This document shows, in pieces, positions 1 through 64,000 of a stretch of 64,000 nucleotides of DNA. A program made the position numbers and the translations under genes. A model generated the notes under the pieces. It saw only the letters and a program-made list of their open reading frames with translations. It did no database searches and was not told the DNA's origin. Within the stretch, counting starts at the first letter, position 1. Every line of letters starts with the position of its first letter. Origin of the DNA: Octopus vulgaris (taxonomy: Eukaryota); NCBI GenBank assembly GCA_951406725.2, contig OX597814.1, positions 70,432,001 to 70,496,000 of the forward strand, in the 5' to 3' direction.

Positions 1-2040
1 AACAACTGAGACTGCTAAGGAATTTGTGGTTAACATCTTATTATATGCATTCAGCGCAGACTTCAAGACTGCTCGAACTCTTCTGTAACATTCTCTTTCA
101 TGCTTGCATGCTGGATACCAGAGCCTTCATTTATTCCTAGGTATTTATAGGTTTGTTCCTGCTCAAGTTCCTTTATTACTGTTTCGACATCTAATTTGAT
201 AGAACTTGACTTTACCGATTTCCCTTTTTTAAAAGTGGATTTGGCATACTTTTCAAGGCCAAACTTCCATATTGATATCATCACTGAATCCTTTCACAGT
301 ATGTAGTAGTCCTTCAAGCTCTTCATCATCTTTGCCATATAGTTTTAAATCATCCATATAAAATAGATGGCTTATTTTCCTGTTATATTCAGTTCACTTG
401 AGAGTGGTATTAGTGCTATACAGAAAATTAGTGGTGAAAGTGAGTCACCTTGGAAAATGCCACAGTTTATGCTAATATTGTTTGAGCGCAATACTACATT
501 AGAATGATATAATTGGAGCTTCATGTTCCATAGTGACATATTATACTTTAAAAAATCTGAAATCACAGGACAAATTTTGAAAATGTCCAGCAATTTCAGA
601 ATCCACGTATAATCAATCCATGAAGAGCTGAGATTTCTGCACTTGTTATGGCAGTTCTCAAGAATCATGTGATTAATTAGGAGCTGATCTTTGCATCCGT
701 ATGAGCCTCATCTGCATCCTTTTTGTTCAGCGGGAAAGCGGTTATTCTCTTCCATAAACATATGTTTTCTCCACTAGAATTGATGTCAAAATCTTATAGG
801 TAGTAGACAAACATGTTATAGGCCAGTAGTTTTTGGGGTCTTTGGTTTCTTTATTTTGGGGGAGGAAGTAAGTAATAGCATTTGCCATTCAATGGGGAGT
901 TTTTTCCGTGTCTTTGATAATACTTTTAAATAGTATTACTAACATTTTGTGTGCGGATGAGAGTGATGAGAGCCAGAAATTTGGTACTCCATCAATACCA
1001 AGGGATTTCCACTTATGAGCATTTGATAGTGCCCTCCTTAGGTCGGCGATTGAGATGTCTTCCCATACCTGTTCTTGTAGATTTTTGTAGGCATCTTGGC
1101 TGGGTTTGATCTGGTCTGCATTTTTATTGTATGGTTTCTCATTCCAGATCCCTTTCCAAAAGTTTTCAACTTCTTCCATTTGGGTTGGATTTTCAATGGT
1201 TATTTTTCTTTCCCTATTTCCCTGTAAAATGATTTGGCATTGGATTTGAACATCTTATTTTGCTTGTAGCATTTGATACTTTTCTCAAATCTCCGTATTC
1301 TCTGAACTTTTTATGTTGTATGATTTCTTGTGTAATGCAGTTGCCAATTTTTATTTGTGTTTTATGTTGGTGTGCATTTGAGAGGTTATGGAGTGGTTCC
1401 CTATCATTCATATTTGTATGCCCTACAACTGCAAGCTCATTCAGAACTTCCTGCTTCATTGCAACGATAGATTTTCTGTGTTGTTCAGCAAATATGTAGT
1501 CTTCAAATTCTGTTTCAACATCATTTTCCTGGCTGTTCTTTCTAGGGTCATTATATTTTCCTTTTTCTTCAGGTTCTTGAGTGGTTTCGGCAGATGGTCG
1601 CTTTTCAGTCAATGCTTGTGGTCCAACATTCCGCTCCTCTGCTTCATTATTTCTTTCCTTACTTATATTTAGGTCATTCTCTACCACTGTTTTAATAGAG
1701 GTTAATTCTGCATCTGTGAGTCTGGTATTTCTGAAGCTATCTCTTCTAACATTTGCTAATCTGTTTCCATTCAGGTTTGGTCTGCTAGCTGGATTCTGGC
1801 TCCTCCAAATTCTGTAGGAGTTTGTGATGTGTTTCTCTTGGGTTGGCCTACTTAATGCAAAGTAATAAGCATATATTACTTCTTTATATTCTTCCTCGTT
1901 TCATTTAGTTCTTTTACATTTTTGATTTTGTGGTTGTTGTGGTGGTGAACTTTCGGGCTTAATTTGGGACAAATTCAGGAAAGATATTCTGCCTTTTGAA
2001 AATTTTTTGCTGCCAGGCTGACAGCCTCCCGACAGGCGCA
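1..2040 (-). mobile_element. Degenerate R4/Dong-type non-LTR retrotransposon (N-terminal region and RT), running off the window start
   Basis: ORF fragments give GIFQGDSLSPLIFCIALIPLS, SHLFYMDDLKLY (read at ~333-373), YKYLGI and WKSLGIDGVPNFWL; N-terminal K*NEEEYKEVIYAYYFAL near 1855-1910; many stops and frameshifts. Confidence 0.8.
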
Positions 2041-2185
2041 CTTCCAGAATAACCATTGGACAAGTGATTCGGTGTACTGTTTGAAATTTTCTTTTCTTTT
2101 TAAGTAAAGTTAAATTATTATTAAATTTTCATTTTTTTTAGATATTTATTTATTTATTTATTTTTTAACCACTAATCTTCATATG

Positions 2186-3825
2186 GGGACCAAAAACAGG
2201 ATCCCTAGAGAAAGGAAGATTCTTATGAGACGACAGACAAGGATTGCGAACCGCCTGAGCAAGCACACCAAAAGTGGTGAGAAGTCTCGGCTCAAGAGAA
2301 TACTAATGGAAATTGAGAAAAGTCTGCATCAGTCTCATGAAAAGGAGAGAGCAGATAAAGAAGCCTGGGTAATAGAAAATATAAAATCAAACCCTAAAGC
2401 TTTCTTTAAGTTTGCCAAAGAGACAGCTGCAGTGCACCAGAGAATAGGATCTCTCTTCCAAAAAGATGGCTCCCTCACAGGAAATCCGACGAGGATAAGT
2501 GAAATAATGAACGAACAGTTCCAAAGTGTGTTCACTACACCTCTAGAACACAGGCAAGTAAACAACCCAGAAGAATTCTTTGCCACTTTACCTGTGGCCA
2601 AAGAGGCAAAAATTGAGTACATCAATATTGAAGATGATGATATCACACTGGCTCAGCTGACACAAACTCAGCTGCTGGACCTGATGGATTTCCAGCGATC
2701 CTTCTCAAATCGCTACAGTTTCTTTTTCAGAGCTTTCTTGCAAAATAGAAAGAGTGGGGTAATATGCCCTATCCATAAGGGAGGAAGCAGAGCAGATGCT
2801 AAAAATTATAGGCCTATCTCTCTGACCTCACACATCAGCAAAGTCATGGAACAAATAGTCTGCAAGAAACTAATCATGTTCCTGGAAGAAAATGACTTGC
2901 TGACTGACACCCAGCATGGATTTCGACCAGGTAGAAGCTGCCTAACACAGCTCCTGCAACACTATGACCGGGTGTTAAAACAGCTACTAAATGGCTCAAA
3001 TGTTGATGTGATATATCTCGACTTTGCAAAAGCCTTTGAAAAGTTGACCACGGTATGATTTGTTACAAACTGCATGGTATCGGCATAGGTGGAAAACTTG
3101 GAGAGTGGCTGCACAACTTCGTAAATGATAGAAGGCAGGCAGTTGTGACCAATGGAGCCACCTCCAAGGAAACACAAATAACAAGCGGTGTTCCACAGGG
3201 CACTGTCTTGGGGCCACTGCTGTTCATAGTGGCCCTTTCAGACATGCCCTCAGTTGCTAAGATGGCCACCCTTGCTAGCTATGCAGATGACACAAAAGTC
3301 TCCCACACAATACAAAACCCTGGAAATATTGCACATCTGCAACAGGAGTTGGATACAAAATACAGGTGGGCTGAGGACAACAACATGCAGTTTAATGCAG
3401 GTAAGTACCAGGCCCTGCGCTACCGGCACACAAAAGTAAAGACATGCAGACTGGATACACTGGCCCGGGAAGAATTGCAAACCCTGAGTCAAAATCAGTG
3501 CGTGACCTGGGCATTGACATGAGCAATGATGCATCTTTCCAAGTGCATATTACTAATTTGGTGATAAAATGCAGACGGCTAGCTGGATGGATTCTCCGAA
3601 CTTTCAGAACAAGAGACAAAGAGACACTGATTGTACTGTGGAAAACTTTTGTCCTCAGCCGCTTGAACTACTGCTCCCAACGATGGTCACCACACAATAT
3701 AAAACTAACAGCAAAACTCGAAGCTATTCAAAGAAGCAACACTAAGAAGATCGTCTCAATGCAACATATCAGCTACTGGGAAAAGACTGAAAGTATTAAA
3801 ACTCTTCTCCCTAGAGCGAAGGTGG
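2186..3825 (+). mobile_element. CR1-group LINE fragment (family A), RT region, frameshifted
   Basis: [56 protein letters not shown]; closely similar to 38857-40935. Confidence 0.9.
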
Positions 3826-4179
3826 GACAGACATTTTTTTCCAAATACGCCAGCTAAGTTGTACTGTCTTTAGTCGTAAGACACCAGCTGTTTATGTCCT
3901 GTTGTTACTATTATTGTTTTTTGTATTTATATTCGTGTGGCATCGTCTGTTTTTCTGTCCTTGTTCATATACATTCGATCCTTTTTCCAAGAAATCTAAT
4001 GTTCGTAGCTTAGATTTTCCTAGGGGCTGGCCAGATCGGGGCGATCTCAAGATTAATCAGCCGAAATTGCGAGGATGATCCGGTTCTTCACTGAAGATTG
4101 AAGGCTTCGAATGTCCCGTCCGTGTTTTTTTATACCGTCTTCTAAATGTTTTACGTTTTTGTCCCAGTTTGTATTTTTG

Positions 4180-4230
<51 letters not shown>

Positions 4231-4420
4231 AGAGTGTATTTTTACCTTGTTAACAATTAACACGGAAAAATAGATAAATAGTTACCAGGGCAGCAAAAAT
4301 CTCACAAGTAAAGGTGTTGTAACTCCTTGTTTATAAAGGTAGAAACTTCGTGTTTACGTTGAATATTTTGAATAATATGAATAAAAAATGGAGTTAACGC
4401 AGGTGTAATCAAATATTTTT

Positions 4421-4506
4421 ACTTTCGACACAGGTTTCGAAAATTCCACTGATACTATTCAAAAGAATAAATGGTATAAACAATGCAATCTTTTTCTCAG
4501 GAAAGT
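4421..4506 (-). ncRNA. Type I hammerhead ribozyme motif (mutated core CUGAGAA)
   Basis: Reverse strand: actttc CTGAGAA [long stem II] GAAA cctgtg TC gaaagt; mirror of 5665-5750. Confidence 0.65.
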
Positions 4507-4707
4507 GAAAAAAACGAAACTCGTCAATAAGACATTTTAGCAAAAAATGATGGATTTGTATAGCGATAGACAGAACGCTATTAATATTGTTTAAAAAAAC
4601 GTTATATGATATAACGTCATAAGTAGCTAACAGAAGGAGTAGGGATATTAATAGTGAATGTTAAATATAAAGGAAATTAAAGTTTAAATTATATCTAATG
4701 ATAGAGA

Positions 4708-5499
4708 CTACTTATATGCACTAAATGTATGTTTTTGCCAATGCTTACATCTGTATGCTCGCTCTATAACCGTGTTTACTAGAATATTTTTAGAAAAAAT
4801 AATGAAAAATAGCTCAGAATTGCAGAGAAGACAGAATTTCTTGCCTTTGTCATATGGTATCGAAATTGAGAGAATCAACCATTCTAAATGAAATTGTTCA
4901 TTGTGGTCTTTTAAATCCCAAATCAGTTTGCTGAGACCGGTACTATTCCGTTTATTTCTATCCCTAAATGTTGAGTAATGGATAGAAATTCTTTTAGATA
5001 ACTCTAACGCTGTGCTTCCAATGTAAAATCGTACTTTATTACGAGTACTGATTATACACTGGTATATAGAATTTTTAATCTTAGAGTTACTTGACATAAA
5101 CTTAATTCTATTGGAATTGACTTCAGATACAATAACCTTGTTATTAATATTTCTAGAGGGTTGGATGGTATCAGCTAAATTAATGTTAGTATTAGTAAAT
5201 GTATTAATATTTAACAGTTTGTTATTATGAGAAGAGATAATTTGCAAGAGATTTTTTGTGTTTGAAAAACCTATCCTAGCCTTATGTGAATTGATTATAG
5301 AGTAATATCTAGAATTGTTTGGAAAATTCCTAGCAATAGCTTGACGAAACAGCAGTGGAAGATTAGATTTAATTTGTCTCCCGTAAGGAATTATTAACCA
5401 AATATTTCTACTAGTATTCATAGCGTAATTACTTTTGAAGGTGTTATATTTACTTTTAGATCGATAATAGGGGATTAAATAAGGGTTATCTGCCTTCAT
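4708..5499 (-). pseudogene. PLE C-terminal linker + GIY-YIG endonuclease (263 aa, 5'-truncated)
   Basis: SIYQC...FYIGST...KRISIH...TGLSKLIW...CLLCNSE...RCKH. Confidence 0.85.
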
Positions 5500-5664
5500 T
5501 CGCTTTGTATCGGTGCGTAAGTTATGTTTGTTATCAATGATTCTTTTACGACCAGAAATCTTATCTACATTATTGAATTTACAATTAGACTGAGCAGAAT
5601 CTATGTAGAAAATTTTCTCTGTATAACCTGCTAAAATGTCTTATTGACGAGTTTCGTTTTTTTC

Positions 5665-5750
5665 ACTTTCTTGAGGAGAAGATTGCATTGTTTATACCAT
5701 TTATTCTTTTGAATAGTATCAGTGGAATTTTCGAAACATGTGTCGAAAGT
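5665..5750 (+). ncRNA. Type I hammerhead ribozyme motif (mutated core UUGAGGA)
   Basis: actttc TTGAGGA gaagattgcattg...cagtggaattttc GAAA catgtg TC gaaagt; consensus with the mirror copy is canonical CUGAGGA. Confidence 0.7.
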
Positions 5751-5793
5751 AAAAATATTTGATTACACCTGCGTTAACTCCATTTTTTATTCG

Positions 5794-5952
<159 letters not shown>

Positions 5953-5961
5953 ATATATATA

Positions 5962-6597
5962 CTAGCAGTATCGCCCGGCGTTGCTCGGGTTTGTAAGGGA
6001 AATAACTATATAAGCATTTTTAGAGAGTTATAGCCAAAAAATAGCAAAAAATGCATTAAAAATGGAAAAAATATGATGGTAATTTTTTTTTTAAATCGTT
6101 GACTCATCGTAGACATTTTTAGAGAGTTACTTCCCTTATATAATAGCGAAAAAAATGCATTAAAATGGAAAAAAACGATGGTAAATTTTTTTAAAATCGT
6201 AGACTCATGTAGACGCTTTCTTAGCCATTTCTGTTTTGGTGTCTTCAAGCCATGAAGTCGTTGTTCTAAAAGAACGCTGGTCTCGTTGACAACGCATTAC
6301 GACGTTGATTTCCTTACACTCCCTTCCCCACAGGTGCAGGTGTGAGCGTGGACGCCAACTCCGCCGCCATCGACACACGAAAAATTATGCATTAAAATGG
6401 AATAAAAAATGATGTTAAATTATTTTTAAAATCGTAGACTCATCGTAGACGCGCGCTAATACTCAGACGGGCTCGATATGAATCACGACTATAAGCTACC
6501 CGAATTTGGTTAAACTGCACCGCAAAATGTGGGAGTAGTTAGGAATCTAAATCGAAGGGGACAGACACTCACACAACTACAGTTTTATATATATAGA
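5962..6597 (-). mobile_element. Non-autonomous Helitron-like element
   Basis: Minus strand starts TCTATATATATAAAA and ends cccg-agcaacgc-cggg hairpin + CTAG, between A and T; internal ~110-bp duplications; related copy at 18048-18442. Confidence 0.75.
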
Positions 6598-6689
6598 TAT
6601 ACATAGCGCAGTAGTGGTGAGATGTAACAGCAAAGAAAAGCATACATTCACTCTCTGCATGCAATTAGACTCGGAAAGTTCGTGAGGAA

Positions 6690-7208
6690 CCCATTCACCC
6701 AATTTGCTGACTTTTCCGATAGCACACAGGTCTCAATGAATGGTTGAATGACCAAATCCAAGCTTCTCTGCTAGTTCCTCAACAGTTACGATGAGATTTT
6801 GTTCCACCAGGGTTTTCAGGATGTCCTTGTCGAGTTCTACGGATCTTTCAGGATGAGGCTCGTCTTCTAGGCTGTAGTTTATGGCTCGGAATTTCTGGAA
6901 CCACCATTGACACTGCCTTACGCTTATTGTCCAATCCCCATATACTGCATTAATATTTCTTGTACTTTCCGTTGCGTTGTTGTCTTTATTGAACTCATAA
7001 AGCAAAATATGCCAAATATGCTCCTTTGTTACTTCCAATATAGCTTTGAAAAAAATAGCTGTTAAAATCGAAATGCACTCTTCAAAACTTGCACTATGAA
7101 TAAGGACAAGATAAAATTACTACCTGCTTTTATAGCAAGTTAATATAAGTAGTTTATCCCATTCCCCTCTGACGTTTAGTTCAAGCTGTTGAAAAAACCG
7201 CATTATTA
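6690..7208 (-). mobile_element. Mariner transposon 5' remnant (transposase HTH ORF 6733-7038)
   Basis: HILLYEF..NNATESTRNINAVYG...WFQKFR...SLEDEP...TVEELAEKLG is the mariner paired-like HTH; TIR-like TAATGCGGTTTT at ~7195-7206. Confidence 0.85.
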
Positions 7209-7220
7209 TATATATATACA

Positions 7221-7252
<32 letters not shown>

Positions 7253-7488
7253 CACACACACTCTCTCTCTCACACACATGCACACATTTATATTCTGTTA
7301 TTCTTTTATATGTTTCAGCCTTGAGGTTGTGGCCATGCTGGATCATGTGTGTGTGTGTGTGTGTGTGTCTATCTGTCTGTCTGTCTGTATGTATATATGT
7401 ATATGTATGTGTGTGAACAATAATATTTTCAACAGATGTGTTGCAAATGTATCTGATTGTTCTCAAGCTTCAATACTGTGTGTGTGTA

Positions 7489-7521
<33 letters not shown>

Positions 7522-7546
7522 ATATGTATGTATGTATGTATGTATG

Positions 7547-7577
<31 letters not shown>

Positions 7578-8302
7578 GTGTATGTATGTATGTGTGTGTG
7601 TATGTGTGTATGTGTGTGTGTGTATGTATGTATGTATGTATGTATGTATGAGTGTATGTTTACTTTATTACTAACACAAGCCACTACGGTCATTTAATGT
7701 AAAGTCTTCCTCAAATCACTCTCTCTCGCTATTTACTCTCTTCCAAGAACATTTTCACCCACTCTTATCTCTTAGCTTCCCATACATTTTACTCATGTAT
7801 CTATCAGCGTCATAGACAGAAACAAATATTACATCGCCATCGTCATCGCATTCTATTGTCTACCTGTCAACACACTGAATTACTTTCACTATATTCGTAG
7901 CACACTGTGCGTGTGCGTTTGCGTGTGCTGTAAACCAGACTAAGAAAAGCATTTGACATACACACCAGAATGTGAGTTTTCTGTAAATTTTGCTTAATTT
8001 GAGTTTAAATTTTAAAAACTGGACCTGGCATGACCCGATGCATTCTACTCTTAAAAATGCTAGGTAAATTGTAATTGAAGAAATCCTATATCGTAGATTT
8101 CTATAACTCCCAAAGGGAGGCAGATAAAATCTGCCTTTTATAATAAGAGATGTATATATATGTATATGTATATATATATATATGTATATATATGTATATG
8201 TATATATATATATGTATATGTATATATATATATGTATATATATGTATATATATATGTATATATATATGTATATATGTGTATATATATATATATGTATATA
8301 TG

Positions 8303-8337
<35 letters not shown>

Positions 8338-8366
8338 ATATATATATATATAAATATATATATGTA

Positions 8367-8405
<39 letters not shown>

Positions 8406-8413
<8 letters not shown>

Positions 8414-8735
8414 ATATTTCGGAATGGTCATATTGCCAGTTTAGCCAATAAAAACACACGCACTATATATTTGGTGTTATTTTGCTTCAGTGATATTTAT
8501 TTTTTACATTAATCTTAATCTTATTTCGGCCAGAGTTCTTTCGTCACACTCCTGTGACCGCATCAGTGGTCCTTTGTTTTCTTCTTTCGTATTTGTTTCT
8601 CTCCTTACTAACACCAAATATACAGTGCGTGTGTTTTTATTGGCTAAACTGGCAATATGACCATTCCGAAATATAACAATATCTGTTTCAACACACGACT
8701 TCACATAAAAAATCTTGCACAACAAATATTTAAAC

Positions 8736-8737
<2 letters not shown>
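8406..8737. mobile_element. Short non-coding fold-back PLE derivative
   Basis: 74-bp inverted repeat 8406-8479 / 8609-8682, hammerhead-like motif between the arms, ~55-nt extension on the right, (TA)n on both sides. Confidence 0.7.
8528..8572 (-). ncRNA. Hammerhead-like motif, variant core
   Basis: ggacca CTGATGCG gtcac-aggagt-gtgac GAAA gaac TC tggcc. Confidence 0.55.
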
Positions 8738-8778
<41 letters not shown>

Positions 8779-9887
8779 TGGAGGTCAGTTCGGAAAAAGA
8801 AAATAAGAGTGATATGACCCACTTTTGCTGGTTTGTAGTCTTAAAGTCTGGGATATAAAGTTATTGCCTTTTGTTCTGCCATTTTTCGGAGACATTTATG
8901 TTTTCGGAAGAGACCTCTGCCCCTGTTCCGGTCAAGGAAAGTTCGAGAAACCACCTCTTTAAAATGCGACGCGCTGTGAGCTTGTGAGTCAGTCGGCAGT
9001 TGGGATTGTGGGCAGTCAGTCAGTCAGTCAGTCAGTCGGCAGTTGGGATTGTAGGCAGTCAGTCAGGCAGTCGGGAACAGAGCGAGTTGGCAATAGGTAG
9101 TTCTACCTGAGACAGCAACGGGGCAGTTTTGGCCAAGGACAGCGATGATACGGACGGTCAGCCAAGAAGGTGGCGATGGCGAGGGGCAACTACACCGCTG
9201 AGAAAGACAGACAGACAGTGAGAGGATGAGAGGTTGAGAAAGACATACACAGAGGATTGAGAGCGAAAGAGGGATTACGGCGGATAGAAGGCATGGCTAT
9301 TATAGTAGGAGTTGAAACGGTATGTGTTGTTTATGTTTTGATGTGAATTGTGTTAAAAAGAGTTGTTAAAGAAAAAAGAATTGATGTGTTAAATAAAAAG
9401 GAGAAAGAACTGTGAATTAAGGAAAAGAGGAAGAAAAAAATGGGTTGTTGAAAAGAAAAAGAAAGAGAAAGACTTTAATGTGATTTGAACATTGAACTGT
9501 ATCGTGAATTGAACTGATTTGTCTCTGAACTGTATCGTGAACATTATTTGATTTTGAACTGTTGTCTCCGGACTGTGTTGTATCTGTATGCTTTGATTTT
9601 GTTGATTCTGTTGCTTGTATTTTCTTTGATGTATCTGATATTGTAATGATTGTTATAAACTGTTTTTAAATGTAAGCCAATTGCCTTCCGCCGTGTCTCT
9701 GTATCTCTTCCTGCTGTTGTTGTTGTTGTTCTCTCCGGTCGCCGAGTTCGCTGCCATTCCCCCACCGAATTCTCTCTTTCCGTGGCGAATTCGCCGTTCG
9801 ACTGGGCTGGTGCAATCGTCGTCGCTCGACTTGGTAGGGTCCCGGGTTTCCGAAGAGTTTGGGCGACGGCAGGTAGTATACGTAACA
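8779..9887 (+). mobile_element. Solo LTR related to the Gypsy LTR at 28518-29616
   Basis: TG...CA ends, ~1.1 kb; 9668-9887 (taaatgtaagcca...ttccgtggcgaa...cgtaaca) aligns by eye to the reverse complement of 28518-28690. Confidence 0.7.
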
Positions 9888-9975
<88 letters not shown>

Positions 9976-10311
9976 ATACAATATGTTACATTACTCGGTA
10001 GTCAAGATAAAACTCTGAGTTTCAGATGCCGAAGTGGAAATCCACAACACCATCTCTTCGGTTATCTGGCTATTTGAAAACGTTATGGAAAAATACCGTT
10101 AAAAATGAAGGGAAATTACTCTGTTATAACTCTGCTTTGCCTGCGTACTTATACATCGCTCGCATTTTTCGTCATAAAAATTATATAAAAATACATAAAA
10201 ATATATAAAAATATATAAAAATATATAAAATCTTCTTGGGACATAACACAGAAAGCATGTTCTATCCGTTTTCTTTAGGGGACCAAAAACGTAACAGAAA
10301 TTTAGTCACAT

Positions 10312-10881
10312 GTGGGCATTAGTTTTAGTTCAACTACCAATTTTAAAAACATAATCAATCATAACATACAAAAAACACAAGAAGAAAACAGCTGTTCATG
10401 CAGGAATAAAGAATTGTGCCCGCTAAATGGAGCTTGCATGTCCAAGACCATCATATATGAAGCTACCGTAAACTCTATAACCACTAAAGACACCGTTTCG
10501 ACGAAGAAATACGTGGGCCTGACAGAGGGTAATTTCAAATACGTGGGCCTGACAGAGGGTAATTTCAAGGCCAGGTTCAATAACCACACTTTGAGCTTTA
10601 GGCACTGGAACAAAAGAAAAGCGACACAATTATCCAGTCATATTTGGTCTTTAAGAGATAAAGGTGTCGATTATAACATACAATGGAAGATTTTGGCCAG
10701 ATGTAAGCCCTATACTAACGGCAGCGGAAGGTGCGGTTTATGCGACATGGAGAGATGGCTTATCTGGAAAAGCAGCTTAGACCCTACCACATGTCTAAAT
10801 ACAAGGACAGAGCTTTTCGGATCATGCCCACATGTGACTAAATTTCTGTTACGTTTTTGGTCCCCTAAAGAAAACGGATAG
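10312..10881 (+). pseudogene. PLE GIY-YIG endonuclease fragment (Naiad-like Cys pattern)
   Basis: CSCRNKELCPLNGAC, IIYEA, KYVGLTE..FKARFNNH, CGLCDME, GSCPH. Confidence 0.85.
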
Positions 10882-11075
10882 AACATGCTTTCTGTGTTAT
10901 GTCCCAAGAAGATTTTATATATTTTTATATATTTTTATATATTTTTATGTATTTTTATATAATTTTTATGACGAAAAATGCGAGCGATGTATAAGTACGC
11001 AGGCAAAGCAGAGTTATAACAGAGTAATTTCCCTTCATTTTTAACGGTATTTTTTCATAACGTTTTCAAATAGCC

Positions 11076-11138
11076 AGATAACCGAAGAGATGGTGCTGTG
11101 GATTTCCACTTCGGCATCTGAAACTCAGAGTTTTATCT
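11076..11138 (+). ncRNA. Hammerhead motif, CCGAAGA core (mirror copy 10005-10067, minus strand)
   Basis: agataa CCGAAGA gatg...catct GAAA ctc-a-gag TT ttatct. Confidence 0.7.
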
Positions 11139-11232
11139 TGACTACCGAGTGATGTAACATATTGTATAGATAAATTTCCTCTATTTACATAATATTGAGG
11201 TCTCTTTCTTTCTTTTGTTATCTTACCGTTTT

Positions 11233-11326
<94 letters not shown>

Positions 11327-11464
11327 TTGAGTTGTGGGGTATCGCACGAGTGGGATTATATAAGAAAAAAGGTTTGAAAATGCAATTTAAACGATGTTTA
11401 TTTACTTAACCGGTTTCACTCTTTGGTAAAAGATTGTCAAAAGTTACATTTAAGGAAACATTGA

Positions 11465-11690
11465 ATAATATGGGTTCAAAAAAAGTTTTTTACATAATTG
11501 TCACATTGAATATTATGCATTCAAAAAAGTTTTTTTACATAATTGTCACATTGGATATTATGGGTTCAAAAAAAGTTTTTTACATAATTGTCACATTGAA
11601 TATTATGCATTCAAAAAAGTTTTTTACATAATTGTCACATTGGATATTATGAATTCAAAAATGTTTTTTTATACATAATTGTCACATTAC
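11465..11690. repeat. 36-37-bp minisatellite, about 6 units (mirror at ~14450-14675)
   Basis: Unit ataattgtcacattgRatattatgSRttcaaaaaagtttttt(t)ac repeated. Confidence 0.9.
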
Positions 11691-12322
11691 ATGTATAAAT
11701 ATAGTGTTTGGTAACAGAGAAGTTCAATAGTATGATGAGAATATTTGGGAAAATTTGGCAGAAAAGGATAAAACAAATATATTATTGGGAATTGGTTGCG
11801 TTAATTATTGGTTGTCGCAAATTGTCACATTACATGTATATATATACAATCTTTGGTATATATATACAGCGTTTTGACAGCAAAAATTAAAATGGATTTT
11901 TTGTACATCTCAGAATATTTTAAGTATGTTTTTACTGACCTGTCAGTATTAGCAGAAAGGCTGAACTGAGAGAACAGAAGAAGTAGCCAATGTGGTGTAT
12001 ACTTCCCCTTTATGCATGAATGATTTTGGGGTTATCAGGAGGTTAGTATGCGGGTGTGAATAGATGTGTCCTTGCCTGCTGGTCAGACAGCGTCTGTTTG
12101 TCACACACATATATATACACACAAACACACACACACACAACAACACACACACACACACACACATAGTATACAAACACACACCACATACAAACAACACACA
12201 CACACACAGAACACACACACCCACACACAACGCACCCACATATATCACATATACACACAGCACACAAATATAACATGTATCTATATATAACATACACAGA
12301 TATATAACACACATACACACAC

Positions 12323-12361
<39 letters not shown>

Positions 12362-13181
12362 CACACGCACACATACATACATAATATAAATATCACACAA
12401 ATACACCTAGCATATATATACACACATACAATACACACATACAGCATGTAAGTAATATACATACACAATATATGCATGCAATATACATACGCAATACATA
12501 CATATAATATATATATATATATAGACAATGCATATACATATATACACATATACATATAAATAGTGTTTACATACACATACATAGATGTACCACATATACA
12601 CACAACACACATACATACAATGCATACACATACACGTACGCATACATATAATATATATATACACGCACACACACATAACATACATACACACACAATGCAT
12701 ACATATATATACACGCAATGCATATACATGTATTGATGCACATATAGGACACCTACAATATACATATATACAGTGCACACATACACACAAATATATACAC
12801 TTAATTGTACACGTACATATACAATACACATACATACAATATACATATACACAATGCGCATGCAAATAATGTACATGTTTATACACACATAAACATGCAA
12901 ATAAATATACACACACACACATACACACACACACATATATATACACATATATATATATATATACACACATACATACATACATACATGCACATACATATAT
13001 TTTTTCACACACATACACACACATATATCTATATAAAAAATTCACCACCCCCCACACACACAAATTACAAACCTATAGCGTACACACTCAAATATATCTC
13101 TACATATTTTATATATATATGTGTGTGTGTATGTGTGTGAAAAAATATATGTATGTGCATGTATGTATGTATGTATGTGTG

Positions 13182-13212
<31 letters not shown>

Positions 13213-13767
13213 GTGTGTGTGTGTATGTGTGTGTGTGTATATTTATTTGCATGTTTATGTGTGTATAAACATGTACATTATTTGCATGCGCATTGTGTAT
13301 ATGTATATTGTATGTATGTGTATTGTATATGTACGTGTACAATTAAGTGTATATATTTGTGTGTATGTGTGCACTGTATATATGTATATTGTAGGTGTGC
13401 TATATGTGCATGAATACATGTATATGCATTGCGTGTATATATATGTATGCATTGTGTGTGTATGTATGTTATGTGTGTGTGTGTGTGTATATATATTATA
13501 TGTATGCGTACGTGTATGTGTATGCATTGTATGTATGTGTGTTGTGTGTATATGTGGTACATCTATGTATGTGTATGTAAACACTATTTATATGTATATG
13601 TGTATATATGTATATGCATTGTCTATATATATATATATTATATGTATGTATTGCGTATGTATATTGCATGCATATATTGTGTATGTATATTACTTACATG
13701 CTGTATGTGTGTATTGTATGTGTGTATATATATGCTAGGTGTATTTGTGTGATATTTATATTATGTA

Positions 13768-13823
<56 letters not shown>

Positions 13824-14695
13824 TGTTGTGTGTGTATGTGTGTTATATATCTGTGTATGTTATATATAGATACATGTTATATTTGTGTGCTGTGTGTATA
13901 TGTGATATATGTGGGTGCGTTGTGTGTGGGTGTGTGTGTTCTGTGTGTGTGTGTGTTGTTTGTATGTGGTGTGTGTTTGTATACTATGTGTGTGTGTGTG
14001 TGTGTGTTGTTGTGTGTTTGTGTGTATATATATGTGTGTGACAAACAGACGCTGTCTGACCAGCAGGCAAGGACACATCTATTCACACCCGCATACTAAC
14101 CTCCTGATAACCCCAAAATCATTCATGCATAAAGGGGAAGTATACACCACATTGGCTACTTCTTCTGTTCTCTCAGTTCAGCCTTTCTGCTAATACTGAC
14201 AGGTCAGTAAAAACATACTTAAAATATTCTGAGATGTACAAAAAATCCATTTTAATTTTTGCTGTCAAAACGCTGTATATATATACCAAAGATTGTATAT
14301 ATATACATGTAATGTGACAATTTGCGACAACCAATAATTAACGCAACCAATTCCCAATAATATATTTGTTTTATCCTTTTCTGCCAAATTTTCCCAAATA
14401 TTCTCATCATACTATTGAACTTCTCTGTTACCAAACACTATATTTATACATGTAATGTGACAATTATGTATAAAAAAACATTTTTGAATTCATAATATCC
14501 AATGTGACAATTATGTAAAAAACTTTTTTGAATGCATAATATTCAATGTGACAATTATGTAAAAAACTTTTTTTGAACCCATAATATCCAATGTGACAAT
14601 TATGTAAAAAACTTTTTTGAATGCATAATATTCAATGTGACAATTATGTAAAAAACTTTTTTGAACCCATATTATTCAATGTTTCCTTAAATGTA

Positions 14696-14736
14696 ACTTT
14701 TGACAATCTTTTACCAAAGAGTGAAACCGGTTAAGT
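14696..14736 (+). ncRNA. Hammerhead motif with U3-A8 core (mirror 11404-11444, minus strand)
   Basis: actt TTGACAA tcttt-tacc-aaaga-gt GAAA ccgg TT aagt. Confidence 0.6.
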
Positions 14737-14795
14737 AAATAAACATCGTTTAAATTGCATTTTCAAACCTTTTTTCTTATATATAATATATATTT

Positions 14796-15085
<290 letters not shown>

Positions 15086-15086
15086 T

Positions 15087-15432
15087 AGGCACAGGAGTGG
15101 CTGTGTGGTAAGTAGCTTGCTAACCAACCACATGGTTCCGGGTTCAGTCCCACTTCGTGGCATCTTGGGCAAGTGTCATCTGCTATAGCCCCGGGCCGAC
15201 CAATGCCTTGTGAGTGGATTTGGTAGACGGAAACTGAAAGAAGCCTGTCGTATATATGTATGTATATATGTGTGTGTGTGTTTGTCCCCCTAGCATTGCT
15301 TGACAACCGATGTTGGTGTGTTTAGCGGTTCGGCAAAAGAGACTGATAGAATAAGTCCCGGGGTCGATTTGATCAACTAAAGGCGGCGCTCCAGCATGGC
15401 CGCAGTCAAATGACTGACACAAGTAAAAGAGT
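15087..15432 (+). mobile_element. tRNA-derived SINE (family 2) with CR1-group LINE-like 3' tail
   Basis: TGGCTGTGTGG and GGTTCAGTCCC boxes; ends ggcggcgctccagcatggccgcag; related copy 39577-39989. Confidence 0.8.
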
Positions 15433-15633
15433 ATATGTATATATATATATATATACAAAATAAGAAAATGGAGAAATACATCTAAATCATTAATCAACTA
15501 CCAGATAATACTCAATCACATACTTTATTAAACCACTATATGTTATCCCATAGAGGGTTGAATTTGCAACCCCTATCTCAATTTGTATATATATATATAT
15601 ATATGTATATGTATATATATATATGTATGTATA

Positions 15634-15920
<287 letters not shown>

Positions 15921-16065
15921 CTTCCTCATTCTACATTGAGAGAAGGACGGGATGGACGCTTCATTTTTGTGCTGGTACCGCATTATGTAGTACGCGAATG
16001 AGAGGATTTGCATCTCCAACGTAGAATTTTTGATGTAATACATGTCCTTGAGGTAGTAATTGTGC

Positions 16066-16143
16066 GCGGCTGAAGAAGGCCATAGACACACATTATGCAT
16101 TGTTATAAATCCGTCTAATAAAGGCCCGAAACATATGTACCGC
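16066..16143 (+). ncRNA. Canonical type I hammerhead motif in an orphan non-coding segment (~15920-16250)
   Basis: gcgg CTGAAGA aggcc-a-tagac...gtcta...ggccc GAAA catatg TA ccgc. Confidence 0.8.
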
Positions 16144-16255
16144 TGAATCCTTGGCATCATGTTTTTATTTTGATTAAATTACTCCACCACCTACACCACC
16201 AAACGGTATATACAGGTGCTTACAATTATCAAGTACTCACCCTGAATTTTTGTAT

Positions 16256-16330
<75 letters not shown>

Positions 16331-16331
<1 letters not shown>

Positions 16332-16429
16332 TTAATCAGAATTTGGAAAATTGTGGCCTTTGAAACATGTGTAGAATGTAATAAAAGGAATTATGTACAA
16401 TCTTCGTTCAACTCCATTTCTTCCATTCA

Positions 16430-16485
<56 letters not shown>

Positions 16486-16536
16486 TACATATATATATAT
16501 ATACATATATATACATATATACATATATACATGTAC

Positions 16537-16605
<69 letters not shown>

Positions 16606-16606
16606 T

Positions 16607-16694
<88 letters not shown>

Positions 16695-16837
16695 GTATAT
16701 ATGTATATATATATACATATATATGTACATGTATATATGTATATATGTATATATATGTATATATATATATGTATATATGTATATATATATATGTATATAT
16801 ATATATGAATATATGTATATATATATATATATATATG

Positions 16838-16895
<58 letters not shown>

Positions 16896-17325
16896 GTGAA
16901 TGGAAGAAATGGAGTTGAACGAAGATTGTACATAATTCCTTTTATTACATTCTACACATGTTTCAAAGGCCACAATTTTCCAAATTCTGATTAAATAAGG
17001 TTACCATATTGCAGCTTTCTCTTCAGGAAAAACCAGGAATTACGTTGTCAGAACAAAACAAAACAGAGGCGCAGCAAAGCATTTCGAACGAGGACGCTCC
17101 TTAAGAGCCCATGGATAAACTGTTTATCAGTGTACGTTGAAATCGGGGGGTTGGTGTACTTACAGGTCAGGCCGCGGTCAAATCTAGTAGGTGAGGAATT
17201 ACTGAGAACAAGGGGTGTGGAGATGTTCTGTGTGACCAAAACTAATGTTCTGAATATTTAACCCAGGTATCGGTTAAACTTTTGAATAATCTGTAACAAG
17301 AAAATTCATCTTTCCATTTCAACAA
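16331..17325. mobile_element. PLE 3' ends converging on a (TA)n array
   Basis: 104-bp inverted repeat 16331-16434 / 16892-16995 around the microsatellite. Confidence 0.7.
16950..17029 (-). ncRNA. Type I hammerhead motif
   Basis: ttc CTGAAGA gaaagctgcaat...attgtggccttt GAAA catgtg TA gaa. Confidence 0.75.
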
Positions 17326-17379
17326 ATATATACATATATATGTATATATATGTATATATATATATATATATATATGTAT

Positions 17380-17652
17380 ATAATAATAAATATTAGGGAA
17401 TAAATCCAAATTTACAAGGAAAAATCAGATTTAAGATTGAATCCAATTTTATAGTAAAATATATAATATCAAATTAGAGACAAAACCACTATTATGCAAA
17501 TCAAACAAAGAATGTCTAAGATGTGCTGACATGAAACGATCGTAGTGGTTATTCATATGTTAAATTTTAATTTACATAAATTATTTTATGTATTGGCTTA
17601 AGTCTTTTTTTGTTTGATTTGCATAATAGTGGTTTTGTCTCTAATTTAATAT
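17380..17652. mobile_element. Mini fold-back PLE end related to the 35903/41600 family
   Basis: Inverted repeat ~17467-17510 / 17605-17652 (aattagagacaaaaccactatta); only the 3' half of the hammerhead (GAAAcgatcgTAgtggtt) is present. Confidence 0.65.
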
Positions 17653-17656
17653 TATA

Positions 17657-17764
<108 letters not shown>

Positions 17765-17847
17765 TATATATATATATATATATTGTTTGTTTTTTGTTTT
17801 TCCAGTTTCAGCTCTTGAGCTGTGGCCATGCTGGGGCACCGCCATTG

Positions 17848-18009
17848 TGGTGAAAGAGTACAGCAGGGATCACCACCCCCTGCCGGAGCCTCGTAGAGCT
17901 TTTAGGTGTTTTCGCTCAATAAACACACACAACGCCCGGTCTGAGAATCGAAACCGCGATCCTGCGACCGCGAGTCCGCTGCCCTAACCACTAGGCCATT
18001 GCGCCTCTA
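17848..18009 (-). mobile_element. tRNA-derived SINE (family 1)
   Basis: Reverse complement of 14919-15085. Confidence 0.8.
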
Positions 18010-18047
18010 CATATGTATACATGTATATATATATATGTATATATATA

Positions 18048-18442
18048 CTAGCAGTATCGCCCGGCGTTGCTCGGGTTTGTAAGGGAAATAACTATATAAG
18101 CATTTTTAGAGAGTTATAGCTAAAAAAATAGCAAAAAAATGCATTAAAAATGGAAAACAAATGATGGTAAATTTTTTTTTAATCGTTGACTCATCGTAGA
18201 CATTTTTAGAGAGTTACTTCCCTTATATAATAGCGAAAATGCATTAAAATGGAAAAAAATGATGGTAATTTTTTTTTAAATCGTAGACTCATCGTAGACG
18301 CGCGCTAATACCCAGAAGGGCTCGATATGAATCACGACTATAAGATACCCGGTTTTGGTTAAACTGCACCGCAAAATGTGGGAGTAGTTAGGAATCTAAA
18401 TCGTAGGAGACAGACACACAACTTCACTTTTATATATAAAGA
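18048..18442 (-). mobile_element. Non-autonomous Helitron-like element
   Basis: 5' TCTTTATATATAAAA, 3' hairpin + CTAG; same family as 5962-6597. Confidence 0.75.
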
Positions 18443-18456
18443 TTTCGAGGGTGAGG

Positions 18457-18597
18457 GCAGGTCGATGTAATCGACCCCGAAAGGGATGAAAGGCAAAGTG
18501 GACCTCGGCAGAATTTGAATTTAGAATGTAAAGACGGACGAAACGCCGCTAAACATTTTGCATGGCGTGCAGACAATTCTGCCAGCTCGCCACCTTA
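18457..18597 (-). mobile_element. SINE (family 3), internally deleted
   Basis: Matches 60497-60727 (aaggtggcgagctggcagaa...ttcaaattc). Confidence 0.7.
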
Positions 18598-19159
18598 AAT
18601 GTAACAAAATACTGGCGTGAGTTTAGTGCGACCGAATTACAGATGGAATACTGAGTGAATTAGTATATGATGAAACGCATCTAATTTATTTTTCCCACAA
18701 AATATCATTTCTTTTCTCATAAAAAGAGTAGGGATTTGTCTAACGCGAGGATACGTCTTATGCATCGGCAAATACAGTATTTAGAACCGATGAATTAAAG
18801 AGAGAACTTCTTTTATAGTTTTTTTTTGGGTGATTCTTTTTTAAGTATCTTGAAAAGGGCAATATTCTATCGAAAGATAAAAAAGCCATAAGGGGAATGG
18901 TTAAGAAATGTTACCGATGCTATATTATATTTACTGTATTTATCGGTGTATAAGACACGCAATTTTATTTTGAAATGTACCATAAAATTTGCCTTGCATC
19001 CCGTCCAGGTGGGGGAATTTCTACGCCACTGAAACCGGGAAACCGGCCCTTATGAGCCTGGCATGGCTCGAGAAGGAACATTTATTTATTTAAGATACAT
19101 TAGACGAGCACTGTATTTAAATTTTATCTTCCTTTAGATCAGTGGTTCTCAGCGGGACC

Positions 19160-19318
19160 CCGGTCCGTCGCAGGATTACTCGTTTTTGCCAGCTGAGTGG
19201 ACTGGAGCAACGTGAAAATGAAGTGTTTTGCTCAAGAACATAACGCATCGCCCGGTCCAGGAATCGAAACCACAACCTTACGATCATGAGATCAACGACT
19301 AAGCCACGCGCCTCCACC
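19160..19318 (-). mobile_element. tRNA-derived SINE 5' part
   Basis: Minus strand ggaggcgcgTGGCTTAGTCG...GGTTTCGATTCC. Confidence 0.7.
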
Positions 19319-19419
19319 TAATGTATCTCATGTATGATAAATTTATACTTTCACACTTTATTCCGATATACTGTCAAATCATTGTATTTACACTGTATTT
19401 ACATACACAGAGTCACACA

Positions 19420-19633
19420 CGCTAGCGTAGCTGGGGGTGGTGCTGGGGGGGGGGGGGGGCTGTGGTAAGGGCCGTCCGCTCCGAGCGGCACTTTTAAAAG
19501 GGCACCACTATTGGGTCTGCTGTGGGCATTTTTTTTTTTTTTGAGGGGTTCGGGGGCGGCAAACGGTAAGGCTATCTCCAGGCGGCAAACGGATAAGCCA
19601 CTCCAGATGGCACACACTCTAGTTACGCTAGTG
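19420..19633. mobile_element. hAT-type MITE
   Basis: Imperfect TIRs CGCTAGCGTAGCTGG / CTAGTTACGCTAGTG; exact 8-bp TSD gtcacaca at 19412-19419 and 19634-19641. Confidence 0.85.
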
Positions 19634-19940
19634 GTCACACATTTCCCCTAAAGAAACCCACTTTAAAATATCTATAAGAGTATGATGAAACATTAAATTC
19701 CCCTTCACAAATATACTTTTAATAGGTGCATCTTATATAAGAGTGCGTCTTATACGCCGGCAAGAGCAGTAATTTCCACGAAGAGAGAATGAAATTTAAT
19801 GATCAGCTGTGTTGTTTGCGTCAAGATTGGAAGACAGTGTTTTAATTTGGTTTGCTGAAAAAGCACAAAATAACCGCATTCTACTATGTTGGTCCAAACA
19901 AGTTAACTATTGACAGCTAGGATGGTGCTTTTATATACAA

Positions 19941-20401
19941 CTAGCAGCATAGCCCGGCATTGCCCGGGTATGTAAGAGCCCCTAGTAGGCAACGACTAAT
20001 CCCAATCTAGTCCTTTCCCTCTAAGGAACGAAGGCGCATGTGTAGGTTGCAATGTCTTCTCTTCACTCAAATACTTCCGTGTATACGATGTTCCTAGCTG
20101 TCCCTATGGGCGAAAACATGAAAACATCATTGCGCCTCCCAACGCGTGAACAGCCCACGTACAGTCCAGAAAATGTGTTGCATATAAAAAGCTTAGATTC
20201 TCGACCCCATGTCGAATTTATCGATTTTTTCAGAACTGGGGGAACTTTTCAAAATTTTCGCTGCGTTAGTTTTGAATTATGACATTGGGCTATGTGTGTG
20301 TCAAGTTTCATCAGAATCGGTTGAAAGCCGTGGTCATGGTGAGGGTACAACCTGACAGACACACAGACACACAGACAAACTGCCGTTTATATATAGAGAG
20401 A
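19941..20401 (-). mobile_element. Non-autonomous Helitron-like element (second family)
   Basis: 5' TCTCTCTATATATAAA, 3' cccgg-gcaatg-ccggg hairpin + CTAG. Confidence 0.7.
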
Positions 20402-20435
20402 TGTATATATGTATATATATGTATATATGTATATA

Positions 20436-20490
<55 letters not shown>

Positions 20491-20491
20491 G

Positions 20492-20523
<32 letters not shown>

Positions 20524-20595
20524 TGTAAATATATATATATATGTATATATATATATATGTAAATATATATATATATGTGTATATATATATATATG

Positions 20596-20640
<45 letters not shown>

Positions 20641-20684
20641 GTATATGTATATATATACATATGTATATATATATATATATATAT

Positions 20685-20861
<177 letters not shown>

Positions 20862-20876
20862 ATATATATATATGTA

Positions 20877-20957
<81 letters not shown>

Positions 20958-20962
<5 letters not shown>

Positions 20963-22168
20963 CAGAAGCTGGTCCTGGAGCGTGATGGCATTGCTGGGAT
21001 CTTTGGCACTATGCAGTGTCATTACGTTCTAGCATTAGTGTAGCTTACAATGCCAAAATTTGGCACAATTCCTTCCAGGATCTTCCAGACATATATCACT
21101 GCATACCTCTCCCGTTTTCTCTCCAGGGAGTAGAGTCTTAGCTGTTTCAACCTTTCCCAGTAGCTGAGCTGTTGCAAAGAGATGATCTTCTTTGTGAATC
21201 CTCTCTGGATTGCTTCAAGGTCCACTGTTAATTTTACACTTGTAGGTGACCATAGCTGTGAGCAGTAATCCAGGCGACTGAGGACGAATGTCCGCCAGAG
21301 GACCATCATGGTTTCCTTATCTCTGCTTCTGAATGTTCTTAGGATCCACCCAGCCAGTCGTCTGCACTTTGCCGCCATCCTGGTAATGTGCACTTGGAAA
21401 GAAGTATCATCACTGATGTCGATACCCAGGTCCCTCACAGACTTAGGCTCTGGGATTGAAATTCCCTGTGGACCGGTGTATCCTGTAAGTTTAATATTCA
21501 GTTTTGGATGCTGGTAGCGCTGGGCCTGGAATTTTTCAGCATTAAACTGCATATTATTATCCTCAGCCCATCTGTAGATTGAGTCCAACTCCTGCTGCAG
21601 GTGTGCAACCACGCTGGGGTTCTGTATTTTCTGCGAGACTTTCGTATCGTCTGAATACCTGGCCAGAGTGACTATCCGGGCATTTGAGGGCATATCTGAG
21701 AGGGCCACTATAAAAAGCAGTGGTCCCAAGACAGTGCCCTGTGGAACACCACTCACTATTTGTGTGTTCATAGAGGTGGCTCCATTAACCACTACTGCCT
21801 GACTCCTATCTTTCAGGAAGTCATGCAACCACACTCCAAGTTTTCCAGCTATGCCGAGGTCACGTAGTTTGTGGCATATCATACCATGATCCACCTTGTC
21901 GAAAGCTTTTGCAAAATCAAGGTAGATTACGTCCACATTTGATTTGTTGAGCAACTGCCTCAACACCCTGTCATAATGCTGTAAGAGCTGGGTCAGGCAG
22001 CTCCTACCTTGTCGAAAACCATGCTGGGTATCATTCAGCAAGTTATTTTCCTCAAGGAATGCGATAAGTTTCTTTCTGACTATCCGTTCCATGACTTTGC
22101 TGATGTGTGAAGTAAGAGAGATAAGCCTATAGCTTTTGGCATCTGCTCTACTTCCCCCTTTATGTATT
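20958..22168 (-). mobile_element. CR1-group LINE RT fragment (family B)
   Basis: 356-aa ORF 21022-22092 with [31 protein letters not shown]; closely similar to 53722-54540. Confidence 0.9.
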
Positions 22169-22169
22169 G

Positions 22170-22295
<126 letters not shown>

Positions 22296-22606
22296 AAAAT
22301 AGTAAAGTGTGAAAAAACGACAGAAGGCTTAAATGTTAAAAAATATATATATTTGTGTCAAAATGTCTGGAGAATATCGGAAAAATTTTTTTTCCTTTCC
22401 TTAAAATGACATAATTTAAAAAAATTTTTAAAGAAATTACCGGTTTCGCGTGTAGCTTTTCAAATTTCTTGTGACGTTATGTTTATATTGCATGGAATTA
22501 TCATTGTTTTTATTTCCAGGAGATTTCTAAATAAGGGGAGGTAGTGAGTGATTTTTTCCGGTGTAGGGGAGATAATCGCTTAAAAATTTTTTTTCCTTTT
22601 TCCTTG

Positions 22607-24727
22607 TTAATTTCTCTGTGTCAGTATGTTCGGATGGTTGAGTCTGGGTTTGTACTTTTCAATGAAGAATGTTTCCTTGTTCAGTCTCATTTGTGTTGAT
22701 GATCCGAAAGCACATTGGTAAAATGGGAAGATTAAAAATTGTGGCAGTATTTGCTTTGCGCATTTCTCAATGTGCTCACTAAAAGGTATCATTCTATATT
22801 CTGGGAATGCAATCTGTTGTCGATGCAGTGTGCATCTGCGCCTGAGTGATAGTCCCGTGGAACCCACGTAGTCTTGGTGGCAGCCCGAGCATTTAATAAC
22901 ATAAATTATGTTTTCAGAGGCACAAGTAAAGTTAGATTTGATCTTAAATTTCTGTCCCTCTTTAAAGAAGAATTCTGATCCTTCCAATTGGTTAGGACAT
23001 GTTGCACAGTTCGATCTACCACATTTTTTTACTTTTGTATCCGTAATTTTAGAAGACAATTTTGCCTTTGTGAGAATCTTTTTAAGTGATTTAGGCTGTT
23101 TGTAGCTTTTAATGATTTGGTGTATGTTTAGAATTTCCTTTAATTTTGGGTTTTTATGAAGTATTGGTAAATTCTGGGTGATGATGGTGAAGGCTTCTTT
23201 GTTTCTGGGGTTGTATGTAGATATGTAAGGTAGTATTTTCGGGGAAGGTGTGTTGTTGTGTTGAACTTTTCTTAAAGTTTCTATGTTGATTTCTGTTGCA
23301 CGTCTGATCCCATCCTCTATGAGTTGAGCTGGGTAATGTCTGTCAATTAGGGTGTTTTTGAGTTCTTGCAGTCTAAAGTTCCTGGTATTTTGTTCTGACA
23401 CTATTGTGCATATCCTTCTTGCAAGGTTGAAGGGGATGTTTGTTTTAGTGTGTCTTGGGTGGCATGAATTAAAAAGAAGGTATTGTTTGGCGTCTGTGGC
23501 TTTGTAAAAAATGTCTGTTTCTATTTTAAGGTTAATTTTTTTAATTAGTATATCCAAGAACGGGAGCTCTTTTTGGTTGTATTCCATTGTGAACTGTATA
23601 TTTGGGTTTATGCTGTTCAATAGGTTTTTAAATTTTAGGAGTTTATCTATGTTTTCATTCCAGAAAATGAAACAATCGTCTAGGAATCGTTTCCAATTCT
23701 CTTTTATGTATTGAGAGAGGGAGTTTCCAAAGATTGATAGAGATTCCTGGTAAATGATTATTTCCATGTATCCCATTGTTAAGTTCGCAATGACTGGTGC
23801 TGCCCTTGTACCCATAGCAATTCCGGATTTTTGACGGTAAAATGTATTGTCAAACATGAAGTGGTTATTGTGTAGGATGAATTCAATTGATTTAGTAATG
23901 AATTCCTTACTGATCCTTTTTGGTATTTCTTCCGGAAATTGGTCTAACCAGAATTGTATTGCCTCCAGTCCATAATTATGAGGTATACTGGTATACAAGT
24001 TGACTACATCAAATGAAACCAGGATTGTTTCTTCCTTGGTTTTTTTTGGGAGGTAGTTTAACATATCTAAGTCATCTCTGATATGGCTATCGATATGTTT
24101 AAGGAAGGGTTTCAAGAGGATGTCCATAAGTAGACTTAGTCTGTGTGTTTCACAGGTTGGGCCAGCTACAATGGGTCGTAGTTTTAGGTCCCCCGGATTA
24201 GGTGTGTGTATGTATGTCTTTGGTGATTTTTTAATGGTTTCATTTATAATTTGACTTTTATGAATTTTTGGCAGACCATAGAAAAGGCTAGGTTTGCATT
24301 TAAAGTTTGTTAGGAAATCAATCTCTTTGGTTGTCAGTTCCTTTTCATGGGTTTTAATTAGTGAAGATAGAGTTTTCATTATTTTTTGTGGGGTGTAGTT
24401 GGTAATTTTTTCATAATGTAGGTCTTCATCAAGCAAGGAAATTACAAGATTTCTGTAGTATGATGTATCCATTATTACAACTGCATTTCCCTTGTCCGCT
24501 TCCTTAATGGTTATATCTTCATCATTTTGGAGTTCTATCAGTTCTTTCCATTGTGTAGTGTTGAAATTTGGGTTAGCTTTCTGTTTATGTATAGTATGGT
24601 AGGGGAAGTTCTCAATGTGGTTACAGAATTCGTCAAGATCTTTATTTCTTCCTCTGTGTGGGATGTGTTCACTTTTGTTCTTGACTAGTGATTCATCTTC
24701 AGTATTGAAACTGTTTGATGCTTCTGC
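22607..24727 (-). CDS. PLE reverse transcriptase + GIY-YIG endonuclease (open frame, 5'-truncated)
   Basis: IKEADKGN, FYGLPKIHK, RPIVA, SFDVVNLYTSIP, GIAMGT, RFLDDCF, CGRSNCATC, IIYVIKC..C..DYVGST. Confidence 0.9.
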   Translation of the reverse strand, partial: AEASNSFNTEDESLVKNKSEHIPHRGRNKDLDEFCNHIENFPYHTIHKQKANPNFNTTQWKELIELQNDEDITIKEADKGNAVVIMDTSYYRNLVISLLDEDLHYEKITNYTPQKIMKTLSSLIKTHEKELTTKEIDFLTNFKCKPSLFYGLPKIHKSQIINETIKKSPKTYIHTPNPGDLKLRPIVAGPTCETHRLSLLMDILLKPFLKHIDSHIRDDLDMLNYLPKKTKEETILVSFDVVNLYTSIPHNYGLEAIQFWLDQFPEEIPKRISKEFITKSIEFILHNNHFMFDNTFYRQKSGIAMGTRAAPVIANLTMGYMEIIIYQESLSIFGNSLSQYIKENWKRFLDDCFIFWNENIDKLLKFKNLLNSINPNIQFTMEYNQKELPFLDILIKKINLKIETDIFYKATDAKQYLLFNSCHPRHTKTNIPFNLARRICTIVSEQNTRNFRLQELKNTLIDRHYPAQLIEDGIRRATEINIETLRKVQHNNTPSPKILPYISTYNPRNKEAFTIITQNLPILHKNPKLKEILNIHQIIKSYKQPKSLKKILTKAKLSSKITDTKVKKCGRSNCATCPNQLEGSEFFFKEGQKFKIKSNFTCASENIIYVIKCSGCHQDYVGSTGLSLRRRCTLHRQQIAFPEYRMIPFSEHIEKCAKQILPQFLIFPFYQCAFGSSTQMRLNKETFFIEKYKPRLNHPNILTQRN

Positions 24728-25800
24728 TAAAAAAATTAACCTTAAAATAGAAACAGACATTTTTTACAAAGCCACAGACGCCAAACAATACCTTCTTTTT
24801 AATTCATGCCACCCAAGACACACTAAAACAAACATCCCCTTCAACCTTGCAAGAAGGATATGCACAATAGTGTCAGAACAAAATACCAGGAACTTTAGAC
24901 TGCAAGAACTCAAAAACACCCTAATTGACAGACATTACCCAGCTCAACTCATAGAGGATGGGATCAGACGTGCAACAGAAATCAACATAGAAACTTTAAG
25001 AAAAGTTCAACACAACAACACACCTTCCCCGAAAATACTACCTTACATATCTACATACAACCCCAGAAACAAAGAAGCCTTCACCATCATCACCCAGAAT
25101 TTACCAATACTTCATAAAAACTCAAAATTAAAGGAAATTCTAAACATACACCAAATCATTAAAAGCTACAAACAGCCTAAATCACTTAAAAAGATTCTCA
25201 CAAAGGCAAAATTGTCTTCTAAAATTACGGATACAAAAGTAAAAAAATGTGGTAGATCGAACTGTGCAACATGTCCTAACCTATTGGAAGGATCAGAATT
25301 CTTCTTTAAAGAGGGACAGAAATTTAAGATCAAATCTAACTTTACTTGTGCCTCTGAAAACATAATTTATGTTATTAAATGCTCGGGCTGCCACCAATAC
25401 TACGTGGGTTCCACGGGACTATCACTCAGGCGCAGATGCACACTGCATCGACAACAGATTGCATTCCCAGAATATAGAATGATACCTTTTAGTGAGCACA
25501 TTGAGAAATGCGCAAAGCAAATACTGCCACAATTTTTAATCTTCCCATTTTACCAATGTGCTTTCGGATCATCAACACAAATGAGACTGAACAAGGAAAC
25601 ATTCTTCATTGAAAAGTACAAACCCGGACTCAACCATCCGAACATACTGACACAGAGAAATTAACAAGGAAAAAGGAAAAAAAATTTTTAAGCGATTATC
25701 TCCCCTACACCGGAAAAAATCACTCACTACCTCCCCTTATTTAGAAATCTCCTGGAAATAAAAACAACGATAATTCCATGCAATATAAACATAACGTCAC

Positions 25801-25840
25801 AAGAAATTTGAAAAGCTACACGCGAAACCGGTAATTTCTT
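25801..25840 (+). ncRNA. Minimal hammerhead with U3-A8 core (mirror 22431-22470, minus strand)
   Basis: aagaaat TTGAAAA gc-tacac-gc GAAA ccgg TA atttctt; perfect 7-bp stem I. Confidence 0.8.
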
Positions 25841-26019
25841 TAAAAATTTTTTTAAATTATGTCATTTTAAGGAAAGGAAAAAAAATTTTTCCGATATTCT
25901 CCAGACATTTTGACACAAATATATATATTTTTTAACATTTAAGCCTTCTGTCGTTTTTTCACACTTTACTATTTTCTTATATATTCACCCACGTGCTTTA
26001 CCAAACAAACTTTCTTATC

Positions 26020-26057
<38 letters not shown>

Positions 26058-26287
26058 CATATATATATACCTATATATATTATGTATATATGTATATATA
26101 TATATATATGCATATATATATCATATACATATTACATATATACATATATATGTACATATATACATACATATATATATATATACACATATATATACACATA
26201 TATATATAGATATATATATATACATATATATACATATATATATACATATATATATACATATATATATATACATATACATATATATAC

Positions 26288-26361
<74 letters not shown>

Positions 26362-26434
26362 TATACATATATATATATACATATATATATATACATATAT
26401 ATATATACATATATATATACATATATATAAAAAC

Positions 26435-26479
<45 letters not shown>

Positions 26480-26499
26480 TATATGTATATATATATGTA

Positions 26500-26558
<59 letters not shown>

Positions 26559-26576
26559 TTATATATATGTATATCC

Positions 26577-29714
<3,138 letters not shown>

Positions 29715-29741
29715 GTATATATATGTATATATATATATATG

Positions 29742-30346
29742 TAATAGAAATATTAAAATAACTAAGTCTCTCTAAAAGAGAACAGCGGCAGCGTTCCCGG
29801 AAAATAATAGTTATCGCCATACTAATATGGCATTCTTATAAAAATAAGAAAAAAGCTGTCCGCTTATTAGCTCCATGAGGCCATCGCCTTAAGTTAGCTA
29901 TTTGATACACAAACTTTATCCATATAACCTTCGAACAAGGGAGGTCAGTCGCTCCACACTACTTGACCGGCAGCTACATACGCGTTTCGGGGTATTGCCC
30001 CTTTTCAATGCAGCGTAGCCAGCCAGTAGGTGCCGCTTCCGACAATCTCTGTTCGATGGTTTTATTTACCTAGTTTCGGTGGAATACATCCACTTGTTTT
30101 CAATAATAGAAATATTAAAATAACTAAGTCTCTCTAAAAGAGAACAGCGGCAGCGTTCCCGGAAAATAATAGTTATCGCCATACTAATATGGCATTCTTA
30201 TAAAAATAACCTTGTTCGAAGGTTATATGGATACAGTTTGTGTATCAAATAGCTAACATAAGGCGATGGCCTCATGAAGCTAATAAGCGGACAGCTTTTT
30301 TCTTATTTTTATAAGAATGCCATATTAGTATGGCGATAACTATTAT
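29742..30346 (-). mobile_element. Retrozyme-like non-coding element: 1.3 head-to-tail units of 362 nt plus inverted arm
   Basis: Direct repeat 29742-29847 / 30104-30209; 30210-30346 is the inverse of 29804-29940. Confidence 0.8.
29973..30014 (-). ncRNA. Hammerhead with U3-A8 core
   Basis: gctgca TTGAAAA gggg-caata-cccc GAAA cgcg TA tgtagc. Confidence 0.85.
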
Positions 30347-30469
30347 ATATATGTATATATATATGTATATATATATATGTATATATATATATGTATATAT
30401 ATGTATATATACAATGGCGGTGCCCCAGCATGGCCACAGCTCAAGAGCTGAAACTGGAAAACATAGACA

Positions 30470-31896
30470 TAAACAATAAAATACCACTTTTGCTTAACCT
30501 CTGCAACCACACACTTTCCACCTTTGTCGCTCCAAAGATTTGGCACCAATCTCAAATCATTCCAATACCCAAAAAAGGCGATTTGTCCCTCGTCACCAAC
30601 TACAGGGGCATATCTCTAATGTCAATTGCTGCAAAACTGTACAACAAACTGATCCTAAATCGTCTTGTCCTTTTGTTGAACCTTTGCTCCGAAAGAACCA
30701 AAATAGATTCAGACATGGGCGCTCAACGCTGAGCCAGATACTATGCCTGCGCAGACTTATTGAAGAATCAAAAGCATTTAATCGCGATCTTGCAATGGTA
30801 TTTGTAGACTTTTCTAAAGCGTTCGATTCTGTAGATAGGTGCAAGATGTTTGAAATCCTTAAGCTCTATGGGATACCAAACAAAATTATTTCTGCCATCA
30901 AGGTCCGCTACACAGATACGTCTTCAACCATCTTAACCCCTGATGGAGAAACATCATCTTTCTCGATCGAGGCCGGAATACTGCAGGGAGACACACTCGC
31001 CCCATTTCTTTTCATCATTGTTGTTGATTATGTGCTACGTATGTCAGTTGATACCATCTCTGGCAAGGGCTTTGAAATAAAACCAAGAAGAAGTTCCAGA
31101 CACCCAGCTGAGTACTTGACAGACACTGACTTTGCTGACGACATCGCTCTTATCAGTGATTCTCTCTCCAATGCCCAGTCTCTTTTACAATCTCTTGAAC
31201 AAGCCTCAAATTGTGTAGGTCTTTACCTCAATGAGACCAAAACTGAATACATAAACAAGTGCCTGTCCAACAGTGATTGCATCCATCCACACTCTCAACA
31301 GTGCACCTTTAAATATGGTTTCTGATTATAAATATCTTGGGTCATACATATCATCATCTGGAAAAGACTTTCTAACTAGAAAGGGTATGGCCTGGTCAGC
31401 CTGTAATGACATGCATAAGATCTGGTCATCAAATCTAAGTAGAGACTTCAAACTTGAAATATTCAAAGCCACAGTCGAACCAATCCTACTATATGGCTCA
31501 GAAACCTGGACGTTATCAAAGAAGCTTGAGAGGCGGTTGGATGGAACCTACACTCGCCTCCTTATGAGAGCTCAAAATCTCTCGTGGAGGCGCCATCCAA
31601 CTAAAATGCAAATATATGGGAAATTACCACCTGTGTCATCTCTTGTGAAAGGTAGGAGAGTCCAGTTTGCTGGACATTGTTGTAGAGCTGAAAAAGAAGT
31701 AATTTCTACTCTTCTCCTCTGGAAGCCATCTACTCGCAACACCAGAGGGCGCACACTCTCCTACCCTGATGTAATCTCCAGGGATACAGGCATCCAGCAA
31801 CAGGACCTCCGTAATGCTATGATGGACCGTGAAGTCTGGCGCAACATGGTAAATTCCATTGTCTCGACCACGGTCGAACAATGATGATGATGATGA
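30470..31896 (+). mobile_element. RTE-clade LINE, 5'-truncated, with (TGA)n tail
   Basis: NYRGISLMSIAAK, VDFSKAFDSV, GILQGDTLAPFLF, DFADDIAL, LLYGSETWTL; ends tgatgatgatgat. Confidence 0.9.
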
Positions 31897-31936
31897 TATG
31901 TATATCTATATATCTATATATATATGTGTATATATA

Positions 31937-31968
<32 letters not shown>

Positions 31969-31988
31969 CATATATATACATATATATA

Positions 31989-32034
<46 letters not shown>

Positions 32035-32061
32035 TACATATATATATACATATATATATAT

Positions 32062-33815
32062 ATTTCAGCAATCCTGATATGACTGATCTGGGCTGTATCA
32101 GTGATGTTACTCCCCAATACACTTTATCGGACATAACCTTTGGCGCTCCTGATGTCTTAGCAGCAATAAAGGAAATGAAGCATAATTCAGCAGTAGGTCC
32201 CGATAGGTTCCCTGCTTGTGTCTTGAAGATGTGTCAAAACCAACTTGCACCCCCTCTAGCCAATCTGTGGCGGAACTCACTGGATGCTGGATATATACCA
32301 GAAGACCTTCTATCCCAGTCTGTTGTCCCAGTTTTCAAAAAAGGAAACAAATCGCTTGCCGTGAATTACCGTCCAATCTCACTCATCTCTCATATCATTA
32401 AGGTATTTGAGAGAGTGCTGAGATCGCGTATGACTCACTTCCTTGAGAGTCATAATATGCTGAACTCCAACCAGCATGGATTCCGTAATGGGAGAGATTG
32501 CCTGACGCAGCTACTGCATCATTTTGATGACATTTTGAGAGCCTTGGGAGAGGGTTCCAACACTGATGTCATCTACCTTGATTTCAGCAAGGCCTTTGAC
32601 AGGGTTGATCATAAGATCCTTCTGAGAAAGCTGTCCAATATTGGTGTCACTGGAAAGCTGCTGCAGTGGATCAAGTGCTTCCTGTCTAACAGAACCCAAC
32701 ATGTTGTAGTTGAAGGAGTCAAATCCAGCCCAGCCAAAGTCAGCAGTGGTGTCCCACAAGGCACTGTGTTGGGCCCACTTCTCTTCACCATCTACATAAA
32801 TGATATTATTGACACCATCAAACACAGTAACATCAGAACCTTCGCTGATGATTCCAAGCTCCAGAAGGTCATCAATGGCGTGGATGACTGAATAAGCCTT
32901 CAGTCAGACCTACTGGCTGTTGTCCAATGGGCGGAAAAGAATAACATGTTGCTAAACGAAGACAAAATCGAACTGATCCACTTTGGAAGGGAGGACGCTC
33001 TGAAACTCCCATACTCTCTTCCTTCTGGAGAAATTCTCATGGCATCCAACAACATCAGAGACTTGGAAGTAACAGTGGACAACAACATAAGCTGGGCTAC
33101 ACATATAAGCAGCAAAGTTGACATGGCCCGCAGAATATGTTCCTGGATTCTCAGAACCTTCCAGTCGAGAGATTCCCACACTATTATCCTTCTCTTCTCC
33201 ACTTTTGCCCGACCCCACCTTGAATACTGCTGTCCACTGTGGTCTCCCTACACAAAACAAAATATTATGAGAATTGAAGCTCCCCAAAGGTCAATCACAA
33301 AAAAGATAGATGGCATGTCAGACCTTGACTACTGGGGTAGACTAGAGAAGCTGAAACTGTATTCACTCCAACGACGCCGTGAACGCTACATTATCTGTAT
33401 GATGTGGAAAATATTCCATCAGCACTGTCCGAATGATGTTGGCATCACCTTCAAAATACATCCAAGTTTTGGACCACGTGCCATCCGTCCACAACAAAAA
33501 TCTAAATCGCATCACATAACGACAATACGGCACAACTTTTTCACCTCAATTGGACCCGCTCTCTTCAACATTACACCAGGACACGTCAAAAAAGAAACTG
33601 ACCACACAAAATTAAAGAAGTCTTTGGACAAATTCCTTCAAACAGTCTCGGACAAACCACCCACACCCGGATATGTCTCCGCAAACAATAACTCTCTGCT
33701 CGAATGGGCCTCGGTGCCCAAATCCTGAATTGAAAGACTTCGCCAGGTGGTGCTATTAAGTTAGACATGGCCTGGGCCAATATTGGCCAAAACCTTTCTA
33801 AGTTATTCTAAGTTA
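32062..33815 (+). mobile_element. CR1-group LINE (family C), 5'-truncated with intact 3' end
   Basis: [40 protein letters not shown]; ends in tandem ttctaagtta. Confidence 0.9.
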
Positions 33816-33830
33816 TACATATATACATAG

Positions 33831-33910
<80 letters not shown>

Positions 33911-33959
33911 ATATATACATATATATATACATATATACATATACATATATATATATATG

Positions 33960-34010
<51 letters not shown>

Positions 34011-34207
34011 ATATATGTATGTATACATATATATATATATGTATGTATATATATATATGTATATATATATATATGTATGTATATATATATATGTATGTAT
34101 GTATATATATATATATGTATGTATGTATATATATATGTATGTATATATATATATATGTATGTATATATATATATATATGTATATATATATGTATGTATAT
34201 ATATATG

Positions 34208-34268
<61 letters not shown>

Positions 34269-34295
34269 GTATGTATATATATATATGTATGTATA

Positions 34296-34374
<79 letters not shown>

Positions 34375-34376
34375 TG

Positions 34377-34783
34377 TAATAATAGTTATCGCCAAACTAA
34401 TACGGCAGTCCATAAATATAAGACTAAAGCTGTCGCTGATTAGCTCCAAGAGGCCATCGCCTCTATCTAGCTATATGACACACGAACCTGCGTCCATTAC
34501 AACCTTCGAACAGGGGAGGTCAGCCGCTTCACCTTGCTAGTCAGACATCTGCAGACATGTTTCAGGGATGTTGCCCTTTATCAATGCAACGTAGTCAGAC
34601 CCAGCAGGTGTCGCTAGCGACCGTCCATTCGAAGATTTTATTTACCTAATTTCAGTGGAATACATCCACTTGTTTTCAATAATAGAAATATTAAAATTAT
34701 TAAGTCTCTCTAAAGGAGATTACGGCAGCGTTACTGGATATTAATATTAGTTTGCCGATAAATATTAATATCCAGTAACGCTG
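34377..34783 (-). mobile_element. Second, diverged copy of the retrozyme-like unit with short fold-back
   Basis: Colinear with 29804-30168; 34746-34783 is an inverted arm spanning the unit junction. Confidence 0.8.
34549..34589 (-). ncRNA. Hammerhead with U3-A8 core
   Basis: ttgca TTGATAA aggg-caacat-ccct GAAA catg TC tgcag. Confidence 0.85.
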
Positions 34784-35081
34784 GATATATATATGCATAT
34801 ATATATATATATATGTATATATATACGTATATATATGTATATATATACATATATATGTATGTATATATACATACACACATATATTTATACATATATATAT
34901 ATACATATATATATATGTATATATATATACATAAATATATATACATATATATATACATATATATATATGTATATATATATATACATAAATATATATACAT
35001 ATATATATACATATACATATATACATATATATATATATACATATACATATATATATACGTATACATATATATATATACATG

Positions 35082-35139
<58 letters not shown>

Positions 35140-35455
35140 CACATATATATATGTATATATATAGACATATATATATATACTTATATATATATATGCATAT
35201 ATATATATGCATATATATATATATATATATATATACATACATATATATACATATATATATATATACATATATATATACATATATATATACATATATATAT
35301 ATACATATATATATATACATATATATATATACATATATATACATATATATATACATATCTATATATACATATATATATATACCTATATATATATATATAT
35401 ATATACATATATATATACATATATATATAGACATATATACATACATATATATATC

Positions 35456-35512
<57 letters not shown>

Positions 35513-35629
35513 GTATTGCATTACTATTTTCATTGAAAGTTCTTCACTGTTCTCGTTCTGTTAACGTTTTGGCGTTCAGACGAGTGTACTGGCATAGATG
35601 TGGCAACATTTGAAATTTTGTCTAGGTAT

Positions 35630-35700
35630 ATGCAGCTGATGAGGACAAATCAAATCTACGTTGTCAAACGTATTTGAAGAGTCTGAAACCGGTCCTGCAT
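35630..35700 (+). ncRNA. Canonical type I hammerhead in a ~380-nt orphan segment (35510-35890)
   Basis: atgcag CTGATGA ggac...gtct GAAA ccgg TC ctgcat. Confidence 0.88.
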
Positions 35701-35902
35701 TATCCGTTTCTAGGTTTTTCATTTTTTAGATGTTATTCCATGGTGTAAACAAATTATTTTCACGTTTGTTGCACACACACCTCTTTGCTAGTAATTACGC
35801 AGTGAAGCTATACAATAGCGTTGTATTTATTACGATCGCTATTTTCTAGTAAATACCAGGACTTCGTTGTACCATTTATTTACTTTTATATATATATATA
35901 TA

Positions 35903-38222
35903 TATTATATTAAAATAGAGACAAAACCACTATTAGGCAAATCATGCAATGAAAAACTTAAGCTAATACATAAGATTATTTAATTTATATTATTTAAATA
36001 TATAACAAAATTATTAAAAAAATATAATTAATATATCACTACAATCGTTTCATGGCTGTTAATTTCTTTAAATTTTCGAGTTACAGTCATTCATCAGGTG
36101 GTTTAAATATCTAAAATATAATCAATATTTTTAAGATATAAATAATATATATAATATAATATAATAATTTTACTTATAATAAACTCCATTATCAAATATG
36201 ATTATATCGAAATCGATTATAATGTTAAATATTAACTTTAATTTATAAGGTAGGAAACCCATAATCTAATATCAATATTAGTCTATATCTAATTACATAA
36301 ATATTTAAAATGACTAATATATATATAAATTATCAATGAAAATATATATAAATATTATAATCAAGATCTAAAATAATCTCTATAAATAAATGTATATAAT
36401 GAAAACTTAATAAATTTAATTTTTCATATTTAAAGATGAAATAGCTAATTTCAAAATACAAATAAAGTAACTTAAACTGACTTTCAGAAATCTTATGTAA
36501 AATACTTTTAGAAATAATCAATTCTTAGTAATATAGTATCGAATAAATACTATAAGTACTATAAATATAATTATGAATGGGAATAATTATCTAATATAAA
36601 TTTAAAGAAATAACAAAATTATGCTATTAAATTAGACATGGCCTAGACCAATCTTTAGTCGAAACATATATAATTTTATCAAAGTTTATCTAATTTAATT
36701 ATAAATTTAAAACTACAATTAATGCTATTAAAACATGTATATACAAAGCCAAACTTAATACACCTAGTATGCTTGCTATCAAATAATAAATCTATCACTA
36801 AAAAGTATCTTACGAAAAAACTTCAATTTAATATCTAATAACATAGAAAATTACGATAATTAGATCATTACATAAACAACGATATTTACATAAGGAGAAT
36901 ATTATTACTCCAAAGGCTTATACAATATTAAAATTTACAATTTGAAGATCTTAAAACATACATACTTATCTTGGCGAGGTTTAAACAATGAACTAAAATT
37001 TTGAATCAAAAAAACGTCTTATACAGCGTTTATAAGAATACTCATGGAATTACGTTATTAGCAAAAAAAAGAATAAATTGTTGAAGAATTCATTACGCGT
37101 GAGGAACCTACGTTTATTAAAGATTATGAATGGAAAATTATATGTTTATCATTGTAAAATGAATGAATTCACAAATAAAGAATAAAATCTCTCTACACTA
37201 TAATATTTATTAATAAAATAACTATGATAAATGAAACTTAATACAAAATAAATTAAATGATTTAAATGATTAAAAACCACTAATTATTAAATATATTCTA
37301 AAAATCTTATAAGATTAATAAATACATAAAAATTAATTTATATAGTAACCCCACTACATACAATAAATTCTTTCCCATGCCCTTATAATTATAAGCTAAA
37401 ATTAGTGATCATAACAAATCTATAAATACTTATCAAAATTTGTAGTATAACTATACATACGTATACATAAATATATAAGAAAATATCCATACATATACAT
37501 ATATATATACATATATACACATATACACATATACATGCATATACATATACATACACATATACACATACATACACACATACATTCATATACATATATATAC
37601 ACACATATATACACACACTTACACCCATACACATATGCACACTCATACATACATGTACATACATACAATACTCATTATATACACTTACACCAATATATAC
37701 ACACACATACATATAAATAAATGTATATACATATATATATATACACACACATCATCATATACACATATATACAAACACACACATCCACATATATTATAAA
37801 TAAATAGATATATAAATGTCTATAATCATACTACAATACAAAATAGAGGTAAATATTAAGTTAAATCTAAAAATTAATCTACTAATCTATACTTCTATAT
37901 TAAATAAAATGGATTAAATAAACAACTAAATAAAACTATTTCAAATATAAAGAGATTACATACAAATAGATTAATATAACAAAATTATAATTTAACGAAA
38001 TTATAATAGAAATATAACAAAATATATAAAATAAATAAAATTGTAACTTACCAGACTCAATATTCAATAAACCATTAAATATTTATTATTTAGTAATAAA
38101 ATATTTAGTAATAAAATGAACAACCATCTATAATCTAACTATAATTAAAAACAGAACCTAAATAACTAAAATAAACTATGATTTGCCTAATAGTGGTTTT
38201 GTCTCTAATTTAATATAATATT
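35903..38222 (-). mobile_element. PLE long AT-rich 3' region with short inverted arm
   Basis: Diverged reverse complement of ~42300-44672; 38177-38222 inverts 35903-35947. Confidence 0.8.
36037..36100 (-). ncRNA. Type I hammerhead motif
   Basis: cac CTGATGA atgactgt...acagccat GAAA cgattg TA gtg. Confidence 0.78.
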
Positions 38223-41200
38223 CAAACTCAGTGGGTGACACTCAAATTGTACACATAGGACAGCTGAATATCGTCATATGCACTACATATCGCCCACCAG
38301 ATGCCCCAAATCACTCAGGCATGTTTGAAGACTGCATAACAAAAATAGAAATCCTCGCCAACCTTGAACAACACAACAGTGTATTCTTCATGGGTGACAT
38401 CAACTTCCCCAATGTGGAATGGCCTGGGGGGCAGATGCTCTCAGGCACAGGCAGAGTCCCTGCTCCATCTCACAAATGCCTCTTTCAGAGAGCAAATAGT
38501 TCTGCAACCAACAAGGGCAGATAATATACTGGATTTCTGCTTCATAAACAATATGTATATTATCCATAATGTTAAAGTGATGCCGACAATGATCTCGGAT
38601 CACAACATAATAGAGCTGTCTATGTATGGACCAAAAGCCCTCGTAGACACACAGCCTATACGAAGCATCCACCATCTCTCCAACTTAAACTTTCATAAAG
38701 CAAACTGGAAGTTGATTGAGAAAGAGATCCTCAAACAGGGTTGGCCTAAATGTCTCTCTACACCGGACATTAACATGAAACACAAACACTTCATGTCCAT
38801 AATACAAGCCATATGTGACAAATATTCTAAGTGTGCAGGGCCAGCACACACAAAAACAAAAACAGGATCCCTAGAGAAAGGAAGATTCTTATGAGACAAC
38901 AGACAAGGATTGCGAACCGCCTGAGCAAGCCCACCAAAAGTGGTGAGAAGTCTCGGCTCGAAAGAATGCTAATGGAAATTGAGAAAAGTCTGCATCAGTC
39001 CTATGAAAAGGAGAGAGCAGATAAAGAAGCTTGGGTAATAGAAAATATAAAATCAAACCCTAAAGCTTTCTTTAAGTTTGCCAAAGAGACATCCACAGTG
39101 CACCAGAGAATAGGAACTCTCTTCCAAAAAGATGGCTCTCTCACAGGAAATCCGACGAGGATAAGTGAAATACTGAACGAACAATTCCAAAGTGTGTTCA
39201 CTACACCTCTAGGACACAGGCAAGTAAACAACCCAAAAGAATTCTTTGCCACTTTACCTGCGGCCAAAGAGGCAAAAATTGAGTACATCAACATTGAAGA
39301 TGATGATATCACACTAGTCATAGATGAGATTGACACAAACTCAACTGCTAGATCTGATGGATTTCCAGCGATCCTTCTCAAATCGTGCAAACGAGCCCTG
39401 CTACAGCTTCTTTTTCAGAGCTTTCTTACAAGTGGTAAGCTCCCAGTCAAATTGAAAGAGGGGGTAATATGCCCTATCCATAAGGGAGGTAGCAGAGCAG
39501 ATGCTAAAAATTATAGGCCTATCTCTCTGACCTCACACATCAGCATAGTCATGGAACGAATAGTCCGCAAGAAACTCTCTTTTCTCTTTTTACTTGTTTC
39601 AGTCATTTGACTGCGGCCATGCTGGAGCACCGCCTTTAATCGAGCAACTCGACCTCGGGACTTTATTCTTTGTAAGCCCAGTACTTATTCTATTGGTTTC
39701 TTTTGCTGAACTGCAAAGTGACGGGGACATAAACACACCAGCATCGGTTGTCAAGCAATGCTAGGGGGACAAACACTAACACACAAACACACACACACAC
39801 ACATATATATATACATATATACGACGGGCTTCTTTCAGTTTCCATCGAACAAATCCACTCACAAAGCTTTGGTCAGCCCGAGTCTATAGTAGAAGACAGT
39901 TACCCAAGGTGCCACGCTGTGGGACTGAACCCGGATCCATGTGGTTGGTAAACAAGCTACTTACCACACAGCCACTCCTGCGCCTAATCATGTTCCTTGA
40001 AGAAAATGACTTGCTGTCTGACACCCAGCATGGATTTCGACCAGGTAGAAGCTGCCTAACACAGCTCCTGCAACACTATGACTGGATGTTAAAACAGCTA
40101 CTAAATGGCTCAAATGTGGATGTAATATATCTCGACTTTGCAAAAGCCTTTGATAAAGTCGACTACGGTATGATCTGTCACAAACTGCGTGGTCTCGGCA
40201 TAGGCGGAAAACTTGGAGAGTGGCTGCACAACTTCCTAAAAGACAGAAAACAGGCAGTTGTGAGCAATAGAGCCACCTCTAGGGAAACACAAATAACAAG
40301 CGGTGTTCCACAGGACACTGTCTTGGGGGCCACTGCTGTTTATAGTGGCCCTTTCAGACATGCCTTCAGTTGCTACAATGGCCACCCTTGCTAGCTATGC
40401 AGATGACACAAAAGTCTCCCACACAATACAAAACCCTGAAAATACTGCGCATCTGCAACAGGAGTTGGATACAAAATACAGGTGGGCTGAGGACAGCAAC
40501 ATGCAGTTTAATGCAGGTAAGTTCCAGGCCCTGCGCTACCGGCACACAAAGGTAAACGACGTGCAGACTGGATACACTGGCCCAGGAAGAATTGCAATCC
40601 CTGAGTCAAAATCAGTGCGTGACCTGGGCATTGACATGAGCAATGATGCATCTTTCCAAGTGCGTATTACTAATCTGGTGATAAAATGCTGACGGCTAGC
40701 TGGATGGATTCTCCGAACTTTCAGAACAAGAGAGAAGGAGACACTGATGGTCCTCTGGAAAACATTCGTCCTCAGCCGCTTGGACTACTGCTCCCAACTA
40801 TGGTCACCACACAATATAAAACTAACAGCAGAACTCGAAGCAATTCAAAGAAGCTACACTAAGAAGCTCGTCTCAATGCAAAATATCAGCTACTGGGAAA
40901 GAGTGAAAGTATTAAACCCCTTCTCCCTAGAGCGGAGGCGGGAGAGATATGTGGTGATATACATCTGGAAAATCCTGGAGGGTCTTGTCCCAAACTTTGG
41001 CATTCAAAGTTACCACAACCGCAGAACAGGGCACTACTGCATGGTGCCAAAGATTCCAACATCACCATCAAAATACAGGTCCAGATACTCAAACAGCTTG
41101 GGTTTTCAGAGGACCACAGCTCTTTAACAGTCTCCCTAAATGCCTGAGAGACTTACATGGTGTGGATGTGGGTTTCTTTAAAACTAAACTGGATCTCTTC

Positions 41201-41388
41201 TTATTGGGGGTCCCACATGAACCTACCTCACGACAGGAGACACAGATGCGGGCAGCAGCATCGAACTCCCTTGTTGATCAAGTGCCACGTATCAGAGGTG
41301 GATTCACATATTAGTGTAGCTCAATTCAGCGGTGGTGCTCCAGCATGGCCGCAGCCTTCGGGCTAAAACATTTTTAAGGATTTAAGGA
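38223..41388 (+). mobile_element. CR1-group LINE (family A): APE fragment, RT and 3' end, interrupted by a SINE
   Basis: TYRPP, MGDINFP, ISDHNII, RT motifs, 3' tail ggtggtgctccagcatggccgcag. Confidence 0.92.
39577..39989 (-). mobile_element. SINE (family 2) inserted into the LINE RT
   Basis: Splits gaaact|aatcatgttcc, which is intact at 2866-2882. Confidence 0.85.
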
Positions 41389-41506
41389 TATATATATACA
41401 TATATATACATATATATATATATATACATACATATATATATATATACATACATATATATATATACATACATATATACATACATATATACATATATATATA
41501 TATACA

Positions 41507-41582
<76 letters not shown>

Positions 41583-42735
41583 CATACATACATATATACA
41601 TTTTTATAAATATAGTAATAATTTTGGAGTAGGTTATTCCACCACTAATAGTGTAGGTAACATTATTTCTTCTTTTAACAAATTCAAATTGAATAATTTT
41701 TATAAAAATAAATTATTTAATAATACCAATAATAAAGACAAGATACTAATTAACTGTACACGTAGAGATAAATCTAAATGTAAATTAAATAATAAATGTG
41801 ATACTAATGATGTAGTGTATAAATGTATAGTTACATTACATGATAAGAATATTAAGAATAATAATAACTCAAACGCGATATATATAGGGTCCACTTCCTC
41901 TAAAATAAAATTAAGAATCGCACAACATTTGAATTCATTTAAAAATAAAAACTTAATTAACTCCACTGGACTTAGTAAGTACATTTGGAGACTTAAATCC
42001 CAAAATATTAATTATAATTTATCTTGGGAAATAATTAGTAAAACTAAATCATATACTATAGGAGCGAATTTTTGTTATTTGTGCTCTAATGAGTTTAAGG
42101 AAATTTTATTTTATAAGCATGATAATTTACTGAATATCTGTGATGAGCGCAAAATAAAATGCAGACACAAGTTACTTTACTTATATAATAAGTTTCTTGA
42201 TAAATAATAATTATTTATTAGCCGTAATTAGCTCCCTATTTATTGTTTTATGTAATAGTATTATAAATATACCAGGTGATTTGTAGTACACATTATAATA
42301 GTTTATTTTAGTTATTTAGGTTCTGTTTTTAATTATAGTTAGATTATAGATGGTTTTTCATTTTATTACTAAATATTTTATGACTAAATAATAAATATTT
42401 AATGGTTTATTGAATATTGAGTCTGGTAAGTTATAATTTTATTTATTTTATAAATTTTGTTAAATTTTGTTATATTTCTATTATAACTTCGTTAAATTAT
42501 AATTTTGTTATATTAATCTATTTGTATGTAATCTCTTTATATTTGGAATAGTTTTATTTAGTTGTTTACTTAATCCATTTTATTTAATATAGAAGTATAA
42601 ATTAGTAGATTAATTTTTTAGATGTAACTTAATATTTACCTCTATTATGTATTGTAGTATGATTATAGACATTTATATATCTATTTATTTATAATATATG
42701 TGGATGTGTGTGTTTGTATATATGTGTATTTGATG

Positions 42736-42772
<37 letters not shown>

Positions 42773-42775
<3 letters not shown>

Positions 42776-42960
42776 GGTCCCGGGTTGATTCGGGGTTAAC
42801 CACAGTAAGTAAGGTACTCAATACATAGCAGAGTAAAATTAATTTATTATATAGAAGGAGCTTCTACAGGACTAGTACTGTTTCATTCAAGAGAAATCTT
42901 CAGGAGCTTCCTGAAGATTTCTCTTGAATGAAACAGTACTAGTCCTGTAGAAGCTCCTTC

Positions 42961-42968
<8 letters not shown>
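42773..42968. mobile_element. Minimal fold-back hammerhead element nested in (TA)n
   Basis: Perfect 60-bp arms 42846-42905 / 42909-42968, 3-nt spacer, left extension 42773-42845. Confidence 0.85.
42903..42957 (+). ncRNA. Type I hammerhead motif
   Basis: ggagcttc CTGAAGA t-ttc-tctt-gaa-t GAAA cag-tactagtc-ctg TA gaagctcc; 8-bp stem I. Confidence 0.85.
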
Positions 42969-43017
<49 letters not shown>

Positions 43018-44481
43018 CATTTATTTATTTGTATGTGTGTGGGTGTGTATATATTGGTGTAAGTGTATATATTGAGTATTGTATGTATGTACATGTATGT
43101 ATGAGTGTGCATATGTGTATGGGTGAAAGTGTGTGTATATATTTGTGTATATATGTATATGGATGTATGTGAGTATGTATGTGTATACGTGTATGTATAT
43201 GTATATGTATGTATATGTGTATATGTGTATATATGTATATATATATGTATATGTATGGATATTTTCTTATATATTTATGTATACGTATGTATAGTTATAC
43301 AACAAAACTTTGATTAGTATATATAGATTTGTTATGATCACTAATTTTAGCTTATAATTATAAGGGTATGGGAAAGAAGTTTTAATATGTAGTGGGGTTA
43401 CTATATAAATTAATTTTTATGTATTTATTAATCTTATTAGATTTTTAGAATATATTAATAATAAGTGGTTTTTAATCATTTAATTTATTTTGTATTAAGT
43501 TTCATTTATCATAGTTATTTTATTAATAAATATTATAGTATAGAGAGATTTTATTCTTTATTTGTGAATTCATTCTTTTTACAATGATAAACATATAATT
43601 TTCCATTCATAATCTTTAATAAACGTAGGTTCCTCACGCGTAATGAATTCTTCAACAATTTATTCTTTTTTTTTTTGCTAATAACGTAATTCCATGAGTA
43701 TTCTTATAAACGCTGTATAAGACGTTTTTTGATTCAAAATTAGTTCATTGTGTAAACCTCGCCAAGAAAAGTATGTATCTTTTTAAGATTTTCAAATTGT
43801 AAATTTTAATATTGTATAAGCCTTTGGAGTAATAATATTCTCCTTATGTAAATATTGTTGTTTATGTAATGATCTAATTATCGTAATTTTCTATGTTATT
43901 AGATATTAAATAAATTAGATAAACTTTGATAAAATTAGATATGTTTCGACTAAAGATTGGTCTAGGCCATGTCTAATTTAATAGCATTATTTATATTAGA
44001 TAATTATTCCCATTCATAATTATATTTATAGTACTTATAGTATTTATTTAATACTATATTACTAAGAATTGAATATTTCTATAAGTATTTTACATAGGAT
44101 TTTGAAAGTCAGTTTGAGTTAGTTTATTTGTATTTTGAAATTAGCTATTTCATCTTTAAATATGAAAAATTAAATTTATTAGGTTTTCATTATATACAAT
44201 TATTTATAGAGATTATTTTAGATCTTGATTATAATAATTATATATATTTTCATTGATAATTTATATATATTAGTCATTTTAAATATTTATGTAATTAGAT
44301 ATAGACTAATATTGATATTAGATTATGGGTTTTCTACCTTATAAATTAAAGTTAATATTTAACATTATAGTCGATTTCGATATAATCATATTTAATAATA
44401 GAATTTATTATAAGTAAAATTATTATATTATATATATTATTTATATCTTAAAAATATTGATTATATTTTAGATATTTAAAC

Positions 44482-44547
44482 CACCTGATGAATGACTGCG
44501 ACTCAAAAATTTGAAGATGTTAGCAGGCATGAAACGATCGTAATGTG
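44482..44547 (+). ncRNA. Type I hammerhead motif (stem I disturbed by a 2-nt insertion)
   Basis: cac CTGATGA atgactgc...gcaggcat GAAA cgatcg TA at-gtg. Confidence 0.7.
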
Positions 44548-44706
44548 ATATTAATTATATATTTTTAATAATTTTGCTATATATTTAAATAATATAAATT
44601 AATCATATGTATTGGCTTAAGTTTTTCATTGTTTGACTTGCCTAATAGTGGTTTTGTCTCTAATTTAATATAATATATATATACATATATATATACGTAT
44701 ATATAC

Positions 44707-44802
<96 letters not shown>

Positions 44803-44803
<1 letters not shown>

Positions 44804-47800
44804 AGCAATAATAAATCTCTGAACGAGGTCTAAACAGTAACTGTACGACAATGTGAGGTATATTTGCCATCTCAATATGGCTAACCACTAAGGGTGGGTG
44901 TTACTGTAGCTTGTAGCCCCAGGAAAACATCTCCTCCAGGGGGCTATAGGCACACTTTCTGTGCCCTATCGGTATTTGCAAAGGGCAATCATCCTTCCCT
45001 GGTCAACCTAAGTGATACGCACGGACTGCAGTTTCTGGGTCCTGACCCGTCAAAAGCGTACGACAATCACCGGCTTTCGATTAATTCTTTATTATGATTA
45101 TAAAATCAGTACATAGAAGAACAATACAGGACATACATACAAAAAACAGTTAAGTGGTTCGTTTAAAAATTACCAAAATATATGGATTATTCATTATACA
45201 AAAAACTGTATTTAAATTGTCCTTTGCATTGACTAATATAACATTACATTAGATTGAAATCTTACCGATATATCTTAAACCCTGGCAACCTCTAAGGCCC
45301 CGCAGCTTTCCTTTCCTCTTCTCCATCCATAGTTAAACTGGGTTTCTGACACCCACCTTTTTCGCCACTTCCTTCCATCTTTTTTCATACACACCTCGTG
45401 GTAAGGTCTTCTTTTCCAGCCCCATTTTTCTCTTCAGATGATATCTGAAGTAAGTGAGCAAGCCGGAGCCTGAGACAAAGGATCCTATTGCGACTCCTTC
45501 CATTCTTGTACGCCACATGCATTCTTTTACTACTGCAACCGTGCAGTGAAAACATGCCTCACCTTCCTTCGAGAGTCCAGTTGGCGGTATCATCTTAATC
45601 ATAGACTCAGCCGACAGCTGTACTCGTCCCAGATGCGATAACACGTGTTCTGCGTAACTTATCAAGTCTGACAACTGCCCACAGTGTACAAAAGCGTGCT
45701 GGACAGTTTCATCGTCCAACCCGCATCGTGGACATGTCGGTGGCACTGAAATTCCGTGCCGCGATAACTTCTCGCGAACAGGTAAAGCATTCCTATAACA
45801 CTGCCAGGCCAGGGATCTTTGGAAATTATCCAAATACCCCGTCCTGAAAGTCTTTTTAAACAGGTTGGTAATCTGGTCTTCGTCGAACCCCAGAGCCCCT
45901 CCTAGGACATCGTCGTTCTCTGCCTCTACCAGCCTGCTATAAAATACCGAGGTGGTGTTTCCGCAGCCGGCCTTGCCCGCCTTGTGGATCAGCGTGAGTG
46001 CCTGTCGGCATTCCTTTTGCCATAAAGTCAGATTCCGTCTTTTGATGTAACCGGGTTTAAAATTCACTAAGGAAGCCGGTCTCGGGAAAAATTCCCCTGC
46101 CAGCGGACTCCACACCTTTTCACCCTCCAGGTGGAGCCAGAGATGCTTCAGCCTCAACGCATGTCTGCGCATCATCAACCAAGGTATTCCTAACCCACCC
46201 TTTAACGGTTCCTGGCAGCAAACGGAGCGCCTCACAAGTGGCTTTCCTCCCTTCCACAAAAAGCGGAAAAGGATTCGCTCCAACTTGCTAAGCCATGAAT
46301 CGGGGCAAGGGACAACGGTCAGGCAGTAAGTGATTACAGATGCAATGAACATTTGTACCACCTCCGCCCTTCCTTTCAAGGACAGAAACCTTCCGGACCA
46401 GGTCCGTACTATGGCCTCCACCTTGTCCGTCACCTCACTCCAATTCCTCTCCGTTTGGGAGTCTGGCCCAAACCAAACTCCTAGCAACTTAACAGGACCA
46501 TCTGTCCAGTGTCCCACGGCACTGGACGATATCGATTTGCTCCTCCATGTGCCGAGGCGTAAGCCAATCGACTTGTCCTTGTTAACTTTTGCTCCTGCCA
46601 CCGCCTCGTATCCTCTGATAGCATCTTCTACACAAGGTAGCTGAGCCTCATTGGACACGATGAGGGTGACGTCATCCGCATAAGCAGAAACCGTCCTCCC
46701 GCCTCCGATCTCATCCGGGTTACTTCCCAGCCTCTCCAACTTTCGCAGCAATGGCTCGAGAGCCAACACGTACAAAAGTGGTGACAAGGGGCACCCTTGA
46801 CGAACTGAACATTCGATCGAAAACGGTTCCGTTAGGTAACCGTTTATCTGGACGGTGGACTTGATGCCGCTATACATAGCGGAGATCCATCCGCGAAATT
46901 CAGGGCCCAGTCCAGCCGCTTCGAGGACCGTCGCCAGGTACTTATGGTCTACCCTATCGAACGCTTTACTTTGGTCTAAATGGACCATTACCCCGCCCTT
47001 GCCGGTTAATTCACCCACCCTATCTAAGGTGTAGCGTATAAGGTGAAGATTGTCCTGGATCGACCTGCCTGGAATTGCACATGTCTGTGCTTTCCCTACA
47101 AGTTTCTCCACGACAGTCGTCAACCTTTTTGCCAACACCTTGGCCAAAATCTTTAACTCTACATTAAGTAGAGTTATGGGCCTGTAATTACTAATGTTAT
47201 CCCCCTTGCTCGGGTCTTTCTGGATTAGCGTCACTACTCCCCGGCTTACAGAACTGGGAATTCTCCCGTTCTGCTGCCAGTTCGCGTAGACGCCTGCCAG
47301 TATTCCCCCGAACAAGTCCGGCATACTTTGATAAAACTCGTAGGGCAGACCATCCAACCCCGGCGACTTCTCCCCGGCGCATCCGGCCAGTACCCCCTCT
47401 ATCTCCGCGGGAGTGATCGCTCCTTCACAGCACTCCACCTCACGCCCCGAGAGCCGTGGTCCGCCGGCTAGGAAGTCCTTTAAGGCCCTCCCCCGCTCCA
47501 GCGAACCACCACCCCCGAACGCGCGGGTGAAATGCTGGTGAAGAAACTTTTGCATCTCCTCCTGTCCATAGATCTTGTGTCCCTGTTCGTCAGTTAAAGA
47601 CTTGATTGAAGCTTTGTTACCTCTCTGACTCTCCACTCGACGGGCCCATCCGGCAACGTTGATACCTTCTCGTTTCCCTGCGCGTAGCTTAGCTCTAACT
47701 CTGCAACCTTCGTGTTAGGAGTTAAGGTGACGGTACAATACCGTCCTTGCCGCCATCACTCCGGATGCAGAGCCAGATTCCATTGCCTCGTTTAGATGCT

Positions 47801-50505
47801 TAATTAAATCGTCCTCTATCCTAGACCTATCTAACCTTAGCTGATTGCTAAATCTAATGGACTCTGAACGAATGGCTCTTTTGAGGGAGTGCCACCATCT
47901 ATTGTTAATGATGGTGCCACATAATGCCCTCTGTACTAACACCTTAATCCGGGTACGGAAGTCTTCACAATTCAAAATAGATTTGTTCAGCTTCCAGTAC
48001 CCGGGTCTCTGTCTATGACACTTATCTAATTGCACCCTACAAGTTACAAATTTGTGATCCGTGTAAGGCACAATGTGAAACTGTGGACAACTAAACGTTT
48101 CCTTATCTCTTTTCCTAACGAATATCCTATCTATATACGATCTGCGTGAGCCGTCGTTGTTACTCCACGTCCACTGTGGAACGCTCGGCTCATCCAGTCG
48201 ATAACGGTCTACTAGATTAAAGCTCTCTAGTAGACCCTTGAGGCTAGGGTTCCCCTTCCTATTGGTTGAGCCAACACTGTCGACCCGCGCTTCGAGGACA
48301 GTGTTAACGTCCCCTACTAAGACTACCGTTTTCGACGTCACTAAAAAGTGCTCCAGATTCCGAAAAAAACCCGACTGCCTACACTCCTTCGGAGCGTAGA
48401 CAGCTACCAACCTGAAGGACTGTTTACTTACGTGGGTCACATCCAGAACACCAGCCTGCCTTCTGGGTCCAGAAAGACAATACTTACCTGCAAGTCCAAG
48501 CTCTTCCTGATAAGGACTGCCACGCCCCTTCCTCCTTCTCGGCTAGGAGAAATAAATTTCTCGAAACCATTTAGAAGAGGCGAGAACGCTTGGGCCCCGT
48601 TCATCTTGGACTCGGTTACAATAGCTACGTCCACTCCGTGTGACGTGAGGTCGTTCAGGAGACAAATTTGTTTCCACTTCGACCCCATTCCACACACATT
48701 CACACAACCCAGCTTTGCCATTGTCGGAGAGAGAGAAAAAAAATAAACTTACGGTTGGGACAGGGAGCATGACAGTTTAAATCTGTATGCTTCCCCTTCT
48801 TCCTTCCTTGTGGTCGTAGCTGCAGGGCTCTTAACCGGCATTGCCATCGGGCTCTGGGTAGGTGTGGTTGCCGGGGTTATAGTAAGTTTGCCCTCCAGTA
48901 TTTCGTTAGTTACGTCTCTGATAAGGTTATTTTTTAAATGTTCTTGGAGTGTTTTTTCCTTCCACTCGTCTTCCTTTATTTTTGCAAAACGAGTGGTCGA
49001 CTTAGTGTCTGCAGACTTACTGAATAATTTCAGTTTTGAAAATTTTAAATACTTAAACACTCTATCGTTCCTCTCGTCGAATGCTACAATCTTTTCATTT
49101 TTTTTAATCAATTTTTTCCAATCTTGTTTTATGGGGAGGGGCTTGGCGAACTGTGTTCCAATGAATACAGTGCCATGGGGGTAGGGCTGGGGAATTTGTT
49201 TTGTATGTATCTCTGCGGTGTTTGCTGATTTTTTCTTTGTTTGGGGAGGGGAGTCCAAGGTATTTTCTTTTTTTCTTTTGTGTGTCACCTGTGTAAATTC
49301 CATTTGTTCATTTCTATCTTCCGTTTCGATTCCCTTCCTTGTCGCAGTCTTGGGGTCTTTTTCCGCCTTTTCTTTTTCTGTGTTTGAAGCACTTTGAGGA
49401 GGGGCTTCGCTGTTTTTTCTTTTTTTTTATGCAGTTCGAGCGGACATAACCTTTTTAACCACATTTGAAACACCTAGGTCTGCGCCCCTCCACTGACACT
49501 CTCATTGAAATTCCCTCCTCAATAAATACCCTATCGGGTAAGTTTTCTAGCACGTTATTTTCTGCTTGAACGAGGAGTTCGAGCGCTTGTCCCTTCCAGT
49601 TTACCTCCTCTTTCCTTTTCATCTGCAGAATTGAGACTTACTGCTCTACGTCGTGCAGAACCGCCGCTGCTACCCACATTATATCATATCCTCTTGGTAT
49701 GTCTTCCACATATAGTTTCGCAGTTCTTTTTCCCATATAGGTAGGTAGTAACATGATGTCCTCACTTTTTAAGGTCATCGATGAAATCTCTCTTGCCACA
49801 TCAGCCGAGTCGAAATGTGCTTCAACGGTAGCGCTGCGGGCACCTCGACCGACGTAGCGAATTTTGCTCCACACCGGGGACAAGCACTTCTCTACTATTT
49901 CGTTCTTCACGTCCATTATTTTTTTCTCTTTGTTACTGTAAACCTTGTACACGACTGTCTTGGCCTTTATTTCCTGTAATATCGCTTGCGGCGGTACCAG
50001 TTTTATTTCGTTGCCTTGCTTTTTGACCAAGTTCCGGTATTCGAACAACTGTTCTATTTTGAATTCCACTTCCGTTACGGTTCCGCCCACTGCGGCCGAA
50101 AAATACTATTTTCTAACCTCGATATCCTTCTGTTCGCCTTTTCCCATCACGGGAAAGTCGCTCCTCGACGCCAAGTCGAACTCCATTTCTCAAATTATGA
50201 GAACCAATTTTTAAATAAAAATTACCCCGAAGGTAATAACAATGTTTATACACAGAATTTTCAGCCCTGTAGGGCGAAAATTACTGTCACACAACGGACA
50301 ACTGTTCAAATTCACGAGCAAACACAAACAACGACGAACAAAAAACGAACTCACTCAACAAAATAGGCAGCTAACTTCTCAATACGCAGATAAAAGAGGG
50401 GTCCCTAGACGAGTGACAAAACACCGGTTTTCGATAAATGGAGTTCCCAATGCAAATATTAACATCCTTTTTCCAGTAACTTTTCGTCACTGATCTTGAA
50501 AAAGT
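44803..50505 (-). mobile_element. Near full-length Tx1/L1-clade LINE, inactivated
   Basis: ORF1 pieces 50090-48749 with damaged knuckle CFKCG*KGYVRSNC; APE pieces (AIVTESK, AVYAP, VGDVN, SYIDRIF, YTDH) 48721-47715; RT ORF follows. Confidence 0.9.
45333..47636 (-). pseudogene. Tx1-type RT and C-terminal zinc-binding domain (767 aa of ORF2)
   Basis: [56 protein letters not shown]...ETVQHAFVHC. Confidence 0.92.
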
Positions 50506-50511
50506 GTATAC

Positions 50512-50680
50512 AAGCAATAATAAATCTCTGAACGAGGTATAAACAGTAACTGCACGACAATGGGAGGTATACTTGTCATCTCAATATGGCTAACCACTAA
50601 GGGTGGGTGTTACTGTAGCTTGTAGCCCCAGAGGAACATCTCCTCCAGCTGGCTATAGGCACACTTTCTGTGTGCCTATA
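50512..50680 (-). repeat. Diverged direct copy of the Tx1 3' terminus (44803-44970)
   Basis: aagcaataataaatctctgaacgagg...gctataggcacactttctgtg at both sites. Confidence 0.9.
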
Positions 50681-50689
50681 CAGACTTTC

Positions 50690-53600
50690 TGTGGCAAGTC
50701 TGTAATTTATCTGCAGCCAAATGTAAGAAGAAAAAAAATTCTTCTCTTTTCTTTTTTGAAAGAAAACTTGTTCGTACAAGCACGAGGATTTGGATTGTAC
50801 CATTAGCGATAAGTATCGTTTTCATTTGTTTGTTTATTTTCCTTTAATGTAAGGCAACATCTGAGTTACCAGTTACAATGCCATCTTTGTTTACATTCTG
50901 AGAATAACTTTCTTTCAATTTCTGTTTCAGCGTCCACTTCACTTTCAATCTATCTTTCAATTTATCTCTATAAAACTAATGTTTAAAAATTCTTTTCATT
51001 TGTTTATTTTCCTGTGGTTTAAGTTAACATCTGAGTTATAACTGAGTTAGAAATATAAGCGTAATTAGTTTAGAATTATATATCTCTTTCTTTTCCCTAC
51101 CTCTTCATATCTACCTCTCTCCCTTCCTTTATCTCTCTTTACGCTTACTCTTTCCCTCTCTTTTGCATATCATACTCTTTTTCTCATCTCTCTCATTCCC
51201 TTTCATATCCTCCTCTTTTCTCATTTCTCTTTCCTTTCCATCTTACATCTACCTCTCCTCTCATCACCTCACCCTCTCTCTCTCATATACTTCTCATTTG
51301 CCCATTCTTCTCAATCCGTCTCTCCCTCTCCCTCACATCCTTCATCCTGTCTCTCCTTCACTCTGTCTCTCTCTTTCTCTTGCTATCCTCTCCCTCCCTC
51401 TGTTTCTCTTTCTCTTCCCCTCCTCTCCTTCACTCTGCCTCTCACTCTCTCTCTCTCTTCCCCTCTTCTTCACTCTGCCTCTCTTTCTATTCCCCTCCTC
51501 ACTCTTACGTTGTCTGTCTTTCTCTCCCCCTCCTCTACCTTCCTCTATCTCTTTAACACGCCACACCCCCTTGCTTTCCTCCTATCACCCTCTCTATTTC
51601 TTTCATAGTACCTCTCTCTTTCCTTCATATCTCCCTCTCTCTTTCCCCATTCCCCCCTCTGTTTTTCTCCGTCTCTACCTCTCTCTATCTCTCATTACTT
51701 CTCTAGCTTCAACTCCCCCTCTGGGCTTCAAAAACGAAGATGGCACCAAAGTGGAAAAAGAAAGAGTTAAATCTTCTGCTAAGAGCATGGACGATTGCTA
51801 GTGGCGATCCGCCAAACATCATCACTGCTGCGCTAAAGAACAATGGCTTTCATAGAACCATTGACCTGATAGAGCGGAAGAAAAGTGAATTTATCCAGTC
51901 TTACATACTTATAAGACCACACATCAAAACATTGAATAACATAATTGAAAATTATTGTGGCAAGGCTAATGAGGACGAAGCGGATGAAAAAGAAAAAGAA
52001 CCCAGAAGTCTCTGTAATCCAGAGGTTCCTCAAGAAAATGGATCACCTACCCCAGTGAACGACCAGGCAGAGAAGGATAGGGAAGCCAAGGGAGCAGAAA
52101 CTGGAAGCACCCCTGTACCAGTGGCCCTACAAAGAAATTAGAAATTAGAAAAACAGAAGGAAAAAGGAAGGATGGAAAACAAAAATAAGGAGGGAAAGGA
52201 AGGAAAAGGCAAAACAACCAAAGCTGAAACCCCAACCCACCACACAAACAGCAGAGAACCCCATGGAGGATCCAATGCCACCCAGTACACTTTAGGAAAG
52301 AAGAAATCTGGAAGGCACCGAAGAACCTGTAAATTCTACCTGCAGGGCAAATGTTGGGATGGGGAGGACGGCAAAAACTGCCGGTTCGCCCACCCGACAC
52401 ACCGCCGGAACTTCAGAGGACTCAAAGAGGAAAACTTTACTGAGGGAAGACAAGAAATGTCTCCCAGGAAAACATCCAGAAAAGGAGTGTGCTTCTCATA
52501 TGTTCCGCGCAACACAGCAGCTGAGCAAGAGTCTTTTTTGTGCATGGCACAAAGGATTGTCCAGCAGCTCACCTGGACACACCAAGCACAGAGAAGGAAC
52601 CCTGCCCACCGCTATGCAAGACCACCACAGTCAACAGACACGGGATGGCCCCACCTAACGCCTGCACAGCCGTCACCCCAATACTTTTACTAAATATTGG
52701 GGGCCTGTTGCATCAAAATAGAAACAAAATTTCTTTCCTGAGAGATCTTACTACATGCAATCAAGCCCTATGCATAGCACTCGTGGAAACTCACCTCAGC
52801 CCTGATATAGAGGACACAGAAGTACACGTACCAAACTATGTCATGCTGCAAACAGACAGAAGGGAAAGGAGCCATGGTGGAGTTGCTGTATACATCCGAG
52901 GTGACCTCACACCCCAGGTCTTACTGACATACTCAAATTCGGTATGTGACACTTTAATTGTATACATACGACAACATAATATAGTCATATACAATACATA
53001 TTGCCCACCGGATGCCCCAAATCACATAGGCAAGTTTGAAGATTGCCTCACAAGAATTAAAGAAATCCTCATGAATCTGGAACACCACGTGACCATATTT
53101 CTTATAAGTGATTTCGACTTCCCCAACGTCAAATGGCCCGAAGGTCACATACTCTCAGGAATGAATCATTGCAAGCAAGTACAGGTGGAGTCCCTGCTCA
53201 ACCTCACCAATGCCTTATTCATGGAGCAAGTTGTACTCAAACCAACTAGGGCGAATAACATTCTGTATCTCTGCTTAATGAACAATATGGACATCATTCA
53301 TGATGTGAAAGTGACACCGACATTAGTCTCGGATCACAACATAATAGAGCTGTCTATGTTTGGGCTGAAAGTAACCAGAGACATACAGCCTAAAGGAAGC
53401 ACCCGAAATCTCTCCAATCTGAACTTCCACAAAGCAGATTGGAAATCGATCCAAAAAGAGATCCTCAGAGAGGTCTGGCCGGAATGTCTCTCCACACCAG
53501 ACATTGACATGAAACTAGAATGTTTCATGTCTTCTGTGCAAGCCGTATGCCAGAAATAAATTCCAGAGCACAAGGCCAAAACAAATAGGAGCAAGATTCC

Positions 53601-54820
53601 AAGAGACAGGAAGATCCTCATGAGACGACGGACGAAGGTTGCAAATCGCGTCAACCAACATCCCAAAAGTAGCGAAACGTCCCGCCTAAAAACAACACTG
53701 ATGGAGATCGAAAAAAGGCTGCACCTCTATGAACACACAAATAGTGAGCGGTGTTCCACAGGGCACTGTCTTGGGCCCACTGCTTTTTATAGTGGCCCTC
53801 TCAGATATGCCCTCAAATGCCCGGATAGCCACTCTGGCCAGCTATGCAGACGATACGAAAGTCTCGCAGAAAATACAGAACCCCAGTGATGTTACACACC
53901 TGCAGCAGGAGTTGGACTCAATCTATAGATGGGCTGAGGATAATAATATGCAGTTTAATGCTGAAAAATTCCAGGCCCTGCACTACCAGCATCCAAAACT
54001 GAATATTAAACTTACAGGATACACCGGTCCACAGGGAATTTCAATCCCAGAGCCTAAATCTGTGGGGAACCTGGGTATCGACATGAGTGATGATACCTCT
54101 TTCCAAGTGCACTTTACCAGGATGGCGACAAAATGCAGACGACTGGCTGGGTGGATCCTAAGAATATTCAAAAGCAGAGATAAGAAAACCATGATGGTCC
54201 TCTGGCGGACATTCGTCCTCAGTCGCCTGGATTACTGCTCACAGCTATGGTCACCCACCAATGTAAAATTAACAGCGGACCTTGAAGCAATCACAAAGAT
54301 TCACAAAGAAGATCGTCTTTTTGCAACAGCTCAGCTACTGGGAAAGGTTGAAACAGCTAATACTCTACTCCCTGGAGAGAAGACGGGAGAGGTATGCAGT
54401 GATATATGTCTGGAAGATCCTGGAAGGAATTGTGCCAAATTTTGGCATTGTAAGCTACACTAATGCTAGAACGTAACGACACTGCATAGTGCCAAAGATC
54501 CCAGCAATGCCATCACGCTTCAGGACCAGCTTCTGCAACAGCCTGGGTTTCAAGGGCCCACAGTTTTTTAATATTCTCCCAAAGAGTCTGAGGAACTTGC
54601 ACAAAGTAGATGTAGCAGTTTTTAAATCAAAGCTGGACATCTTCCTGTCAAGAGTCCCAGATGAACCTACCTCACGGCAAGAGGTGCAAATGAGAGTAGC
54701 TATATCAAACTCCATTCTTCACTGAGTGCCACATATTAGACGAGGTTCGTCGTAATAACAGTGTAGCACAAAACGGCGGTGCATCAGCATGGCCGCAGCT
54801 CTGAGCTGAAACTAGAAAAA
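50690..54820 (+). mobile_element. CR1-group LINE (family B): CT-rich leader, ORF1, APE, internally deleted RT, 3' tail
   Basis: ORF1 51740-52693; APE motifs LNIGGL, ALVETHL, DRRERSHGGVAVY, VSDHNII; jumps at ~53722 to SGVPQG. The 5' boundary is uncertain. Confidence 0.88.
51740..52693 (+). pseudogene. LINE ORF1 with Myb/SANT-like N-terminus and CCCH zinc finger (one in-frame stop at 52139)
   Basis: KWKKKELNLLLRAW...LKNNGFHRTIDLIERK; CKFYLQGKCWDGEDGKNCRFAH. Confidence 0.7.
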
Positions 54821-54834
54821 AATATATATATATA

Positions 54835-54928
<94 letters not shown>

Positions 54929-54966
54929 CCTCTGTCTTCCCTTCTCGGGATCTTTCCTTCTCTTTT

Positions 54967-55001
54967 GTTTCCGACGAAGAGCTCGGCTCAAAACGTTAAA
55001 C
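54967..55001 (+). ncRNA. Minimal hammerhead in 5' pLTR (GAAA mutated to AAAA)
   Basis: gttt CCGACGAA gagc-tcg-gctc AAAA cg TT aaac. Confidence 0.55.
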
Positions 55002-55390
55002 CCTCCTTCCCTTCTTTCCTGAGCGTCAAATAATACTTTAATTGTTCCACGTCCTCGCGTTGCTGTGTTTTTTTTCTGTGTTTTCTTGTTTGGATTAACT
55101 TTATATACCGCACGCTCACACGGATACCGAGCGCCTTGGATACCAATTCCTGGATTTTTACACCTACGGATTACTGTTACCATCCTTCCGGAGTACGCCA
55201 CTGAAATCGTGATTGGAAATCAAAAGAATCTGTCCGTGACTCTTATTTAACTTTCCCCTGAACTTTTTCCTGAACTTTTTCCTGAACTTATCTTCCCGTC
55301 TTTTCCTTCTTTACCTTTCTTCTTCCACCTCCATTCTTCCACTTGTGTCACCACCACTTACACATACATACACATTCACCACTTCCCAAC

Positions 55391-58230
55391 ATGCCTGACT
55401 TGCACTCGTTCGTCCAACACCATCAATCCCTTCTTAGCCGCTTTCTCGCTCCCCCCCATGCTTACAACACGCAAAAAAACTTTCTCACTTTTTAAAGAAA
55501 CTCGCCACTCTAGCCATCTCTCCTTCCTCAGCCGTTGACTCCGCTATCATGTCACATCCCGTGGCTTCCTCTTGAAGTTCCACGCCACCCCCTATTCCTC
55601 CCCCTTCATCGAACCCGACCTCGCCCGCACTTCACGCCTCCTCATCCGTGCTACCATCCGTTCCACCCGCTCTCTCCTTCACTCCTTTGACCACCTACTT
55701 CCCCAAGCTTACCTCCTTCTCTCCTCCCTCTGCCCTCCACTCTTCACCCAACCTATTCTCCGCTTCATTCTTAATCTCAACCACCAGCTTCACAATTTCC
55801 TCACACACACAAAAAACAAAAAACTCCACCACCTCCTGAACCCTTCACCTCCTTCCCCTCCCCTCTCCTCCACATCCTCCCCTCCAGCTCCCCCAACTCT
55901 CTCCACCCCTCCCCCTTCCCCCTCCACGGACCAACACACACCCCACCCTGACCTTTCTACGCCTACCCCATCTTCACCCAACCACCCCAACTCTCCTCCC
56001 CACACCTCTGCACCCCCTCTTCCTGACCCCACTCATCCCACCACCCCGCTTCCTCGCACTGTTGTCACTATACCCCCCAATCTCCCCCTCTCCGCTGCCG
56101 AGCGCTCTCTCCTCAGTAAGGGACTCCGCTTCACGCGTCTCACGCGCCACTGTGACGAATTCGAGACTTGGACGGACGTCAACCAGTTCCTGTGCCGCCT
56201 CAAACTTTGCGCCTTCTTCCACGCGTCTCCGCAGCGTCACGACAATCAGGATTGCTTTTTGGAGCTGGGGCACCGCCCATCCAACTGGACGCCGCCCCTG
56301 GGCCAATTCAGTAGCCTAGATTCGTTTGTGAACGACTGCAACGCGTTGGTAAACCGGTTTAACTTTAAAAAAAGACCTCTCCGAGAAAACCTCACACAGG
56401 CTGAATTGGTTGCCCTTCGCCACCTCCGTCGCCGCAATGACATTGTCATCAAACCGGCGGACAAAGGCGGAGCAGTGGTGGTGTGGCGCGCGGATCTCTA
56501 CAAGGAGGAAGCGCTCAGCCAGCTTCAAAATCCACTCTTCTATCGCCTCCTCCCCTCTGATCCCACCTCTTCCTACCAACAGCGAGAGTCCTCCACCATC
56601 CGCGAACTCATCTCCTCTTCTGCTCTCCCCCCCCACCGCCACCAACCTCATCGTCCGCACACCCCGCACCTCCACCATCTATTTCCTTCCCAAAATTCAT
56701 AAGCCCAATAACCCTGGCCGCCCCATCATTTCCGCCTGTAATTCCCCAACTGAACACATTTCCCTATACCTCGACCGCATCCTGTCCCCCTTAGTCAAAG
56801 CCCTCCCTTCCCACATACATGATACCAACCACGCCCTCCATCTCTTCAATTCCTTTTCCTTCCCTTCCAGCCCCTCACACCTCCTCTTCACTCTTGACAT
56901 CAAATCCCTGTATACGGTAATTCCCCACAACGACGGTCTCCTAGCTCTCCAACACTTCCTCGACCGTCGTCTCGACCCCACCCCTAGCACCCCCACCCTT
57001 CTCCGCCTGGCAGAACTCGTCCTAACCCTCAACTGTTTCACGTTCGCCGGGGAAACGTACCAACAGCTGTCTGGGGTCGCGATGGGAACGAGAATGGGCC
57101 CCAATTTCGCCAATCTCTTTGTTGGCTACATTGAGGCCCAAGTATTCTCTCAATTCTCCGGGCCGACCCCAGAGCTATACGGTCGTTACATAGACGACTG
57201 TATAGGCGCCACCTCCCTTTCCCGCGAACAACTCTGCCACTTCATCTCTTCCTCTCTAACTTCCACCCTTCTCTACAATTCACTTCCACCATATCCAATA
57301 CTTCTGTTAACTTCCTTGATATCTCACTCTCTCACCACCTCCGCTTTCTTCAAACCCACGGATTCCCACCTCTATCTCAACTTCTCCTCCTCCCATCCCT
57401 TCCACACCAAACGGGCCATCCCCTACTCCCAGTTCCTCCGCCTCCGACGCTTGTGCAGCCGCGACCAGGATTTCGAGACCCAGTCTCAATACCTGGCCCG
57501 CCTGTTCAAGACCAGGGTAGGTGGGTACCCTGGTCTTGAACGCCCTCGCCCGCGCTCGTCGCATCGACCGCACCACCGCCCTTTCTCCTTCCACTCACCC
57601 ACCCCCCAACCGCACCCCCTTTCCCCTCCTTTTCCACCCCTCTACTCTACCCCTTCGTCGGAAGATACTTTGCGCCTTCCGTCGTCTCCAGCTCGATTCC
57701 ACGACCCACCCCATTTTCCCCAACCCATCCTGTCCTCCTTCAAACGAGCCCGGAATCTACGCAACCTCCTGGTCCGTAGCACCTTCCCTTCTTCCCCCTC
57801 GGCCCCACTCGGATCCTTCCCGTGCTCCAGATCCCGCTGTAACACCTGCCTCTTCATCACCAACACCACTGCTGTCACCGGTCCCAACCGGCGAACTGTA
57901 CGTATCAGACATTCTTTTACGTGCACCTCGTCTGGACTCATATACTGCATTAAATGCAACCTCTGCGGAATGCTGTATATAGGACAGACGGGACGCCGGT
58001 TGTCAGACCGATTCGCCGAACATCTGAGGGATGTTCGTCCATGGTCCAATTTTCCCGTCGCACGTCACTTCCGCTCGGCCAGCCATTCCCCCGATGACAT
58101 CTCGGTGTTTGGTCTTGCCCCACACAACGGCTCTCCACAATCTAGGCTTCACTTGGAGCAACGGCTCATATTCCTTCTACAGACTCTAACCCCACACGAC
58201 TCAACACAGCCCCCTCCCCTTAGTGACTGA
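55391..58230 (+). pseudogene. PLE RT + GIY-YIG ORF with stops and frameshifts
   Basis: IKPADKGGAVV, YFLPKIHK, GRPIIS, LDIKSLYT, GVAMGT, RYIDD, CSRSRCNTC, LIYCIKC..C..LYIGQTGR..RFAEH. Confidence 0.92.
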
Positions 58231-58274
58231 GCTCCACATTCTCCCCACTAGCATCTTTTATATTTTATATTTTT

Positions 58275-60490
58275 TATAATTGTCCTTATGCAGTCACACA
58301 CACACATACTCACGTACCCACGAATACACAAACTCCCAACACACCACACACACACAACGTACATGCACATGTACGCACACATACTTCCACACCTATATAC
58401 ACCCCCACACCCCCACACCCCCACACCCCCACACCCCCACGCGCACACACACACATGCACGTGCACACACACCAGGGACAATACTCATACAGATACGCAC
58501 ACTCCTATAAACACCTACCTGAGACGCACAGATGCACGCACGTAAGCGCACACACGCACACAAGCACGCGCATGTACCTTACGCCCACACAACTCCAACC
58601 CCCCCCACACGCATACGTTCACACACATACATACATACGTACACACACATAATACATACATAGATACATTCATACATACATACATACACACACGCATACA
58701 TACATACAAACATTCATACATACATACACACACACATACACACACATACATACACACACATACATACATACACACATACATACACACACATACACATATG
58801 CACACATACATACATACACACATACATACATACACACACATACATAAACATACATACATACACACACACATACCCACACACACACACGCACGCACACATA
58901 CATACATACGCATACATACACACAAATACATACATACATACATACATACACACGTACACACATACATACACACATACATACACATATATACACACATACA
59001 TACACACACATACATACACGCATACACATACATACACACACATACATACATACACACACACATACACGCATACACACATACATACATACACACACACATA
59101 CACACATACATACATACATAGATACATACATACATACACACACATACATATACATACACACACATACATATACATACATACGTACACACACGCACATACA
59201 CACATACACGCATGCACACATACATACATATATACATATACATACACACACATACATACATACGTACATACATACATACACACACACACTTACATACATA
59301 CATACACACACATACACACATACATACACACACACATACATACACACATACTTACATACACACACGCATACATATACATACATACACACACATACACACA
59401 CGCATACATACACACATACACCCGAACATACATACACACACATACACACACGCATACATATACATACATACACATGCACACACACACATACATACATACA
59501 CACACATACATACATACACACATACATGCACACATACATAGATACATACATACACAAATATACATGTACATACATACATACACACACACGCACGCACACA
59601 TACATACATACACACACATACATACACACACACACACTTACACACACATACATACATACATACATACATACACACACATACACACACATACATACATACA
59701 TACGCACATACATACACACACATATACACACACACATACACACACATATATATACATACATACACACACACACACACGCATGCACACATACATACATACA
59801 CACACATACATACACTACATACATAGATACATACATACATATACACACACACATACATATACATACATACGTACACACACGCACATATACACATACACGC
59901 ATGCATAAATACAATACATACACACACACACTTACACACATACATACATACCTACGTACATACATACATACACACACACATACATACATACACACACATA
60001 CATACATACAGACACACACACGTACACACATACATACATACACACACGCATACATATACATACATACACATACACACACATACACACATACATACATACA
60101 CACGCACATACATATACATGCATACACACACCCATGCACACATACACGCAGGCACACATACATACATACACACATACATATATACACACACATACATACA
60201 CACATATACACACATACACACACACAAACACACATACATACATACACACACATACATGCATACACACACATACATACGCACACGCATACATATACACACA
60301 TACATACACACATACAAACATACACACACATACGTACACATACATACATAGATACATACATACACATACATACACATATACATACATACACACACATACA
60401 CGCATGCACACATACATACACACACACACTTACACACATACACACATATAAACACACATATAAGCCTCTACATTGTACACACACGCACAT
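58275..60490. repeat. Complex (CA/CATA)n microsatellite inside the PLE 3' region
   Basis: About 2.2 kb of mixed CA, CATA and CACG units. Confidence 0.95.
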
Positions 60491-60496
60491 ATATAT

Positions 60497-60727
60497 TTCT
60501 CTATTACCCACAAGGGGCTAAACATAGAGGGGACAAACAAGGATAGACAAACGGATTAAGCCGATTACATCGACCCCAGTGCGAAACTGGTACTTTATTT
60601 ATCGACCCCGGAAGGATGAAAGGCAAAGTCGACCTCGGCGGAATTTGAACTCAGAACGTAACGACAGACGAAATACCACAAAGCATTTCGCCCGGCGTGC
60701 TAACGTTTCTGCCAGCTCGCCACCTTA
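60497..60727 (-). mobile_element. SINE (family 3)
   Basis: Minus strand aaggtggcgagcTGGCAGAAACG...GAGTTCAAATTCC box-like motifs; related to 18457-18597. Confidence 0.75.
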
Positions 60728-61460
60728 ACACACGCACATATATACATACATTCACTCGCACGCACGTACACACACACGCACACACATTTACATATATATA
60801 CAATACACGCACACACATACACACGTACAAACACACACAAACTCACATACATATCGACAGATATACATACACAATATACACCTATCGGCGCACGCACACA
60901 TTTACATAAACACATACAAACGCACACATACACGTACATACATACACACTCACACAAATGAACCCACACATACATCCCTACACACACACGCACGTACAAA
61001 CAGACACGCACACATACACTAGGTTAAGCACAGTTACTTGCCACATACCAAAACTCTACGCATACACACACGAACACACACATGCACACACACTACAAAC
61101 AACACACACACATGATACATATACTTACACGCACACACATATACCCCTTTGTTTTCGACCTGGTTTTGACCTCGCTGGATAACAAAAAGTGCCATTCCTT
61201 TATGACAGCTGGCTTGCCATGCCCGTTATTCACCATACATACATACACACACACACGCACAAACACACTTGTCATCCTTGCACACACACACACAAACACG
61301 CACCCACACACATTCCTTGTCTTTGAAACTCTCTTGTTTTTAAAAATCATGATTCGTCTACCTTTCAACTTCTGTTCTTTCAACATGTGATCTCTTGAGC
61401 ACCACCAGCAAAAAAAATTTTTCCTCTGTCTTCTCTTCTCGGAATCTTTCCTTCTCCTTT

Positions 61461-61495
61461 GTTTCCGACGAAGAGCTCCGCTCGAAACGTTAAAC
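61461..61495 (+). ncRNA. Minimal hammerhead in 3' pLTR
   Basis: gttt CCGACGAA gagc-tcc-gctc GAAA cg TT aaac. Confidence 0.7.
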
Positions 61496-61590
61496 TCTCC
61501 TTCCCTTCTTTCCTGAGCGTCAAATAATACTTTAATTGTTCCACGTCCTCGCGTTGCTGTGTTTTTTTCTGTGTTTTCTTGTTTGGATTA

Positions 61591-61635
<45 letters not shown>

Positions 61636-62111
61636 ATATAGCCGTTGATCGCTGAAGTATAAAGACGTGTTTTTACTCCTCTCCGCGCCGGTCAGCACCA
61701 AGCTTCACAGCTACATTCGAAATTGACCATCACATATATTCCTGTATATTTGAAACCACGCTTTTTCCCAACTCGTGAGTAGACTTTTCTTTAACTACAA
61801 ACTATTTTCATATTTTTCAAACGACCAAATAAACAAAACCACACACTCGTATGAGAGAGTATTCATTTTTCGTCAACACCTTCTGATAACTAAAGGATCA
61901 CCCACACGTTAAAAATTAGAAAAAGAGGGAAAAAAAGAAAAGAAAAGAAAGATAAAATAACTGCAAGCTCATAATTCAAATACAAATTTCTCAGTATTAC
62001 AGCAAACATTCTGTACAATCTATTCTACATACTTCTCCTTAAAAAAAATAATCAAAAGTAATCAACAAAACAAACGAACAAAATAAAATTTAATAAAACA
62101 TATCCACCAGA

Positions 62112-62372
62112 ATGGCTAGCCACCAAAAATCCAACAAAAACTGGTCTGATAATGAAATCGACGTTCTTATCAACACATGGCTTTGCCTTACCCAGAGAGC
62201 ATAGGTGCTTCGTGTCTGAACGAAATTGCTAAACGAACAGTTCACCATTTGCAAACTCGATCTGAACAGCAGATACAAAATAAATTAAAACAAATCGAAG
62301 TTGCTTTTAAACTAATAAATAAACACTTCGATAAACTGAGATGTGTTTTCTCTTCGAACGTATCACCGGCGC

Positions 62373-62404
<32 letters not shown>

Positions 62405-63233
62405 CCTCAACAACAAACTCAGCGGCAACAACAACAACAGATACAGCAACAACAACAACAACTTCAGCAGCAACAACCTCAGCGGCAACAACAACAGGAT
62501 GAACCACTCCTTGATTCATCTACAATGGCCGATTTGCGAAACGAAACGATTGACCCCCCCAGTCATCAGGGTCACACAGCAGGAAGCACCACCCCTTCCT
62601 TTCACTGCTCCAGCAGCTCAATCATCATCATTGTCAATATCATCTCCTCTGCTTACTACTACTAGTACTACTCCCACTATGTATCGACAAACATCTTTGT
62701 CAACCGCCCTCTCATGGAATCGACATCCTCAATCATCACTGTCAACATCTCTTCTACCTACTACTACTACTACTACAACTACTACTACTAATGCTATCTC
62801 AAGGAATTTACCTCCTACAGGTCACAAAGGTCGCCAAAACCTCAACAAACAATCATCTACACCTCTCACAACTCACACACACACACGCACCTACACACCC
62901 ACTCGAAACCCCATCATTTGCCGATATTCTCTTCGCCATAGATTATGCACTGATAGAGACTGCAAATTTACCCATTTACCTGGAACAAAACGCTCTATCC
63001 CCACAAACTACAACAGCAACCACTATAATACATACTCTATTACAACACCACCACAACCACCAATATCTCAAACAAGGAATCCCCAAATCTGCCGCTATTC
63101 CCAGCGAGACAGATTGTGTTTGCACAGGGATTGCCCCTTTACCCATCTCCCGGGGACTCGTCGGACAAATGACATTATAAATAAAAATAAAAGCAAAAAA
63201 ACCTACAACTCATATAGAAATAACCACTCATAA
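62112..63233 (+). pseudogene. LINE ORF1: Myb/SANT-like N-terminus, poly-Q, two CCCH fingers (frameshifted)
   Basis: NWSDNEIDVLINTW (from ATG 62112), RSEQQIQNKLK, CRYSLRHRLCTDRDCKFTH, CRYSQRDRLCLHRDCPFTH. Confidence 0.7.
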
Positions 63234-63380
63234 AAATAACCACAACCACAGTCACCTACAGTTCCCTAGACAGGAAACCTCTTCTTCCTCTTTTTTAGCT
63301 ATAATGAATCTAGCAAAAGAACTGGAAAAAAACATCCGAGCTATCACCCACCACCATCCACCACTATTACCCCACTGCAC

Positions 63381-64000
63381 ATGCCATTAAAAAGCAATCA
63401 AATAAACAAATCACCAAAACAATTAAAACCATCCACTCTCGCCTCAACATTTTTGCTTAATGCCCAAGGCATCAGCCCTTCCACCCATACACAAAAATGG
63501 AAGATAAGATTCCTGGAGGACTGGGTCGAGGCCCATCCAAACCACATCCCTTTCTTCGTCGTCACTGAAACCCATCTTAGTAACCTTCACTTGGAAGTCG
63601 AGGTGAAAGTTAAAAATTTCAAAGCCATTCGTGCTGATCGTGCTGGCAGAAGAAAGGGTGGGACTGCCATTTATGTTCATGATTCATTCTCAACAGAAGC
63701 TATGAACATATTTTCCAATGGATACTGCGAAGCAGTCGCTGTATTCAGTCAAACCAACAACTTAACAGTAATTGGGCTCTACAGACCACCCCAAACGCTC
63801 CTACCATGCTTCAAGGAATGCCTCAACAACATAAAGTGTTTCATTCAGCAGTGTCAACCTGACAACATTTTAATGATGGGAGACTTCAACCTTCCCGGGG
63901 TTGACTGGTCTACAAACAGTCTGCCGCCAGGTTCTTCTCTCTCAACCCCTGACATACATACACAATCATCATGGATGATTTCTTCCTGTCCCAACTGGTA
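63381..64000 (+). CDS. LINE ORF2 AP endonuclease domain (partial; not in the ORF track)
   Basis: Hand translation: LLNAQGI, VVTETHL, RADRAGRRKGGTAIYV, GLYRPP, MMGDFNLP. Confidence 0.85.
   Translation, partial: MPLKSNQINKSPKQLKPSTLASTFLLNAQGISPSTHTQKWKIRFLEDWVEAHPNHIPFFVVTETHLSNLHLEVEVKVKNFKAIRADRAGRRKGGTAIYVHDSFSTEAMNIFSNGYCEAVAVFSQTNNLTVIGLYRPPQTLLPCFKECLNNIKCFIQQCQPDNILMMGDFNLPGVDWSTNSLPPGSSLSTPDIHTQSSWMISSCPNW

Follow-up and report, generated by a model that had tools for sequence, protein, structure and literature searches.

The window analysed here, a 64,000-nt stretch of AT-rich Octopus vulgaris DNA (contig OX597814.1, positions 70,432,001 to 70,496,000), carries at 34377-34783 a small insertion composed of two inverted arms and set between (TA)n tracts that represent its target (33814-34376 on the left, 34784-35509 on the right). 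The long arm (34377-34746, RNA sense on the minus strand) comprises one 362-nt unit of subfamily B (34377-34738; subfamilies are described below) plus 8 nt of the next unit. Its outer end at 34377 corresponds to the first of two start sites used across the family and bears no tail. A terminal hairpin of the form GCCR-N8-UGGC lies 14 nt before this site 1 (34391-34406, minus strand), and the ~60-nt tail segment (34679-34738, minus strand) extends from start site 2 (34679, unit position 303) to site 1. The short arm (34745-34783, plus strand) is 39 nt long and overlaps the long arm by a 2-nt microhomology at 34745-34746. As the preliminary description of this DNA had read it, this arm passes from the end of the unit straight into its start (positions 350-362, then 1-26; outwards from the joint, 26 to 1, then 362 to 350). 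Its outer end, unit position 350, is atypical and matches neither start site.

The terminal part of the long arm forms, together with the inverted arm, a perfect DNA palindrome of 23 bp with a 12-nt loop (34726-34783; z -8.3), which a substitution at 34762 in the short arm lengthens by 2 bp. Besides, the short arm carries the minority allele of the long arm at unit position 19, and, judging from one base, it may have been partly copied from the long arm. Among the assembled contigs of the sequencing runs, none spanned the inversion joint of this copy. The unit has a GC content of 42% and is non-coding (longest ATG frame, 30 aa); the frames of the window included no RT plus GIY-YIG reading frame within the retrozyme unit, so that it is not an autonomous Penelope-like element (PLE). 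Rfam returned nothing at gathering score in the window, and no hammerhead model was among its 117 weak matches in 29500-35000.

When both strands of the window were scanned for hammerheads, only two matches emerged, one in the unit described above and one in a neighbouring unit, both on the minus strand. The former is a type I hammerhead with a U3-A8 core (34549-34589), made up of helix I (34589-34585 with 34553-34549), the core UUGAUAA (34584-34578), helix II (34577-34564), GAA (34563-34561), the palindromic helix III ACAUGU (34560-34555) and C17 (34554). It thus reads UUGAUAA / AGGG-CAACAU-CCCU / GAA / ACAUGU / C, where the neighbour has UUGAAAA / GGGG-CAAUA-CCCC / GAA / ACGCGU / A. All sequence features listed in the preliminary description were recovered by scan and alignment, including the ribozyme changes that keep pairing (gggg/cccc to aggg/ccct, cgcg to catg) and the core change from UUGAAAA to UUGAUAA. 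The copy follows the core consensus Y3-U-G-A-N-R8-A, GAAA, NUH with the 3-8 pair kept (UUGAUAA / GAAA / GUC). Applied to the scan, the established hammerhead consensus, which fixes the position of cleavage, predicts self-cleavage and circle closure between 34554 and 34553 on the minus strand (unit position 177/178). Helix I can be extended to 34535-34606 (minus strand), with compensatory changes at alignment columns 17-86 (GC/AU) and 27-77 (AU/GC). The U3-A8 core is a published hammerhead variant (PMC4209133), and both C3-G8 and U3-A8 cores occur within one related octopus family (L165 versus L176-L178).

The neighbour is a separate insertion at 29742-30346. Its long arm (29742-30209, minus strand) belongs to the young subfamily A and consists of a tail (29742-29803), a unit (29804-30165) and 44 further nucleotides; its inverted arm (30210-30346, plus strand) ends at site 1, hence only one end of this insertion has a tail. 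Across 34378-34746 and 29803-30171 the two copies are 80.7% identical (alignment within the 64-kb window). The copy at 34377 had been taken for a diverged sister of this neighbour; it is rather a typical representative of a different subfamily, sharing 94-96% identity with its 39 best relatives. Likewise, the proposed change of the cleavage triplet from GUA to GUC holds as far as the letters go, but GUA (at 29979, within the neighbour's hammerhead at 29973-30014, minus strand) is private to the neighbour: GUC is found in 52 of 53 subfamily A ribozymes, GUA in 1 of 53, and the C allele was shown by all four sequencing runs examined. Two broken LINE-type RT copies, (TA)n-bounded and on the plus strand, lie between the two retrozyme insertions (30412-31884 and 32064-33729); by their motifs we take them to be RTE-like and CR1/L2-like.

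To size the family, we searched the genome (2.8 Gb, 227 contigs). The ribozyme motif had 2,044 exact matches against 15 for the reversed control and is therefore not due to chance; a unit-start pattern had 4,084 matches against none, and a first look for the two window units had given 2,869 and 1,212 candidates. Clustering of 121 full units, which came from 82 of the 134 loci, separated subfamily A (74 units, mean pairwise distance 1.4%), subfamily B/C (36 units, 3.7%) and an older group D (about 8%), with distances of 15.7% between A and B, about 15% between B and D and 21% between A and D. Units also stand in tandem, with up to 12 unit starts in one arm. The copy at 34377 differs from 35 other B units by 11 substitutions and, as a single locus, is ordinary and slightly decayed. 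It belongs to a new, dispersed, non-coding non-LTR retrozyme family of thousands of copies, itself of a known kind; in the open-access literature we found no paper on this family or on the paired use of the two start sites. Summed contig depth had hinted at a commoner element sharing the tail, which was ruled out by 3,284 tail matches versus 4,084 unit-start matches. As a side observation, the word share of subfamily A was 0.62-0.84 in sequencing runs under eight organism labels, which may reflect recent activity in related species or mixed labels.

A second hammerhead-like motif lies at 34643-34679 on the minus strand (UUGAAAA, hairpin GUGGA/UCCAC, GAAA..GUA) and also at 30068-30103 of the window; it abuts start site 2. 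It is near-intact in subfamily A; its hairpin is conserved, and its core is broken in most B/C units and in all listed D units. We rejected it as an active ribozyme on account of the broken core and of a predicted cut that fits neither end site. It is probably non-catalytic and, given its resemblance to the minimal hammerhead of PLEs, may be a relic; a pattern for a PLE carrying this motif returned six matches, all of them ordinary retrozyme copies.

For 164 arms in simple insertions, at loci picked by similarity or by an intact ribozyme, 71 started at unit positions 1-12, 75 at 295-315 and 18 elsewhere, so that mapping the insertion end points, as the preliminary description had proposed, placed 146 of 164 arms at two fixed sites. 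On contig C1, 54 loci within the first 65 Mb match the unit-start pattern; a ribozyme-blind survey of 53 of them comprised 33 simple inverted insertions, 16 single arms and four complex loci. Where both ends of an inverted insertion were defined, 27 of 28 had one end at each site (P 2e-7), although two of these 27 (L214, L216) look like duplicates of each other; in the similarity-chosen set this held for 40 of 44. The tail is found at one end only and measures 60-63 nt; of 61 insertions, 28 have it on the short arm and 24 on the long one. It had been noted as a caveat that the four 3' ends then observed clustered within ~60 nt rather than being randomly permuted, and this turned out to be the most informative feature, equal to the two-site, one-tail signature of Penelope elements. 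The flanks were TA-rich on at least one side in 79 of 92 insertions, and 9-12-nt direct repeats (target duplications of more than 4 bp) accompanied 8 of 13 insertions that lacked TA flanks. No LTR-internal-LTR layout was seen in the mapped loci. Local duplication of whole inverted insertions, with identical arm lengths, was observed at L214/L216 and L232.

These end points alter the meaning of the crossing between unit positions 362 and 1, which had been described as a monomer junction. Other copies do contain it, as 115 of 164 arms cross it. However, 362/1 is the inner edge of a Penelope-type tail: arms from the second site cross it after ~60 nt by construction, and crossing it therefore says nothing on circularity. 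The junction of the predicted circle lies 177 nt inside the unit (between 34554 and 34553), and a monomer cut by its ribozyme would carry 362/1 in its interior.

The resemblance to PLEs extends to their biochemistry. A PLE protein studied in vitro introduces nicks into either strand of AT-rich DNA and begins reverse transcription at two positions within the RNA, which delimit the tail (Frangieh 2024, PMC11167929). Since the insertions share the Penelope end pattern, the retrozyme likely borrows a PLE enzyme, and we hold it very probable that it is mobilised in this way. The terminal hairpin likely serves as the recognition signal of that enzyme: its GCCA/UGGC pattern has 17,063 overlapping matches genome-wide against 330 for the control and is common to several distant ribozyme-bearing retrozyme families of this genome. 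Taken as a whole, the insertion at 34377 is probably a copy of a retrozyme with 362-nt tandem units and a predicted type I hammerhead, likely inserted into (TA)n by a PLE and likely derived from a circular monomer; for the RNA circle as template, considered by itself, the balance tilts in favour.

We propose the following course of events. Arrays of two or more units would be transcribed, adjacent hammerheads would pair through their palindromic helix III and cut out monomers, and these would be ligated into circles as in coral, mussel and axolotl retrozymes. The RT/GIY-YIG protein of a PLE would then nick both strands of an AT-rich target, and cDNA synthesis would begin at two fixed internal sites ~60 nt apart; of this step, the two sites and the TA preference are observed. 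The length of each cDNA would vary at random, many running through the cleavage site and beyond one unit, as seen in the arms themselves. Finally, the cDNAs would join at a short microhomology; the anatomy of an inverted insertion with a one-ended tail is observed, whereas the joining chemistry is presumed. The alternative outcome would be a single arm.

Several observations bear on the template. In the survey, 36 arms reached position 160, of which one stopped at 165-190, around the cleavage site, and 32 passed; 19 of 75 arms were longer than one unit, with scattered inner ends. Arms that continue beyond the cleavage site and beyond one unit exclude a cleaved linear monomer as template; arms that run through the cleavage site for up to 12 units imply a template that is circular or an uncleaved multimer. 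The earlier proposal of a circular or multimeric template hence survives on these grounds, but not on the argument from junction crossing, which is void. Unit-length loops in assembled run contigs were set aside as evidence for circles, as tandem DNA fits them equally well.

The same element and enzyme could also use a linear multimer that is transcribed from an array in the genome and left uncleaved, with ribozyme cleavage and circles as side products. We regard this as rather unlikely. In its favour, a start inside the RNA requires no processed end, the genome offers arrays of up to 12 units for transcription, and the passing of the cleavage site fits it equally well. Moreover, a PLE tested in vitro could do without ribozyme cleavage, in that its hammerhead mutants inserted normally and it mainly used unprocessed RNA as template (PMC11167929); the weak helix III of the retrozyme predicts slow cleavage (PMC4209133), and eight of nine frog retrozyme dimers did not cleave in vitro (bioRxiv 10.64898/2026.07.22.740005). 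Against it stands the homogeneity of units within one insertion. For lineage variants, every covering unit carried the variant in 56 cases in A and 44 in B, only some did so in 4 and 5, respectively, and 7 (A) and 3 (B) insertion-private variants were common to all units. This homogeneity calls for a monomer-to-multimer step somewhere, and the conservation of the ribozyme across subfamilies 15-21% apart indicates that cleavage matters.

Returning to the circle as template, we tentatively suggest that one ribozyme-made circle might be primed twice by a dimeric Penelope enzyme, once per nicked strand of a (TA)n target, itself a palindrome, and 60 nt apart, with both cDNAs rolling round the same circle until they meet by microhomology. 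Sharing of non-majority variants between opposite arms of one insertion affected 0.33% of sites in A and 0.90% in B, compared with 0.05% and 0.19% between insertions, and only four insertion-private variants spanned both arms; this fits one template lineage without proving one molecule. We found nothing on the idea of twin priming on one RNA in the open-access literature. If true, a single step would yield tandem units as well as inverted arms with a tail on one side, and the account would extend from retrozymes to PLEs.

Inverted arms could instead arise when one cDNA folds back on itself, with no second priming on RNA. Self-priming of this kind has been proposed for rotifer PLEs (PMC3846280), junction overlaps of at least 2 nt were found in 39 of 66 insertions against a null of 17% (indicative only, as BLAST overlaps were compared with exact matches), and the short arm was contained in the long arm in 42 of 61. 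In the remaining 19 of 61 insertions, however, neither arm contains the other, which excludes fold-back as a general rule. Nor does it agree with a tail on the short arm about as often as on the long arm, and it gives no account of the near-constant use of the other site at the second end. As an overall explanation we deem it improbable, yet it may apply to the copy at 34377 alone, whose substitution at 34762 extends the palindrome and whose outer end is atypical. In another insertion (L042/L043; G000:C12:31688174-31689693), short template jumps from unit position 54 to 317 occur twice before the inversion and suggest RT slippage near the two start sites.

Candidate donors of the enzyme are present in the genome. 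The search for GIY-YIG gave 6,136 candidates, 148 of which were listed, and the matches listed include near-identical 781-aa RT+GIY-YIG frames between direct terminal repeats, i.e. young PLEs. Their ends carry a U3-A8/ACAUGU minimal hammerhead, and they lie in (TA)n, 19 without a tail and seven with one of about 34 nt; in two inverted PLE copies (L096, L102) a single end is tailed. In the two PLE families examined, tail length is about 30-35 nt rather than 60. One of these, the young autonomous PLE of L091-L101 (e.g. L091:1430-6672), combines the 781-aa frame with terminal repeats 99-100% identical and a tail of about 34 nt; a further frame upstream, at most 479 aa long, matched nothing in Pfam. 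In a second PLE group (L102, L106, L064, L088), the helix III motif is of the AGUACU type and the tail measures about 30 nt; L102 is an inverted PLE insertion with 100% identical arms.

A search by sequence for the autonomous partner, covering nine GIY-YIG groups from the 148 listed candidates, gave no convincing alignment, and none was found among hairpin-selected loci. One alignment score above shuffles fell inside a TA-rich stretch and was discarded, and the PLE fragments seen in L317, L326 and L337 were adjacent but separate elements. The units might also be viewed as truncated terminal repeats (pLTRs) of a yet-unfound autonomous PLE, in keeping with hammerheads and the same ends in PLE pLTRs (PMC8557442 for the hammerheads) and with the derivation of frog retrozymes from pLTRs (bioRxiv 10.64898/2026.07.22.740005); we consider this very unlikely, because in the mapped loci long arms run into further units and not into coding sequence, no frame of the unit exceeds 30 aa, and 12 extra tail- or motif-bearing loci were all ordinary retrozyme copies.

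Related retrozymes have radiated in this genome (L165, L176-L178, L305, L308, L310, L317, L324-L326, L329, L334, L338, L339; further loci are L162, L167, L175 and L179). Their palindromic helix III takes the forms ACCGGU, ACUCGAGU, ACCUAGGU, ACUGCAGU and ACUAGU, with both core variants; the terminal hairpin is common to them, and several families have inverted arms and a tail of about 50 nt. On the twin-priming reading, this radiation, whose families have the hairpin in common but not the sequence of the partner, would serve as a natural mutagenesis screen of recognition by the enzyme.

As to the RNA itself, the preliminary description had concluded from two copies that its structure is under selection. 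The comparison of these two copies alone is weak, as the CGCG/CATG change in helix III equals two CpG transitions, the helix II change is a single pair and GUA is private; the claim of covariation thus rests on the larger alignment. Genome-wide, helix III takes four palindromic states across subfamilies (CGCG, CAUG, CUAG, CCGG). In 100 listed matches with a YR centre, 87 were CUAG, six CCGG and seven non-palindromic, and in the first 100 with any centre two were non-palindromic. Of 65 ribozyme regions found, we aligned 43 whose flanks are intact and observed pairing to be kept in 95.6% of 1,028 cells, compared with 26-47% in slid controls. The core and the edge columns of helix III are fixed by the search pattern, and their invariance is therefore not evidence. 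The covariation that had been anticipated in a larger alignment was present: 7 of 24 pairs changed on both sides, a count also reached by 77 of 500 shuffles, which ignore relatedness.

A cross-test, in which the structure predicted from one subfamily alone was scored on another against random placement, is partly free of these two limits and agreed. From A to B, 6 pairs were lost versus 17.8 expected (P=0.0002), and from B to A 9 versus 17.7 (P=0.0004), with 4 versus 0.9 and 6 versus 1.1 double changes, respectively; the compensatory changes include hairpins far outside the ribozyme. Tests between A and D agreed with those between A and B, and three of four measures from B to D were not significant. 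Folded as circles, real A, B and C units gave z of -7 to -10 on the ribozyme strand, stronger than on the other strand, compared with -3.8 for the copy at 34377 and -2.7 for one D unit, which folds better on the opposite strand. At the level of single copies, changes at paired columns broke pairing more often than they kept it (31 versus 23), and selection is hence to be placed on the subfamily master lineages and not on the 34377 copy. Selection on RNA structure in these lineages is supported by the CUAG and CCGG states and by compensations elsewhere in the unit.

That the family is a satellite or MITE-like repeat spread as DNA, its covariation being CpG decay plus shared ancestry, is scarcely credible: CGCG/CATG and CCCCG/CCCTG are indeed CpG transitions and the shuffles are uncorrected for relatedness, but the transversion states of helix III, compensations far from CpG sites together with the between-subfamily test, C3-G8 and U3-A8 cores in one related family, and arms of unequal length with random inner ends all speak against it.

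The octopus family closely resembles the non-LTR retrozymes of coral, mussel and axolotl (Cervera and de la Pena 2020, PMC7229834). In both, non-coding tandem units of 150-450 nt with a GC content below 50% each carry one type I hammerhead, with a palindromic helix III as in the amphibian motifs; both have highly folded predicted circles, target duplications of more than 4 bp and coexisting PLEs. The octopus family differs in its U3-A8 core within a full-size ribozyme and in its insertions, which are mostly dispersed inverted pairs in (TA)n bearing a 60-nt tail on one side; neither "inverted" nor "microsatellite" appears as a word in the main text of that paper. Circles and cleavage were demonstrated for the coral, mussel and axolotl elements (PMC7229834), whereas in the octopus family both are predicted. 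Vertebrate retrozymes are similar in unit size and in their monomer-to-multimer copies, and have been proposed to be non-autonomous derivatives of PLEs (Li, Clavereau and Pollet, bioRxiv 10.64898/2026.07.22.740005). The link between retrozymes and PLEs is thus already in print (PMC7229834; bioRxiv 10.64898/2026.07.22.740005); in vertebrates it builds on co-occurrence and pLTR homology, in octopus on insertion anatomy, no pLTR homology having been found in the nine GIY-YIG groups compared.

Features described for EN+ PLEs (Craig 2021, PMC8557442; Arkhipova 2013, PMC3846280) likewise recur in the octopus retrozyme: partial tandems, an inverted 5'-truncated copy and an often one-ended tail, as well as a microsatellite bias, 8-10-bp duplications, two internal RT starts and a near-end hammerhead (also PMC11167929). 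In contrast to these elements, the retrozyme has no RT or endonuclease frame, its repeat is the whole element, and its tail measures 60-63 nt instead of the published 30-40. The minimal hammerheads of the Schistosoma PLE Cercyon (PMC4209133) show the same U3-A8 core covariation and predicted activity as dimers, whereas the retrozyme has a long helix I, a 4-bp helix II and a ribozyme of canonical size; the Cercyon-type minimal form is found in the autonomous PLEs of the octopus genome.

Thousands of young insertions here carry the PLE end signature directly, in numbers fit for statistics. One tail per inverted insertion, unbroken passage of the ribozyme site and arm-shared variants constrain the unsolved mechanism of PLE integration, and the insertion ends make enzyme borrowing unusually testable, including the question whether a circle without a free end is the template.

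Two further groups of repeats were observed along the way. An abundant repeat of ~120 nt between (TA)n tracts, with a GCCA..TGGC end, occurs at L294, L298, L301 and L304, where no hammerhead was seen, and in inverted form at L313. Besides, the window contains additional inverted-arm repeats with (TA)n flanks at 9888-11322, 11458-14682 and 22161-26131, some of which may be PLE-type insertions or MITEs.
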